From Marinifilaceae bacterium (GTDB lineage Bacteria > Bacteroidota > Bacteroidia > Bacteroidales > Marinifilaceae): a DNA stretch of 64,000 bases. The stretch spans positions 66,650-130,649 of the forward strand of contig JAGBFU010000082.1 in assembly GCA_017936285.1 (NCBI GenBank), in the 5' to 3' direction. How positions within the stretch are numbered: position 1 is the stretch's first letter; each line of letters starts with the position of its first letter. The notes beneath the pieces were generated by a model. It did not search any database. It was given only the letters and a program-made list of their open reading frames with translations, and had not been told where the DNA came from. Of the stretch, positions 1 to 64,000 are shown one piece after another. Both the position numbers and the translations under genes were made by a program.

Positions 1-1
1 T

Positions 2-934
2 GAAAAGTGCGAGGTACTTGATATGCCACAACACAAACGCTGGATTCTTCAAGCCAACCACTACGACACAACTATGCTACGCAACTCTATTGCACAATGG
101 ATGGGCCACAGATTGTGCGATTTTCAGTACAATCCAAGAAGCCAATTTGTTGAGTTAATACTTAACGGAGAGTATCTTGGAACCTACCAACTCATTGAAC
201 ACATCAGACAGAGTACAAACAGAGTTGAAGATGGATATGTAATTGAATTTGACAACAAGTTTGCCGAAGATGACATTGTCTTTAAAACACCAATAAAAGA
301 GGTGGATGTCAATATTAAAGATCCTGATATCGAGAAAGATAGTCCGGAGTTTAACCATATTAAATTGATTATTGACTCGGTTGAAAAGACTCTTTATGGC
401 AATGATCCGTACAATGCCACCAATGGATACTTCCACATTGCCGATAGGGCAACTTTTGCGGATTTCTATCTTGTAAACGAGATTGCAAAAAATGTTGATG
501 CACGCTTCTACTCAAGCTGCTTTGCCAATCTCACCACTGACGACAAACTGTATATGGGACCGCTATGGGACTTTGATATAGGTTTCGGAAACTATGTCTT
601 TGAGAATCCATACACCATAAACGAGCCTACAGGGCTTTATATGCACAAATGTCCCTGGATAGAGATAATGCTCAAAGAGAACGAATTCAAAAAGATTGTT
701 TCAACTCATTTGCAAAGGTATATAGACAATGAGCAGGCAATTTTAGACTATATTGACGAGATAAGCAACAAAATCATAAACTCGGTAATTCTGAACGAAA
801 GAAAATGGAAACTCTACTCCGCAGAGAATGAAGAGATGAGCGACGACGAGATAAAAGAGGCTTACTTTGCTACTGTAAATCGGCTGAAGCAATGGCTGAG
901 CGACAGATTCAAATACCTTGCGACAAAATACTAA
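2..934 (+). CDS. CotH kinase family protein, 5' end truncated by window start
   Basis: The frame is open from base 2. The translation has CotH-like blocks (VELILNGEYLGTYQLIEHI, FYLVNEIAKNVDARFYSS, GPLWDFDIGFGN). Confidence 0.7.
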   Translation, partial: EKCEVLDMPQHKRWILQANHYDTTMLRNSIAQWMGHRLCDFQYNPRSQFVELILNGEYLGTYQLIEHIRQSTNRVEDGYVIEFDNKFAEDDIVFKTPIKEVDVNIKDPDIEKDSPEFNHIKLIIDSVEKTLYGNDPYNATNGYFHIADRATFADFYLVNEIAKNVDARFYSSCFANLTTDDKLYMGPLWDFDIGFGNYVFENPYTINEPTGLYMHKCPWIEIMLKENEFKKIVSTHLQRYIDNEQAILDYIDEISNKIINSVILNERKWKLYSAENEEMSDDEIKEAYFATVNRLKQWLSDRFKYLATKY

Positions 935-1040
935 GGTCCTAGTTTTGAATATATCGGTGATTTTCATTAATTTCGTGCCCTAAATTCAACTAGAACAAAG
1001 AGGATTAACAAACATACACTATTTATAGATTATAAACGAA

Positions 1041-3818
1041 ATGGAGTATAATTTTAAAGAGATTGAGAGTAAATGGCAGAGCTATTGGCGCGAGAATAAG
1101 ACCTACAAGGTAAGTTCTGAATCAGATAAGCCAAAGTTCTATGTATTGGATATGTTCCCATACCCCTCTGGAGCAGGACTTCACGTAGGCCATCCTCTCG
1201 GATACATTGCATCTGATATCTACTCAAGATATAAAAGATTAAAAGGGTTCAATGTGCTTCACCCTATGGGTTATGATGCATATGGACTTCCTGCAGAGCA
1301 GTATGCAATCCAAACCGGACAGCACCCTGCAATCACTACAGATAAGAATATTGCCCGTTATCGCGAGCAGCTGGACAAGATAGGATTCTCTTTTGATTGG
1401 GACAGAGAGGTTAAAACCTGCGATCCAAAATACTACAAGTGGACACAATGGACATTTATCCAGATGTTTAACCACTGGTTCAATAAAGATACCCAAAAAG
1501 CTGAAACAATTGAATCTTTGGTAGCAACCATAGCCAAAGAGGGAAATGCCGGAATCAACGCCGCATGTTCACAGGACACCCCTGCAATCTCTGCAGAGGA
1601 GTGGAACAATATGTCACAGAACGAACAACAGCAGTTCCTGTTAAACTACAGACTGGCATACCTTGCTGATGCTGTTGTAAATTGGTGTCCAAAATTGGGT
1701 ACAGTGCTTGCAAATGACGAGGTAAAGGATGGATTGTCTGTACGCGGAGGTTACCCCGTAGTTCAGAAAACCATGCGCCAATGGTCATTAAGAGTCTCTG
1801 CATATGCACAAAGACTACTTGACGGATTGGAGAAGATTGATTGGTCTGACTCATTGAAGGATATCCAGCGTAACTGGATTGGCCGCTCATTGGGAACAGA
1901 GATGATCTTCAATGTTAAAGATTCGGATGTTAAGCTGGAGATATTTACAACTCGTGCCGACACTGTATATGGAGTCTCATTCATGGTTCTGGCTCCAGAA
2001 AGCGACTACGTCAAACAGCTGACAACCCCTGATCAGGCAGATGCAGTCAAGGAGTACCTTGACTACGTTGCTAAAAGAACCGAGCGCGAGCGTCAGAGCG
2101 AGGTAAAGACTGTAACTGGAGTATTTACAGGATCATACGCTATTAACCCTCTTACCAACGAAGAGATTCCTGTATGGATTAGTGAGTATGTACTTGCCGG
2201 TTACGGAACAGGAGCCATTATGGCCGTCCCTGCCCATGACAGTCGCGACTACGCTTTTGCCAGAAAATTCAACCTGCCGATTATCCCGGTTGTAGATAAT
2301 GGTGGTGAGATTGACCTCTCTGAAAGCTCATACGATGCTAAAGAGGGAAAGATGATCAATAGCGGTGATTTGAACGGCATGGATGTCAAAGATGCTATCA
2401 AATACACTGCTGAGAAGGTTGAAAAAATGGGTATCGGTAAGATTAAAATCAACTACCGTCTTCGTGATGCTATCTTCAGCCGCCAAAGATATTGGGGAGA
2501 GCCATTCCCTGTTTATTACAAGGATAATCTTCCTTATATGCTTGATGAGAATAAACTGCCACTTACACTACCAGAGATTGACAAATATCTGCCTACCGAG
2601 AGTGGAGAGCCACCATTGGGACGAGCAAAGGGATGGACTACCGAGGAGGGATACCAGCTTGAATTGAACACAATGCCTGGATTTGCAGGTTCATCTGCAT
2701 ACTTCTTACGCTATATGGATCCTGAGAATGACAATGCTCTTGTAAGCAAAGAGGCAAACGAGTATTGGAGAAATGTAGATCTTTACCTTGGAGGAGCCGA
2801 GCATGCCACAGGCCACCTGATCTACTCACGATTCTGGAATATGTTCCTATATGATTTGGGAGTTGCCTGCGAGGAGGAGCCATTCAAAAAGCTTATTAAC
2901 CAGGGAATGATTCAGGGACGCTCAAGTTTCGTATACAGAGTACAGGGAACCAATACCTTCGTTTCTGCAGGTTTGAAAGATCAATACGATACCACCGAGA
3001 TTCATGTTCTTGTTGACTTTGTCAAGAATGACATTCTTGACCTGGAGCAGTTCAAGAATTGGATGCCGGAGTTCAACAATGCTGAATTTATCCTGGAGGA
3101 GGATGGCAAATACCACTGCGGACATGCTGTTGAGAAGATGTCAAAATCTATGTTCAATGTGGTTAATCCAGATAATGTAATCGAGGAGTTTGGTGCAGAT
3201 ACACTTCGTCTGTACGAGATGTTCCTCGGACCATTAGAGGCTCACAAACCATGGGATACCAAGGGTATTGACGGAGTTTATAAGTTCCTTAGAAAATTCT
3301 GGCGTCTGTTCCACAATGGCGAGGAGTTCTGTGTTAGCGATGAAACTCCGACAGCAGATGAGCTCAAGACACTTCACCGCACAATCAAGAAGATTGAGAA
3401 CGATATTGAGACCTTCTCATTCAACACCTCAATTCCTGCATTTATGATATGCACCAACGAATTGAGCGCACTGAAGTGTAATAAACGAGCTATTCTAGAG
3501 CCTCTTGTTATCACTTTAGCCCCATACGCACCACATATTGCTGAGGAGCTATGGCATGCTTTAGGCAATAGAGAGAGTGTTACCATTGCTACATTCCCAA
3601 CATGGGACGAGAAGTATCTGATCGAGGCTTCAAAAGAGTACCCAATCAGCTTCAATGGTAAGGTTCGTTTCAAAATGACCTTCCCTGCAACTGCTACTAA
3701 CCAAGAGATTGAGGAGGCAGTAAAAGCATCTGCCGACACCGCTCGTTGGATTGATGGCAAGAGCATCAAGAAGATGATTATTGTTCCGAACAAAATTGTA
3801 AACGTAGTTATCGGATAG
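1041..3818 (+). CDS. leuS: leucine--tRNA ligase
   Basis: 925-aa ORF with a class I HIGH-type motif ([10 protein letters not shown]) and KMSKS ([10 protein letters not shown]). Length and domain order match LeuRS. Confidence 0.97.
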
Positions 3819-3820
3819 AT

Positions 3821-4222
3821 ATGAAATCGATGATAAGGATAATGTTTGTTGTTGCGACTCTATTCTCACTGGTCGCAACAACCATTATTCCTCATCATCA
3901 CCACAATGATGGCGAGACAATTTGCTCTTGCCAACATCAAGAATGTTGCCATGAGTGCCAGGAGAGTTGCCAGCACAATGAAGAGAACGATTGTTCTAAC
4001 TGCACCTGCAATACTAAAGTAAATATCGAGCAAACCAACCTTATAGCAAAGAGTTCCGTTCTGCAACTTGCTACAGATGTCATCATATCCGAGTGTTGGC
4101 CTCCTGCCAATATTGATTTAGAGAATTTCTATAGTGAACAGGGAAATTATCCGCCAAATACAATTTCTAAATATATTGTTTATCTGAAGGGGATAACACT
4201 TCGTGCTCCACCGCAATTTTAA
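3821..4222 (+). CDS. small N-terminally anchored His/Cys-rich protein (putative metal-binding accessory protein of the downstream efflux pump)
   Basis: 133-aa ORF starting 2 nt after the leuS stop. A hydrophobic N-terminus is followed by HHHHNDGETICSCQHQECCHECQESCQHNEENDCSNCTC (7 His and 9 Cys in 39 residues). Confidence 0.6.
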   Translation: MKSMIRIMFVVATLFSLVATTIIPHHHHNDGETICSCQHQECCHECQESCQHNEENDCSNCTCNTKVNIEQTNLIAKSSVLQLATDVIISECWPPANIDLENFYSEQGNYPPNTISKYIVYLKGITLRAPPQF

Positions 4223-4303
4223 CTCTTTTATTGGATCAGAAAAAATACGTCATATATGCAATGACGTCAACCATATTATAAAGATTCTTAAAATTGCATT
4301 ATC

Positions 4304-5512
4304 ATGAATTTCAGAATATTCACAATTGCTGTAGCCATTTGCTACACACTGCTTGGTTGCAAGGGTAATACACACAACCACGACTCACATGAGCATGAAC
4401 ATGCTCACGAGCACGAACAACACAATCACGACCACAATCATGAACACGAGCATGAACACGAGCATGAACATTCTCATGAGCAGAGCGACGTAATCAATTT
4501 CACATGTGAACAGGCAGAACTGATAGGTCTTACAACAGAGACCATCAAGGCAGGAGAGTTTACCGATGCTTTTAAAGTTGGAGGAAAAATAGTAAGCGCT
4601 CCCGGTGATGCAACTGTAATCGTCGCAAGATCGAGTGGTACCATAAACTTCATCGATACCCATATCAGCGAGGGAATGAAAGTTACAAAAGGCTCCCCAA
4701 TCATGCAGATTACTCCTGCCGGAACAATTGACGGTAATCCTATTGCTAAAGCCGAGAATGAGTACAAGGCCTCTCTTGCAGATTATAACCGAGCAAAGGA
4801 GCTTGTGAAGGATCAGATAATATCGCAACGTGAATATGAGCAGTGTGAACAACGATTCCTTGACGCGCTTAATGCATATAATGATCTGAAGGACGAACAT
4901 GCAGATGGGAATGTAAATGTAACCTCGCCAATAAATGGCTATATTACAGAGATATTGGTAGATGAAGGAGACTATATAGAAGCAGGTACAATACTTGGAA
5001 AAGTATCGCAGAATAACTCTCTTCAAATTATAGCCGATGTAACCGAGAAGAACTATTCACGTCTGAAAAAAATAAAGAGTGCAAACTTCAAAGTGAGTTA
5101 TAGTCCAAAACTCTTCAAACTATCAGAATTGCAGGGTAAACTGGTTTCATACGGAAGAAACATTGAGACAGATTACGCCTTTATTCACACAACATTCGAG
5201 TTTGATAACACAGGGGAGCTAATCCCGGGCAGCTACGCTGAGATATATCTACTGGCAGAGTCACAGCCCAACACAATCTCGGTACCGGTATCAGCACTAC
5301 TTGAGGAGCAAGGACTCTACTTTGTCTACATAATGACCGGACACGACCAGTATAAAAAAGTTCAGGTTGAGACAGGTGGCAATAACGGAGAGCGTATAGA
5401 GATTCTCAAAGGATTAAAGAACGATGAGATTGTCGTGACCAAAGGTGTCTACAATCTGAAACTTGCCGAAAAGGCTTCGATAATTCCTGAAGGCCACAGC
5501 CATAATCACTAA
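4304..5512 (+). CDS. efflux RND periplasmic adaptor subunit (CzcB/CusB-like lipoprotein) with a poly-His/Glu N-terminal tract
   Basis: Lipobox LLGC is followed by 17 His in about 40 residues (HDSHEHEHAHEHEQHNHDHNHEHEHEHEHEHSHE). It has an MFP-type barrel-sandwich/hairpin body and a His-rich C-terminus (EGHSHNH). The gene sits directly upstream of the RND permease. Confidence 0.88.
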   Translation: MNFRIFTIAVAICYTLLGCKGNTHNHDSHEHEHAHEHEQHNHDHNHEHEHEHEHEHSHEQSDVINFTCEQAELIGLTTETIKAGEFTDAFKVGGKIVSAPGDATVIVARSSGTINFIDTHISEGMKVTKGSPIMQITPAGTIDGNPIAKAENEYKASLADYNRAKELVKDQIISQREYEQCEQRFLDALNAYNDLKDEHADGNVNVTSPINGYITEILVDEGDYIEAGTILGKVSQNNSLQIIADVTEKNYSRLKKIKSANFKVSYSPKLFKLSELQGKLVSYGRNIETDYAFIHTTFEFDNTGELIPGSYAEIYLLAESQPNTISVPVSALLEEQGLYFVYIMTGHDQYKKVQVETGGNNGERIEILKGLKNDEIVVTKGVYNLKLAEKASIIPEGHSHNH

Positions 5513-5523
5513 TATCGAGAGCT

Positions 5524-8500
5524 ATGCTGAATAGAATTATAAAATTCGCTTTGAATAACAGATTGGTTATTCTTGCGATATCACTTCTGCTATTGGGCAT
5601 CGGTACATACACGGCCTTCAACATGGAGGTTGATGTCTTTCCCGATCTCAATGCCCCACGTGTCGCCGTTATGACAGAGGCAAAAGGAATGGCTCCTGAA
5701 GAGGTTGAGCGTCTAGTAACCTTCCCTATTGAAACAGCGGTAAACGGAGCGACAAATGTACGACGTGTACGTTCGTCATCGACTACAGGATTCTCTATTG
5801 TATGGGTTGAGTTTGATTGGGGAACAGACGTATACCGTGCCAGACAAATAGTATCGGAGAAACTCTCATTGGTGGGCGAGGAGCTGCCCGACTACATCGG
5901 GAAACCGGTGATGGGGCCTCAATCATCTATATTGGGCGAGGTTATGATTATCGGTCTGACCTCCGATTCAACATCACTAATGGATCTTCGCACCTATGCT
6001 GACTGGACCATTCGCCCACAACTGCTTGCCACAGGAGGCGTAGCTCAGGTTGCTGTGTTGGGTGGCGATGTCAAAGAGTTCCAGATACTACTCCGTCCCG
6101 AATTGATGAAACACCATAACGTAACTCTCGATGGAGTTATGGCAGCTATTGATGGTATGAACACAAACTCATCCGGAGGTACTCTGTATGAGTATGGTAA
6201 CGAGTACCTGATTCGAGGCGAGGTTTCAACCACAAACATTGATGAACTTGGTAAAAATCCAATCATTACTGAAGGTGGCAATGTGGTTCTTCTGGAGCAA
6301 ATTGCCAATATCACCATTGGAGGCGAGAGACCGCAAACCGGTCTTGCTTCAAATCGCGGTAAGGCAGCTGTACTGCTAACTGTAACCAAACAGCCTAACA
6401 CTGGAACAATAGCGTTGACCGACCAGATTCTTGAGCGACTGGAAAAAATTAAAGGTACACTGCCTGCCGATATCAAAATAGATACCGAAATTTTCCGTCA
6501 ATCATACTTTATTCAAAACTCGATAGACAATATCCAAAAGGCCCTGCTCGAGGGAGGTATATTCGTTGTTATTGTTCTATTTATATTCCTAATGAATGGC
6601 AGAACAACAATAATCTCGCTTATAACTATTCCCCTTTCGCTCCTTATCACCATTTTGGTGATAAAAGCTATGGGCATGACAATCAACACCATGAGCATTG
6701 GAGGAATGGCCATCGCTATCGGATCTTTGGTTGACGATGCCATTGTTGATGTTGAAAATGTATATAAACGCCTCCGCGAAAACCGAATGAAGAGTACCGA
6801 AGAACGCAAGAGTGTATTATCGGTTGTTTACGAGGCCTCAAAAGAGGTTCGTCTGCCTATTCTGAACTCTACATTCATCATAGTTGCCAGTTTTGTTCCG
6901 CTATTCTTCCTATCGGGAATGGAGGGCAGAATGTTGGAGCCTCTTGGAATTGCATTTATTGTTTCGCTCTTTGCCTCTACCGGTGTTGCTCTTACCCTGA
7001 CCCCTGTACTTTGCAGTTATCTCCTTGGTAAAGATATCAGCGATAAAGTCGAGAAAGAGCCAGTTATTGCATCAGCTATCAAAGGCATTTATATGAGGAG
7101 TCTTGATTTTGTGCTGAATCACAAAAAAGGAGTTCTATCTGTAACTGCTACACTATTCATTGTAGCGCTCGCCCTATTCTTTACATTTGGACGCAACTTC
7201 CTGCCTCCTTTCAATGAGGGGTCTTTCACTATCAATATCAGCACATTACCAGGAATATCACTTGAAGAGTCGGATAAGATTGGACGAGAGGCAGAAAAGT
7301 TATTACTTACTATCCCGGAGATCAAAACTGTTGCAAGAAAGACAGGAAGAGCTGAGTTAGACGAACATGCTCTTGGAGTAAATATGTCAGAGATTGAGGC
7401 TCCATTTGAACTGAAAGAGCGAAGCAAAGAGGAGGTTATGGCTGAGATTCGTGAAAAGATCAAACTTCTTCCCGGGGTTAATCTTGAGATTGGTCAACCC
7501 ATATCGCACAGAATAGACGCAATGCTATCGGGGACTCAATCCAGTATAGCAATAAAACTATTCGGTAGCGATCTGACCACCATGTTTACTCTTGGCAATC
7601 AAATCAAACAGGCAATTGCCCATGTTGAGGGTATTGGAGACTTGAATGTAGAGCAACAGATTGAGCGTCCACAACTTGTCATCAAACCTAAACGTGAAAT
7701 GCTTGCAAAATATGGTATCTCGCTTTCACAATTTGCTGACTATGTCAATGTATTGCTTGCCGGTGAAAGTGTATCACAGGTTTACGAAGGTAATCGTTCA
7801 TTCAATCTCACTGTCAAGGTAGATAACCCGGAACGTGCTACTATCGAGAATATCAAGGGAATTTTTGTTGATGGCGCAAATGGAGTTAAGGTTCCATTTG
7901 AGCAGATTGCAACCATTCAGATTGCTGATGGACCGAACACTATCAATCGCGAGAATGTAGAGAGAAAAATTGTTATCTCTGCCAATGCCTCAGGACGGGA
8001 TGTAGGTAGCGTTGTAAAGGATATTCAGAATATTGTAGAGGCTGAAATCACTCTGCCCGAAGATTATCGTATTGAGTATGGAGGTCAGTTCGAAAGCGAG
8101 AGAGCTGCATCGAAGATTCTGTTAATCTCGTCAATATTCTCTATACTGGTTATTTTTATGTTACTCTACAACCAATTCAAGAACTTTACCCAGGCAGGAC
8201 TGGTTCTGTTAAATCTGCCATTGGCCCTGATTGGAGGAGTATTTGCAATTTGGTTTACAGACAAAATTATAAGCATCCCTGCCATTATTGGTTTTATATC
8301 GCTATTTGGTATTGCTACCAGAAATGGAATGTTGCTTATTGAACGATTCAACGAGTTGCAAAATGAGGGAGTATCGCTAATAAAAGCAGTTAAAATGGGA
8401 TGCGCAGACCGATTGGCTCCAATTCTTATGACAGCCCTGACATCAGCACTCGGACTGCTTCCATTAGCACTTGGAGGCGAACTACCCGGCAATGAGATTC

Positions 8501-8634
8501 AAAGTCCAATGGCAAAAGTTCTGCTTGGCGGTCTGCTAAGTTCAACTCTTCTAAACGGATTTGTTGTACCAATAAGCTATATATTTGTTTCAAAAAGAGG
8601 TAGAAAGGAGGATAAAGATGAGATTTCTGAATAA
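5524..8634 (+). CDS. CusA/CzcA family heavy-metal efflux RND permease
   Basis: 1036-aa 12-TM RND protein. The N-terminus (IIKFALNNRLVILAISLLLLGIGTY..DVFPDLNAPRV) and overall layout are typical of the HME-RND family. Confidence 0.92.
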   Translation: MLNRIIKFALNNRLVILAISLLLLGIGTYTAFNMEVDVFPDLNAPRVAVMTEAKGMAPEEVERLVTFPIETAVNGATNVRRVRSSSTTGFSIVWVEFDWGTDVYRARQIVSEKLSLVGEELPDYIGKPVMGPQSSILGEVMIIGLTSDSTSLMDLRTYADWTIRPQLLATGGVAQVAVLGGDVKEFQILLRPELMKHHNVTLDGVMAAIDGMNTNSSGGTLYEYGNEYLIRGEVSTTNIDELGKNPIITEGGNVVLLEQIANITIGGERPQTGLASNRGKAAVLLTVTKQPNTGTIALTDQILERLEKIKGTLPADIKIDTEIFRQSYFIQNSIDNIQKALLEGGIFVVIVLFIFLMNGRTTIISLITIPLSLLITILVIKAMGMTINTMSIGGMAIAIGSLVDDAIVDVENVYKRLRENRMKSTEERKSVLSVVYEASKEVRLPILNSTFIIVASFVPLFFLSGMEGRMLEPLGIAFIVSLFASTGVALTLTPVLCSYLLGKDISDKVEKEPVIASAIKGIYMRSLDFVLNHKKGVLSVTATLFIVALALFFTFGRNFLPPFNEGSFTINISTLPGISLEESDKIGREAEKLLLTIPEIKTVARKTGRAELDEHALGVNMSEIEAPFELKERSKEEVMAEIREKIKLLPGVNLEIGQPISHRIDAMLSGTQSSIAIKLFGSDLTTMFTLGNQIKQAIAHVEGIGDLNVEQQIERPQLVIKPKREMLAKYGISLSQFADYVNVLLAGESVSQVYEGNRSFNLTVKVDNPERATIENIKGIFVDGANGVKVPFEQIATIQIADGPNTINRENVERKIVISANASGRDVGSVVKDIQNIVEAEITLPEDYRIEYGGQFESERAASKILLISSIFSILVIFMLLYNQFKNFTQAGLVLLNLPLALIGGVFAIWFTDKIISIPAIIGFISLFGIATRNGMLLIERFNELQNEGVSLIKAVKMGCADRLAPILMTALTSALGLLPLALGGELPGNEIQSPMAKVLLGGLLSSTLLNGFVVPISYIFVSKRGRKEDKDEISE

Positions 8635-9814
8635 AATAGTAACAACAGCTTTACTTTGCCTTGCTCTGTTTGGTACAGAGGGTATCTATGCTCAGGATAG
8701 TGACGCTATACTTAAAAGCATCGAACAGAATAATCTGCTACTGCAGGCCTACAGAGCAGAGACCGATGCTGAGATGCTGGAGAACCGTACAGGTATTACC
8801 CTATCAAACCCAGAGGTCGGATTTAACTACTTATGGCTTCCCCCTGCTGAGGGCAATACCCGGCAGGACATAAACGTTAGTCAGGCATTTGATATTGCAA
8901 CAATATCGGGTATACGTAAAAAACTGGCAGGCAAAAGCAATGAGATTCTTGAAGAGGAGTATCGCGAAGAGAGAATTGCGACACTACTATCTGCTAAAAT
9001 AACTCTGATAAATCTGACAAGAGTGAATGCGCTCATCAATATTATGGAGCGCAGAGAGGCAGAGGCCAAACAACTTTCAGAGATGTATCAAACCGGAATT
9101 GAAGAGGGGCACTATACCATTATTGAACACAACAAAGCCCTGATTAATGCAATAAACATCAATACAGAGTTGCAAAGTCTGAATATGGAACGACAACAAC
9201 TGCTTACACAATTGCAATTCATGAATGGAGGTATTGCCGTACAATATAACGACACTACATTTGAGAATCTGCTACCTCCAACCAATTTTGATGAGTGGTA
9301 TAACCAAATAGAGGAGCGCCTTCCACTATATGCGGCAGCACGAAAAGCTACGGAGTTGAGTAGCAAGAGTGTCACATTAAGCAAAATGGAGGGTTTACCG
9401 GAAATATCTGCCGGCTATATGAGTGAGGGGCTAAAAAAGGGAGAGAAGGCACATGGTATCACTCTGGGCATATCTATCCCGTTATGGGCTAACAAGAACA
9501 ATATCAAACAGGCCAAAGCTGCAGAGAGGGCAAGTCGTCTTCATGAACAGAGTGTTGAACAACAGCTATATTACACACTCTACTCACAATATGAAAAGTG
9601 CAAAACTTTAAATAGGAATGTAGTACAACTTCGAGAAGGGGTCAATAGTGCCAACCACACATCCAAACTGCACAAAGCATTGATTGTGGGCCAGATATCT
9701 CTAACTGACTACATTGTTGAGATGGAGATGATTTACGATATGTTTACTCAACTATTCACCCTTGAGAGTGAATACCAGACGGCTCTTGCAGAACTACGGG
9801 CGGTAGAGCTGTAA
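8618..9814 (+). CDS. TolC-family outer membrane efflux protein (CzcC-like)
   Basis: The ORF track starts at 8585, but the in-frame ATG at 8618 gives a clean signal peptide (MRFLNKIVTTALLCLALFGTEGIYAQ). That start overlaps the RND stop by 17 nt. The protein has a coiled-coil-rich OMF architecture. Confidence 0.8.
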   Translation: MRFLNKIVTTALLCLALFGTEGIYAQDSDAILKSIEQNNLLLQAYRAETDAEMLENRTGITLSNPEVGFNYLWLPPAEGNTRQDINVSQAFDIATISGIRKKLAGKSNEILEEEYREERIATLLSAKITLINLTRVNALINIMERREAEAKQLSEMYQTGIEEGHYTIIEHNKALINAININTELQSLNMERQQLLTQLQFMNGGIAVQYNDTTFENLLPPTNFDEWYNQIEERLPLYAAARKATELSSKSVTLSKMEGLPEISAGYMSEGLKKGEKAHGITLGISIPLWANKNNIKQAKAAERASRLHEQSVEQQLYYTLYSQYEKCKTLNRNVVQLREGVNSANHTSKLHKALIVGQISLTDYIVEMEMIYDMFTQLFTLESEYQTALAELRAVEL

Positions 9815-9864
9815 AACCTGAATTATTTAGAATCTGTTTAAAATTTAAATAGATTGTTACAAAA

Positions 9865-9901
9865 AAAGAGACTGTCAACTGATTTGTTTGACAGTCTCTT
9901 T
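9865..9901. terminator. bidirectional intrinsic terminator hairpin at a convergent gene junction
   Basis: AAAGAGACTGTCAA / TTGACAGTCTCTTT form a 14-bp stem. It is flanked by an A-run upstream and a T-run downstream. Confidence 0.75.
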
Positions 9902-9909
9902 TATAAACA

Positions 9910-9953
9910 TTGTATAACAACTACTATATTCTGGTCTGTGCTGCCCGAAAGAA
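9910..9953. repeat. diverged partial copy of the left end of the 22316..22434 element
   Basis: The 11-mer TTGTATAACAA is identical at both loci. About 19 of the next 33 positions match in an ungapped hand alignment to 22331..22363. Confidence 0.4.
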
Positions 9954-9959
9954 GAGAAT

Positions 9960-12368
9960 TTATTTATCCTCTTTGCTCTCTTCAAGTTTTAGCTTATTAA
10001 CATCCATATCACTCTCATACTCCATAATCTCCCATAGAGGCTCAGTCTTGAATATCTTACGGGCAACACTCTTCTGCATTGTTAAAAGTAGAGCCGGCAA
10101 CAGAATCAGATTCGACACCATTGCTGCGAAGAGAGCTGAACAGGTCAATACACCCAAAGCCAAAGTTCCTCCAAAATCAGAGAGGCAGAAAATTCCAAAA
10201 CCGCACAAAAGTATAATGGAGTTGTAAATCACACTCTGACCGGTTTCACGCAGAGATCTTATCACCGATGTTGACATATTCCATCCATAACTCTGCAACT
10301 CCTGTCTATACTTGGCCAGGAAGTGTATTGTTGAGTCTACGGTAATTCCAAAAACAACACTGAACACCAACACCGTTGATGCCTTGATTGGCACGCCGAA
10401 GAATCCCATAATTGCAGCAATAACAATCAGTGGTATCATATTTGGAATCAGGGCTATGAATACCATCCTCTTACTTCTGAACATCAGCGCAATAAAACCT
10501 GAGATAAGCACGATTGCCAACAATACCGAACTGAACAGGTTATTTATCAGATACTCATTTCCACGGAAATGTATGATACTTGAACCGGTAACCTTGACAT
10601 CATACTTCTCTGGCGGGAATATCTCTGCCGCCGTAGCATAGACAAATGCCTCCTTTTCTGCCATTCGTTTGGTTCCAATATCCTTAACTCTGAAACTCAA
10701 ACGGGCAGTCTGCTGGGTGCTGTCAATAAATGATTGAGCATACGAATTAAAACCTCCGCCCTCGCCTACACTATTACCCATATATCTCATGATAAAATTC
10801 TTGGTGGTATTTGTAGGCAATTTGTAATATGAACTCTTTCCATTGTAAAAGGCCTGGTTAGCAAACTTTGCAGCAGCAACCAACGAAATTGGTTTGGAAA
10901 TATCCTCATCTGCAGTCAAACGCTCGGAGAGAGTATCCAGCTTTCGCAAATTTAAGACACTCAACACCTGTCTTGGTCTTTTTGTATCCACAGTAACCTC
11001 AAGTGGCATCAATCCGTCAAAATTCTCCTCAAAAAATGCCAGATCCTGTTTGATAGGATCGTCATCCTGAAGGTCATCAACCATATATCCTGTAGTCTTC
11101 ATTAGACTAACTCCTATTCCGCACAGAAAAACCAAAAGTATTGTTGACAGGTACACCACATGTCTGTGACGTAATATTGCTCCGGTCAGTCGTTTCAAAC
11201 TCTTGGAAACAATAGGATTATCAAGATGCTTGATATGCTTTGTGTCGGGAGCAGGGAGATAACTGAAGATTGTCGGTATCAAGATTATTGAAACCACAAA
11301 AATCATAATTATACTCAACAGAGCAACCTCGCCAAACTCAACCAAAACCCTGCTGGAGGTAATCATAAAGGTTGCAAAACCTGCAGCTGTAGTAAGATTT
11401 GAAAATAATGTAGCAGTACCAACCTTGCTGACAATAGCCTTCAAAGCATGTATCTTATCACCCTTCTTCATGTAATCGGCATGGTACTTATTGATCATAT
11501 ATACGCAGTTCGGGATACTTATGACTATAATCAATGGCGGCAGCATTGCTGTCAACAGGGTAATCTTAACTCCCAGTATTCCCATAAAACTAAGTGTCCA
11601 CAATACACTTATCATTACAATACATGAACAGAAAAATACCACTCTGTATGACTTGAAGAACAGGTACAAAACAATATTAGTAATAAGCAGAGATAGGAGT
11701 ATGAAGAGGTACATCTCAGCCTTAATCATCTCAGCATTTACCACTCGGATATATGGCATTCCCGAATAACGGATCTTCACATCATATTTATCGGCAAACT
11801 CTTCAGAGAAAGCCTTTAATGACTTTACCAGATTGACTCTTTCGGGCGAGGCCATTACGTCGGCACTAACCGTGATCATCATGGCGTAGGTGCCACTTTT
11901 TTTGTTGATCAGCATCCCATCATAGAAGGGCAGATTCTCTACAATATTAACAAGAGAATCCAACTCCGCTTTCGTCTCTATCTTATCGGGGAATATTGGG
12001 GCAACGGTAAATTTATTAGCCTCGCTATCCTTATTCAGATTGAAGGTATGCGTAATAGAAACCAATGCAGATACACCATTAACGGACATAATATTACGCT
12101 CCATCTCCAGCCAGTCATTTATCTTATCCAGTTCATAGAAGTTACTATCCTGAACTGCCAAAACAATAACATTACCCTCCTGACCGAAAGTCTGTCTGAA
12201 CTCCTGATACATTATGTATGCAGAGTCGGTACGAGGCAAGAGATCAGCACTCTCGTACGACATCTCAACTTTAAAAATCTGGGTAGAGACTAACAATGTA
12301 CACAATAGGGTTCCTATTATGTATTTTAATCTGTTATTTAACAGACTATCCGCAAATTTGCCCCACAT
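9960..12368 (-). CDS. MMPL/RND-superfamily exporter (COG1033-like, two SSD-type 6-TM bundles)
   Basis: 802-aa ORF with two hydrophobic blocks separated by large soluble loops. The N-terminus (MWGKFADSLLNNRLKYIIG...) is typical of Bacteroidota MMPL family transporters. Confidence 0.8.
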   Translation of the reverse strand: MWGKFADSLLNNRLKYIIGTLLCTLLVSTQIFKVEMSYESADLLPRTDSAYIMYQEFRQTFGQEGNVIVLAVQDSNFYELDKINDWLEMERNIMSVNGVSALVSITHTFNLNKDSEANKFTVAPIFPDKIETKAELDSLVNIVENLPFYDGMLINKKSGTYAMMITVSADVMASPERVNLVKSLKAFSEEFADKYDVKIRYSGMPYIRVVNAEMIKAEMYLFILLSLLITNIVLYLFFKSYRVVFFCSCIVMISVLWTLSFMGILGVKITLLTAMLPPLIIVISIPNCVYMINKYHADYMKKGDKIHALKAIVSKVGTATLFSNLTTAAGFATFMITSSRVLVEFGEVALLSIIMIFVVSIILIPTIFSYLPAPDTKHIKHLDNPIVSKSLKRLTGAILRHRHVVYLSTILLVFLCGIGVSLMKTTGYMVDDLQDDDPIKQDLAFFEENFDGLMPLEVTVDTKRPRQVLSVLNLRKLDTLSERLTADEDISKPISLVAAAKFANQAFYNGKSSYYKLPTNTTKNFIMRYMGNSVGEGGGFNSYAQSFIDSTQQTARLSFRVKDIGTKRMAEKEAFVYATAAEIFPPEKYDVKVTGSSIIHFRGNEYLINNLFSSVLLAIVLISGFIALMFRSKRMVFIALIPNMIPLIVIAAIMGFFGVPIKASTVLVFSVVFGITVDSTIHFLAKYRQELQSYGWNMSTSVIRSLRETGQSVIYNSIILLCGFGIFCLSDFGGTLALGVLTCSALFAAMVSNLILLPALLLTMQKSVARKIFKTEPLWEIMEYESDMDVNKLKLEESKEDK

Positions 12369-12457
12369 ATCCTTGCTATTAATTTTGAAAAATCACTCTT
12401 TTAAACCTTTTTAGGTATTTTCACATCTACCAAGAGGCAAAATTACAAAATTTTCAG

Positions 12458-12465
12458 TATTTTTG
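12458..12465 (+). promoter_or_regulatory. Bacteroidota -7 promoter box (TAnnTTTG) for tRNA-Arg
   Basis: TATTTTTG lies 10 nt upstream of the predicted tRNA 5' end. Confidence 0.45.
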
Positions 12466-12475
12466 CGAACAAATT

Positions 12476-12547
12476 GGTTGCGTAGTTCAATGGATAGAAT
12501 AGAGGTTTCCTAAACCTTAGATTCGGGTTCGATTCCCGGCGCGACTA
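12476..12547 (+). tRNA. tRNA-Arg (anticodon CCT)
   Basis: The cloverleaf was folded by hand and is 72 nt with no encoded CCA. Acceptor stem is GGTTGCG/CGCGACT, D stem GTTC/GAAT and anticodon stem GAGGT/ACCTT. The anticodon loop is TT-CCT-AA and the T arm is TCGGG-TTCGATT-CCCGG. Confidence 0.9.
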
Positions 12548-12571
12548 CAAAACTATATTCCTACAACACAT

Positions 12572-13546
12572 ATGTACACATTTAAAGAGTTGCGCGACAT
12601 TATTCAAAGAGAATTGGATCGTGCTGATTATGTGGAGTACCCGGAGCAACTGTTTGAGCCGGTTCGTTATTTGATAGCAGATAGTGGCAAACGCCTGAGA
12701 CCGGTAATTGCCCTTATGTCGTACAATCTTTTCCACGAAGATATTACACCCGCACTTAAAAGTGCAATCGGTATTGAAATTTTCCATAACTATACTCTTC
12801 TACATGATGACGTTATGGATGATGCACCAATACGCAGAGGTTTACCAACCGTTCACCAGAAATGGAATAAAAATGTAGCCATTTTAAGTGGCGATGCCGC
12901 TGCGATTGTTGCATATCAGCATATTGAACATTGCGAAGATAAATATCTGCGAAAGGTAATCACCTTCTTCAACCAGATGGCAATGGATATATGCAAAGGT
13001 CAGCAACTTGATATGGAGTTTGAGACCCGCAACGATGTTACCGTTGATGAGTACATTCGCATGATTTACTGGAAGACCTCGGTACTTCTTGCAGGAAGTA
13101 TGCGTCATGGAGCTCTGATTGCCGGTGCAAGCGAGGAGATATACAATGCTCTGTACGATTTGGGTGGGAGCTTAGGTCTGGCTTTCCAATTACAGGATGA
13201 TTATCTGGATGTATACGGCGATGAGGCAACTTTCGGAAAGCAGATCGGCGGAGATATTACAATCAACAAAAAGACCTTTATGCTTATCAAGGCCCTCGAA
13301 CTGGCAGATGATGAGCAGCGCGCAGAGTTGCAATACTGGATCTCGCTGAAAGAGTTTGATAAAGCCGAGAAAATTCAGGCAGTAACTGCACTGTATAATG
13401 CTATTGGTATTAAAGAGATTGCATTGACCGAAATTGCCAATTACCTTGTGCAGTGCAAAGAGATTCTAAGAAACATCCCTATCGAAGAGGAGAGGAAGAG
13501 TGGTTTTTATGAGATGATTTCGCTTCTTGAGGGAAGAAATACTTAA
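12572..13546 (+). CDS. polyprenyl (isoprenyl) diphosphate synthase family protein
   Basis: Both Asp-rich motifs are present (LLHDDVMDD and QLQDDYLDV). Confidence 0.88.
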   Translation: MYTFKELRDIIQRELDRADYVEYPEQLFEPVRYLIADSGKRLRPVIALMSYNLFHEDITPALKSAIGIEIFHNYTLLHDDVMDDAPIRRGLPTVHQKWNKNVAILSGDAAAIVAYQHIEHCEDKYLRKVITFFNQMAMDICKGQQLDMEFETRNDVTVDEYIRMIYWKTSVLLAGSMRHGALIAGASEEIYNALYDLGGSLGLAFQLQDDYLDVYGDEATFGKQIGGDITINKKTFMLIKALELADDEQRAELQYWISLKEFDKAEKIQAVTALYNAIGIKEIALTEIANYLVQCKEILRNIPIEEERKSGFYEMISLLEGRNT

Positions 13547-13551
13547 CTGTA

Positions 13552-13977
13552 ATGGAGGATAAACAACTATTGTTAGATAAACGCTATTTGCGAATGGCAA
13601 AAATATGGGCAGAAAACTCATATTGCGAGCGACGTCAGGTAGGTGCCCTGCTTGTCAAAGACAACTCCATTATATCGGACGGATATAATGGTACCCCATC
13701 TGGTTTTGAAAATATTTGCGAGGGCGAGGACGGCAAGACAAAACCCTACGTTCTGCATGCCGAAGCCAACGCCATAACAAAAGTTGCCAAATCCAACAAT
13801 AACAGCAACGGAGCCACTATATACGTTACAACAGCACCATGTATTGAGTGTGCTAAGTTGATAATTCAAGCCGGCATCAAGCGGGTTGTCTTTTCTGAAA
13901 TGTACAGATATGATGATGGAATAGAGCTGCTTAAGAGAGCCGGAATAGATGTAAATTGCATAGAGAATGAGATATAA
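13552..13977 (+). CDS. deoxycytidylate (dCMP) deaminase, ComEB-type
   Basis: Zn-binding motifs HAEANAI and PCIECAK are present in a 141-aa protein. Confidence 0.85.
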   Translation: MEDKQLLLDKRYLRMAKIWAENSYCERRQVGALLVKDNSIISDGYNGTPSGFENICEGEDGKTKPYVLHAEANAITKVAKSNNNSNGATIYVTTAPCIECAKLIIQAGIKRVVFSEMYRYDDGIELLKRAGIDVNCIENEI

Positions 13978-15580
13978 AAATAGTAAATACATAATAGTAA
14001 TTCCAATAATCATAGCTGTCTCCTTTTGGGCAGGTATGTTCGTAAACAAAACCAACTACTCAATAGAGTCGGTACTGAGTGGAGGCGTTCAACACACTAT
14101 GCCTACAAACAAAATTGGGGCAATTATGAATATGATTCATACCTCGTATGTTGATTCGGTGAATGTCGATTCATTGGAAGAGAGTGCTATTAACCATCTC
14201 ATTAAAGAACTTGATCCGCACACTGCCTATCTTACAGCAAAGGAGATGGAGAAAGCCAATGAAGAGCTGGTTGGCAATTTCGGAGGAGTAGGCATCCAAT
14301 TCTACTCATTTCAGGATACCATTGTAGTTGTAAATGTCATTAAAAACGGCCCATCCGAGCGAGCAGGTATTTTGTCCGGCGACCGCATCATTAAAGTTGG
14401 AGACACTGTCGTTGCAGGTGTAAAGTATAAGACCGACAATGCTATGAAGCTTATGCGCGGAGAGATTAACACTGATGTTCAATTGACAATCTTCCGTAAA
14501 ACAACCGGCGACACTCTTGTAACAAAAGTAACACGAGGTTCTATTCCGGTCAGCAGTGTTCCTGTATCATATATGATGAACGATACCCTGGGCTTTATCA
14601 AAGTTGACTTCTTTGGAATGCAGACCTATAACGAATTTATTGACGGAGTCAACAAACTGCTTCGCCAGGGTATGACACATCTTATTGTTGATATGCGAGG
14701 CAATGGCGGAGGAGTTATGTCTATTGCCGTCCGTATGGTAAATGAGTTTCTACCAGAAAACCGACTGATACTCTACACTCAAGGCAAGAGCGTCCCACGC
14801 TCGGACTACAAATCAAATGGACGAGGGGTTTATCCCGAACTTCCATTGACAGTTCTGATTGACGAAAGCAGCGCATCTGCAGCCGAGATCTTCGCAGGAG
14901 CCCTTCAGGACAATGACCGTGCTCAGATCATCGGACGACGCTCATTCGGAAAGGGTTTGGTACAGGAACAGTGTGTTCTGCCTGATGGCTCTGCTCTGCG
15001 TCTGACAATAGCTCGTTATTACATCCCTTCCGGCAGATGTATTCAAAAACCATATGAATTGGGAGAGGATGGTAAGAAGGACTACTATATGGAGCTTATG
15101 ACACGCATCGAACATGGAGAGTTCTATCAGGCTGACAGTGTTAAGTTCGATGAGTCTCAAAAATTTGAAACTCTTGGAGGCCGAACCGTATATGGCGGAG
15201 GAGGTATTATGCCGGATATATTTGTACCTGCCGATACAACAAACTATACAGACTACCTGTATGAACTTGTATCCAAACAGCACATATACAACTACACATT
15301 TATCTTCATGGATAAACACCGCTCTGAGTTGGTTGGAAAAGTGGCAAATTGGCAAGAACTTCAAGAGTACCTTAAGCAATTTGATCTGGTCGCTGATGTA
15401 GTTGCCTATGCTAAAAAGAGTGGGGTCCCGGTAAACAGAAAAGAGCTTGAGGAGTCACGCCACATTATCCGCATAATGACAGAGGCACACATCGCTCGCC
15501 ACCTGTTTGATAATGAGGGATTTTATCCCATATATGACGAAATCGACACAACCCTGCAACAGGCGATTGATCTTATCTGA
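13967..15580 (+). CDS. S41 family C-terminal processing peptidase
   Basis: It has an N-terminal anchor, a PDZ region (GILSGDRIIKVGD), and S41 blocks (LIVDMRGNGGG, SASAAEIFAGALQD, GKGLVQ). It overlaps the upstream gene by 11 nt. Confidence 0.88.
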   Translation: MRYKNSKYIIVIPIIIAVSFWAGMFVNKTNYSIESVLSGGVQHTMPTNKIGAIMNMIHTSYVDSVNVDSLEESAINHLIKELDPHTAYLTAKEMEKANEELVGNFGGVGIQFYSFQDTIVVVNVIKNGPSERAGILSGDRIIKVGDTVVAGVKYKTDNAMKLMRGEINTDVQLTIFRKTTGDTLVTKVTRGSIPVSSVPVSYMMNDTLGFIKVDFFGMQTYNEFIDGVNKLLRQGMTHLIVDMRGNGGGVMSIAVRMVNEFLPENRLILYTQGKSVPRSDYKSNGRGVYPELPLTVLIDESSASAAEIFAGALQDNDRAQIIGRRSFGKGLVQEQCVLPDGSALRLTIARYYIPSGRCIQKPYELGEDGKKDYYMELMTRIEHGEFYQADSVKFDESQKFETLGGRTVYGGGGIMPDIFVPADTTNYTDYLYELVSKQHIYNYTFIFMDKHRSELVGKVANWQELQEYLKQFDLVADVVAYAKKSGVPVNRKELEESRHIIRIMTEAHIARHLFDNEGFYPIYDEIDTTLQQAIDLI

Positions 15581-15607
15581 TATAAATAACAAAACTGTCT
15601 CAAATCA

Positions 15608-15641
15608 CGAGGGTGCCTAACAAATTTTTTAGACACCCTCG
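15608..15641. terminator. bidirectional terminator hairpin at a convergent junction (member of the GGGTG.CTAACAA hairpin family)
   Basis: CGAGGGTGCCTAA / TTAGACACCCTCG form a stem with an 8-nt loop. Confidence 0.7.
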
Positions 15642-15658
15642 TTAAACAACTTCTTTTC

Positions 15659-16534
15659 TTATAGTGCATTCAAACTCTTGATTGCATCATCCAGTAACTT
15701 GGATGTTCCTATACGGAACAAATCGGGAGTAATCCACTCCTCGCCCAGTATATAACTGACAATAGAGCGATACTTTAAGGCAGAAACGGTAGTTGAAACA
15801 CCTCCTGCCACCTTAATACCTACCTTCTTGCCATAGAGCTCATAATAGTGTCTGGCTGCCGATGCCATAACATAAACCGCCTCTGGAGTTGCATTGACAG
15901 CCACCTTACCTGTTGAGGTTTTTATAAAGTCAGCTCCGGCATGCATAGCTATCAGCGAAGCCGTGAAAATCAACTTCAAATCATTCAACTCTCCAGTTTC
16001 AAGGATAACTTTCAACTTAACTCCGTTACACTCGTTACGTAATTCACATAACTCCTGGAAGACCTCCTCATATCTACCCTCTATCATCTTGCCGACAGGG
16101 ATAACTATATCCACCTCATCTGCGCCTGACAGAATTGCCATTCTGCACTCCATTCTCTTAACCTCGAAGAATGTCTGTGACGCAGGAAATCCGGCAGCCA
16201 CTACTGCACACTTGATACCTGTTCCCTGCAATCCCTTGCTGACAATTGACGCATAATTCGGGAATACACAGATGGCAGCCGGACGCTCCTCTATTCTTGA
16301 ACACTTTGAATTTAACGCATAAACGAACTGCTCCACAGACTCCTCGGTATCGCGAGATGTCAATGTGGTATAATCCATACATCTGATACAATCCTTTATT
16401 CCTTCGGGAGTATATTGTAATTTGAGACCTCGTTCAATAACACTCTCAATGTCAAAGCGGGCTCTCTCCTCAATTCCGTCAAAAACAAATTTCTCTAAAA
16501 TAGTAACAATTCCTTCCATGATAATTTGATTCAA
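15659..16534 (-). CDS. deoC: deoxyribose-phosphate aldolase
   Basis: DeoC-type TIM barrel with the Schiff-base lysine context (ADFIKTSTGK). Confidence 0.85.
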   Translation of the reverse strand: MNQIIMEGIVTILEKFVFDGIEERARFDIESVIERGLKLQYTPEGIKDCIRCMDYTTLTSRDTEESVEQFVYALNSKCSRIEERPAAICVFPNYASIVSKGLQGTGIKCAVVAAGFPASQTFFEVKRMECRMAILSGADEVDIVIPVGKMIEGRYEEVFQELCELRNECNGVKLKVILETGELNDLKLIFTASLIAMHAGADFIKTSTGKVAVNATPEAVYVMASAARHYYELYGKKVGIKVAGGVSTTVSALKYRSIVSYILGEEWITPDLFRIGTSKLLDDAIKSLNAL

Positions 16535-16605
16535 AATCTAACCACAAATGTAATTAAAAATATCGTTAAAATAATTACCTTTACAATTGAAAAAAGGTTC
16601 AAGAT

Positions 16606-19203
16606 ATGGCAGTGAAAGATAGTAAAGAGACCCCCCTGATGAAACAGTACTATGCAATGAAATCAAAGTACCCTGATGCACTGATGTTGTTTCGTATGGG
16701 AGATTTTTATGAAACATTTGGCGAGGATGCAGTCAAGACAGCAAAGATTCTTGGCATTACCCTGACACACAGAAACAGCGGTAACCCGGGATCAAGCGAA
16801 TTGGCCGGATTCCCACACCATGCAATTGACACCTATCTGCCCAAATTGGTCAGAGCGGGGCTGCGCGTTGCCGTATGTGAACAACTTGAAGATCCCAAAA
16901 AGACCAAAACGCTGGTCAAACGCGGTGTTATTGAACTTGTTACCCCGGGAGCATGCTATGGGGACTATGCAACAGACACCCGCACCAACAACTTCCTGGC
17001 TTCGGTATATTACAAAAAGGGAGAGACGGCACTTGCACTGCTTGACCTTGCAACCGGAGAGTTTCTGACAACCGAAGGTACAGAGAATGAAATAATACAG
17101 TTAATTAACGGATTCTCGCCCAAAGAGGTCATCTATCCAAGAGGAAGCGAAGAGAAGTTTGAGTCCCTGTTTGGATCTAAATTTTACAAATACCCTGTTG
17201 AGGAGTGGTTCTTTGACTCTTCGTCGGGACGAGAGCGCCTCCTTAGGCAATTAGGAGTCATCTCACTTAAAGGCTTTGGTATCGAGGAGATGAAGATGAG
17301 CATCTCTGCGGCAGGGGCAATACTTGGCTATCTGGAATTAACAAAACATGACTCAATACAGCACATAACATCTATCTCAAAGATTGATCAGGCATCGCAC
17401 CTGTTACTGGATAAATTCACGCTGCGGAACCTTGAGATTGTATATCCCGCATTTGAAGGAGGAAGTTCATTGGCCTCAATAATTGACAAATGCGAAACAC
17501 CTATGGGTTCAAGAATGTTGCGTAGATGGTTATGCATGCCTCTAAAATCCCCACAGGAGATTGCCAAACGTCAAGGCATTGTAACCGCCCTATACTCGGA
17601 TTCCGATATTTCAGAGGAGTGTGGTGACAACCTCCGTAAAGTAGGCGATCTGGAGAGATTGGCATCGAAGATTGGAGTTGGCAGAATTTCTCCTCGGGAG
17701 ATGAATCAGTTAAAAGAGTCGCTTGCAACGATTCCTGCAATAAAGGAGATGTGCACGAAGAGTGAATCTCCTGAATTGATGGCTATATCGGAACAGTTGA
17801 TTCCCTGTAACTCGCTTGTTGAGAGTATTTGTTCTAAACTCAAGCCCGACGCACCCACGATGCTCAACAAAGGCAATGTCATAGCCGAAGGGGTATCTGC
17901 CGAACTGGATGAGTTGCGCCAACTTTCAATCAACGGCAAAGAGTTACTCCTGCAGATGCAGCAACGCGAAATTGAGGCAACAGGAATTCCAACTCTGAAA
18001 ATTGGCTTTAACAACGTATTCGGATACTATATAGAGGTATCAAAGAGTTATCGTGACAAGACTCCGGAAAACTGGATTCGAAAACAGACTCTGGTAAACG
18101 GAGAGCGCTTCATAACTCCGGAGCTAAAAGAGTATGAAGTCAAAATTATGGGAGCCGAGGAGAGGATTTCCGAATTGGAGAGTGAAATATATAACAATCT
18201 GCTCTCTGAGGCAGGGGGATATATCAAACATATCCAGGCCAATGCCCACACCTTGGCAACTCTTGACGTACTTACCTCATTTGCAAAATGTTCAAGACAA
18301 TACAACTATACAAAACCGATTGTCGATGACTCAGACATCATTGATATTAAAGAGGGACGTCACCCGGTAATCGAACAGATACTGCCTCCCGGAGAGGAGT
18401 ACATATCAAATGATTTACTGTTAAATCAGAGTGATCAGCAGATTATTATCATAACCGGCCCTAATATGGCTGGAAAATCGGCTTTTCTACGTCAAACAGC
18501 TCTTATAGCCATACTGGCTCAATGTGGTTGCTATGTACCTGCCAAATATGCCAGAATTGGATACCTTGACAAAATATTTACAAGAGTGGGAGCCTCGGAC
18601 AACATATCGCAAGGAGAATCAACATTTATGGTTGAGATGAACGAGGCCGCCTATATTCTAAACAATATATCAGACAGGTCGCTCATACTTTTTGACGAAC
18701 TTGGACGAGGGACCTCTACATACGATGGAATCTCTATTGCATGGGCAATAGTTGAGTCTCTGCACGAGAATCCTAAACATCGTGCCAAGACACTTTTTGC
18801 TACCCACTACCACGAATTGAACGAGATGGAGCGCTCATTCAAAAAAATCCGGAACTTCAATGTATCGGTGAAAGAGTTGGGAGGCAAAGTAATCTTCCTA
18901 AGAAAACTGATTCCAGGAGGTTCCGAACACTCATTCGGTATTCAGGTTGGAAAGATGGCCGGACTTCCTGTTTCTGTTACCCAACGTGCAACAGAAATCC
19001 TGAAACAGTTAGAGAGTGGCAATAAAGAGAAGGACATGAATAGTGTTGCAGATAAACGTGAAGGGCTCCAGCTAAGTTTCTTCCAGCTTGATGACCCTAC
19101 CCTGCGCCAAATCCGCGATGAAATCATCAATATAGATATCAACAACCTTACTCCGGTAGAGGCTTTGAACAAACTCAACGACATTAAGAAGATATTGGGA
19201 TAA
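16606..19203 (+). CDS. mutS: DNA mismatch repair protein MutS
   Basis: 865-aa ORF with an N-terminal mismatch-binding block (TPLMKQYYAMKSKYPDALMLFRMGDFYETF) and Walker A (GPNMAGKS). Confidence 0.97.
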   Translation: MAVKDSKETPLMKQYYAMKSKYPDALMLFRMGDFYETFGEDAVKTAKILGITLTHRNSGNPGSSELAGFPHHAIDTYLPKLVRAGLRVAVCEQLEDPKKTKTLVKRGVIELVTPGACYGDYATDTRTNNFLASVYYKKGETALALLDLATGEFLTTEGTENEIIQLINGFSPKEVIYPRGSEEKFESLFGSKFYKYPVEEWFFDSSSGRERLLRQLGVISLKGFGIEEMKMSISAAGAILGYLELTKHDSIQHITSISKIDQASHLLLDKFTLRNLEIVYPAFEGGSSLASIIDKCETPMGSRMLRRWLCMPLKSPQEIAKRQGIVTALYSDSDISEECGDNLRKVGDLERLASKIGVGRISPREMNQLKESLATIPAIKEMCTKSESPELMAISEQLIPCNSLVESICSKLKPDAPTMLNKGNVIAEGVSAELDELRQLSINGKELLLQMQQREIEATGIPTLKIGFNNVFGYYIEVSKSYRDKTPENWIRKQTLVNGERFITPELKEYEVKIMGAEERISELESEIYNNLLSEAGGYIKHIQANAHTLATLDVLTSFAKCSRQYNYTKPIVDDSDIIDIKEGRHPVIEQILPPGEEYISNDLLLNQSDQQIIIITGPNMAGKSAFLRQTALIAILAQCGCYVPAKYARIGYLDKIFTRVGASDNISQGESTFMVEMNEAAYILNNISDRSLILFDELGRGTSTYDGISIAWAIVESLHENPKHRAKTLFATHYHELNEMERSFKKIRNFNVSVKELGGKVIFLRKLIPGGSEHSFGIQVGKMAGLPVSVTQRATEILKQLESGNKEKDMNSVADKREGLQLSFFQLDDPTLRQIRDEIINIDINNLTPVEALNKLNDIKKILG

Positions 19204-19213
19204 CTACTAAAAC

Positions 19214-19249
19214 TAAGGGGTGTCAAACGAACTGATTTGACTCCCCTTA
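19214..19249. terminator. bidirectional terminator hairpin at a convergent junction
   Basis: AAGGGGTGTCAAA / TTTGACTCCCCTT form a stem with one mismatch. Confidence 0.65.
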
Positions 19250-19315
19250 ATAGTAGATATTGTATCACAATTGGTTTCCAATAGCAAGAGTAATGACACA
19301 TTAGCGTAACTGGGA

Positions 19316-22135
19316 TCAAAATACCAGCTTTTCAACTTTGTAAATTGGTTCTCCCTTTTCAGTTACACCCTCAATAACAAGAAGATAGTTGTAATTTTCT
19401 CCACGAGCAGCAGTCGGGAATGTAAATAGATAACGATCATCGCTCTTTAAATTTATATTGGGTAACCAATAACGAGTTATCTTCTCATCAATCTTATCTT
19501 TTTGAAGTTCTGTAAGATTCTCATATGAAGGTTTATAGAACAATGAGGGCTTTTGGGGGGCAAAAGGTATGATAATCTGTTTGTCCCACGAATACTCCTT
19601 ATATGGAGTTACTGTATTATCAACAAGATATTGAAATTTGGCATCTCCAACTCTTGCCATATTGTACAAAGAGACCTTAGAACCTAATATTTGAAATGCA
19701 TCTTCATTTCGGATATCATAAGAGTGTATAGGGGAATTCTCATTTAGAACGACTCTCTCTCTCTTCCATTTATCAACAATTACCCTTACCCCCTCCGGAG
19801 TTTCTAAAGTCATTTGACGAAGTAGAGGATTTAACCCCATTGCATGATCTAAAGATATAAAGAAATTAAATGCTTTTGGAGACGTGGAATATGAATATTG
19901 AGGCTCTAAATCTTCTGAGATAAAATGATACATTTTCCTCTCATCTTTAGTACCATAACTTTCTATGGTATTTATTCCACGCATAAAACTCTCACGACTT
20001 CTATCTTCAGACAATTTTATAGCCATCTGTTCCGGTGTCAATCGAAGAAAACTTTTTACACTAACACTTCCCAATGTACTTATTCGTTCTCCGTTATCGG
20101 CAAATACATAATTCTTTGCATATTTGTTATAGAACTTTTTATCATCATTCATAAGGGAGTATGAGTAGCTATTTAATGAGTATTTCTTGAATTCAGTTGC
20201 ATCTAACAAAACTTCCAGATTCCATGGCATTTTATCTTTAGCATAGGCTTGAACCACAAAAACGGTTCCCTTATCATACCATAAATTATCCAGAACAAAG
20301 CTTCCATCCTCATCTGTTTCAATCTTTGCGCTAGCACCATTGTATCCGGTTAAGACAACTGTAGCCGCTGTAGTTTTTTTGCTTAATAAGCGTTTCACTC
20401 TACCGCTGATAAACGGCCCTCGCTCCATATAGTATTCATTTGAGATGCTAACATTGTTTTTCAAAAGATTGGAAACATCAAAACGGCTCCATCCTTGCGT
20501 AAGCATCAAAGCCTCCATACCCTTTTGACGCTGATTGTTGGATGTGTTGTAATAAAAGCCTGGAGACTCTATATAACCTTTTAAATCACTTGTTAAATAT
20601 TGGTACGCCTCAATACCTCCGTTACTCTCATCTACTACTCCTTTTCCCGTATTAATAACGCTGACAGAAATATTTGCAGTCTCGTTATTGTCATTCATAT
20701 ATTTTAATGCAATAGGGAAAGCCTTGCGGCTGTTGTCATTTGACAAGGATCCATTATATCCTATATCAACATCTGCATAGCGATCAGAGTAGTGATAACA
20801 TAGGCGCTCACTATAGGTATTACCCAATGTATCACACAATATTACATGTATTATTCCCTCTGGAACAGGTTCAACATCTAATGATATGTTTGAGTATTTA
20901 TTTGCCGGTAAGGCATAGAAAAGCAACCCTCGGGAATGCATCAGAACAAAGCAATTCTCAACCAGATGGTTATACTTTTCATCAGATAGGATATTGTAGG
21001 ATATTTTATCCTTGGAACAATCTACACTCAATGCAATGCCCTCCTCTGCAACAGGAAGCTGAAATGTCTTTTCATTTCCTTTTGCATTTTTAAGTTTGGC
21101 TATATACGTTATTGAACTATCGGCTAATAACTCAATTACTCCCATGCCAAGTTCATTGCTTGATATCGAGGTTAGGCGTTTGCCATTATTGTCATAAATT
21201 GCACCATTTACAGGTACTGCTCGTCCATCCCTGCCAACCGACTTAAAACCTATTCGCTGACTAAATCCATTGATAAAGGCTCCTCCCTCCGGGAAAAATT
21301 GTACATCAAAATCCTCAATTGTGCCAGGAATATCCTCATATCCTTCAAAATCCCAATTTGATTCTATTGAAAATTTCAACCATATCTTATCAGCATATGG
21401 ATCATCAACCACTATACGACAACGGCCATTGTAACCGGTGTTGGCCAAAATAGGAATATTATCTCCATTAGGTGTCGGTATATAATAATGAAATTTCACA
21501 TTATCATACCGCTCATTCAAATGATTTACAAAGGAAACTGATAATACTCGCTTGCCATCTTCTCCGGCACGTTCAACGGTGATATTGCTCTTTATCTTGT
21601 GGTCAAAAGGATTTATAAGGCGTATTCGTTTTTTATAAATAAAGGCTTCATCGTCATTCTGTTGCCAATATGTATATGCCCGTAAAAAATACTCCCCCTG
21701 CCGTAAACTCTCATGAATAGGGATATAACCTGTAAAATAGGTTACAGAATCCGGTCGTCCGATTTTCTCTCTATGAAATACAGAATCACTTCTATCAACA
21801 ATATCAATATACATAAATCGACTATAATCAACCGGCAGATTGGTTACCGCCGAAGTAAGGTAAGCGGTAAACCATATGGTGTCGCCTAACAAGCAACTCT
21901 CCTTATCTGTGCGAAGATATAGTTTTTCACACATTGTTGATTTACAGTAGTCATCGAAAAGATCAGAAACTGCTTGTTCAAATGGAAGTGAATCTGAAAG
22001 TAATAGTGCCCGAGTCTCAACTATTGGTTCCCAGCGTTTTTTCTTCTTATCGCGTTTTTGAGCATCCACCGCAAAAGGATTCGTCAGCACTGATATAACA
22101 ATCCAATAAAGCACTATATTAATACATCGTTTCAT
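19316..22135 (-). CDS. large secreted protein of unknown function with an MG2/alpha-2-macroglobulin-like N-terminal block
   Basis: 939-aa ORF with a signal peptide. It carries KLYLRTDKESCLLGDTIWFTAYL and a later LMLTQGWSRF block, both typical of an uncharacterised Bacteroidota family. I recognised no catalytic motif. Confidence 0.5.
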   Translation of the reverse strand: MKRCINIVLYWIVISVLTNPFAVDAQKRDKKKKRWEPIVETRALLLSDSLPFEQAVSDLFDDYCKSTMCEKLYLRTDKESCLLGDTIWFTAYLTSAVTNLPVDYSRFMYIDIVDRSDSVFHREKIGRPDSVTYFTGYIPIHESLRQGEYFLRAYTYWQQNDDEAFIYKKRIRLINPFDHKIKSNITVERAGEDGKRVLSVSFVNHLNERYDNVKFHYYIPTPNGDNIPILANTGYNGRCRIVVDDPYADKIWLKFSIESNWDFEGYEDIPGTIEDFDVQFFPEGGAFINGFSQRIGFKSVGRDGRAVPVNGAIYDNNGKRLTSISSNELGMGVIELLADSSITYIAKLKNAKGNEKTFQLPVAEEGIALSVDCSKDKISYNILSDEKYNHLVENCFVLMHSRGLLFYALPANKYSNISLDVEPVPEGIIHVILCDTLGNTYSERLCYHYSDRYADVDIGYNGSLSNDNSRKAFPIALKYMNDNNETANISVSVINTGKGVVDESNGGIEAYQYLTSDLKGYIESPGFYYNTSNNQRQKGMEALMLTQGWSRFDVSNLLKNNVSISNEYYMERGPFISGRVKRLLSKKTTAATVVLTGYNGASAKIETDEDGSFVLDNLWYDKGTVFVVQAYAKDKMPWNLEVLLDATEFKKYSLNSYSYSLMNDDKKFYNKYAKNYVFADNGERISTLGSVSVKSFLRLTPEQMAIKLSEDRSRESFMRGINTIESYGTKDERKMYHFISEDLEPQYSYSTSPKAFNFFISLDHAMGLNPLLRQMTLETPEGVRVIVDKWKRERVVLNENSPIHSYDIRNEDAFQILGSKVSLYNMARVGDAKFQYLVDNTVTPYKEYSWDKQIIIPFAPQKPSLFYKPSYENLTELQKDKIDEKITRYWLPNINLKSDDRYLFTFPTAARGENYNYLLVIEGVTEKGEPIYKVEKLVF

Positions 22136-22275
22136 AATAGTAGTTTAATGATTAATCTGCATGACCCTTGTAATCAAATCACCATTCGCAAGTATATCTT
22201 TTTTTATTTAAATATGCAATATTATACCTAAAAAAGTTTTTATTATTAAACTTTTACAACATTCATAAAAAACAA

Positions 22276-22307
22276 GGGGATGTCTAACAAGTTTGTTAGG
22301 TACCCCC
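22276..22307 (-). terminator. intrinsic terminator of the PPIase transcription unit
   Basis: On the minus strand, GGGGGTACCTAACAA / TTGTTAGACATCCCC is followed by TTGTTTTTTAT. Confidence 0.7.
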
Positions 22308-22315
22308 TGATTTGA

Positions 22316-22434
22316 GAAGTTGTATAACAAGTGCTGATTTTAGGCCTGCGAAGCCCGAGAAAGCGCAGTTTACTCAAGGTAAATGAGCATTTCGAGGGCG
22401 AGTAAAACGACAAAGCTCCTTGTTATACAGCTTC
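22316..22434. repeat. 119-bp element bounded by 16-bp terminal inverted repeats (MITE-like or structured RNA)
   Basis: GAAGTTGTATAACAAG (22316..22331) matches the reverse complement of CTTGTTATACAGCTTC (22419..22434) at 15 of 16 positions. The GC-richer interior has small stems (CTGCG..CGCAG). The element lies between the PPIase stop and its terminator. Confidence 0.5.
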
Positions 22435-22459
22435 ACTATATATCGGTCAGAATAGTAAT

Positions 22460-23137
22460 TTACTTCTCGCGAACCATACGGATAATTGCCACATTGTTAA
22501 TTGGACGATCAAGAGAGTCTGTCTCGACTGCAGCAATGGCATCCACCACCTCTTGTCCCTCTATCACCTCGCCAAATACGGTATATTCACCATCAAGGTG
22601 TGGAGAACCTCCGATTGTTGTATATATTTCACGTTGCTCATCGGTCAGAGTCAATGGACAATCCGAACGCCATGTAGAGTTAATTTTATCCACTAATGAA
22701 TCCAACTCACCCGGACGGAATACCTTTCCCTCGAAAAGACAGAATTGAGAACCGCTTGACTCCCTGTTCGGATTTACATCATTACCCTGACGAGCCGCAT
22801 TTACCGCACCCTTTTTATGATATTTGCCAGGAATTATCTCGGCAGGAAGTGTATAACCTACATCATTGCTTCCCAACGGCTCACCCGGAGCAGCTGTTTT
22901 TGAATCTGGATCTCCAAACTGATCCATAAAATTATCTATAACTCTATGAAATAACACACCTTCATAGAAGTTAGAATCTACCAGCTTAAGGAAATTATCC
23001 CTGTGAATCGGTGTCTCGTTGTAAAGTTTAATCTTTACATTACCCATTGTTGTTTCAATTCTTACTACCGGCTCGGCAGGTGTACAAGCTGCAATCATCG
23101 TTGCAAAAAGCACACATACAATCAGTACTCTTTTCAT
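22460..23137 (-). CDS. cyclophilin-type peptidyl-prolyl cis-trans isomerase (lipoprotein)
   Basis: Lipobox IAAC is present, with cyclophilin blocks FHRVIDNFMDQFGDP and GSQFCLF. Confidence 0.92.
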   Translation of the reverse strand: MKRVLIVCVLFATMIAACTPAEPVVRIETTMGNVKIKLYNETPIHRDNFLKLVDSNFYEGVLFHRVIDNFMDQFGDPDSKTAAPGEPLGSNDVGYTLPAEIIPGKYHKKGAVNAARQGNDVNPNRESSGSQFCLFEGKVFRPGELDSLVDKINSTWRSDCPLTLTDEQREIYTTIGGSPHLDGEYTVFGEVIEGQEVVDAIAAVETDSLDRPINNVAIIRMVREK

Positions 23138-23160
23138 AATCTATCTGCTTTAATTTATTT

Positions 23161-23766
23161 TTACTCCATTGTTCTTTTCAGCACCCAACAATCCTTATAC
23201 TTAGGTCTCTTTACAGCCAGAGAGTCACGGGCTTCTGTTGCAAGAGCCATGGTTGCATGACTGCTATATACGATTCGTACTCGACTCTCTGTTTGTAATA
23301 ACATCGCCTCGGGAGCAGAACTCTTCAAACGCTCAACATACTTCTCAGCTTCAACAAGCTCAGAATTCGGAAAACTGGCAACTATGACATGATAGTTTCC
23401 TCGCTTCTCCTGTGGTTGTGTCTCTAACTGTTTTTCAGGCTGAAGCTGTTCCACAACCTCCTGTAGAATCTTCTCCTCTACTTTGCTCTCCTGAGTACCT
23501 GCTACCAAGGATTGCTCTGACAGCAACAGGGAATCCTCGCCAGTCAAATCCTTGATATATAAATCGTCCTCGGAAACATTCTCTACAACACTATCCTGCT
23601 GACTTAACTCTATTCCTAAACGAGAGAGAATTGTATCAGCACTTTGCACTGTTTTACGTGGCACAATTATTCTGGTCAAATCCTTTTGCGACAATGATGA
23701 CCCGACACATCCGGTAGCCACAATCATCAGAATTGCAGCCCAGAAAGAGTTTTGCCATTTAATCAT
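23161..23766 (-). CDS. SPOR domain-containing lipoprotein
   Basis: I chose the start at the ATG that overlaps the upstream stop (ATGA), giving MIKWQNSFWAAILMIVATGC. The C-terminus is SPOR-like (NYHVIVASFPNSELVEAEKYVERLK). Confidence 0.6.
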   Translation of the reverse strand: MIKWQNSFWAAILMIVATGCVGSSLSQKDLTRIIVPRKTVQSADTILSRLGIELSQQDSVVENVSEDDLYIKDLTGEDSLLLSEQSLVAGTQESKVEEKILQEVVEQLQPEKQLETQPQEKRGNYHVIVASFPNSELVEAEKYVERLKSSAPEAMLLQTESRVRIVYSSHATMALATEARDSLAVKRPKYKDCWVLKRTME

Positions 23767-24359
23767 AGTAGTAATAGTATAATAGTTAATAAAACTCCCT
23801 GCACATATCCTGCAGTTACCTGCCATCCGTTATGAGCACCTATCAACAGCCTTGATGAAATCACAATGCCTGAAATAACCACAGAACAGATGAAAGCATC
23901 CCTGAAAAGCGGCCCCAACACATAGAATATACCACACATCGCACCCCATGCCACTGCGTGCATACTAATCTTCCAATAGAGCGATACAACCGATACAAGC
24001 AACACCTGAATAGCTACAGTAAATAGTAACCGTATGAAAATCTCTGTCATAGGAAAGAGCATTAACAACAGGTATCCCAGACTCATAAACACTCCTACTG
24101 AGAGCAATGGCCACACTCTGTCTTCCCGATTATCAAGCGACACCCCTTTTATCACTCCACGTCTTTTAAGGATGAATATAACCACTGACGGCAAGAGAAT
24201 TGCTGTAGTTAAAACCGTTCCCCATATTGCTACCTTTGATATCAGCGGCACAATTCTTCCATAAGGACTTATAACCAATATATCCAGAAGAAGGTATATT
24301 GGTAACATAAACGGGTGAAATACCCTGCCTGCCCAGGTTGCTACACTATTTAAAATCAT
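23763..24359 (-). CDS. PAP2-superfamily-like integral membrane protein (degenerate motifs)
   Basis: It has 5-6 TM segments. SMHAVAWG and SSRLLIGAHNGWQ resemble PAP2 motifs C2/C3, but the final Asp is not present. It has ATGA overlaps with both neighbours. Confidence 0.4.
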   Translation of the reverse strand: MILNSVATWAGRVFHPFMLPIYLLLDILVISPYGRIVPLISKVAIWGTVLTTAILLPSVVIFILKRRGVIKGVSLDNREDRVWPLLSVGVFMSLGYLLLMLFPMTEIFIRLLFTVAIQVLLVSVVSLYWKISMHAVAWGAMCGIFYVLGPLFRDAFICSVVISGIVISSRLLIGAHNGWQVTAGYVQGVLLTIILLLL

Positions 24360-25804
24360 ATCTCTCTTCTTAATCTTGCAACAGGAATCTCCATGGCATC
24401 CCTGTATTTTGCAATGGTGCGACGAGCCAATTTATAGCCTTTCGCTTGCATTAGTCCCAACAATGCTTCATCGCTATATGGCGCACTCTTATCCTCACCG
24501 TCAATTATCTCGCGCAGAACCTTTTTAACTCCCTCAACACTCACCTCTTCTCCACTCGCTATTTCAATACCACCTGAGAAGAATGCACTCAATGGAAATA
24601 TTCCAAACCAGGTATCGACATGTTTTGCATTTGCTACTCGCGATATTGTAGATATATCAAGGCCCGTAATATCGGCAATATCCTTCAAAATCATCGGCTT
24701 CAAACAACTCTCATCTCCATTCGAGAGAAAAAACTCCTTTTGAAGAGCCAATATCGCCTGCATTACCCCCATTAAGGTTGCATTACGCTGTTTGAGCACA
24801 TCGATAAAACTTTTAGCATCGCCGAGATTTTTCCTTACGAATGCCAAAGCCTCGCGGTTACGAGCAGTATCACCACTACGCATATACTCCTCAAGCATAT
24901 CGGTATAGTGCTTGCTTAAACGCAAATCAGGCATCTCCCCACTATTAAGCGACAAAACGAGATGGCCATCCATATTCTCGACAATAAAATCGGGGGTAAT
25001 CTTTTGAGCCTCATCGCCACTCTCTGATGCTCCACCCGGCTTGGGGTTTAACTTCTGAACCTCATCTATCGCTTCACGTAGCTCTTCCTCGGAACACTGC
25101 AATTTACGGATAATCTTAGGGAAGTTCCTTTTCGAAAACTCTTCAAAACACTCAGAAATCAGCAACTCGGCCAATACAAGTGATGCAGTTGCCCTGCCCT
25201 TACGTTGCAATTGAATCAACAGACACTCCCGTAAATCAGAAGCAGCTATACCTGCCGGTTCAAACGCCTGAATCTCCTTGACAATCCTTTCAATTGTTGC
25301 AACATCTGCATCTATACTGAAACGAAATGCCAAATCATCGGAGAGCTGCATAAAATCACGACGCAAATATCCGTCACTATCTAGATTACCGATAATAAAC
25401 TCCGCAATCTTGCGCTCCCTATCGGTAAGCGATGTTACACTCAATTGCTCAATAAGAGTCTCTCGGAATGAGGTCTCCTGCTGAAATACAGGCTCGCGAC
25501 TATCTCCGGAATCGTAATTACCACTACGAACATATATCGGGTAGTCGGTATCGTCGTCGGTCGGAGTATTATCTATATCCAAAGAGCGGTCCTCATCAAG
25601 CGCAGATTGTTCCTGCTCCTGATAATCAACCGCTCCTGTATCATCATCACTATTTATCTCGAGAGCCGGATTAGCCTCTAACTCCTCCTTGATTCTCTGT
25701 TCAAGCTGTATGTTGGGCAACTCTATCAACTTGGCCAATTGCATTTGAGCGGGACTTATCTTAAGTCCCAACTTCTGCAAAAGTTGTTGATCCATGCTTG
25801 GCAT
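24356..25804 (-). CDS. rpoN: RNA polymerase sigma-54 factor
   Basis: An N-terminal Gln/Leu-rich region, an acidic linker and the C-terminal RpoN box (ARRTIAKYR) are present. Confidence 0.95.
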   Translation of the reverse strand: MPSMDQQLLQKLGLKISPAQMQLAKLIELPNIQLEQRIKEELEANPALEINSDDDTGAVDYQEQEQSALDEDRSLDIDNTPTDDDTDYPIYVRSGNYDSGDSREPVFQQETSFRETLIEQLSVTSLTDRERKIAEFIIGNLDSDGYLRRDFMQLSDDLAFRFSIDADVATIERIVKEIQAFEPAGIAASDLRECLLIQLQRKGRATASLVLAELLISECFEEFSKRNFPKIIRKLQCSEEELREAIDEVQKLNPKPGGASESGDEAQKITPDFIVENMDGHLVLSLNSGEMPDLRLSKHYTDMLEEYMRSGDTARNREALAFVRKNLGDAKSFIDVLKQRNATLMGVMQAILALQKEFFLSNGDESCLKPMILKDIADITGLDISTISRVANAKHVDTWFGIFPLSAFFSGGIEIASGEEVSVEGVKKVLREIIDGEDKSAPYSDEALLGLMQAKGYKLARRTIAKYRDAMEIPVARLRREI

Positions 25805-25822
25805 ACTATACCCTCCTATATT

Positions 25823-27262
25823 TTAGAACTCAGCGTTCTTTGGGCATCTTGGGAATGGAATCACATCGCGAATATTTGTCATTCCTGTTACAAACAACAA
25901 CAAACGCTCAAAGCCAAGACCAAATCCACTATGGGTAGCAGAACCATATCTACGGGTATCCAGATAGTATTGCATTCCCTCCATAGGAATACCCATCTCA
26001 TTCATACGAGCTACCAGCTTATCGTAATTCTCCTCACGCTGAGATCCACCAACAATTTCTCCAATCTGAGGGAATAGGACATCCATTGCCGCAACGGTCT
26101 TCCCATCAGGATTCTGTTTCATATAGAATGCCTTTATCTCCTTTGGATAGTCAATTAGGATTACAGGCTTCTTGAAGTGCTTCTCAACAAGGTAACGCTC
26201 GTGCTCGCTCTGCAAATCAACACCCCACTCATTAACCGGATACTTGAATTTACCACTCTTGTTTGGTTTAGAGTTCTTCAAAATATCAATAGCCTCGGTA
26301 TAGGTCAAACGTACAAAGTCATTCTGCAATACGAAACGAATCTTCTCAACAAGCTCCATTGTACGCTCCTCTGCCTTCTTGTTCTTCTCCTCCTCCTGAA
26401 GACGCTTGCTCAAAAATTGCAAATCATCCATACAGTTATCCAAAGCATACTGCAACAGATATTTTAGGAAGTCCTCAACCAAATCCATATTGTCCTTCAA
26501 ATCGTAGAATGCCATCTCAGGCTCGATCATCCAGAACTCTGACAAGTGACGGCTTGTATTTGAATTCTCGGCGCGGAATGTAGGACCAAATGTATATATC
26601 TTACCCAAAGCCATTGCACCTAACTCTCCCTCAAGCTGTCCGCTAACGGTCAAGTTTGTAGCCTTGCCAAAGAAATCCTGCTTATAATCAACAGAGCCAT
26701 CCTCGTTCAATGGAGGATTCTTAGGATCGAATGTTGTAACACGGAACATCTCTCCGGCACCCTCACAATCGGAAGCGGTAATCAGTGGAGAGTTCCAATA
26801 TACAAATCCATGCTCATTGAAGTATTTGTGGATTGCAAATGCCATTGCATTTCTCATTCTGAAGATTGCGCCAAAAAGATTTGTACGCATACGCAAGTGA
26901 GCCACCTCACGCAAGAACTCCAGACTGTGCTTCTTTGGCTGAATTGGATAGGTCTCAGGATCAGCCTCACCCAAAACGGCCAACTCCTTTGCAATAACCT
27001 CGCATGCCTGACCGCTACCTGCACTTGGAACCAGCATTCCGGTTACAGATAACGCAGCACCTGTTGTTACCCTCTTCAATGACTCCTCACCAAAATTCTC
27101 AACATCAACAACAATCTGGATATTATTGATAGTTGAACCATCGTTCAACGCTATAAAGTTCACCTGCTTGTTTCCGCGCTTATTGCGCACCCAGCCCTGT
27201 ACTGTTACCATCTGCTCATTAGGCTCGGTAACCAATAACTCTTTAATACTTTGTGTAATCAT
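25823..27262 (-). CDS. asnS: asparagine--tRNA ligase
   Basis: 479-aa class II aaRS with an N-terminal OB fold ([25 protein letters not shown]) and AsnRS-type motifs 2 and 3 ([26 protein letters not shown]). Confidence 0.93.
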
Positions 27263-27339
27263 ACCTTATATAAAATATCTTCCAAGGTGCGAAATTAATG
27301 TTTTTACTTCGCAACAACAAATAATTTTCTCAAAAGTGG

Positions 27340-27347
27340 TACATTTG
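27340..27347 (+). promoter_or_regulatory. -7 promoter box (TACATTTG) for hemW; near-leaderless mRNA
   Basis: It matches TAnnTTTG and ends 8 nt before the ATG at 27356. Confidence 0.4.
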
Positions 27348-27355
27348 CCACAAAT

Positions 27356-28495
27356 ATGAGCATCTATGTCCACATACCATTCTGCCACTCGAAGTGCGCT
27401 TACTGCGGATTCTATTCTGTAGCAGGAACATCTATGCGCCAGGAGTGGCTGAAAGCACTTTGTTGTGAGATTGTTACACGCAAGACAGAGATGGGCGAGG
27501 AGTCAATTCACCAAACCATATACTTTGGAGGAGGCACTCCATCAATGCTCTCCCCGCAAGAGTGGAATACAATCCTCAATACAATCGAAGAGAACTACAA
27601 CATTGCACCCGATGCCGAACGCACATTAGAGGCAAATCCCGAGGATATTACCCCTACAAATGCAACATTGTGGAGAACTCTTGGTTTCAATCGCCTGAGT
27701 ATAGGAGTACAATCGCTGAATGATAACGCTCTAAAAGCTTCAAAACGCCGCCACTCTGCCCACGAAGCACGTAGAGCAATAGAGACCGCCCTGAAAGCAG
27801 GGTTCACAAATATAGGTATTGATTTTATTATCGGACTACCTGAGTCCGAAGCGAGTGATATAAACCTTGCAGAACAACTGCTTAAAGAGTTGCCCATAAC
27901 TCATCTCTCGCTATACATTTTATCAATAGACGAAGGCTCAATTCTTTACAAAAAGACAGAGAATGGTACATTCACACCCCCCTCTGACGACGCAGAAGCA
28001 GATATGTACAAAGAGTATTGCCAAATGATTAAAGCGCAGGGATTCGAGCATTACGAAATATCCAATTTTGCCAAACCCGGCTATCGTTCCCGGCACAACT
28101 CTGCATATTGGGAACAAAAACCCTATCTCGGTTTTGGTCCTGCCGCCCACTCATATAATGGGAGCGATATGCGCAAATGGAATATTGCAAACATCAAAAA
28201 GTACTGCGAGGCATGGTTAAACTCAGAGGCCTCATCCACAACAGGATATGAAATGGAGATACTGGGCAAGCCTGACAGATACAACGAGTTAATAATGACC
28301 CGTTTAAGAACATCCGACGGCATTCCGATGTCGCTCCTGCACTCACAAAGCTTTATTGAATATTGGGAAACAAACAGAAGAGCTCTACAGAAATATTTAG
28401 ATATGGGTGTTGCAAGAATTGAAAACGACAAACTGCTGCTAACCGAGGAGGGGTGGCTGATTTCTGATGCCATATTCACCGACCTTTTCTGTTAA
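27356..28495 (+). CDS. hemW: radical SAM heme chaperone HemW (HemN-like, oxygen-independent coproporphyrinogen oxidase family)
   Basis: It has the CxxxCxxC motif (CHSKCAYCGF), GGGTPS and a HemN C-terminal domain. Confidence 0.85.
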   Translation: MSIYVHIPFCHSKCAYCGFYSVAGTSMRQEWLKALCCEIVTRKTEMGEESIHQTIYFGGGTPSMLSPQEWNTILNTIEENYNIAPDAERTLEANPEDITPTNATLWRTLGFNRLSIGVQSLNDNALKASKRRHSAHEARRAIETALKAGFTNIGIDFIIGLPESEASDINLAEQLLKELPITHLSLYILSIDEGSILYKKTENGTFTPPSDDAEADMYKEYCQMIKAQGFEHYEISNFAKPGYRSRHNSAYWEQKPYLGFGPAAHSYNGSDMRKWNIANIKKYCEAWLNSEASSTTGYEMEILGKPDRYNELIMTRLRTSDGIPMSLLHSQSFIEYWETNRRALQKYLDMGVARIENDKLLLTEEGWLISDAIFTDLFC

Positions 28496-28574
28496 AAACT
28501 CCTCTTTCTCGCTGAAATATTGCAGGATAGCAAAGATTTTTCCTGCTTTTATATGTTTGTATTTAATTTTTTTA

Positions 28575-28582
28575 TAACTTTG
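28575..28582 (+). promoter_or_regulatory. -7 promoter box (TAACTTTG) for the rplM-rpsI(-rpsB-tsf) unit
   Basis: It matches TAnnTTTG and implies a 5' leader of about 180 nt before rplM. Confidence 0.4.
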
Positions 28583-28767
28583 CGGTCCATTTTGGAGTGG
28601 TGTGGATTTTAAACTGTATGACTGACCCTTAGCCAGTTGTCATGCAGGCACACAAAGAGACGATAGATTTAGGTCTGCCCGGCCAAACGCGTTTACTATC
28701 AAATCGATGTTGCATGATGCCCCCTTCGAAATGACAAACAGAATGTTAAATTAAATAATTAAAAAAA

Positions 28768-29226
28768 GTGGATCAAATTAGTTTCAAAACGGTATCCGTT
28801 AACAAAGCAACTGCTCAGAAGGAGTGGATTGTAGTTGACGCAGAGAACCAAGTATTGGGACGTATGGCATCAAAAGTTGCTAAGCTTTTGAGAGGAAAGT
28901 ACAAGCCATCATTTACCCCAAATGTTGATTGCGGAGACAACGTAATCATTATCAATGCAGAGAAAATTATCTTCACCGGTGCAAAGATGACCGAGAAGGA
29001 GTACATCCGTTACACAGGCTATCCAGGTGGACAGCGCAAAACTACTCCTGAGGCTCTTATCAAGGCAGGACACGCTGAGAGAATCATTGAGCACGCTGTA
29101 AAGGGTATGCTTCCAAAGAATCGTCTTGGAAGAGCTATCATGAAGAACTTGTTCATCTACAACGGTAGTGAGCACAAACATGAGGCACAGCAACCAAAAG
29201 TTATTGATCTTAACGCTATTAAATAA
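28768..29226 (+). CDS. rplM: 50S ribosomal protein L13 (GTG start)
   Basis: The sequence is characteristic of L13 (KEWIVVDAENQVLGRMASKVAKLLRGKYKP). The start codon is GTG at 28768. Confidence 0.95.
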   Translation: MDQISFKTVSVNKATAQKEWIVVDAENQVLGRMASKVAKLLRGKYKPSFTPNVDCGDNVIIINAEKIIFTGAKMTEKEYIRYTGYPGGQRKTTPEALIKAGHAERIIEHAVKGMLPKNRLGRAIMKNLFIYNGSEHKHEAQQPKVIDLNAIK

Positions 29227-29237
29227 GGAGGATTGCT

Positions 29238-29624
29238 ATGGAGAAAGTTAATGCTACCGGAAGAAGAAAAGCAGCCGTTGCTCGCGTGTATATCACTGAG
29301 GGTAAAGGAAATATCACTATAAACAAGAAGCCATTGGAGCAGTATTTCACTATTCCAACACTTCAGTATGTTGTTAAGCAGCCACTTGAGACTTTGAACG
29401 TTCTTGGCCAGTACGATATTACAGCAAATATCGATGGTGGAGGTTTCACAGGTCAGGCAGAGGCTTTGCGTTTGGGAATTGCCCGCGCACTTGTAAAGAT
29501 TAATGAGGAGGATAAAGCAGCTTTGCGTGCAGCTGGATTCATGACTCGTGACCCACGTGAGGTTGAGCGTAAGAAGCCAGGACAGCCAAAGGCACGTCGT
29601 CGCTTCCAGTTCTCTAAACGTTAA
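29238..29624 (+). CDS. rpsI: 30S ribosomal protein S9
   Basis: It contains GGGFTGQAEALRLGIARAL and ends in the S9-typical ...RRRFQFSKR. Confidence 0.97.
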   Translation: MEKVNATGRRKAAVARVYITEGKGNITINKKPLEQYFTIPTLQYVVKQPLETLNVLGQYDITANIDGGGFTGQAEALRLGIARALVKINEEDKAALRAAGFMTRDPREVERKKPGQPKARRRFQFSKR

Positions 29625-29726
29625 TCGCAGTTTAGTATCTAAACCGGCAGGACTCTTAGTAGTGATTATTATTGACTACCGGTCGGTTGATTTAATTAAG
29701 AATGTAAACTTTAAAAAAGAAAAAAC

Positions 29727-30494
29727 ATGTCAGTTAAAAACTTTGACGAGTTATTGAATGCAGGTTGCCACTTCGGCCACTTGACAAAAAAATGGAATCC
29801 AAAAATGGCTCCTTATATCTTTATGGAGCAGAACGATATCCACATTATCGACTTGAACAAGACATCTGTTCAGTTGGACAAAGCTGCTGCTGCATTGAAG
29901 CAGATCGCTAAGTCTGGTCGTAAAATTCTGTTTGTTGCAACAAAGAAACAGGCTAAGGAGATTGTTGCAGAGAAAATTGGTAACGTAAATATGCCATATG
30001 TAGTTGAGAGATGGCCAGGAGGTATGTTGACTAACTTCCCTACTATCCGTAAGGCAGTTAAGAAGATGACCTCTATCGATAAGATGGAGAAAGATGGAAC
30101 TTTCGATCACCTTTCAAAGAGAGAGAAGTTGCAGATTTCACGTCAGCGCGCTAAGTTGGAGAAGAACCTTGGTTCAATCAAGGATTTGTCTCGTCTTCCA
30201 GCAGCATTGTTCATCATTGACGTAATGAAAGAGCACATTGCAGTTAAGGAGGCTAAGACATTGGGTATCCCTGTATTTGCTATGGTCGATACAAACTCAG
30301 ATCCTACTCCAATTGATTTCGTTATCCCATGTAACGATGATGCTTCTACATCAATCAGCTACATCCTTGACTACGTTACAGCTTCTATCTCAGAGGGTTT
30401 GAACGAGCGCAAGGCTGAGAAGGAGAAAGAGGAGGACAAAAAGCCTGCTACCAAGAAGATTGTAGAGAAAGTTGCAGAGTCTGATAACATCTAA
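29727..30494 (+). CDS. rpsB: 30S ribosomal protein S2
   Basis: It has LLNAGCHFGHLTKKWNPKM and an acidic/Lys-rich C-terminal tail. Confidence 0.96.
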   Translation: MSVKNFDELLNAGCHFGHLTKKWNPKMAPYIFMEQNDIHIIDLNKTSVQLDKAAAALKQIAKSGRKILFVATKKQAKEIVAEKIGNVNMPYVVERWPGGMLTNFPTIRKAVKKMTSIDKMEKDGTFDHLSKREKLQISRQRAKLEKNLGSIKDLSRLPAALFIIDVMKEHIAVKEAKTLGIPVFAMVDTNSDPTPIDFVIPCNDDASTSISYILDYVTASISEGLNERKAEKEKEEDKKPATKKIVEKVAESDNI

Positions 30495-30505
30495 TATTAA
30501 GAACT

Positions 30506-31324
30506 ATGGAGATTAAAGCAGCAGACGTAATGAAGTTGCGTAAAGCAACTAACGCAGGAATGATGGACTGTAAGAAGGCTCTTATCGAGGCTGAGGGAGA
30601 CTTCGACGCAGCAGTAGATATTATCCGTAAGAAAGGTTTGGCTATCGCTGCAAAGCGTGCTGACCGCGAGGCTAAAGAGGGTTGTGTAATTGCAGTTGCT
30701 AACGGTAACAAGGGAGTTGTTGTCAGCTTGAACTGCGAGACAGACTTCGTAGCAAAGAACGAGGGATTCATCGCTCTTACAAAGAAGATTGCAGAGCTTG
30801 CATTGGAGAATATGCCAGCTGATTTGGAGGCTCTTTTGGCTCTTCAGATGGATGGCCGTGCAGTTGCAGATATCGTATCAGAGCAGACCGGTGTTATCGG
30901 TGAGAAGATTGAGTTGAGTTTCTACAACAAGATCGAGGCTGAGGATACAGTTGCTTACATCCACCCGGGAAACAAGTTGGCTACAGTTGTTGGTTTCAAC
31001 AAGGTTGCTGATGAGGTTGCTAAGAAGGATGTTGCTATGCAGGTTGCAGCTATGGCTCCTATCTCTGTTAGCGAGGCAGATGTTCCAGCAGACATTCGTG
31101 AGCACGAGCTTAAGATTGGCCGTGAGAAGGCTCGCGAGGAGGGTAAGCCAGAGGCTATGCTTGACAAAATTGCTGAGGGCCGTTTGAACCGTTTCTTCAA
31201 AGACTCTACTTTGTTGAACCAGGACTTCATCAAGGATGGCAAGATGTCAGTTAAGGCTTATTTGCAGAGCATTGACAAGGATCTTACTGTTACAGGATTT
31301 ATCCGTTTCACATTGAACGCATAA
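30506..31324 (+). CDS. tsf: translation elongation factor Ts
   Basis: It has a UBA-like N-terminus (VMKLRKATNAGMMDCKKALIEAEGD) and the motif ETDFVAKN. Confidence 0.95.
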   Translation: MEIKAADVMKLRKATNAGMMDCKKALIEAEGDFDAAVDIIRKKGLAIAAKRADREAKEGCVIAVANGNKGVVVSLNCETDFVAKNEGFIALTKKIAELALENMPADLEALLALQMDGRAVADIVSEQTGVIGEKIELSFYNKIEAEDTVAYIHPGNKLATVVGFNKVADEVAKKDVAMQVAAMAPISVSEADVPADIREHELKIGREKAREEGKPEAMLDKIAEGRLNRFFKDSTLLNQDFIKDGKMSVKAYLQSIDKDLTVTGFIRFTLNA

Positions 31325-31346
31325 TCTAAACAGATCACAGATAAAG

Positions 31347-31379
31347 AAAAACGATTAGGAAATTCCTAATCGTTTTTTT
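31347..31379. terminator. bidirectional intrinsic terminator
   Basis: AAAAACGATTAGGAA-ATT-CCTAATCGTTTTTTT forms a perfect stem flanked by A and T runs. It lies between convergent tsf and the LAB_N gene. Confidence 0.85.
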
Positions 31380-31410
31380 GTGCCCTCACCTGAAAAAAAT
31401 TGGCTAAAGC

Positions 31411-32124
31411 CTACTCCTCATGATTATGGTGACCAATATTGCGAATAATTCTAAATATTCGCATATTCTTTATACGATCAACCTTCTTCTTGTAATCGCT
31501 GTTATCTCCTTTGTAGTGTAACCATATATTTCTGCTATAAGCAATAACAGCAGGGACATGCCCCGCAATCAATGCCCAATCCTCACGTATTAGAGCGTAA
31601 ACAATAATAATAAGCGAGGCCGCAATACTCATCATCCAGAAAAATGGAGGAAGAACCGACTCCTTTTTATTAACAGAATAGTGCCACTGATAGACAAAAC
31701 GTATGGCATAGATAAACTGCCCTATAACTCCCAATGAGAGTAACCACAACGGAATACTGAAATTACGGAAGAACCTGTCAACAAAGGCACTGTAATCGGT
31801 TACAACCATTGGTATGATGACCACAGGCAATATCAAAATTATCCACTGAATAAATCCCGGAACTTTCTGCCAACTCCCCTTCATCTTCAAATTCCAGATA
31901 AAGATATAGTAGGTTACCAATTGACCGAAAATAATGGAGAAATCATCACGAATCCAACCATAAACTGACAACAGATAGGTTGCTGCCAAACTTAATTCCC
32001 AGTATATGGCAGGCGACACCACCTTTTTAGCTCTTTCGGACAAAACCCACTGCAAGATAACTCTTGCAGAGAAGAGAGCCTGAGCAAAGATTCCAATAAA
32101 AAATACCCACCAATTAAATTCCAT
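31411..32124 (-). CDS. membrane protein with duplicated lipid-A-disaccharide-synthase N-terminal (LAB_N) type domains
   Basis: Two similar hydrophobic repeats are present (FAQALFSARVILQWVLSERAKK and IGQFIYAIRFVYQWHYSVNKKES). Confidence 0.55.
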   Translation of the reverse strand: MEFNWWVFFIGIFAQALFSARVILQWVLSERAKKVVSPAIYWELSLAATYLLSVYGWIRDDFSIIFGQLVTYYIFIWNLKMKGSWQKVPGFIQWIILILPVVIIPMVVTDYSAFVDRFFRNFSIPLWLLSLGVIGQFIYAIRFVYQWHYSVNKKESVLPPFFWMMSIAASLIIIVYALIREDWALIAGHVPAVIAYSRNIWLHYKGDNSDYKKKVDRIKNMRIFRIIRNIGHHNHEE

Positions 32125-32242
32125 TGCTTAAAATCTGCTTATTTCTTGTTTACAATAGTTTCGGACTCTTTGAGTACCCGCATAAATCAATACTGTTTTT
32201 GAATTTGATATTACGGGTGCAAAATTAATTAATTTCTTTCAT

Positions 32243-32250
32243 TATCTTTG
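32243..32250 (+). promoter_or_regulatory. -7 promoter box (TATCTTTG) for pyrH-dxs
   Basis: It matches TAnnTTTG and lies 27 nt upstream of the pyrH ATG. Confidence 0.4.
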
Positions 32251-32277
32251 TCCAAATAAACGAATTGCGCAATTATT

Positions 32278-32982
32278 ATGAAGTACAAAAGAATCCTTCT
32301 AAAACTTAGTGGCGAGTCCCTAATGGGAGAACAACGCTACGGTATTGATGTTAAGAGAGTTGAGAGTTATGCACGCCAAATCAAGTCAGTCGCTGAACAG
32401 GGGGTTCAGATTGGAATTGTAATTGGCGGAGGAAACATTTTCCGCGGCATGAGTGGTTCAAAAAAGGGATTTGACCGAGTAAAGGGTGACAATATGGGAA
32501 TGTTGGCAACCGTAATCAACAGTTTGGCATTAAGCTGTGCACTTGATAACGAGCAGTGCAAAAACAAAGTTTTGACAGCAATTCGAATGGAGCCTATCGG
32601 AGAGTTCTACTCAAAGGCAAAGGCAGTTGAATATCTGGAGAACGGCTATGTTACGATCTTCAGCGCAGGAACCGGTAATCCATACTTCACCACCGATACA
32701 GGAAGTAGTTTGCGTGCTATTGAAATCGAGGCTGACGCAATGCTCAAAGGCACTCGCGTAGATGGAATATACACCGCCGACCCCGAGAAAGATCCAAATG
32801 CAACAAAATTCGACAAAATCACATACGACGAGATATACAACAAGGGGTTAAAGGTAATGGACCTTACTGCTACCACTATGTGCAAAGAGAACAACCTTCC
32901 TATCGAGGTGTTCAATATGGATATAGAGGGTAATCTGGAAAAGCTGATGAATGGCGAACAGATAGGCACTCTTGTGTACTAA
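32278..32982 (+). CDS. pyrH: UMP kinase
   Basis: It contains ILLKLSGESL and GGGNIFRG in a 234-aa protein. Confidence 0.95.
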   Translation: MKYKRILLKLSGESLMGEQRYGIDVKRVESYARQIKSVAEQGVQIGIVIGGGNIFRGMSGSKKGFDRVKGDNMGMLATVINSLALSCALDNEQCKNKVLTAIRMEPIGEFYSKAKAVEYLENGYVTIFSAGTGNPYFTTDTGSSLRAIEIEADAMLKGTRVDGIYTADPEKDPNATKFDKITYDEIYNKGLKVMDLTATTMCKENNLPIEVFNMDIEGNLEKLMNGEQIGTLVY

Positions 32983-33011
32983 TTGTACTAATCAATATTG
33001 TTTGAGGTAAA

Positions 33012-34889
33012 ATGAGTATTATTGATACAATCAACACCCCCGCAGATCTTAAAAAACTTCCTATTGAGAAGTTACCAGAGGTTTGTGACGCAGTCCGTCA
33101 GACAATTATTGACGATTGCGCCATGAATCCGGGACACGTGGGTTCAAGTTTAGGGGTTGTAGAGTTGACAGTAGCACTTCATTACGTACTTGATTTACCA
33201 TACGACAATCTGATCTGGGATGTTGGTCACCAATCCTATGCTCACAAAATTCTTACAGGGCGACGTGAACAATTCAAGAATAAACGTAAAAAAGGGGGCA
33301 TAAGCGGCTTCCCGAAAATTGAGGAGAGTGAATACGACAGCTTTGGCACTGGACACTCATCAACCTCAATATCAGCAGCTTTAGGTATGGCCGAGGCAGC
33401 TCGTTTATGTGGCGAGGAGAAGAGACAATCAGTAGCAGTTATAGGCGATGGTTCAATGACCGGCGGCATGGCCTTCGAAGCATTAAATAATGCCGGAACA
33501 TCAAAAGCAAATATGCTTATTATCCTTAACGATAATAATATGGCTATTGACCCCAATGTTGGAGGTCTTAAAGATTATCTGCTTGATATAACAGCTTCGC
33601 AAGCATACAACAGAATCAAACACAGAGTGTGGAACTCTATGAATAAAAAGAGCAAACTTATGCTCCGTATGCGCGGTAGCATAAAGAAGTTCTATAATGG
33701 TCTTAAGGCTCTTTTCCTCAAACATAGCAATCTGTTTGAATCATTCGGAGTACGCTATTTTGGTCCAACCGATGGACACGATGTAATTCGACTTGTTAAG
33801 ATTCTGCAGAGACTGACAAAACTTAACGGGCCCAAGCTCCTACACTGCATAACAATCAAGGGATATGGATTCGAGGCTGCCGAGGAGAAACCTACTCTAT
33901 GGCACTCGCCAAGTCGATTCGACCCGGCAAATGGAGAATTGTTACCTGAACCGGAGAATGAATCATTAAAGTTCCAGGATGTGTTTGGCGAAACAATCCT
34001 CGAACTTGCACAACAAAACAAGAAGATTGTAGGTATAACACCGGCAATGCCAACAGGCTGTTCATTGAATATTATGATGAAAGCTATGCCTGAGCGTTGC
34101 TACGATGTTGGTATTGCAGAACAACATGCCGTAACCTTCTCGGCCGGTCTGGCTGCAAAGGGGATGATTCCTTTCTGCAACATTTACTCATCGTTTATGC
34201 AGCGAGCTTACGACCAGATTATCCACGACATCGCCCTGCAAAAATTAAATGTAGTTTTGTGCCAGGATCGCGGAGGGTTGGTTGGTTCTGATGGAGCCAC
34301 TCACCATGGAGTTTTTGATTTGGCAATTCTTCAACATATCCCCAATATGACAATTGCAGCTCCGATGAATGAGAGCGAGTTGCGTAATATGATGTACACT
34401 GCACAACTTCCCGACATGGGACCTTTCTCAATCAGGTACCCCCGAGGCTACGGCTTTATGGGGAAAGAGTGGCGTACACCATTCCAACAACTTGAGATAG
34501 GAAAGGCACGTTGTGTTTCTGAGGGTAAGAAGATTGCCGTATTAACATTAGGCACTACAGGACACGACGTTACGAAAATCATTGACAAGTTCAATCCTGG
34601 CGACATCGCCCATTATGATATGAGATTCCTAAAGCCTGTTGATACTGAAACACTTCACTCGGTTTTTAAGAATTTCAACACAATCATAACTGTTGAGGAT
34701 GGAACAATTACGGGAGGTTTGGCCGGATGCGTAGCAACATTCAAGTCTGAACACAACTATTCGGCAAGGATTATCTCATTAGGTGTTCCTGATAAATTTA
34801 TCAGCCATGGCACTGTATCAGAGTTGAAGGCAGAATGTAAATTTGACAGAACAGCAATTGAGAACGCAATTAGAAAAGCTATTGATTAG
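33012..34889 (+). CDS. dxs: 1-deoxy-D-xylulose-5-phosphate synthase
   Basis: 625-aa ORF with GHVGSSLGVVELTVALH and the TPP motif GDGSMTGGMAFEALNNAG. Confidence 0.95.
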   Translation: MSIIDTINTPADLKKLPIEKLPEVCDAVRQTIIDDCAMNPGHVGSSLGVVELTVALHYVLDLPYDNLIWDVGHQSYAHKILTGRREQFKNKRKKGGISGFPKIEESEYDSFGTGHSSTSISAALGMAEAARLCGEEKRQSVAVIGDGSMTGGMAFEALNNAGTSKANMLIILNDNNMAIDPNVGGLKDYLLDITASQAYNRIKHRVWNSMNKKSKLMLRMRGSIKKFYNGLKALFLKHSNLFESFGVRYFGPTDGHDVIRLVKILQRLTKLNGPKLLHCITIKGYGFEAAEEKPTLWHSPSRFDPANGELLPEPENESLKFQDVFGETILELAQQNKKIVGITPAMPTGCSLNIMMKAMPERCYDVGIAEQHAVTFSAGLAAKGMIPFCNIYSSFMQRAYDQIIHDIALQKLNVVLCQDRGGLVGSDGATHHGVFDLAILQHIPNMTIAAPMNESELRNMMYTAQLPDMGPFSIRYPRGYGFMGKEWRTPFQQLEIGKARCVSEGKKIAVLTLGTTGHDVTKIIDKFNPGDIAHYDMRFLKPVDTETLHSVFKNFNTIITVEDGTITGGLAGCVATFKSEHNYSARIISLGVPDKFISHGTVSELKAECKFDRTAIENAIRKAID

Positions 34890-34934
34890 CTTACTATTTA
34901 TTACTAATTTTGCCGTAAACATTATTTTACAATT

Positions 34935-36059
34935 ATGACACTAAGTTCAGAGTACGATTCAATCAGACCCTATGAGGGAAAAGAGATTCAGGAGGCTGTT
35001 GAGCGAGTACGCACCTCTGAAGGCTTTTTGCAAGTATTTTCACAACTGTCAAATGTAGATCCTCAGGTTCTTGGAGCTCTGCTGACAGGCATTGAGACAC
35101 GATACGACTGGCACAAAAAGGTGTGGGGACCGATTGTTGATTTCATATTGAAAAGAAGTTCGCAAGGTGTTACACATAGCGGCTTGAATGAGTTGAGTAG
35201 AGAGCAATCATATACTTTTATCTCAAACCACCGCGACATTATTTTGGACTGCGCAATTCTTAATTTCCTGCTTCAGAGTAATGGTCACAAAATTTGCCGC
35301 ACAGCTGTCGGTGATAATCTGCTTGTAAATCAGTGGGTAGAAGATATGATGAAACTTGCTTCAAGCTTCATTATTGAGCGAAGCGTATCTGTGCGTGAAA
35401 TGTTGACAAGTTCAATGTTACGCTCAAAATATATGCGCGAAACAATTGCTGAGGGCGAGGATTCCATTTGGATTGCAGAGCGCGAGGGAAGAACCAAAAA
35501 TGGCGATGATCGTTGTCAGCCAGCACTTCTGAAGATGCTTGATATGAGCGGTTCAAAAGATTTCGTAGAGAGTTTCTCTGCAATGAACCTTGTAGTTGTA
35601 TCACTCTCATATGAATGGGAGCCATGCGACGCACTGAAGATTCAGGAGAACTATTTGAAGCGCCATGCAACCTATCAAAAGACCAAGGATCTGGATATGT
35701 TGGCAATGGTTTCAGGTATGCATACTCCAAAGGGAAGAATTCACTACGCATTCACACCTATCACCAAAGAGGAGCTTGAAAAGATTGGAGAGATTCCAAA
35801 CAAAGGTGAGCGTATCAATGCATTGGCACAACTTTACGATAAGAAGCAGCACGCTACATTCAAATTGTGGCCAAACAACTACATTGCGTACGACATTTTG
35901 AACAACACAGATAAGTATGCTGCAAACTACACTCCACAACTGAAGGAGGAGTTTTTGGGTAATATGCAATATAAACTTAACAAACTTGAGGGCGACAAGG
36001 AGGAGTTAACACAGATGTTCCTTGAGATTTACGCTAATCCGGTTAAAAACATTGAATAG
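34935..36059 (+). CDS. PlsC-like glycerolipid acyltransferase family protein
   Basis: The block FISNHRDIILDCAILN resembles the acyltransferase H-x4-D region. The N-terminus is similar to Bacteroidota proteins annotated as 1-acyl-sn-glycerol-3-phosphate acyltransferase. Confidence 0.55.
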   Translation: MTLSSEYDSIRPYEGKEIQEAVERVRTSEGFLQVFSQLSNVDPQVLGALLTGIETRYDWHKKVWGPIVDFILKRSSQGVTHSGLNELSREQSYTFISNHRDIILDCAILNFLLQSNGHKICRTAVGDNLLVNQWVEDMMKLASSFIIERSVSVREMLTSSMLRSKYMRETIAEGEDSIWIAEREGRTKNGDDRCQPALLKMLDMSGSKDFVESFSAMNLVVVSLSYEWEPCDALKIQENYLKRHATYQKTKDLDMLAMVSGMHTPKGRIHYAFTPITKEELEKIGEIPNKGERINALAQLYDKKQHATFKLWPNNYIAYDILNNTDKYAANYTPQLKEEFLGNMQYKLNKLEGDKEELTQMFLEIYANPVKNIE

Positions 36060-36060
36060 T

Positions 36061-36240
36061 ATGAACGTTGTAAAATATTTGATTATGGGAGCGGCATTCC
36101 TGATGGTTATTTCAAGTGCCATCTCTTTGTTCGGAACAACACTGAACGATAAGACTCCCGTATATGTAAACATTGGCGCAATGGTATGCTTAATAGCAGC
36201 CATCACATTTATGAACTTTGAAAAAGGAAAGAAGCGATAA
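36061..36240 (+). CDS. small two-TM membrane protein (59 aa)
   Basis: The ATG lies 1 nt after the upstream stop, and the ORF's own stop is 5 nt before gltX. It has two hydrophobic helices and a KGKKR tail. There is no homology evidence. Confidence 0.4.
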   Translation: MNVVKYLIMGAAFLMVISSAISLFGTTLNDKTPVYVNIGAMVCLIAAITFMNFEKGKKR

Positions 36241-36245
36241 TCGTT

Positions 36246-37790
36246 ATGGAGAGACGCGTTAGAGTCAGATTTGCTCCAAGTCCGACAGGAGCACTACACA
36301 TGGGAGGAGTAAGAACCGCCCTGTTCAACTATCTTTTCGCTAAAAAGCATGGCGGAGACTTTTTGTTGAGAATCGAGGATACCGACCAGACAAGATATGT
36401 ACCGGGAGCTGAAGAGTATATCCAGGAAGCTCTTAAATGGTGTGGTTTAATTGTGGACGAGGGCGTAGGCGTTGGAGGTGATTGCGGCCCATACCGTCAA
36501 AGCGAGCGCAAACCTCTATATAAGCAGTACGCACTACAGTTGGTTGAGTCAGGTAACGCATACTACTCTTTCGACACAGCCGAGGAGTTGGCAGCCGAGA
36601 GAGCTGCTTGTGAAGCACGAAAAGAGACATTCATCTACAATGCACAGAGCAGAACACACCTGAAAAACTCATTGAATATGAGTGCCGAGGAGGTTGAAAA
36701 GGCATTGGCTGATGGAGTTCCATACGTAATACGCTTCAAAATGCCCGAGAACGAGGAGCTTGAGCTACACGATTTGATTCGCGGAGAGGTTCACTTCCAG
36801 ACCTCGCTCCTTGATGATAAAGTGTTATTCAAAGCAGATGGAATGCCTACATACCACCTTGCAAATGTTGTTGATGACCACCTTATGACCATCTCACACG
36901 TAATTCGTGGAGAGGAGTGGTTGCCATCAATGCCATTGCACGTTTTGTTATACAAAGCGCTGGGATGGGAGGATACAATGCCTGAATTTGCCCACCTGCC
37001 ACTTATCCTGAAACCAGTTGGAAATGGCAAGTTAAGTAAGCGCGATGGAAACAAGATGGGATTCCCCGTATTCCCAATGGCCTTTACTGACCCTGATACC
37101 GGCGAGATTTGGCACGGATACAAAGAGGATGGGTACTTCCCTGAGGCATTTGTCAATATGCTTGCACTTCTTGGCTGGAACCCGGGCGATGGAGATGAGC
37201 GCGAAATCTTTACAATGGACGAGCTTATCGAGATGTTCTCGTTGGAGCGTGTAAAGAAAGCAGGAGCTCGTTTCGATCCCGAGAAAACCAAATGGTTCAA
37301 CCACAAGTACCTTCAAATGAAGGATAATGCCGAGATTGCCGAGATGATGCAGGAGTATTTGAAAGCTGACGGCATAGAGTTCGATAATGAGCGCCTGGCA
37401 ATGGTTTGTGGCTTGATGAAAGAGCGTGTAAACTTTGTTAAAGAGCTATACGATGAGTGCAAGTTCTTCTTTGTTGCTCCAACCGAGTACGTAGAGAAGG
37501 ATGTTAAGAAGTTCTGGAAACCCGAGAGCACAGAGTTGATGAAGGAGTTCCATGCACTCCTATCAGAGCAACCGGTACTTAGCAAAGAGGCTTGCGATGC
37601 AACCATCAACGAGTGGTTGGCAGCAAAGGGACTCGGCTATGGTAAGTGTATGAATCCATTCCGCGTTGCTGTAATCGGTTACGCAAAGGGACCACACATG
37701 CTCGATGTTGCCGAGATCATCGGAAAAGAGGAGACTCTAACCCGCCTTCAACGCGCCATCGACCTCTTCCCCACCATCATCGGTCAATAA
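36246..37790 (+). CDS. gltX: glutamate--tRNA ligase
   Basis: It has RFAPSPTGALHMGGVRTALFNY and KLSKRD. Confidence 0.95.
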   Translation: MERRVRVRFAPSPTGALHMGGVRTALFNYLFAKKHGGDFLLRIEDTDQTRYVPGAEEYIQEALKWCGLIVDEGVGVGGDCGPYRQSERKPLYKQYALQLVESGNAYYSFDTAEELAAERAACEARKETFIYNAQSRTHLKNSLNMSAEEVEKALADGVPYVIRFKMPENEELELHDLIRGEVHFQTSLLDDKVLFKADGMPTYHLANVVDDHLMTISHVIRGEEWLPSMPLHVLLYKALGWEDTMPEFAHLPLILKPVGNGKLSKRDGNKMGFPVFPMAFTDPDTGEIWHGYKEDGYFPEAFVNMLALLGWNPGDGDEREIFTMDELIEMFSLERVKKAGARFDPEKTKWFNHKYLQMKDNAEIAEMMQEYLKADGIEFDNERLAMVCGLMKERVNFVKELYDECKFFFVAPTEYVEKDVKKFWKPESTELMKEFHALLSEQPVLSKEACDATINEWLAAKGLGYGKCMNPFRVAVIGYAKGPHMLDVAEIIGKEETLTRLQRAIDLFPTIIGQ

Positions 37791-37809
37791 ATAACCTGAA
37801 ATAATATGT

Positions 37810-37844
37810 AAAATCCACGAAGTTTTGCGCTTCGTGGATTTTTT
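37810..37844. terminator. bidirectional intrinsic terminator
   Basis: AAAATCCACGAAG-TTTTGCG-CTTCGTGGATTTTTT lies between convergent gltX and the dus gene. Confidence 0.85.
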
Positions 37845-37853
37845 ATCGATTAC

Positions 37854-38831
37854 CTACTGATACCGCTCCTCTATTTCGTTGAAGATTTGCCACAATGACT
37901 CCTTGTCGTTGGCCTGAAGCATGCGGATGCGAAGATCGCGGAAGTTTGGCAACCCCTTAAACATTGCCGCCATGTGGCGACGCATGTGCAGGATTCCTCG
38001 CACCTCATCAATCCAATCCATAGAGAGTTCAATCTGCTCTTTAAGAATAGATAGTTGCTCGGCAACACTCAAATCGGGAAGAATCTCGCCTGTTTCAAAG
38101 TAGTGCTTGATTTGCTTGAAAATCCATGGTTTTCCGATTGTTGCACGACCAATCATCACGCCATCAACTCCATACTTTTCAAATGCCTCTTTAGCCTTTT
38201 GAGGTGTGGTAATATCTCCGTTACCTAAGATAGGAATTTTTATGCGAGGATTTGCCTTTACCCTTCCTATGGGTTCCCAATCAGCATCGCCCGTGTACAT
38301 TTGTGAACGAGTTCTGCCGTGAATTGCAAGGGCCTGAATTCCCACATCCTGCAACTGTTCCGCCACAGAATCTATGATAATGTTATCACAATCCCAACCA
38401 AGACGGGTCTTAGCTGTCACAGGTATATTTACAGCCTTTACCACCTGCTTTGCCATCTCAACCATTAATGGAATATCGCGCAATAGGCCTGCTCCAGCAC
38501 CTTTAGCGGCAACACGCTTAACAGGACAACCAAAATTTATATCAATAAAGTCCGGCTTAACGGCCTCTACAATCTTTGCAGCCTCGACCATTGAGTCTAT
38601 AAAACGACCGTAAATCTGGATAGTTACGGGACGCTCGGTTTCATCAATTGTTAGCTTCTGAAGTGAACGGTTAACCTCACGCACCAATGCATCGGCCGAT
38701 ACAAACTCAGAGTAGAGCCAATCTGCCCCATATTTTTTACAAAACTTTCTGAACGGAGGGTTTGTTACATCCTCCATCGGTGCCAAAATCAAGGGTCTAT
38801 CGCCCACCTCTACTCCAGCAATCTTCATCAT
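37854..38831 (-). CDS. dusB: tRNA-dihydrouridine synthase (DusB-like)
   Basis: It has LAPMEDVTNPPFR and FMN/TIM-barrel blocks (DINFGCP, AIHGRT). Confidence 0.85.
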   Translation of the reverse strand: MMKIAGVEVGDRPLILAPMEDVTNPPFRKFCKKYGADWLYSEFVSADALVREVNRSLQKLTIDETERPVTIQIYGRFIDSMVEAAKIVEAVKPDFIDINFGCPVKRVAAKGAGAGLLRDIPLMVEMAKQVVKAVNIPVTAKTRLGWDCDNIIIDSVAEQLQDVGIQALAIHGRTRSQMYTGDADWEPIGRVKANPRIKIPILGNGDITTPQKAKEAFEKYGVDGVMIGRATIGKPWIFKQIKHYFETGEILPDLSVAEQLSILKEQIELSMDWIDEVRGILHMRRHMAAMFKGLPNFRDLRIRMLQANDKESLWQIFNEIEERYQ

Positions 38832-38850
38832 TCTATCAATTGAAATTCGG

Positions 38851-40014
38851 CTACAAAAGTACTATATTTTGTTCATACACCTCTTTCATACGCCTAAAAA
38901 ACATTTTATATCCAGCACATAGATAGTTATGACGTTCAACTCCATATAGGGTCATTGTTTCCAATACCCTATCCTTAGGACAACCACCAAAACAGATGTC
39001 AACAACATCACAGTGTAGACATTTAGAGGGAAGACTTTCCAATTTATACTCTCCGAAGGCTCTATTGCTCTCCATCATAGTATTGAGATCTGTATTCAAT
39101 ATATTACCAACTTTGTACTCATCGAATACAAATCTATCACACCGGTATACACAGCCATTATGCTCCACCACAGCACAATGGCCACAGACAGCCTCGTGAA
39201 CACAAAGTCCGGCAGGTCTGTGAGTTATATTACCAATTGCAGATTCAAATATCTGCACAAATTTTCTACCTATATCATTGACTCTCCACTCATCCAATAC
39301 ATCGCAAAGAAACTTTCCATACCCCTCAGCGGTTACATTGAATTGTGCCATTTGGCGAGGTTTCTCTATATTTGGCGAGTATATCCCCGGAGGCAAGCCT
39401 ATACCACTCTCCTCACCAACACTCTCCACAACCGGCAGGAACTGCATATAATTCGATATTGAACGTAAAAATCCATATACCTCTTTCCCATGTTCAGCAT
39501 TAATGGCATTTACTGTTGTCAGGGTATTGTATGAAACTCCATACTTCCTTAGTAGTTCCACTCCTCTCATTACCTGCATAAAGGTATCCTCATCTGAAAC
39601 ACCTTTACGAAAAGCGTTATGGAGTTGCTCCGGACCATCTATACTTATTCCTATTCGAAAATCATTATCGGCAAAGAATTTACACCACTCATCTGTAAGG
39701 AGCGTTCCATTGGTCTGCAAGGTATTCAACACTCTCCGCCCCTTTGCATATCTCTTCTGTAGTAGCAACGCCTGTTGATAAAAGGGTATTCCCGCCAAAG
39801 TTGGCTCACCTCCATGCCAAGCAAATTCAATCTCTGCACACTCTCCGTGAATCTCCACAACTTGCCTTATATAGCTCTCCAATACCTCATAACTCATTAT
39901 ACTCCTCTCCTGCCCTACACGCTTACCCAAATAGTAACAGTAGTTGCAACGAAGGTTACAGGCAGAACCTATCGGCTTTACTATTATAGCATAGTGTCTG
40001 TTACTCTCTGGCAT
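38851..40014 (-). CDS. anaerobic sulfatase-maturating enzyme (radical SAM/SPASM)
   Basis: It has the CNLRCNYCYY cluster motif plus C-terminal Cys clusters (CGHCAVVEHNGCVYRCD, CLHCDVVDICFGGCPKDR). The gene overlaps the sulfatase stop by 14 nt. Confidence 0.85.
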   Translation of the reverse strand: MPESNRHYAIIVKPIGSACNLRCNYCYYLGKRVGQERSIMSYEVLESYIRQVVEIHGECAEIEFAWHGGEPTLAGIPFYQQALLLQKRYAKGRRVLNTLQTNGTLLTDEWCKFFADNDFRIGISIDGPEQLHNAFRKGVSDEDTFMQVMRGVELLRKYGVSYNTLTTVNAINAEHGKEVYGFLRSISNYMQFLPVVESVGEESGIGLPPGIYSPNIEKPRQMAQFNVTAEGYGKFLCDVLDEWRVNDIGRKFVQIFESAIGNITHRPAGLCVHEAVCGHCAVVEHNGCVYRCDRFVFDEYKVGNILNTDLNTMMESNRAFGEYKLESLPSKCLHCDVVDICFGGCPKDRVLETMTLYGVERHNYLCAGYKMFFRRMKEVYEQNIVLL

Positions 40015-41638
40015 ATTTCATTATTCCCCCATCAAAATATTGAGTTTCACGACCATCATCCACTCCAACCTCTTGCAGGATAAGCTGATTCAACATATTG
40101 TTGTATGAATTTACCAACTCCTGGTTATTACCTTGTGGCCATGCTAAATTTTCAGTCTCGTCCGAACCATATCTGTACAACTCAACGTCGTTCATTCTAT
40201 ATAAACTCTCAATGTCGGTTGGGGTATTGAAATGGAGTGGCGAAAAGTAACGGGCAAACTTATAATTTTCGGTAATAATTCCACGCAAATAGCCTCGTTT
40301 CTCCAAGTCAACACTAATATCCATCTTAGATTCATTCACAGGCCGTACTATCATTTCTCTATCCATCATAGAGATCATATCATAAACAAAGAGTGCTCCC
40401 TGACCATTACGAACATCGGTAGCAGGGTTCTCCACCGCCGGCATAAGACTATATCCTTTAATTCCCTCTTTGATTCTATTCATCTCTGCATCATTATCGG
40501 TTGCAATATCCACAAACGTTGGGGCTAAATCCAAATGCGATGTTACATGTTGGCACGACGCACCTCCGGCAATCTCCGGATGGTATACTACCAAAGGAAC
40601 ATGTATATTATTCTCGTAAATATTACCTGCCTTTCCCTTAAGTCCGTGTGCTCCTAATAACTCGCCGTGGTCTGAAGTATATACTATAATTGTATTCTTC
40701 ATTAAATCGCAACTCTCAATCTTATCAAGCAATATCTTCATTTGGTTATCACAATCCTGAATACAATTAAAATAGTAGTCCTGGAATGTTTTCCACATTG
40801 CCTGACTATTGGGGGTAGGACCGGTTGCCCCCTCCCATGCGTCACGATACTCTCCATGAACTGCCGGACGTCCGGCTTTATCAATAGGCTCATCCCATGT
40901 TTCAGATATAGCAACCGGATAACTCTTCTTATAAACAGGATCATCGGGAGCGACAGTTGCCTGACCAAACGTTCCTCCCTCAGCCTCATTGTAGTACATT
41001 ATATCGTGAGGATTTATAAAATTCACTGCAAGAAAAAAGGATTTTCCACTCTTATTTAACTCTTTACCCTTGGTGTCCAACCATGCACAAGCGTTTTCTA
41101 CAATTTGTTTATCGTGATTAAAACCCTCTAAAGGAGAACCATACATATCACCTTCAGTCCAATCTGAAAAGCCATACTCCTCCAGGGATACATCTCCTTC
41201 AGATATATGCCACTTTCCCTTATAAGCTGTGTAGTAACCTGCTTGTCGTAGCATGTCGCCCACAGTCTTTAAATCCTTGCTCATATTGGGTTGACAGGTT
41301 AGATTTGTATTATCCATCATATGGGTTTCTGTAACATGTCGTCCAGTGTAGATTACAGAGCGAGAGGAGGTTGAAACATTTGAACAGGCATAATGTTTCT
41401 CGAATGTCGTTCCAATCTTTCTTAAACGCTCACGTGCCTCATAATCACTACCTTCAGGATAACTCTCCATATATATCTCCTGATCAGTGGTAATGAATAT
41501 AATGTTATATTTACCATCGGCATTAGTCTCTGGGTTTACAAGGGGCTTCGAATTATCTGACGTGCACCCCGGAAGCAATACAGAAAAGGGCATCAATATT
41601 GAGGCCACCTTTAAATGTTTCTCTCTTTTTGTCTTCAT
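40001..41638 (-). CDS. S1-family sulfatase lipoprotein, apparently Ser-type with an atypical S-T-S-S-R maturation motif
   Basis: I set the start at MKTKREKHL..LLPGC rather than the track start at 41677. Sulfatase blocks are present (NIIFITTDQ, KGKWH, YTSDHGE). Where canonical enzymes have C/S-x-P/A-x-R-x4-TG, this protein reads STSSRSVIYTG. Confidence 0.8.
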   Translation of the reverse strand: MKTKREKHLKVASILMPFSVLLPGCTSDNSKPLVNPETNADGKYNIIFITTDQEIYMESYPEGSDYEARERLRKIGTTFEKHYACSNVSTSSRSVIYTGRHVTETHMMDNTNLTCQPNMSKDLKTVGDMLRQAGYYTAYKGKWHISEGDVSLEEYGFSDWTEGDMYGSPLEGFNHDKQIVENACAWLDTKGKELNKSGKSFFLAVNFINPHDIMYYNEAEGGTFGQATVAPDDPVYKKSYPVAISETWDEPIDKAGRPAVHGEYRDAWEGATGPTPNSQAMWKTFQDYYFNCIQDCDNQMKILLDKIESCDLMKNTIIVYTSDHGELLGAHGLKGKAGNIYENNIHVPLVVYHPEIAGGASCQHVTSHLDLAPTFVDIATDNDAEMNRIKEGIKGYSLMPAVENPATDVRNGQGALFVYDMISMMDREMIVRPVNESKMDISVDLEKRGYLRGIITENYKFARYFSPLHFNTPTDIESLYRMNDVELYRYGSDETENLAWPQGNNQELVNSYNNMLNQLILQEVGVDDGRETQYFDGGIMKYARE

Positions 41639-41742
41639 ATCTGTAACATAATAGTTAGTTATGGCAAATTTAACCAAATTCTAAAAAAATCCAAAACAAC
41701 GTTAATAGCAATAAATTATAGAAGAATGTTATTTAAATATTG

Positions 41743-41750
41743 TAATTTTG
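41743..41750 (+). promoter_or_regulatory. -7 promoter box (TAATTTTG); near-leaderless
   Basis: It matches TAnnTTTG and ends 4 nt before the ATG at 41755. Confidence 0.35.
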
Positions 41751-41754
41751 GGAT

Positions 41755-42312
41755 ATGAAACAGATTGCATTGTTTATAACCGTATTTTTCATCGCTACAA
41801 TTTCTCTGTCGGCTCAAAACAACAATACCGGAGAGTGGCATAAGGTAGAGAGTGGCGAAGGTGTAACTTTTACTATGCCGGGCGAGGTCTCAAAAGAGGT
41901 CTCGATTCAGGATGGAGTCCCCACATACATATTCAAGAGTCGTGATTTAAACTGCATTTTTGGAGTGGTATGCTCCAATTTCTCGGATAAACCGGAGATG
42001 CTTAAACCGGAGTATCACGGCAGTCTGGTGGAGATCTTAAAATCGGGATCTATCCCCAAAGAGGAGTATGGCAAACTGGCTGCTGAAAAACTTGTACAAA
42101 AAGAATCACCTTTGATATATGAGATTAATTACACTACCGAGAAGAATAAAATTCAGTGGAGCTATATTAAACGGTTTATAATTACCAATAGCCATATTTA
42201 CCAGTTTACGATTGGTGCAAAAACACGTAACACCGATCAGTTAAAGTTTGAAGCTATGCTCTTTTTCGATTCAATAGAACTTAAAGAGAGCAATGAAAAA
42301 GAGGCAGCCTGA
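41755..42312 (+). CDS. secreted hypothetical protein
   Basis: 185-aa ORF with a signal peptide (..ATISLSAQ). No family was recognised. Confidence 0.5.
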   Translation: MKQIALFITVFFIATISLSAQNNNTGEWHKVESGEGVTFTMPGEVSKEVSIQDGVPTYIFKSRDLNCIFGVVCSNFSDKPEMLKPEYHGSLVEILKSGSIPKEEYGKLAAEKLVQKESPLIYEINYTTEKNKIQWSYIKRFIITNSHIYQFTIGAKTRNTDQLKFEAMLFFDSIELKESNEKEAA

Positions 42313-42330
42313 CAAGGTGCTTCTAAAACC

Positions 42331-42364
42331 AAGAGGGTGTCACAAACTTGTTGGACACCCCCTT
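42331..42364. terminator. bidirectional terminator hairpin (same sequence family)
   Basis: GGGTGTC / GACACCC form the core with flanking AAG/CTT pairs. It sits at a convergent junction. Confidence 0.65.
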
Positions 42365-42372
42365 GATTACCT

Positions 42373-43467
42373 CTATTCACTCATCAACTGAGTCTGACGA
42401 TCGATAGACGCCTGGTGAATAGCCTTGAATACCTTATCTATAAACTCTAAATCAAGGTTATTATCGCTTGCTTGTTTATGAACTTTTGCAAGAATATCAT
42501 CCCAACGACCAGACTGCAATACTGTAATATTGTTCTGCTTCTTGTAGTTTCCAATCTTCTCGGCAACTCTCATTCTACGACTCAATAATTGTATCAAATC
42601 GGTATCAAGATCATCAATGTAACTACGCAACTCATCAAGGTTCTCATTGAATTGTGTGTTATCGGTCTTGGTTGAACGAATAATCAATTTATCAACCATC
42701 GATTTCATATCGGTTGGTATGTACTGTTGTTTTGAATCACTCAATGCGATATCCGGATTATTGTGCGACTCAACCATCAAACCATCGAAGCCCAAATCCA
42801 TTGCCTTTTGTGCCAACTCGGGAATCAATTCACGCTTTCCTGCCATGTGGCTTGGATCAACAATAATCATCATCTCAGGGAATCTTCTGCGGAGCTCTAC
42901 CGGCAACTCCCATTGAGGTTGATTTCTGTATTTAGACTTTCCGTATGTAGAGAATCCACGATGGATTACACCCAACTTCTTGATTCCCGCCAAATTCAAA
43001 CGCTCCAAAGCTCCAATCCACAAATCTACATCGGGATTCACAGGGTTCTTGACCAATACCGGAATATCAACACCCTTCAAAGCATCGGCCAGCTCCTGCA
43101 TTGCAAATGGGTTTGCCGAGGTTCTTGCTCCAATCCACAACATATCCATTCCCGCCTTCAATGCCTCATAAACATGCTTGGTATTTGCAACCTCGGTGGT
43201 TATCTTCATTCCCAACTCCTTCTGAATTCTGCGCATCCAAGGCAATCCCTCAGAACCAATTCCCTCAAAACATCCGGGACGTGTACGAGGTTTCCATATT
43301 CCCGCTCTGAAAATGTTTACACCTAGCTCTTTCAACTGTTTTGCAGTGTCGAACATCTGCTCTTCACTCTCTGCACTACATGGTCCTGCAATCAAAGCAG
43401 GTATCTGCTCGCTGTCGAAAATTCCCCACTCTGACGCGGGAACTAAATCCAATTGAACATTTGCCAT
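42373..43467 (-). CDS. bifunctional 3-deoxy-7-phosphoheptulonate (DAHP) synthase / chorismate mutase type II
   Basis: The N-terminal part is a KDO8P/DAHP-synthase-like TIM barrel (IAGPCSAESEEQ). The C-terminal part is a CM_2 domain (LDELRSYIDDLDTDLIQLLSRRMRVAEKIGNYK). Confidence 0.88.
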   Translation of the reverse strand: MANVQLDLVPASEWGIFDSEQIPALIAGPCSAESEEQMFDTAKQLKELGVNIFRAGIWKPRTRPGCFEGIGSEGLPWMRRIQKELGMKITTEVANTKHVYEALKAGMDMLWIGARTSANPFAMQELADALKGVDIPVLVKNPVNPDVDLWIGALERLNLAGIKKLGVIHRGFSTYGKSKYRNQPQWELPVELRRRFPEMMIIVDPSHMAGKRELIPELAQKAMDLGFDGLMVESHNNPDIALSDSKQQYIPTDMKSMVDKLIIRSTKTDNTQFNENLDELRSYIDDLDTDLIQLLSRRMRVAEKIGNYKKQNNITVLQSGRWDDILAKVHKQASDNNLDLEFIDKVFKAIHQASIDRQTQLMSE

Positions 43468-43491
43468 ATCTCTATATTTTTTAATTCCTGA

Positions 43492-44334
43492 TTATCGTAT
43501 AATCCTCTTAATCCTGTTCGCTCCTTGTATCAATTCTGTAATTGCAGCCTCGTCCATTTCATCAATTGCCCTACGGAATGCCTGAATCTTATCAATGTAA
43601 GTGTCCATCACAGCCAATACATTATCGCGATTCTGCATAAAAATAGGCACCCACATCTCGGGACTACTCTTTGCCAAACGCGCAGTAGAAGCAAATCCTC
43701 CGGCAGCAAGGTCAAATATGTGACGGTCGTTTTTCTCTCGTTCCAGTACAGTCAATGCCAAAGCATAAGAGATTACGTGTGATACGTGCGATACATAAGC
43801 AGTATGAACATCATGTTGCGCCGACGATAGATGAATCAAACGCATATTCAAAGCATCGTACATCTTCTGTATTGTGGCGAGGGCTCGCATATCACTCTCC
43901 TCTGCATCACATATAATGCCGGCTCTTCCATCAAACAATCCGCTCATAGCGGCTCTTGGACCTGAATATTCGGTTCCCGACATTGGGTGTCCCAATACAA
44001 ACTGCTTGCGATTAGGATGATACTTCACCACACTCGCAATCATTCCTTTTGTAGAGCAGACATCGGTTACAATCTGTTTCTCTGTTACTCTGTCCAGAAT
44101 TTGGGGAATAAGCTTCACTGCTCCACTTACAGGAATTGCAACAATAATGATATCACTCTCAGATATACACTCATCAAGGGTAGCAACCTGATCAACAATT
44201 CCCAAATCTTTTGCCACCTGAGCATTAAGCGGATTCTGCTCTACGCCCAATATCTTGTCGGCAAAGCCATTTTTCTTTAAGTCAATAGCTATTGAACCAC
44301 CAATAAGTCCTGTTCCTATTACACCTACAACCAT
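43492..44334 (-). CDS. tyrA: prephenate dehydrogenase
   Basis: It has an NAD-binding motif (VGVIGTGLIGGS) and HPMSG. Confidence 0.88.
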   Translation of the reverse strand: MVVGVIGTGLIGGSIAIDLKKNGFADKILGVEQNPLNAQVAKDLGIVDQVATLDECISESDIIIVAIPVSGAVKLIPQILDRVTEKQIVTDVCSTKGMIASVVKYHPNRKQFVLGHPMSGTEYSGPRAAMSGLFDGRAGIICDAEESDMRALATIQKMYDALNMRLIHLSSAQHDVHTAYVSHVSHVISYALALTVLEREKNDRHIFDLAAGGFASTARLAKSSPEMWVPIFMQNRDNVLAVMDTYIDKIQAFRRAIDEMDEAAITELIQGANRIKRIIR

Positions 44335-44343
44335 ACCAGTACT

Positions 44344-45165
44344 CTATCCAAAACTTTTATACTCACCCAATACCTCAATGTCTGCAACCAAAGGTCGAAC
44401 GGCATCGACAGCCTTTCTGTAGCGGTCAAAATCATTAAACTTTAGATCCACATAGAAGAAATATTGCCACTCCTTTCCAACTATCGGCAACGACTGTATT
44501 TTGGTCAGATTTAACTCATAGAATGAGAATATAGAGAGAATGTGCGATAAACTTCCCTGTTGGTGAGGCAATGTAAAACATAACGATGCTTTGTTTATTT
44601 CGTACGAGGGCACAGACAATCTGTCATCCATAATAAGGAACCGGGTGAAGTTCTGCTTATGTGTCTCTATACTTGGAGCCAGCACATCCAGACCAAACAT
44701 CTCTGCAGCCAACACCGACGCAATTGCACCAACACTTCTATCACCTCGCTCGGCAACTTCACGTGCAGCCGAAGCAGTATCGGAAGCCTCAACCAAACGG
44801 ATGTGTGGGTAATCTTTGAAAAATTCACGACACTGAGCAATTGCCATATAGTGAGAATGAACCTCTTTCAACTCTTCCATCTTAACACCTGGCATTACAA
44901 GCAGATTTTGGCGTATAGGAAGAAATACCTCTCCCTTGATTGCTTTACCATATTTATGAAGTAACGCATAGTTAGGAAGCAATGCTCCTGCTACCGTATT
45001 CTCAATTGCCATTATCAAACCATCGGCACGACCGTTATTTACCTGCTCAAACTCATCCTCAAAGTTGGCACATGGCAAGATTTCAACATCTTTTCCGTAA
45101 AAAATTCTTGCTGCCTCTTCGTGAAAACAGCCCTGAATACCCTGAATTGCAATTTTACTAATCAT
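44344..45165 (-). CDS. pheA: prephenate dehydratase
   Basis: It has a PDT domain (IAIQGIQGCFHEEAA, NFTRFLI) and a C-terminal ACT-like domain. Confidence 0.88.
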   Translation of the reverse strand: MISKIAIQGIQGCFHEEAARIFYGKDVEILPCANFEDEFEQVNNGRADGLIMAIENTVAGALLPNYALLHKYGKAIKGEVFLPIRQNLLVMPGVKMEELKEVHSHYMAIAQCREFFKDYPHIRLVEASDTASAAREVAERGDRSVGAIASVLAAEMFGLDVLAPSIETHKQNFTRFLIMDDRLSVPSYEINKASLCFTLPHQQGSLSHILSIFSFYELNLTKIQSLPIVGKEWQYFFYVDLKFNDFDRYRKAVDAVRPLVADIEVLGEYKSFG

Positions 45166-45176
45166 AACTCTTAATT

Positions 45177-45202
45177 AAAAAAGCCCCGAATGAACGGGGC
45201 TT
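45177..45202 (-). terminator. attenuator terminator upstream of pheA
   Basis: On the minus strand, AAGCCCCG-TTCATT-CGGGGCTT is followed by TTTT, ending 11 nt before the pheA ATG. Confidence 0.8.
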
Positions 45203-45255
45203 CAATATGATTTGGTTTATTATTTTTACTCTATATTTACATATCACGACCCCAT

Positions 45256-45321
45256 TTACTCTTTTCTGCTAAAAAAGTAAAAGTAAAAATAACCGTAGCT
45301 ATTAAATCGTGTTGACATCAT
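45256..45321 (-). CDS. Phe/Tyr-rich leader peptide (21 aa) of the pheA-tyrA-DAHPS/CM operon
   Basis: The minus-strand ORF reads ATGATGTCAACACGATTTAATAGCTACGGTTATTTTTACTTTTACTTTTTTAGCAGAAAAGAGTAA, which translates to MMSTRFNSYGYFYFYFFSRKE. It has 5 Phe and 4 Tyr, with 7 consecutive aromatic codons. Confidence 0.75.
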   Translation of the reverse strand: MMSTRFNSYGYFYFYFFSRKE

Positions 45322-45341
45322 AATCGCGCAAAATTTCACCA

Positions 45342-45349
45342 CAAATATA
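45342..45349 (-). promoter_or_regulatory. -7 promoter box (TATATTTG on the minus strand) for the leader and pheA operon
   Basis: It matches TAnnTTTG and ends 20 nt upstream of the leader ATG. Confidence 0.45.
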
Positions 45350-45462
45350 TACGCTATTTCAATACGTTGTTCACAATTCTCTTATTTTTTTTGATATTTT
45401 TTCATAGCGACTTTTTTTATACCTTTACGATTTGAATTTTTGAAGCACTTTTTTTTGAGAGT

Positions 45463-48150
45463 ATGGAGAGTAAAAACCTGTTTCTGGTCGATGCATTTGC
45501 AATGATATACAGGGCATATTATGCCTTTATCAACAATCCAAGAATTACAACTACCGGTATAAACACATCTGCAACATTCGGATTCTGTACCTTCCTGACA
45601 GAACTATTAGAGGAGCAGAAACCAACACATATTGCAGTTGTATTTGATCCCGAGGGCCCGACTTTCCGTCACGAAATGTTTCCTCAATATAAAGGACAAC
45701 GTCCTCCTATGCCCGAAGATATACGTAGTGCAATTCCATACATCAAACAGATCATTGAAGATCTGGGTATAAAACACATCTCTGTTCCTGGATATGAGGC
45801 AGACGATATTATCGGAACCCTCGCCAAAAAGGCTGAAAATGAGGGGTACCATGTATATATGATTACTCCAGACAAGGATTATGCCCAACTAGTGAGTAAA
45901 AATATCACAATGTACAAGCCAAGTCGCTCGGGTAACCTTTCAGAAACATGGGATATTCCAGAAGTTCTTGATAAATTCGGAATTGAACGTGTAGATCAGG
46001 TAATTGATATACTTGGGTTGATGGGCGATACTGCCGATAATGTACCGGGGTGTGCCGGGGTCGGCCCTAAAACTGCGGCCTCGCTCGTATATAAATATGG
46101 AGACATTGAAGGCATCTACGACCATATCGATGAACTCAAAGGGAAACAGAAGGAGAGACTTATTGAGTGTCGGGATACCGTTATGCTATCCAAGAAACTG
46201 GTTACTATATGTACATCTGTTCCTACGGATATTACTATTGACGAGCTGAAACGTGGCTCGGTTAATGGAGATGAGTTGAAATCGGTACTACAGAAACTTG
46301 AGATCTTCTCATTGGTTAACAGACTGATGAACTCGGGCAAAAGGCTTGAAGATGCCGAAGATTTAAAACATGAAGAGGACTTGCATCTGAGTGTTACAAA
46401 CTGTTCAGGTATTAAAGGTATTGTAGATAAACTATCTGCAAACGTGGCATTTGCACTGACATTTATAGAGGAGAGTAACTTTAACCTGTATGCCTCATGG
46501 CCAAAGGGAGTTATAATCAGTTCGGAAGAGAATAGTGTTGATGTAGCAACTCTGTGTTGCTCTCCAAAAGAGGAGCTTATGCAGCTTGCACCTCTCTTTG
46601 AGAATCCTGATAAGTGCTGGATTACTGCATCCGCCAAACGAGATTTACTAATTTTGAAAAGATTGGGCATTGACGTAAAGTGTAAAATTTTTGACATCAC
46701 AATTGCCCACTACATAATACAACCGGAATTGAGCCACACTCTGCAACGTATGGCTTTAGAGTTGTTACACTACCAATTTACTGCTCCACAAGGCCCAAAA
46801 CAACCTACTCAACTATCTCTTTTTGATATAGTTGAAGAGGATTATACCCAACAGGCAACCGAGTGTAACCTGATATTCAGAATATACCCTATTCTTCAGA
46901 AACAACTTGAGGAGAACAACTTTGTAAATCTGTTCTACAATGTTGAGATGCCACTGACAAAAGTTCTGGCAGATATGGAGTATGAAGGTGTTGCGGTAGA
47001 TATCAATGCTCTTAAAGAGCTATCCGATGAATACAGAGAAAAGTGCAATGCTCTTGAGAAGGCTATATACGCAGAAGCAGGACACGAATTCAACATCAAC
47101 TCTCCTAAACAGTTAGGCGATGTTCTGTTTGGAGAATTGAAACTTGATCCTCAGCAGAAAAAGACAAAAACAGGACAATTTGTAACCTCGGAACAGGTAC
47201 TCTCAAAGCTTGAAGACAACAACCCCATCGTACACTACATACTGGAATACCGAGGGTTAAAGAAACTTCTCTCTACCTATGCAGAGGCTCTGCCCGAGTA
47301 CATAAACCCTGTTGACGGCAAGATACATACCAACTTTAACCAAACAGAAACAGCTACCGGACGCCTGAGCAGCCTTAATCCTAATTTGCAAAACATCCCC
47401 ATCCGTACTGAAGATGGACGCAAAATCAGAAAGGCCTTCATCCCCGGCGACAGCGATTACTGTTTCTTCTCAGCCGACTACTCTCAGGTAGAGTTAAGAC
47501 TTATGGCCTCGCTCAGCAGAGACCCCGAGATGATCTCTGCATTCAATAACGGCGAGGATATTCACACTGCAACAGCAGCCAAAATATACAAAACCCCCAT
47601 CGAAAAAGTTACCTCGGAGATGCGACGCAGGGCAAAAACTGCGAACTTCGGAATTATATACGGAATCTCGGCATGGGGACTTGCAGAACGTCTGAAAATA
47701 AGCCGTAAAGAGGGTAAAGAGCTGATTGACGGATACTTCGATATGTATCCCGAAGTAAAACGTTATATGGAAAATTCCATAGAGCAGGCCAGAAAGCGTC
47801 GCTTTGTCGAAACTATTTTAGGACGCAGACGATACCTTAACGACATTAACTCACATAATGCCGTAGTTCGTGGAGTCGCTGAAAGAAATGCTGTTAATGC
47901 ACCTATACAAGGCTCTGCGGCAGACATTATCAAAATGGCCATGATATGTATTTGGAGTGAACTTAACAGGCGAGGTCTCAAATCAAAGATGATTTTACAG
48001 GTTCACGATGAGCTCAACTTCAAATGCCACAATAGTGAGAAAGAGATTTTAAAAGAGATTGTTACCGATTGTATGGAGAGAATTGTACAATTAAGCGTTC
48101 CCCTTACAATCAGTTGCGGATATGGAGAAAACTGGTACGAAGCACATTAA
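45463..48150 (+). CDS. polA: DNA polymerase I
   Basis: 895-aa ORF with a 5' nuclease N-terminus, polymerase motif A (DYSQVELRLMA), motif B (RRRAKTANFGIIYG) and motif C (QVHDEL). Confidence 0.96.
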   Translation: MESKNLFLVDAFAMIYRAYYAFINNPRITTTGINTSATFGFCTFLTELLEEQKPTHIAVVFDPEGPTFRHEMFPQYKGQRPPMPEDIRSAIPYIKQIIEDLGIKHISVPGYEADDIIGTLAKKAENEGYHVYMITPDKDYAQLVSKNITMYKPSRSGNLSETWDIPEVLDKFGIERVDQVIDILGLMGDTADNVPGCAGVGPKTAASLVYKYGDIEGIYDHIDELKGKQKERLIECRDTVMLSKKLVTICTSVPTDITIDELKRGSVNGDELKSVLQKLEIFSLVNRLMNSGKRLEDAEDLKHEEDLHLSVTNCSGIKGIVDKLSANVAFALTFIEESNFNLYASWPKGVIISSEENSVDVATLCCSPKEELMQLAPLFENPDKCWITASAKRDLLILKRLGIDVKCKIFDITIAHYIIQPELSHTLQRMALELLHYQFTAPQGPKQPTQLSLFDIVEEDYTQQATECNLIFRIYPILQKQLEENNFVNLFYNVEMPLTKVLADMEYEGVAVDINALKELSDEYREKCNALEKAIYAEAGHEFNINSPKQLGDVLFGELKLDPQQKKTKTGQFVTSEQVLSKLEDNNPIVHYILEYRGLKKLLSTYAEALPEYINPVDGKIHTNFNQTETATGRLSSLNPNLQNIPIRTEDGRKIRKAFIPGDSDYCFFSADYSQVELRLMASLSRDPEMISAFNNGEDIHTATAAKIYKTPIEKVTSEMRRRAKTANFGIIYGISAWGLAERLKISRKEGKELIDGYFDMYPEVKRYMENSIEQARKRRFVETILGRRRYLNDINSHNAVVRGVAERNAVNAPIQGSAADIIKMAMICIWSELNRRGLKSKMILQVHDELNFKCHNSEKEILKEIVTDCMERIVQLSVPLTISCGYGENWYEAH

Positions 48151-48153
48151 GAG

Positions 48154-48858
48154 ATGCAGGACACTTTAGGGATGCTTACAGATAGTCTGACTATAATCAA
48201 CAGTGAATATGTGGCTATGCCACTAAACACTATAGAACCCCGTACAGAATACCTATACGGGTTGATTGTTGGTGCAATATTCATGGCAACCATAGCCATA
48301 TTGCGCTTGAGCGATTACACCCTATTCAAAAACATCCTTACCGGAATGTTCCGTTATAAAAATTCAGAGAACCTGCTTGGAACAGGATTTGCCACTCTGG
48401 GCCATCGTTTCATATTACTGCTTCTCTCGGCAATGATGATCTCTATTGAGATATCATATATCACAACATCATCACTACTTACTCTGACAACACTTTTTAC
48501 ATTCCTTGCCATTATAGCAATACACTATCTGACAATAGGTGTGTACCAATATTTGGGATGGACCTTTAATAATCAACCGTTGGCAGCTATCGCCTCAATG
48601 AATTTATGGCTATCAAACATATCGTTCGGTGTAATTACATCGCCATTCATATTATCCCTCTTTTTTGCGCGCCCCGCATGGCATGAAACTCTTATAAAAA
48701 TAACTCTCATTCTTGCATTACTTCTCTTTATTGTAAGAATTTTCAGGTGGATACGAATATTATTTCAAAATAGAGTTTTTATTTTGTATTTGATTTTGTA
48801 CCTTTGCGGTCTTGAAATTGCACCCTTAATTTTGCTTATAAAATTTGTCGGTCAATAG
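48154..48858 (+). CDS. multi-pass membrane protein (DUF4271-like)
   Basis: It has about 6 TM segments. Its position between polA and the hemD-like gene is as in other Bacteroidales. The family assignment is from memory only. Confidence 0.5.
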   Translation: MQDTLGMLTDSLTIINSEYVAMPLNTIEPRTEYLYGLIVGAIFMATIAILRLSDYTLFKNILTGMFRYKNSENLLGTGFATLGHRFILLLLSAMMISIEISYITTSSLLTLTTLFTFLAIIAIHYLTIGVYQYLGWTFNNQPLAAIASMNLWLSNISFGVITSPFILSLFFARPAWHETLIKITLILALLLFIVRIFRWIRILFQNRVFILYLILYLCGLEIAPLILLIKFVGQ

Positions 48859-48890
48859 AAAAATGTCAAACGCGCAAAAACAATAAAGTC

Positions 48891-49652
48891 TTGAAAATCA
48901 AAAAAATACTCGTATCGCAACCAAAACCTGCGAACGATAAGAATCCTTACTCAGACCTTGCTGATCAGTATGGTCTTTCATTGAATTTTCAATCTTTTAT
49001 TAAGGTTGAGGGAGTATCTATTAAAGAATTTCGTCAATACCACATCAATATTTTGGACTATTCTGCCATTATTTTGACCAGTAAAGTGGCTATTGACACC
49101 CTTTTTAGCCTGTGCAAAGAGTTAAGAATTACTCTACCCGATACTATGAAATATTTCTGCGTAACCGAAGCGATAGCTCTCTATCTTCAGAAGTATATCA
49201 TATATCGTAAACGTAAAATTTTCCATGGTGAAAAGGCTATTGAGGATTTGACTAAGGTATTTGTAAAAAACAAAAATGAGAATTTCCTTCTTCCGATGTC
49301 GGACATTCACAAAGAGACTATACCTGAGTTTCTTGATAAATTGAATATCAAATATACAAAAGCTGTTTTTTACAGAACTGTCTCTGCCAATTTGAAGGAT
49401 AGTGTGAATCCAAAGGATTATGACATTCTTGCATTCTATACTCCTGCCGGAATCAAATCTCTGTTCCAGAACTTCGAAAATTTTGAGCAAGGCGAAACAG
49501 CTATTGCTGCATTTGGTCAGGCAACATGGAAGGCAGTTGAGGATGCCGGTCTAAGATTGGATATCAAAGCTCCAACTGTACAATTCCCCTCAATGACAAT
49601 GGCATTAGAGGATTATATTAAACGATATAACAAAGAGCACAAAACAAAATGA
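48891..49652 (+). CDS. uroporphyrinogen-III synthase (HemD) family protein, TTG start
   Basis: The N-terminus (MKIKKILVSQPKPANDKNPYSDL) is typical of the Bacteroidota HemD-like family. The only start codon at this conserved N-terminus is TTG at 48891. Confidence 0.7.
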   Translation: MKIKKILVSQPKPANDKNPYSDLADQYGLSLNFQSFIKVEGVSIKEFRQYHINILDYSAIILTSKVAIDTLFSLCKELRITLPDTMKYFCVTEAIALYLQKYIIYRKRKIFHGEKAIEDLTKVFVKNKNENFLLPMSDIHKETIPEFLDKLNIKYTKAVFYRTVSANLKDSVNPKDYDILAFYTPAGIKSLFQNFENFEQGETAIAAFGQATWKAVEDAGLRLDIKAPTVQFPSMTMALEDYIKRYNKEHKTK

Positions 49653-50029
49653 TTCGTCAAACGCTTTGCAAAGCGGAACGATTATACCACAGAAAACTGT
49701 TCGAGGAGTTACTGAACTCCAAGAGCAGTTTTGTTAAATATCCGCTAAGGGTTGTCTACACGGAAAGCTCGCTACCCGGTGAGTTTCCCATCAGAATGGC
49801 CGTTAGTGTAGGTAAAAAACGATTCAAACGTGCTAACAAAAGGAACAGAGTCAAACGTCTTGTTCGTGAAGCATACCGCCAATACAAGCCGGAAATCTAC
49901 TCTAAAATCGGCGATAGGCACATTGACATTCTATTCATCTTCCTTGATACAAAACTTCCGGAGTTCGATACCGTAAAGAAGAGTGTACAGACATTAATGG
50001 ATAAAATTATAGAGAGAATAGAGTCATGA
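49649..50029 (+). CDS. rnpA: ribonuclease P protein component
   Basis: 126-aa basic protein with [13 protein letters not shown]. It has an ATGA overlap with the upstream gene. Confidence 0.88.
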
Positions 50030-50256
50030 AAAGAGTATCTGAATTTATCTCAAAACTGCTAATACTTGCCATTAAGTTTTACAAATACGCCATATCGCCT
50101 CACCTTCCACCTACATGCAGATTCACTCCCAGTTGCTCACAATATGCAATGGAGGCTCTGAAAAAGCATGGGCCAATAAAGGGTATATATCTTACAATCA
50201 AAAGATTATTACGTTGCCACCCGTGGGGAGGAAGTGGTTATGATCCTGTACCATAA
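50026..50256 (+). CDS. yidD: membrane protein insertion efficiency factor YidD
   Basis: It has [15 protein letters not shown] and [13 protein letters not shown]. Confidence 0.93.
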
Positions 50257-50309
50257 AGTTATTTAACTACTTTTACATATTTTTATTTCATTATTTGAGC
50301 AATAAAAAC

Positions 50310-50317
50310 TAATTTTG
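50310..50317 (+). promoter_or_regulatory. -7 promoter box (TAATTTTG) for the second S41 peptidase
   Basis: It matches TAnnTTTG and lies 27 nt upstream of the ATG at 50345. Confidence 0.35.
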
Positions 50318-50344
50318 GCAAAACATATTCAAAAGGAGGAAAAT

Positions 50345-51994
50345 ATGATAAAATTTGCACGATTTATTTTACTCTCTGTTATTGCTGTATTTGGCGCAAC
50401 ATCAATTAGTTACGCCCAGCAAACAGACGAACAGCGCCACTTCAAGGTAACCAAGGCGCTTAATACACACAACATGCTACTCCGCGAAGTTAATCGCCTA
50501 TACGTAGATACCGTTGATGTCGAGAAGATGGTTGAAGCCGGTATTAACGCAATGCTGGCAACACTGGATCCATATACTGTCTTCTATCCCGAAACCAATA
50601 TTGACGAAGTTAAATTGATGACCAAGGGAGAGTACGGTGGTATCGGAGCTGTAATAGGAATGAACAAAGATAAAGAGATTATCATTCGTGAACCATATCG
50701 TGGCACTCCATCATATAAAGCAAAGTTGCTCCCTGGCGACGTAATGATGAGCATTAATGGCATTGATATGGCAGGAAAGGCAACTATTGATGCTACCAAT
50801 ATTCTGCGCGGTCCTGCAGGTGAAGAGCTGGAAATTAAAATAAAACGAGGAGATGAAAAACCATTCATAGTGAAATTGGTTCGTGAAAAAATTCAACTTC
50901 CAAATATCCCATATTATGGTATTATCCGCGACACTATTGGCTACATATATCTAAGCAGCTTTACAGAAACAGCAGCAAAAGATGTCAGAAATGCCCTACT
51001 TGATTTGAAATCGCAAGGAGCAAAAGCAATTGTTCTGGACCTCAGAAATAATGGAGGAGGTCTTATGGATCAAGCTATCGAGATTGTAAGCATGTTTGTA
51101 CCTAAAGGATCTCCAGTTGTAAGCGTTAAGGGGCGAATTCCTCAAATCAATAAAGAGATGAAAACAACCCAAAATCCGATAATGCCCGATATGCCACTGG
51201 CAATACTTATCAATAGCGGTACTGCATCAGCATCCGAGATTGTTTCAGGAGCTCTACAAGACATGGATAGAGCCGTTCTGATTGGAACTCGTTCACTTGG
51301 AAAAGGATTGGTACAGAACGTACGCCCACTGCCATACAATACTCAACTGAAAGTTACCACAGCAAAGTATTACATTCCAAGTGGTCGCTGCGTTCAGGCA
51401 ATTGATTACTCACACAAAGACGAAAATGGAAATGCAACCGCTCTGCCTGATTCACTCAGAAAAGAGTTCAGGACAAATGGTGGACGAATAGTATATGATG
51501 GAGCAGGAATTGACCCAGATATTGTTATCAAAGACTCTGCATTTCAATTACTTACACAAGAATTAGTTCTTAATGATTATATATTTGACTTCGTTAATGA
51601 GTATGCAAACAATAATACAGCTCCTGAAGATGTAAATGAATACGTTATACCTACTTCTATATATGACGAGTTCACCAAATATGTATTAAAACAGGATTTT
51701 GATTATATCACAAGAGGATCTAATCTTATTGATGGCGTCAGTAAAGCCTTTGAGAACGAGAATTACCCTGAGGAGGTTACTAACCTTATCCAGAAACTAA
51801 AAGAGGCTGTAAAGCCAAATTTAGAGGGTGATATGGCAAAATATAAGGACGAGATAATGGAGGCCCTGATTGGTCAGCTCATAACAAGGTATTACGATAA
51901 CGAAGGATATATAGAATTTACTGTAAAAAATCAAGATAAATATATTGACAAGGCAATAGAGGGATTAAATAGTGATATTCTTAAAGTCCAATAA
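50345..51994 (+). CDS. S41 family peptidase (second paralogue in the window)
   Basis: I set the start at the in-frame ATG giving the signal peptide MIKFARFILLSVIAVFGATSISYAQ (the track start at 50315 is non-ATG). It has a PDZ region and S41 blocks (VLDLRNNGGG, TASASEIVSGALQD, GKGLVQ). Confidence 0.85.
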   Translation: MIKFARFILLSVIAVFGATSISYAQQTDEQRHFKVTKALNTHNMLLREVNRLYVDTVDVEKMVEAGINAMLATLDPYTVFYPETNIDEVKLMTKGEYGGIGAVIGMNKDKEIIIREPYRGTPSYKAKLLPGDVMMSINGIDMAGKATIDATNILRGPAGEELEIKIKRGDEKPFIVKLVREKIQLPNIPYYGIIRDTIGYIYLSSFTETAAKDVRNALLDLKSQGAKAIVLDLRNNGGGLMDQAIEIVSMFVPKGSPVVSVKGRIPQINKEMKTTQNPIMPDMPLAILINSGTASASEIVSGALQDMDRAVLIGTRSLGKGLVQNVRPLPYNTQLKVTTAKYYIPSGRCVQAIDYSHKDENGNATALPDSLRKEFRTNGGRIVYDGAGIDPDIVIKDSAFQLLTQELVLNDYIFDFVNEYANNNTAPEDVNEYVIPTSIYDEFTKYVLKQDFDYITRGSNLIDGVSKAFENENYPEEVTNLIQKLKEAVKPNLEGDMAKYKDEIMEALIGQLITRYYDNEGYIEFTVKNQDKYIDKAIEGLNSDILKVQ

Positions 51995-52000
51995 GATAGA

Positions 52001-53809
52001 TTATCCATTTGGATGAAAATAATCATATATGATTGCAGCCCGCTTAGCACCTACGCAGGCTGCAATCTCTTTTATATCAGCACTCTTAATTCTTTCAACA
52101 CTCTTAAAACTCTGCAAAAGACTCTTCTCTGCAGCAGGGCCTATACCCTTTATTTTCCGTAATTCGCTGTCTATCTGCGACTTACTTCTAAGATTTCTAT
52201 GAAAAGTAATAGCAAATCTATGTGCCTCATCACGTATTTGCATCAGAACTCTCAGAGTATCAGACTTTTTCGATAAAATCCAAGGTTCACTATCACCAGG
52301 GAAGTATATCTCCTCAAGACGCTCCGCCAAACCAAGAATTGAAATTTTACCTCTTAAATTCAACCTATCAAGTGCAGTAAGTGCAGCGCCTAATTGTCCC
52401 TTTCCTCCATCTATGACAATCAAATCAGGAAGAGGCAATCCCTCATCAAGAACCCTTGCATATCTTCTGTATACAATCTCTTCCATAGAGGCAAAATCAT
52501 TAGCACCTACAACACTCTTTACATGAAACTTTCTATACTCCCGTTTTGCCGGTTTGCCATCAATAAATACAACACAAGAAGAGACCGGATTTGTTCCTTG
52601 AGTATTTGAATTATCAAAGCACTCTATTCTTCTTGGCTGAACAGGAAGTTTCAACTCACCTACCATAGTATTCATTAACACATCTGCATTATCGACAGAA
52701 TCACGTCTTACTGTTCTTTGTCGCTCCCTGTCTGCTTTAAATTGCTTGGCATTCCTCTCAGACAGCTCAAGCAGATGACGCTTCTCTCCAATTTGTGGTA
52801 TTGTATAATGAACACGATCAAGCTGAATATCGGGATAGAATGGTACAATAATCTCCCTGGCACTACTCTGAACCAACTCCCTGATTTCAAAAATCACAAA
52901 TGATAAAATAGCATCATTCTCCTCGTCCAATTTACGCTCTACCTCGATTGTGTGAACCTTATTAACAGAACCATGCTCTACACCTAGATAATTTACATAG
53001 ATGAATCTATCGGACTCTATAAAACTAAATACATCTATAGAGTCATCAGTAGAACGAACAATTGTAGATTTTGATCTATAATCGCGCAATAAATCTGCCG
53101 CTATCTTCATCTCATTTGCCTTCTCAAATTGAAAATTTAAGGCATACAAAGACTCTCGCTCAGATAGAAAAGTAATAACCTCTGAAAGATTACCCTTTAA
53201 AATATTTCTTATCTGAGCTATATTCTCGTCATATTCTGCTCTTGAAATTCCTCCTATACATGGAGCATCGCAATTGTGAATATGATACTCAAGACATGGC
53301 TTAAATCTTTTAGAATCCGATAAAATATTTGGAATATTCAAATTACAACTCCTCAATTTGTACAATGATTTTATCAGCTTCATCAAGACATTTGCAAATT
53401 TCACCGAGGTATAAGGACCAAAATATTCCGATTCTGTTCTATTAAATCTACGTGTAATTTCAACTCTTGGGAAGGGCTCCTTTCTTATTGCTATCCAGGG
53501 ATAGGTCTTATCATCCTTAAGTAAAATATTGTATTTAGGCTTATGTTCCTTGATAAGATTATTCTCTAAAAGCAATGCATCCTGCTCCGACGATACAACT
53601 GTATATTTTAAGTCAGCAATTTTTTTTACAAGAACAGAAGTCTTGGATGTTTGATTACTTTTATTCAGATATGAAGAAACTCTGCTCTTCAAATTCTTTG
53701 CCTTACCGATATAGATCACCTTACCGGAAGCATCAAAATATTGATAGACCCCCGGCTCGCTTGGAAGATTACGAACCTTCTCTCGTAAATTATCATCATA
53801 TAAGGCCAT
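52001..53809 (-). CDS. uvrC: excinuclease ABC subunit C
   Basis: It has a GIY-YIG N-terminus (GVYQYFDASGKVIYIGKAKNLKSRV), a UVR domain and a C-terminal HhH. Confidence 0.95.
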   Translation of the reverse strand: MALYDDNLREKVRNLPSEPGVYQYFDASGKVIYIGKAKNLKSRVSSYLNKSNQTSKTSVLVKKIADLKYTVVSSEQDALLLENNLIKEHKPKYNILLKDDKTYPWIAIRKEPFPRVEITRRFNRTESEYFGPYTSVKFANVLMKLIKSLYKLRSCNLNIPNILSDSKRFKPCLEYHIHNCDAPCIGGISRAEYDENIAQIRNILKGNLSEVITFLSERESLYALNFQFEKANEMKIAADLLRDYRSKSTIVRSTDDSIDVFSFIESDRFIYVNYLGVEHGSVNKVHTIEVERKLDEENDAILSFVIFEIRELVQSSAREIIVPFYPDIQLDRVHYTIPQIGEKRHLLELSERNAKQFKADRERQRTVRRDSVDNADVLMNTMVGELKLPVQPRRIECFDNSNTQGTNPVSSCVVFIDGKPAKREYRKFHVKSVVGANDFASMEEIVYRRYARVLDEGLPLPDLIVIDGGKGQLGAALTALDRLNLRGKISILGLAERLEEIYFPGDSEPWILSKKSDTLRVLMQIRDEAHRFAITFHRNLRSKSQIDSELRKIKGIGPAAEKSLLQSFKSVERIKSADIKEIAACVGAKRAAIIYDYFHPNG

Positions 53810-53907
53810 AAAATGCTCTATTTTGAGAATTCAATATTTAAGAGTTAATTGACTTAGATACGTAAATATTAAAAAACTAAAAACGTTTTTTTTTACAACT
53901 CATTACC

Positions 53908-55566
53908 TCAATAATTATCTATAAAAGAGAAACTCCTAAAATCAAATAGTCCCCTCTCGCCCAACTTTATCTCTGGTATAACAATTAAAGAAAGAAATGA
54001 AAGGGTCATAAACGGATCGTACAAATCCGACCCCGACATCTTAACTCTCCTCTTCAATGAGGTAAAAATTTTGTTCACATATTCTCCGGATCTATCCGAG
54101 ATAATTCCCCCAATAGGTAATGGTAAAATTGTAACCTTACCGCCTTCTGAGTATGACAAACCGCCCTTATACTCTATAACTTTGTTTATAGCCTTAAGCA
54201 GATCACTATCATTTGTACCTACAGCCAATATATTATGAGAGTCATGCGATATTGTGGATGCTATTGCACCACGTTTCATATTAAAACCTCTCACATAAGC
54301 AATCTGGGGAGCTGTATCAGAACTATATCTATTGAGATAAACAAGTTTCAAAATATCATCATCGAGCGATGCCTCAAAATTCTCAAATTCTCTATCAATT
54401 GAAAATTTGAATGGAACTGTTAACAACTGATTTTTGACAATCTCTATTCCAAGATGCTCTCCGCAAATCATATTTTTTCTGAGATCTGTCAAAGCCAAAG
54501 AACCTCGCTTAAATTTATTTATTGAGACATTAACTACACAAGTTTCATCTATCTCTTGCGAATGTGAATTCTTTTCCTCCTTATTCAGGTCATATACACA
54601 TCTACCTCCAACATACACCTGCAATGGTTCAAAGGTTCTAATACTCTTCACAACTTGAAAATCGGCTGAATCGGAAACTCTTAAAACACCTACAGGGAGA
54701 GAGTAATGTTCAACAGGATTAAGTGAAGCAGCTCTCAAAACATCGAATATATTATATCCATCTTTAACTGCACGTTTTACCAACTTATCAATATGCCCAA
54801 CGCGTAACAATGTATCCGGATGAGAATCATCAGTACAAAACATAACCGAATCAGGATAATCAGCAATCAAACATTTTAATCCATCATAATTATCAACTGC
54901 ACTTCCCCACCTGATTAAAATCTTAATGCCCGATTTTATCTTCTCCTCCCCCTCCTTAGCTGAGACACATTCATGGTCAGTTGAAATTCCGGCTGCCGCA
55001 TACTTCAACAATTCATCTCCACTCAACAGAGGAGCATGGCCATCTACAACCATACCACAATTTCTGACAGCCTCTATTTTTCCTATCATATCACCATCCT
55101 CATTGATTACAGAAGGTACATCCATAACTTCAGAGAGTCCGACAAACTTACCACTATTAGCCAATATTGCCACATCAGAACTATCTATCACCGCTCCTGA
55201 TCCATCAAAACATGTAGAGGGGACACACGATGGTATTGTAAAGAAAACCTTACACAAGGAACTCAATTCTGCATTCTTAACCATAGCCAATACTCCAGAG
55301 ACTCCTGTTACATTAGCTATCTCATGAGGGTCTGTAACCACCGCAACTGTTCCACGTGGAACAACTAATTTAGAAAACTCTTGAGGCATCAACATCGAAC
55401 TCTCAATATGAACATGAGAATCTACAAAACCCGGTATAATATAATTATCGAACTTCTTATCATGAACTCTCTCTATAGAGAGAATTACACCATTGTCAAA
55501 TTTAATTTTTGCTGGATAGATATCGCGCTGATATATATCAACCAAGTTACCTGTTACAGTCTTCAT
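53908..55566 (-). CDS. ade: adenine deaminase
   Basis: 552-aa amidohydrolase with the metal motif GFVDSHVHIESSM and the two-domain length typical of Ade. Confidence 0.85.
   Translation of the reverse strand: MKTVTGNLVDIYQRDIYPAKIKFDNGVILSIERVHDKKFDNYIIPGFVDSHVHIESSMLMPQEFSKLVVPRGTVAVVTDPHEIANVTGVSGVLAMVKNAELSSLCKVFFTIPSCVPSTCFDGSGAVIDSSDVAILANSGKFVGLSEVMDVPSVINEDGDMIGKIEAVRNCGMVVDGHAPLLSGDELLKYAAAGISTDHECVSAKEGEEKIKSGIKILIRWGSAVDNYDGLKCLIADYPDSVMFCTDDSHPDTLLRVGHIDKLVKRAVKDGYNIFDVLRAASLNPVEHYSLPVGVLRVSDSADFQVVKSIRTFEPLQVYVGGRCVYDLNKEEKNSHSQEIDETCVVNVSINKFKRGSLALTDLRKNMICGEHLGIEIVKNQLLTVPFKFSIDREFENFEASLDDDILKLVYLNRYSSDTAPQIAYVRGFNMKRGAIASTISHDSHNILAVGTNDSDLLKAINKVIEYKGGLSYSEGGKVTILPLPIGGIISDRSGEYVNKIFTSLKRRVKMSGSDLYDPFMTLSFLSLIVIPEIKLGERGLFDFRSFSFIDNY
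55348..55363. promoter_or_regulatory. perfect 16-bp palindrome TGTTCCACGTGGAACA inside the ade CDS (candidate intragenic operator)
   Basis: It is an exact copy of the intergenic palindrome 331 bp away. It encodes V-P-R-G-T of Ade. Confidence 0.5.
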
Positions 55567-55678
55567 AATAAAGAATTAAATTTATAAGAATCTGCTTAAT
55601 TTTATTGCTAATTTATTTCTTGAACTACCTACAATAGTTTAGGGCTCCTTGAGAAATAGATTTTAAACAGTATTTAAT

Positions 55679-55694
55679 TGTTCCACGTGGAACA
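55679..55694. promoter_or_regulatory. perfect 16-bp palindrome TGTTCCACGTGGAACA upstream of ade (candidate operator)
   Basis: It is an exact 16/16 repeat of 55348..55363. It has a central CG and TG...CA ends, abuts the mnmG stop and lies about 113 bp upstream of the ade ATG. Confidence 0.5.
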
Positions 55695-57578
55695 TTATCG
55701 CCCCATCAAAACCAAAAGAACACTAATATCAGCAGGCGATACTCCACTAATTCTTGAAGCTTGACCTAAAGTTTTAGGTTGAATCTTCTCAAGTTTCTGT
55801 CGTGCTTCTGTTGATAAATTTTGAATATTCATATAATCAAATTTACCTTCAATTTTCAAATTTTCAAGTCTACTGAATTTATCTACAAGTAACTTCTCTC
55901 TTTCAATATAACCTGAATACTTGAGTAAAATCTCAGCCGATTCAACAGCCTCGTCTGAAATATCAGAATTAAAAATAAACTCTTTTAAAGGGGTAATAAA
56001 ATTACATAAGATATTTATTGTTAATTCAGGTCTTGATAATAATTCAGACAACTTACAACCCTGACGAAGAGGTGTTACTGATAATTCATTAAGAAACGGA
56101 TTTACAACAGAGGCTTTCACACTAAAATTCTTAATAAACTCTATTAGGGAATCACGCTTAGAGATCTTATCCTGATAAACTGAAAATCTATAATCAGAAA
56201 CCAAACCAATTGCCTTTCCAAGCGGTGTCAATCTATCATCAGCATTATCCTGACGTAACAAAATTCTATACTCTGCTCTTGATGTGAACATTCTATAAGG
56301 CTCATCAACTCCCTTTGTAACCAAATCATCTATTAGAACACCGATATATCCATCCGACCTGGTTAACGAAACCATATCCTTATCATTAGAAAACAGGTGA
56401 GCATTTATTCCGGCAATTAATCCCTGAGCTGCAGCCTCCTCATAACCTGTAGTACCATTAATCTGACCTGCAAAAAAAAGATTTGGGATTAATTTGGTCT
56501 GTAAAGTATGGAACAATTGGGTAGGTGGAAAATAATCGTACTCAATTGCATATCCGGGACGATAAATTTTAACATTCTCAAATCCCTCCACTTTACGTAA
56601 AGCAGCAAGCTGAACATCCCATGGTAAAGATGAAGAGAAACCATTTAGATAGTATTCATTAGTATCCTCACCTTCTGGTTCAAGAAATAGGTGATGTGAA
56701 TTTTTTTCTGAAAAGGTATCAAGTTTTGTCTCTATACTTGGACAATATCGAGGACCTATACTTTTGATAGTTCCATTGAACAAAGGACTATCGTCAAATC
56801 CTGTTCTCAGAATATTATGAACCTCTTCATTAGTATAGGCAATATAACATGGTCGTTGTTTAAGCGATTTGTTTGATGAATCTAAATATGAAAATTTATG
56901 GAAATCATCATCACCATACTGAATAGTCAATTTATCAAAATCAATACTTCTGCCGTCAATTCTTAATGGTGTCCCTGTCTTCATTCTACCGGTCTCAAAA
57001 CCGAATTCGGAGAGTTGTTCGGTTATACCTGTAGAGGATGGTTCAGAAATTCTACCACCTTCAAAACTAACTTTACCTACATGCATCAAGCCGTTAAGAA
57101 AAGTTCCATTTGTCAAAACTACGGTATCGGCAGAAAAGGAGATTCCTAATGCTGTAACAACACCTTTTACTACTCCAGCATCTATTATCAAACTAACAAC
57201 ATTATCCTGAAAAAGATCAAGATTCTCACACTTTTCAAGTACAGAACGCCATTCAGCTGAGAACTTCATACGGTCACATTGTGAACGAGGACTCCACATT
57301 GCAGGCCCTTTTGACCTATTCAACATTCTGAATTGAATTGAACTTCTATCGGTAACAATAGCTGTCATACCACCAAGAGCATCAATTTCACGTACCAATT
57401 GTCCCTTAGCAATACCACCAATAGCAGGATTACAACTCATTTGTGCAATCTTCTGCATATCCAATGTTATCAACAAAGTTTTTGAACCCAGATTTGCAGC
57501 GGCCATAGCAGCTTCACAGCCGGCATGACCTGCTCCAACCACAATAACATTATAATGTGGCATCAAATTATTCATCAT
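55695..57578 (-). CDS. mnmG: tRNA uridine-5-carboxymethylaminomethyl(34) synthesis enzyme MnmG
   Basis: 627-aa ORF with an FAD motif (VIVVGAGHAGCEAA) and the MnmG-typical MSCNPAIGG. Confidence 0.96.
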   Translation of the reverse strand: MMNNLMPHYNVIVVGAGHAGCEAAMAAANLGSKTLLITLDMQKIAQMSCNPAIGGIAKGQLVREIDALGGMTAIVTDRSSIQFRMLNRSKGPAMWSPRSQCDRMKFSAEWRSVLEKCENLDLFQDNVVSLIIDAGVVKGVVTALGISFSADTVVLTNGTFLNGLMHVGKVSFEGGRISEPSSTGITEQLSEFGFETGRMKTGTPLRIDGRSIDFDKLTIQYGDDDFHKFSYLDSSNKSLKQRPCYIAYTNEEVHNILRTGFDDSPLFNGTIKSIGPRYCPSIETKLDTFSEKNSHHLFLEPEGEDTNEYYLNGFSSSLPWDVQLAALRKVEGFENVKIYRPGYAIEYDYFPPTQLFHTLQTKLIPNLFFAGQINGTTGYEEAAAQGLIAGINAHLFSNDKDMVSLTRSDGYIGVLIDDLVTKGVDEPYRMFTSRAEYRILLRQDNADDRLTPLGKAIGLVSDYRFSVYQDKISKRDSLIEFIKNFSVKASVVNPFLNELSVTPLRQGCKLSELLSRPELTINILCNFITPLKEFIFNSDISDEAVESAEILLKYSGYIEREKLLVDKFSRLENLKIEGKFDYMNIQNLSTEARQKLEKIQPKTLGQASRISGVSPADISVLLVLMGR

Positions 57579-58009
57579 ACACCAACCAAATTTAGCAAAT
57601 TAAGGCAATTAGCCTCCTGCTCTCGCATTATCTTAGACTCCTCAGTAGATTTATCCTTAAAACCTATCAAATGTAAAATTCCGTGAGAAAACACTCTGTT
57701 GAACTCCTCCTCAAAACTAGTAGAGAATTGTTCAGAATTGGATTTTACCGTATCAATACTGATATAAATATCACCACTGATTATATCTCTTCTACAATAA
57801 TCAAATGTTATTATATCGGTATAATAGTCATGATTTAAAAATTCTCTATTAACCTCTATAATTTTGTCATCATTACAATAAATAAAAGAGAGGCGTCCCA
57901 CCCTCTTGCCGTAATGTTTACATATTATCTCAAGCCATTTGGAAAACCTCTCATAAGAATAAAAAAAAGGAGGCTCCACGTCTTCAAACTCAATTAACAA
58001 CCTACTCAT
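57575..58009 (-). CDS. ybeY: rRNA maturation RNase YbeY
   Basis: It has the Zn motif HGILHLIGFKD. It has an ATGA overlap with mnmG. Confidence 0.92.
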   Translation of the reverse strand: MSRLLIEFEDVEPPFFYSYERFSKWLEIICKHYGKRVGRLSFIYCNDDKIIEVNREFLNHDYYTDIITFDYCRRDIISGDIYISIDTVKSNSEQFSTSFEEEFNRVFSHGILHLIGFKDKSTEESKIMREQEANCLNLLNLVGV

Positions 58010-58407
58010 AAATTAAAATACAAAGTAACTTTAGAACCACCCTTCTCATAAATCATCTTGTCAGATAAAATACTCATCAAATATATTCCTCTACCTGATG
58101 TCTTTTCAATATTCTCAGGAAGAGTTGGATCAACCGGATAATTCTTATAGTCAAATCCTTCACCTTCATCTTCAATAGAAACATAAAAAATTGTCTCATC
58201 AAGGGTAGCTACAATAGTAACAAATTTACTTTCATCCCTCTTATTACCAAATAAAATAGCATTATTAACGGCCTCAATTATCGATAAGTCAATTTGACCA
58301 TACAATCGTTGACCCAATGAAAATTCAGTCGTGAAAGAGTCTATAAACTTCTCTACCTCTGAAATCTGACTTACCCCCGAGGCTATTTTGAGTTCGAGTC
58401 TTTTCAT
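58006..58407 (-). CDS. RsbW/SpoIIAB-like anti-sigma factor-type ATPase/serine kinase (HATPase_c_2)
   Basis: 133-aa ORF with an N-box-like EAVNNAILFGN, a G1-like DEGEGF and a G2-like SGRGIYLM. It has an ATGA overlap with ybeY. Confidence 0.65.
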   Translation of the reverse strand: MKRLELKIASGVSQISEVEKFIDSFTTEFSLGQRLYGQIDLSIIEAVNNAILFGNKRDESKFVTIVATLDETIFYVSIEDEGEGFDYKNYPVDPTLPENIEKTSGRGIYLMSILSDKMIYEKGGSKVTLYFNL

Positions 58408-58514
58408 TACTATATCTAATTTTAAAATTTGTCTAATACAATAATAAAGGACCGGTAATTATCCGGTACCCTCATCTATCTACGAAGTTACGAAAAAAAA
58501 AATTAAAAACAAAG

Positions 58515-59705
58515 TTATTTTCTTAACCAAAGTTCAGGATTTAACTTTGTCAACTCTTTCCATATCTGCAACTCCACCGTTGTTCCTTTATCACTACTAT
58601 ATGCAGCTTTACCCAATTTCTGTCCGGTTGATACCTTATCTCCCTGTTTGACATATACCTGGGACAAATTCACGTAAAGTGAAAAATAGTTACCATGTTT
58701 AAGTAAAACAACATTATTGGAACTTGAAACAAAATGAATACTTACTACCTCTCCCTTAAATATTGATTTTACATCACTATCCTTATTACATCTGATAACT
58801 ATACCAGATGAATTTGTCTGAACATTTTTTAAAATAGGGTGAGGATGAGTTCCAAATTTCTCTATTACTACTCCATTATCAACCGGCCATGGTAATTTAC
58901 CCTTGTTTGATGCAAAATCATTAGCTAGCTGAATATCAACCTGCGATAATGCAGGATTAGTTGTTTTATTAGCCGAAGCACGCTTTACCTGCTCTTCAAT
59001 CAACTTCTTTATTCTATTATCCAAAGCCTTTTTATTGGCTATCTCTTTATCAAGTTTTCTACGAATTGAAGCCTCATTCTTTTTTATGTCCGATAATAAT
59101 CTCTGTTCTTTCTGCTTATCCTCATTCAAGGCTCTTTGCATATTACCTACCTCCACTTTTGTATTGACCTTTTGATCCAAAAGTACCCGGTTTCTACTAT
59201 TCAAAGCTCTGAGAGAATCATTTATAGCTGCAATCTCTTTTACTCTATTCTTAGTAAAACTCTTCATCTCCTTATAGTACCTGAATCTTCTATAAGCCTG
59301 ATCAAATGAATCAGATGATAAAATATACAACAATTGATTCTCAAAGTTTCTCACTTTCCACTGCTCATATACAGCTTTATCATAGAAAGCTAATAACTTA
59401 TCACGTTGATTTTCATAATTATTAATAGCTTCCAAATTTCTGTCAATTGCACTATTAAGGTTTGAAAGCTCCTTGTTAAGAGTATTGATAATATTATTTG
59501 TCTCAGCAATCTTTCTCTCATAAAGATTAATTTGCTGAATAGAACTATTCTTATTCCTTTTTGCCTCGTCCAAAAGTGAATTCAACTTCTTAATCTCCTT
59601 CTCACTTTTTGCTCTTTCAGATTTTAAACTCTCAACTGTTTGAGCATAAGAAGTTGAAAAAGTAGTTGATAAAAAAAGTAATATCAAAAATAAAAATCTC
59701 ATCAT
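58515..59705 (-). CDS. EnvC-like murein hydrolase activator (coiled coil plus degenerate LytM/M23 domain)
   Basis: It has a signal peptide, about 230 aa of Lys/Glu/Asn-rich coiled coil and a C-terminal M23 fold. The catalytic HxH position reads ELQIW. Confidence 0.8.
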   Translation of the reverse strand: MMRFLFLILLFLSTTFSTSYAQTVESLKSERAKSEKEIKKLNSLLDEAKRNKNSSIQQINLYERKIAETNNIINTLNKELSNLNSAIDRNLEAINNYENQRDKLLAFYDKAVYEQWKVRNFENQLLYILSSDSFDQAYRRFRYYKEMKSFTKNRVKEIAAINDSLRALNSRNRVLLDQKVNTKVEVGNMQRALNEDKQKEQRLLSDIKKNEASIRRKLDKEIANKKALDNRIKKLIEEQVKRASANKTTNPALSQVDIQLANDFASNKGKLPWPVDNGVVIEKFGTHPHPILKNVQTNSSGIVIRCNKDSDVKSIFKGEVVSIHFVSSSNNVVLLKHGNYFSLYVNLSQVYVKQGDKVSTGQKLGKAAYSSDKGTTVELQIWKELTKLNPELWLRK

Positions 59706-59711
59706 CTGAAT

Positions 59712-60575
59712 TTAAATATTTCGCTCACTATATTTTGAAGGAATTTTAAAAGAAATTTTAGAAGGAATATCAAACTCCACTTTTGAATACTCAATATCTA
59801 CACTGATTCTACTATCTTCATATATAGACAGAATAGCTAGTTTCATTGGGAATATCGTCGTATTAACTTCATTAAAATCTGAATATTTCACCTCAATACT
59901 ACTCTCATTATCTACATCCTCAATATAACTTGATAAGACTCTAAAACTCTTTGAATCAATCAAACTCTTATGGAATATCAATGAATACTCCTTATTTTTA
60001 CTGCGTTTTCTTTGGTATTTTTTGTACTTTCTGTCCAAATTACGCTCATGCTCTGAAGTAATATAATATGAATTTATGCTTCTCTCTAATTTAGTACCAG
60101 AGTGTCCCTCCTCTATATCACCAACTATCAACTTATTTGTGAAAATTCTTTGAAGAAGATCATAATTCAAATCAATTCCATATTTTGCAGAAAAATCATC
60201 ATAATCCCCTTTAACGTAATACTTCTCATGATAATTAATCATAGCAAAACTATCCTGTTTCAATAAAACCCTTAAAACCTCAATACCTAATGGAGCATTA
60301 ACAGATATTTGAATAAATTCATTACTCTTCATCTTTAAAGATGCTTTGAAACTCTGCTTCTTATATCCATTATTCATCTCAACATCCAACTTTTTGATAG
60401 TCAGATAATCAAAATTATTTTCAGCAGTATCTATATTTTTAAGTAGCTTGTTTAATGTTATAACAGGTGCTAATGACTTTACACTTCTAACTCTCTCTCT
60501 CGATGTAGCACAAGAGAATAAAGTTGATACAAAAAGTGTAAAAAGTAAAAACTTTATACTATTAACCTTTATCAT
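59712..60575 (-). CDS. DUF4292-like lipoprotein
   Basis: It has the lipobox LFSC and a beta-rich sequence. It sits in the conserved position between the TPR protein and the M23 protein. The family name is from memory. Confidence 0.55.
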   Translation of the reverse strand: MIKVNSIKFLLFTLFVSTLFSCATSRERVRSVKSLAPVITLNKLLKNIDTAENNFDYLTIKKLDVEMNNGYKKQSFKASLKMKSNEFIQISVNAPLGIEVLRVLLKQDSFAMINYHEKYYVKGDYDDFSAKYGIDLNYDLLQRIFTNKLIVGDIEEGHSGTKLERSINSYYITSEHERNLDRKYKKYQRKRSKNKEYSLIFHKSLIDSKSFRVLSSYIEDVDNESSIEVKYSDFNEVNTTIFPMKLAILSIYEDSRISVDIEYSKVEFDIPSKISFKIPSKYSERNI

Positions 60576-60577
60576 AA

Positions 60578-62290
60578 CTACTCCATTTTAGCCTTTAACT
60601 CTCTCACCTTATTCTCATACTCTTCTGCCAAATCCAATTTACCATTAGCTTTTAAAATCAATGAATAGTGCTCATAATATGTCAATTTATCACTATCATC
60701 ACCCATATTATCCAGAGCTTTCTTCATATATTTTTCTGCATTAGAGTACTCTCCTAACTTATATAAAATCCACGCATACGTATCTAAATAGACAGGATTA
60801 TTCGGTTCTGCAAGTATAGTTTTATGAGACATCTTTTTTGCCTCATCCAACTTTATATTATCATTTGAAAGATAGTATGCATAATTATTCAAAGATGTTA
60901 TGTTAGTAGGATCCAATTTAAGCAAATAGTCAAATATCTCATATGATTCACTATTTCTACCTACTTCATGATAACTCTCAGAGAGAATCTCAAGCATAGA
61001 CAAATGAAGATCTGATAATTTTGTAACATACTGAATAGCTATTTCACACAACTCAACACTCTTTTGATAATCCTCATTTAATATGGCATTATATATTGAA
61101 GGATAATAGAATATTGCCTTATCAGGGAAATACTTCAATGCCATATCAGAGTAATACAATGACTGCTCCAAATCATCTTTAGACAGATAATAGAATATTA
61201 CATTCTCAAATATAATTTCATTCTCCTTATTGAAGGATAAGATATGTTTTAACTCATTTATATACCCGTCACCTTCGGCAGAATTAACTCGCAACCACTC
61301 ACTATATAGATAACATATATCAAAATTATCGCTATATATCTCTCTGGCATTTAACATCAATTTATCCAATACAATATGATAATCAGCCTTTATTGTGTCA
61401 TTTGTATAATTCAAATAAGCATCTATAAACTGTGCCAAATAGTCCGATATGTAATTTATATTTGACTTTGTATCACTTATTCCTGATAAAGCATTCTTAT
61501 AGAATCTTTTAAAATCAAGTTTCTCCAAATACTCCGATGCTCTGTATAACGAGATTATACCACTCTTGCCATTTCTCTTTTCAAAATCCTTAAGTGTTTT
61601 TTTTGAGTCATCATATAACTTTAAATCTCTGTATGTTATAGCCATAGCAATAGCCTTGATAGGGTTATCCTTATCTAACATATAGAGATCATTTATAACT
61701 GCTACTGTATATTTGGCTCCCTCTACACTATCCTTGTCGGTAATTCTTTTTATTAAATCATACTTTATAGAGGACCAATCATAATTCTGACCAAATTTTC
61801 TCTCATAAAGCATCATATAATCAAGAGCTTTCGTATAGTTAATAGCTGAATTGAATTCTATTGCACCTATATAAAAATCTTCATTCAAAGGATATTTCTC
61901 TACAAGTTGCTCATAGATATCGGCACAATTCTGATACCTCGCCAAAGAGTTATATATATCTACCAACAATAATTTATTATGATAGTTATCAGGAGAGATT
62001 GAATCAGCTTTCAATGCATAAAACAAAGCCTTTTCATTATTCAATTGTGTACTATAGTATGTGGCCAGTTCATAATTTATGGACGAGGACTCAGGGTATA
62101 CGGAATATGCCCTATTCAGAAATGTTGACAGACTATCTCTATCTTCTATAGCACGCAATCTTGCTATCTCTATGAGAGATGACTCAACTCCGGAATACAA
62201 TACTGAGTCACTTACCGATTGTGCCTTTAAATTTCCGGTAAGCATAATAAATATTCCTACTATAAATGAAAGTAATAATCTATTTTTCAT
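60578..62290 (-). CDS. tetratricopeptide repeat protein (secreted)
   Basis: It has a signal peptide and many TPR-like A/Y/L repeats across 570 aa. Confidence 0.75.
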   Translation of the reverse strand: MKNRLLLSFIVGIFIMLTGNLKAQSVSDSVLYSGVESSLIEIARLRAIEDRDSLSTFLNRAYSVYPESSSINYELATYYSTQLNNEKALFYALKADSISPDNYHNKLLLVDIYNSLARYQNCADIYEQLVEKYPLNEDFYIGAIEFNSAINYTKALDYMMLYERKFGQNYDWSSIKYDLIKRITDKDSVEGAKYTVAVINDLYMLDKDNPIKAIAMAITYRDLKLYDDSKKTLKDFEKRNGKSGIISLYRASEYLEKLDFKRFYKNALSGISDTKSNINYISDYLAQFIDAYLNYTNDTIKADYHIVLDKLMLNAREIYSDNFDICYLYSEWLRVNSAEGDGYINELKHILSFNKENEIIFENVIFYYLSKDDLEQSLYYSDMALKYFPDKAIFYYPSIYNAILNEDYQKSVELCEIAIQYVTKLSDLHLSMLEILSESYHEVGRNSESYEIFDYLLKLDPTNITSLNNYAYYLSNDNIKLDEAKKMSHKTILAEPNNPVYLDTYAWILYKLGEYSNAEKYMKKALDNMGDDSDKLTYYEHYSLILKANGKLDLAEEYENKVRELKAKME

Positions 62291-62295
62291 TCTTT

Positions 62296-62730
62296 TTATT
62301 TAGTACCTGTATGTCCAAATCCACCATCTCCCCTTTCGGTTTCGTCCAAAACTTTTACCTCAGTCAATACAGGTTGTTCAACTTTAGCAATAACCATTTG
62401 ACATATACGATCACCGGGATTAATAGTAAACTTATCAGATGATAAATTTATCAAAATAACTCCTATCTCACCTCTATAGTCGGCATCAATTGTTCCGGGT
62501 GTATTTAAAACTGTTATTCCACTCTTTAATGCCAAACCACTTCTTGGACGAATCTGAGCCTCATAACCATCGGGAAGAGATATAAAAAGTCCTGTAGGTA
62601 TTAATTTTCTCTCTAATGGAGCCAAAGAAACAGGCTCTCCAATATTTGCTCTTAAATCCATTCCGGCTGACTGGGGTGTTTTATATTCCGGTAGCGGATA
62701 TGCCGATTTGTTTACTATTTTTATCTCCAT
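62296..62730 (-). CDS. dut: dUTP diphosphatase
   Basis: 144-aa ORF with [15 protein letters not shown] and [11 protein letters not shown] motifs. Confidence 0.95.
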
Positions 62731-62854
62731 AATTTTACTCCTTTTAAGAGCATAAAATTAGTAAATTGAGAAAAAAAATCCAAATAGATTCTCTAAATCT
62801 CCTCTATCTCTTCTTTTTTTTAATTTATATATATTTTTTAGTTGATGTAGTAGT

Positions 62855-63165
62855 AGTGTGTTAGTATGTGAGTAAATAATTTCTCAGAAATTTGTTTTTT
62901 AAGTTACTAAGATATTTTTCAGAGATACTAACAGTGTGTTAGTTATAAAATATATGAATATCAATAAAATATAGAATTTACTAACATCTGTTAATATCTC
63001 TTATTGTTGAAAAAAAATGACTCACGTTAATAACAAATCTGTTAGTAAAGTGATAGTATGCTCTGTTAGTTTACAGGTTAATTATCATTATCGCTTTAAG
63101 ATTATAAACATGTAATTAACAAATACTAACAAGATACTAACAGGTTATTAACAACTTTATTAACA
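62855..63165. repeat. array of at least 12 heptamers A[CT]TAACA / TGTTA[GA]T in the dut-argF' divergent intergenic region
   Basis: TGTTA[GA]T starts at 62859, 62937, 62989, 63040 and 63064. A[CT]TAACA starts at 62927, 62980, 63115, 63125, 63136, 63147 and 63159. The last five are direct repeats spaced 10-12 bp apart. Confidence 0.7.
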
Positions 63166-63232
63166 GGTAAAGTATGATAATCTGAATTTATTTATTAACT
63201 TTGAATATCGTTAAAGTAGTAATTAACCGAAT

Positions 63233-64000
63233 ATGAAAAAATTTTTAGGAGTCAATGACCTTGGCTGTTTGGACAAGGCATTAAAAGAGGCCTTTGAGAT
63301 TAAAAAAGATAGATTTGCTTATCAACATCTGGGTAAAAACAAGACCCTTCTGATGGTGTTTTTTAATTCAAGTCTAAGAACAAGATTGAGTACTCAAAAG
63401 GCTGCCATGAATCTTGGTATGAATGTAATTGTTTTAGATGTAAATCAGGGTGCATGGAAATTGGAGACAGAGAGAGGAGTTATTATGGATGGCGATAAAT
63501 CGGAGCATCTGTTGGAGGCAATTCCTGTAATGGGTTCATATTGTGATATTATAGGAGTAAGAAGTTTTGCAAATTTTAATAATAAGGCTGATGAATACTC
63601 TGAAAAGATAATAAATCAATTTATTAAATATTCAGGTTGTCCTGTATTCAGTATGGAGGCTGCAACTTGTCATCCATTGCAGGCATTTGCTGATGTTATT
63701 ACCATTGAGGAACATAAGAAATGTGATAAGCCAAAAGTTGTGCTTACATGGGCTCCACATCCAAAAGCGCTTCCTCAGGCAGTTCCTAACTCTTTTGCAG
63801 AGTGGTGTGTAGCAGCAGGTTATGATGTAGTAATAACTCATCCGGAGGGATATGAATTAGATGAAAAATTTACTAAAGGAGCAAAAATAGAGTATGATCA
63901 AAAGAGAGCATTGGAGGGTGCTGATTTTGTTTATGCCAAAAACTGGTCTGCATATGAGGATCCGAACTATGGAAAGATTTTAAGTAAGGATATGTCATGG
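63233..64000 (+). CDS. argF: N-succinyl/N-acetyl-ornithine carbamoyltransferase (ArgF'-type), 3' end truncated by window end
   Basis: This ORF is not in the track because it has no stop within the window. My hand translation is MKKFLGVNDLGCLDKALKEAFEIKKDRFAYQHLGKNKTLLMVFFNSSLRTRLSTQKAAMNLGMNVIVLDVNQGAWKLETERGVIMDGDKSEHLLEAIPVMG... It carries the SxRTR carbamoyl-phosphate motif and closely resembles my recollection of the Bacteroides fragilis ArgF'. Confidence 0.85.
   Translation, partial: MKKFLGVNDLGCLDKALKEAFEIKKDRFAYQHLGKNKTLLMVFFNSSLRTRLSTQKAAMNLGMNVIVLDVNQGAWKLETERGVIMDGDKSEHLLEAIPVMGSYCDIIGVRSFANFNNKADEYSEKIINQFIKYSGCPVFSMEAATCHPLQAFADVITIEEHKKCDKPKVVLTWAPHPKALPQAVPNSFAEWCVAAGYDVVITHPEGYELDEKFTKGAKIEYDQKRALEGADFVYAKNWSAYEDPNYGKILSKDMSW

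Follow-up and report, generated by a model that had tools for sequence, protein, structure and literature searches.

The window, a 64,000-nucleotide stretch of a Marinifilaceae contig, carries on its minus strand the genes pheA, tyrA and a fused DAHP synthase and chorismate mutase gene (Table 1). These three genes had been named in a first-pass annotation of the sequence, with which the Pfam matches agree, and a Marinifilaceae MAG encodes a protein with 100% identity to the pheA product. The operon covers the branches to Phe and to Tyr together with the common entry enzymes of the pathway. Ahead of pheA, the same annotation had described a TAnnTTTG box at 45349..45342, a 21-codon ORF at 45321..45256 with nine Phe or Tyr residues, a run of seven of them and no Trp, and a strong terminator 11 nt before the pheA ATG. 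All these sequence features are present as described in the letters of the minus strand, and the terminator is also recovered by an independent scan.

The promoter box reads TATATTTG, and at 56 of 60 homologous loci the leader ATG is preceded within 80 nt by a TAnnTTTG box. Transcription is predicted to start at ~45336, leaving a 5' UTR of ~15 nt, by analogy with Flavobacterium psychrophilum, in which the pheA transcription start site (TSS) was mapped 6 nt beyond the G of its own box. A sigma-70 promoter scan was uninformative (three sites found versus 3.2 expected), Bacteroidota using TAnnTTTG boxes instead. The ORF that follows would encode the peptide MMSTRFNSYGYFYFYFFSRKE, in which 9 of the 21 residues are Phe or Tyr, the uninterrupted run extends from Y11 to F17 and Trp is absent. 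The 181-nt leader has a fold with z = -3.21, and none of 200 shuffled sequences folds as well. No other copy of the leader unit was found within the 64-kb window.

The terminator hairpin occupies 45203..45180 and its U-run extends to 45177, the pheA ATG being at 45165. The independent scan delimits it as 45203..45177, with 9 pairs of which 6 are G-C, and yields two terminator-like sites where 0.4 would be expected. A terminator-like hairpin at 45131..45110 is regarded as a chance occurrence, because it has 3 G-C pairs and lies inside the pheA coding sequence. The antiterminator is made of two helices, the first pairing AAUGGGGU (45256..45249) with GCCCCGUU (45200..45193) and the second UGAUAUG (45246..45240) with CAUAUUG (45209..45203), and it is the minimum free energy (MFE) structure of the isolated segment (-14.1 kcal/mol, ViennaRNA). 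The pairing proposed in the first-pass annotation stands, with the trivial difference that ViennaRNA prefers a 2x2 loop and a 7-bp second helix to the proposed 3x3 internal loop with 6 bp. In the antiterminator loop, the segment GAGUAAAAAU (~45228-45219) could pair with the Phe/Tyr codons, a complementarity that is probably an A/U-rich coincidence.

Table 1. Predicted regulatory elements and genes of the pheA locus, in window coordinates
Feature	Coordinates	Strand	Evidence or remark
Bacteroidota-type -7 promoter box TATATTTG (TAnnTTTG)	45342..45349	-	Sequence; box common upstream of homologous leaders
Possible protector (region 1): 5' UTR and start-codon segment UUUUGCGCGAUUAUGAUGUC with antiterminator 5' arm	45314..45332	-	Folding
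Leader ORF, 21 codons and UAA, encoding MMSTRFNSYGYFYFYFFSRKE	45256..45321	-	Open frame in 60/81 loci
Regulatory codon cluster Y9, G10, Y11-F17 (UAC GGU UAU UUU UAC UUU UAC UUU UUU)	45271..45297	-	Proposed stall sites
Inner hairpin: last Phe/Tyr codons (UUACUUUUUU) with C-terminal and stop codons (AAAAGAGUAA)	45255..45281	-	Folding, covariation
Antiterminator 5' arm (region 2): AAUGGGGU-CG-UGAUAUG, starting inside the UAA stop	45240..45256	-	Folding, covariation
Antiterminator 3' arm (region 3): CAUAUUG-AA-GCCCCGUU, overlapping the terminator 5' arm	45193..45209	-	Folding, covariation
Intrinsic terminator GAAGCCCCG-UUCAUU-CGGGGCUUU and U-tract (regions 3:4)	45177..45203	-	-16.2 kcal/mol
pheA (prephenate dehydratase), first regulated gene	44344..45165	-	Pfam PF00800, E = 1.9e-53
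tyrA (prephenate dehydrogenase)	43492..44334	-	Pfam PF02153 and PF20463
Fused DAHP synthase and chorismate mutase	42373..43467	-	Pfam PF00793 and PF01817

The leader was compared across 81 pheA loci of Bacteroidia genomes, the scan taking the closest 80 pheA loci (at least 57% identity), a set that leaves out Bacteroides, Prevotella and Parabacteroides themselves. The aromatic mini-ORF that the first-pass annotation had proposed to look for upstream of orthologous pheA genes, defined here by an ATG start and at least 5 aromatic residues in 8, is present in 60 of the 81 loci, versus 14 of 1620 shuffled upstream regions (0.9%). In the 21 loci devoid of it, pheA abuts another gene and there is no free intergenic space. 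All 60 leader-bearing loci keep the frame open with an ATG, 58 of them have an intrinsic terminator, located 35-55 nt after the mini-ORF nearly everywhere, and the gene order pheA-tyrA-DAHPS/CM is found beside the leader at 52 of 59 loci. The peptide sequence is fairly well conserved. Among the 55 distinct leaders, Phe accounts for 23.9% and Tyr for 19.0% of the residues (43% in total), versus 3.9% and 2.5% (6.4% in total) in the operon proteins; both synonymous codons of each amino acid are used, each leader contains at least two Phe and two Tyr, and the last Phe/Tyr codon lies 3-4 codons ahead of the stop in 48 of them. Many leaders of the family appear almost leaderless, and in Odoribacter the attenuator is duplicated in tandem. 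A cultivable carrier among the sampled loci is Odoribacter laneus.

The segment starting from the leader stop codon varies from clade to clade, yet it always complements the terminator 5' arm of its own clade, as in the arm pairs AUGGGGU:GCCCCGU, AGGGCUU:AAGCCCU and ACCGGAC:GUCCGGU, and it begins 0-6 nt from the stop codon across loci. Duplexes between arms of the same locus have a median energy of -14.6 kcal/mol, versus about -9 for cross-clade combinations and -8.2 +/- 3.2 for shuffled arms. In an alignment of 54 sequences, with slid pairings and 500 shuffles as controls, the antitermination fold has 84.8% of its cells paired (34-55% when slid) and a covariation score of 0.364 (at most 0.164 when slid), and the corresponding values for the termination fold are 82.5% (40-49%) and 0.335 (at most 0.127); neither score was reached by any of the 500 shuffles. 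The terminator itself displays compensatory changes between clades, with 95% of alignment cells paired. Both alternative pairings are thus kept by compensatory change between clades, as the first-pass annotation had suggested checking.

Three further features had gone unmentioned in that annotation, namely an inner hairpin, a protector (1:2) helix in the sister clade Cryptobacteroides and the tandem attenuators of Odoribacter. The inner hairpin (-7.1 kcal/mol in the window) is recovered by RNAalifold across clades, with 87% of alignment cells paired and compensatory pairs such as CG:28/UA:21 and UA:37/CG:10, and it may act as a pause hairpin. In Cryptobacteroides, the protector helix uses leader codons 5-11 and is found at 34 of 42 loci with a mean energy of -20.5 kcal/mol (z = -3.1) and covariation. 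The candidate in the window reaches -14.9 kcal/mol with z = -2.1, 5 of 200 shuffles being as good, and z drops to about -0.2 in the closest relatives (L001 and L002). A window-specific protector helix is therefore not claimed, this candidate being marginal and absent from both relatives; for the same reason, an untranslated leader would default to readthrough and not to termination.

Taken with the modelled folds, these sequence features make it very likely that the pheA-tyrA-DAHPS/chorismate mutase operon is controlled by a ribosome-mediated (leader-peptide) transcription attenuator, a reading that the comparative sequence evidence strongly supports. Transcription would begin a few nucleotides past the TATATTTG box, and translation of the 21-codon leader would proceed while it emerges. 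When Phe-tRNA and Tyr-tRNA are plentiful, the lead ribosome would reach the UAA and cover the antiterminator 5' arm, so that the terminator could form and the polymerase would halt at ~160 nt, 11 nt before pheA. When charged Phe-tRNA and/or Tyr-tRNA is scarce, the ribosome would stall in the Y-G-Y-F-Y-F-Y-F-F cluster, whose end is 4 codons short of the stop, which would leave the arm AAUGGGGU..UGAUAUG exposed. This arm could then pair with CAUAUUG..GCCCCGUU while the terminator 3' arm has yet to be synthesized, giving readthrough into the operon. In this scheme we infer leader translation, the footprint geometry of the ribosome, the co-transcriptional competition of the helices and a response to Tyr in addition to Phe.

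Folding under ribosome occupancy, with footprint sizes assumed to be of the E. coli type, reproduces the switch put forward in the first-pass annotation (ribosome at the UAA, terminator; stall in the Phe/Tyr run, antiterminator). For the nascent RNA of the window, a stall at either F14 or F17 gives the antiterminator as MFE structure, and a ribosome at the stop codon blocks the antiterminator arm and leaves the terminator arm free. The predicted switching is obtained for the window clade and for the Odoribacter clade. At many Cryptobacteroides loci, a ribosome stalled only at the last aromatic codon does not free the antiterminator in MFE folding, the terminator arm being paired elsewhere because of the strong 1:2 protector helix; when the upstream region is masked as well, the antiterminator becomes the MFE structure at these loci. 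In every state of the full-length RNA, the terminator is the more stable of the two at equilibrium (-16.2 kcal/mol, versus -14.1 for the antiterminator), and the switch therefore depends on the assumed kinetic order of folding.

The Rfam comparison proposed in the first-pass annotation was carried out on the region at E <= 10, on the whole window at gathering score and on 14 homologous loci. It returned a single sub-threshold match, to the Phe_leader family RF01859 (30.9 bits, E = 0.0048, for a gathering threshold of 55), which owes its alignment mostly to the terminator and the U-rich codons; none of the 14 homologous loci matches this family at gathering score. The Bacteroid-trp leader RF01692 matched neither the region, even at E <= 10, nor the rest of the window, nor any of the 14 loci, and T-box and riboswitch families gave none in the region at E <= 10 or in the whole window at gathering score. 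The element therefore does not belong to a catalogued family.

The attenuator nevertheless has several counterparts, of which the F. psychrophilum pheA leader, a Bacteroides pheL and Corynebacterium glutamicum aroR were absent from the first-pass annotation. With the E. coli pheL-pheA system (RF01859) it shares a short leader whose clustered codons match the product of the pheA that follows, antiterminator and terminator helices that exclude each other, and a terminator just upstream of pheA. The E. coli leader differs in having Phe codons only, in its promoter type and ribosome-recruitment context, and in that E. coli tyrA is outside such control; the 1:2 protector is not clear in the window. 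A parallel in architecture that matches the window feature by feature is the pheA 5' region of F. psychrophilum, with a mapped TSS and a 27-aa Phe/Tyr/Trp leader; experiments there revealed a 5' transcript and condition-dependent readthrough (Guerin 2021, ISME Commun, PMC9723704, Table S7, SI D9). These transcriptomic data on an analogous element offer indirect support for leader translation and for relief of termination under starvation. This bacterium is also a member of the Bacteroidota, and its locus has a TAnnTTTG-type promoter and, directly upstream of pheA, a mixed aromatic ORF MNTNNTFYSNNSFYFYWNIGRDCYMVI. The Phe/Tyr codons there form an inner hairpin with a purine-rich tail, the antiterminator GGGAUUGU:ACAAUCCC overlaps the 5' arm of the terminator, and the terminator lies just ahead of pheA. 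It belongs, however, to the class Flavobacteriia, its ORF has a Trp codon and runs through the antiterminator arm, and its operon is composed of pheA-aspC3 and following genes instead of pheA-tyrA-DAHPS/CM. A profile of the 54 sequences (nhmmer) matches this element marginally (7.9 bits; E = 2.5e-4 for a search space of 342 nt), and the match shows high compositional bias.

The Bacteroid-trp leader (RF01692; Weinberg et al. 2010) is likewise a predicted leader-peptide attenuator of an aromatic amino acid operon in Bacteroidota, with a mapped occurrence ahead of trpE in F. psychrophilum (PMC9723704); it has Trp codons and precedes the trp operon, whereas the window leader is free of Trp and precedes pheA. 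A "Bacteroides pheL" is mentioned in one sentence by Gurvich et al. (2011, NAR, PMC3082878), beyond which a literature search for this name returned nothing, and the terms Bacteroid*, pheA, tyrA, phenylalanine and aromatic do not occur in Naville & Gautheret 2010. Outside the phylum, the C. glutamicum aroR-aroF attenuator is described as responding to Phe and not to Tyr (Neshat et al. 2014, as cited in PMC11802643). According to that account it shares a Phe-Tyr-Phe leader, ribosome stalling and an operon with a DAHP synthase gene, but it is found in Actinobacteria, contains no more than three aromatic codons and acts on the common pathway, not on pheA and tyrA.

An attenuator sensing Phe only, with the Tyr codons as tolerated passengers and Tyr supply without effect on the operon, appears rather unlikely to us. 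Tyr codons may indeed fail to sense here as they reportedly do in the F-Y-F leader of aroR, where Tyr supply is said to have no effect (PMC11802643). UAU and UAC are also one base away from UUU and UUC, so that the U-rich strand of the inner hairpin is kept, and the position of the Phe/Tyr codons in this conserved hairpin means that part of their conservation is structural. On the other side, at least two Tyr and at least two Phe codons occur in 55 of 55 distinct leaders, Tyr makes up 19% of the residues in every clade and exchanges between Phe and Tyr dominate the substitutions. Moreover, tyrA is in the operon at 52 of 59 loci, and the structure sets no geometric difference between a stall at a Tyr codon and one at a Phe codon.

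All mechanisms of this kind share a choice between terminator and antiterminator folds, and translation of the leader is inferred, which would suit control by a riboswitch ligand, an RNA-binding protein or uncharged tRNA with an incidental ORF; we hold this to be extremely improbable, since none of these needs a frame that is open with an ATG at 60 of 60 loci, aromatic codons that are conserved but vary synonymously, or a stop placed 0-6 nt from the antiterminator arm, and neither a Rfam riboswitch or T-box match (window and 14 homologous loci) nor a large conserved unpaired pocket is apparent. It is also very improbable that the promoter-to-terminator unit (~160 nt) is mainly an independent gene for an sRNA and/or an aromatic micropeptide, the operon being transcribed by leakage through the terminator or from another promoter. 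The unit does have its own promoter box and strong terminator as well as a fairly well conserved peptide, and the attenuator-derived sRNA rnTrpL and leader peptide peTrpL of Sinorhizobium are described as acting in trans. Against this, the unit always adjoins pheA upstream and is missing where pheA has no free upstream space, a covarying antiterminator that rivals the terminator would have no purpose in a stand-alone gene, RNA pairing largely accounts for the non-aromatic residues, and the window holds no second copy. A role in trans on top of attenuation is possible.

The attenuator is essentially of the classical amino-acid-sensing type, well conserved and absent from Rfam, and of a kind already noted in the phylum; with a textbook mechanism and such precedents, the advance is incremental. 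Candidate attenuators have reportedly been described in Bacteroidetes/Chlorobi. The result gives the aromatic amino acid operon of Bacteroidia from the gut and the environment a regulatory annotation with good support, and the alignment of 54 sequences with two supported conformations could seed an Rfam family. Leader-peptide attenuation needs tight coupling of transcription and translation, and translation initiation in Bacteroidota is not Shine-Dalgarno driven; these attenuators, many with seemingly near-leaderless ORFs, would therefore make convenient natural reporters of coupling. More tentatively, and with somewhat more doubt than confidence, the alternating Phe/Tyr run may constitute a two-input OR gate in which a shortage of Phe or of Tyr would suffice to open the operon, belonging to an uncatalogued Bacteroidota-wide family with nearly leaderless ORFs in which the tandem duplication of Odoribacter multiplies the termination decision. 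If true, this would contrast with C. glutamicum aroR, where Phe alone counts, and would offer a tractable system for the study of transcription-translation coupling in a phylum without Shine-Dalgarno-led initiation.

The leader of the aromatic amino acid operon lies on the minus strand of the window. The parts that a first-pass annotation had read there, a Phe/Tyr-rich leader peptide with antiterminator and terminator helices upstream of pheA, tyrA and a DAHP synthase/chorismate mutase (DAHPS/CM) gene, are all present according to the sequence, a terminator scan and Pfam. The peptide contains nine Phe or Tyr residues, with a longest run of seven, and no Trp. The terminator, whose U-run ends 11 nt before the pheA ATG, was recovered independently by a consensus terminator scan (two terminator-like sites against 0.4 expected) and cannot terminate an upstream gene, since polA is divergent. 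A second terminator-like hairpin (eight pairs, three of them G-C) lies within the pheA coding sequence and is probably a chance occurrence. The 181-nt leader has a folding z of -3.21, better than 200 of 200 dinucleotide shuffles, and a leader profile HMM hits the 64-kb window once only (45326..45174, E = 6.5e-18). The three operon genes are co-directional, and PheA shares 100% identity with a protein of a Marinifilaceae MAG. Near the operon, a sulfatase gene and an overlapping radical-SAM/SPASM gene look like a sulfatase/anaerobic sulfatase-maturase pair; a 185-aa ORF without Pfam match lies between operon and sulfatase gene on the opposite strand.

Coordinates of the leader elements and neighbouring features in the window
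Feature	Position	Strand	Basis or remark
Bacteroidota-type promoter box TATATTTG	45349..45342	-	sequence
Leader ORF, ATG start, encodes MMSTRFNSYGYFYFYFFSRKE	45321..45256	-	sequence
Inner hairpin	45281..45255	-	leader alignment columns 63-88
Terminator hairpin GAAGCCCCG-UUCAUU-CGGGGCUUU, G+C-rich	45203..45180, U-run to 45177	-	sequence
Second terminator-like hairpin	45131..45110	-
Prephenate dehydratase (pheA)	44344-45165	-	Pfam
Prephenate dehydrogenase (tyrA)	43492-44334	-	Pfam
DAHP synthase/chorismate mutase fusion	42373-43467	-	Pfam
polA, divergent	45463-48150	+	other flank of leader
185-aa ORF	41755-42312	+
Sulfatase	40001-41677	-
Radical-SAM/SPASM protein	38851-40014	-
tRNA gene	12476-12547	+	Rfam

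From a PheA alignment of 17 homologues, the 80 closest pheA loci were taken from GTDB representative genomes (57-98% protein identity; Odoribacter, Marinifilaceae, Candidatus Cryptobacteroides, Rikenellaceae and unclassified Bacteroidales). The aromatic mini-ORF that the first-pass annotation proposed to seek upstream of orthologous genes, defined here as an ATG ORF with at least five aromatic residues per 8-residue window and at most 450 nt upstream of pheA, is present in 60 of these 81 loci (window included), versus 14 of 1620 shuffled upstream regions. The other 21 loci have no leader because there is no room for one: pheA abuts or closely trails another gene, often an RfbC-like ORF ending at -1, or a divergent gene lies 19-33 nt away. 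Phe and Tyr make up 23.9% and 19.0% of residues in the 55 distinct leaders, compared with 3.9% and 2.5% in the proteins that the operon encodes, and every one of these leaders has at least two of each. Each of the two amino acids is encoded by both of its codons (TTT 150, TTC 107, TAT 156, TAC 48), and the stop codon falls 3-4 codons past the last Phe/Tyr codon in 48/55. This composition and spacing indicate that selection acts on what the codons mean and on how they are spaced. Of 59 leader-bearing loci, 52 have the genes in the order pheA-tyrA-DAHPS/CM.

[quoted passage not shown] The segment at or just past the stop codon differs wholly by clade, yet is complementary to the terminator 5' arm of the same clade (UAA-AUGGGGU and GCCCCGU in the window clade, UAA-AGGGCUU and AAGCCCU in the distal unit of Odoribacter, UAG-ACCGGAC and GUCCGGU in Cryptobacteroides). 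Duplexes between arms of the same locus have a median energy of -14.6 kcal/mol; the mean is about -9 when the partner arm comes from another clade, and -8.2 +/- 3.2 when it is shuffled. RNAalifold on a 54-sequence leader alignment returned the terminator and an inner hairpin, each with compensatory changes. When the two mutually exclusive conformations were mapped onto this alignment, with the structure taken from one member sequence and shuffles that ignore phylogeny, the termination fold (1:2 protector, inner hairpin, terminator) paired 82.5% of cells (40-49% when slid) with a covariation score of 0.335 (slid at most 0.127), and the antitermination fold (inner hairpin, 2:3 antiterminator) paired 84.8% (slid 34-55%) with 0.364 (slid at most 0.164); in neither case did any of 500 shuffles reach the score. 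The compensatory change sought in both folds was therefore found, and the slid controls and cross-clade arm swaps speak against an artefact. The inner hairpin, kept across clades and covarying between them, pairs the last Phe/Tyr codons with the C-terminal Lys/Arg/Gly/Glu codons and the stop codon; being compatible with the antiterminator, it is not a protector, and is possibly an RNA polymerase pause signal.

Folding of the window leader under a 30-nt ribosome mask reproduced the switch claimed in the annotation, in which a ribosome at the UAA covers the antiterminator 5' arm and one stalled in the Phe/Tyr run frees it. With the mask at F14 or F17 and the terminator 3' arm absent from the nascent RNA, the MFE structure is the annotated antiterminator, AAUGGGGU:GCCCCGUU plus UGAUAUG:CAUAUUG (-14.1 kcal/mol alone), except that its internal loop is 2x2 and not 3x3; with the mask on the UAA, the ribosome hides the antiterminator 5' arm and leaves that of the terminator free. 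Each state is thus thermodynamically plausible. The terminator alone (-16.2 kcal/mol) is always favoured at equilibrium, so the switch must be kinetic, as in classical attenuators.

In batch state folding the window and Odoribacter clades switch alike, and many Cryptobacteroides loci were discordant at first because of a strong, classical 1:2 protector, in which leader codons 5-11 (AUCGAUUUAGCAGCUUCGGUU) pair with a post-stop segment (GACCGGACGUUGCGUAUCGAU; alignment columns 29-49 with 88-110, e.g. L021:2142-2289). This helix (mean -20.5 kcal/mol, z -3.1, significant in 34/42 loci) also accounts for why CGATTTAGC...TTCGGTT (residues R-F-S..F-G) is conserved at the nucleotide level. A protector was dropped for the window, where pairing of the 5' UTR and start codon is marginal (-14.9 kcal/mol, z -2.1, 5/200 shuffles as good); in its closest relatives, L001 and L002, it is not significant (-9.9 and -10.2 kcal/mol, z about -0.2).

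Two complete attenuators in tandem, between about 320 and 60 nt upstream of pheA, are present in 11 Odoribacter/Marinifilaceae loci (L003, L004, L006-L014; e.g. L008:3683-3809 and 3819-3967), and the window has a single unit. In the distal unit (e.g. MKSFWNAYYFYFYFFSKK) the antiterminator arm lies at the stop codon; in the proximal unit (e.g. MAKYFRFSDGFYFDFYFYFKKSSRRPYILS) the ORF continues through the AGCCGG antiterminator arm and a separate CCCCGG terminator follows. Between the end of the TAnnTTTG box and the leader ATG there are 20 nt in the window and 8-9 nt in 30 of the 60 leader-bearing loci (e.g. L016, L021, L035). Given that the mapped F. psychrophilum start site is 6 nt past the G of this box (PMC9723704), these 30 ORFs would be almost leaderless, with a 5' UTR of about 2-3 nt. 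A single Trp codon stands beside the Phe/Tyr run in the proximal leaders of L004, L010 and L013 and in the F. psychrophilum leader (SNWFYFYFYFY, FYFYW), which hints that Trp supply could also act on the element in some lineages.

The unit from promoter to terminator might instead be a stand-alone sRNA or micropeptide gene, or a riboswitch or protein switch that works independently of the ribosome. Strict linkage to pheA, the covarying antiterminator, the codon-level signature of the leader and the lack of any Rfam sensor match in the window or in 14 homologous loci disfavour both, and together the data support a ribosome-mediated transcription attenuator. Rfam 15 holds no family for the element, and the covariance search suggested earlier leaves it uncatalogued, the best match being the gammaproteobacterial Phe_leader (30.9 bits; gathering score 55); at gathering score, the tRNA gene is the sole match in the whole window, and 14 homologous loci have none. 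For Bacteroidota, Bacteroid-trp is the sole entry in Weinberg 2010. A Bacteroides pheL is mentioned, in one sentence, by Gurvich et al. (2011, PMC3082878). For a F. psychrophilum pheA leader, also without Rfam match, a 5' transcript of 170 nt has been mapped, and its readthrough varies with the conditions (Guerin et al., PMC9723704). Folded here, it has the same parts as the window (aromatic run, inner hairpin, antiterminator GGGAUUGU:ACAAUCCC and terminator), although in sequence it resembles the window's family only marginally. The window element is a new, well-supported example of this sort of leader; its mechanism is not new, and it is not the first leader to mix Phe and Tyr codons.

Provided that the ORF is translated and that footprint geometry and co-transcriptional folding order are as modelled, the attenuator would read the charging of tRNA-Phe, and probably of tRNA-Tyr, and would act on an operon that produces Phe, Tyr and the precursors that they share. 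Tyr sensing is the weakest of these steps; the C. glutamicum aroR leader (Phe-Tyr-Phe) reportedly responds to Phe and not to Tyr (Neshat et al. 2014, as summarised in PMC11802643). Tentatively, and with the odds somewhat against it, this uncatalogued attenuator family may sense two inputs, Phe or Tyr, throughout the phylum.
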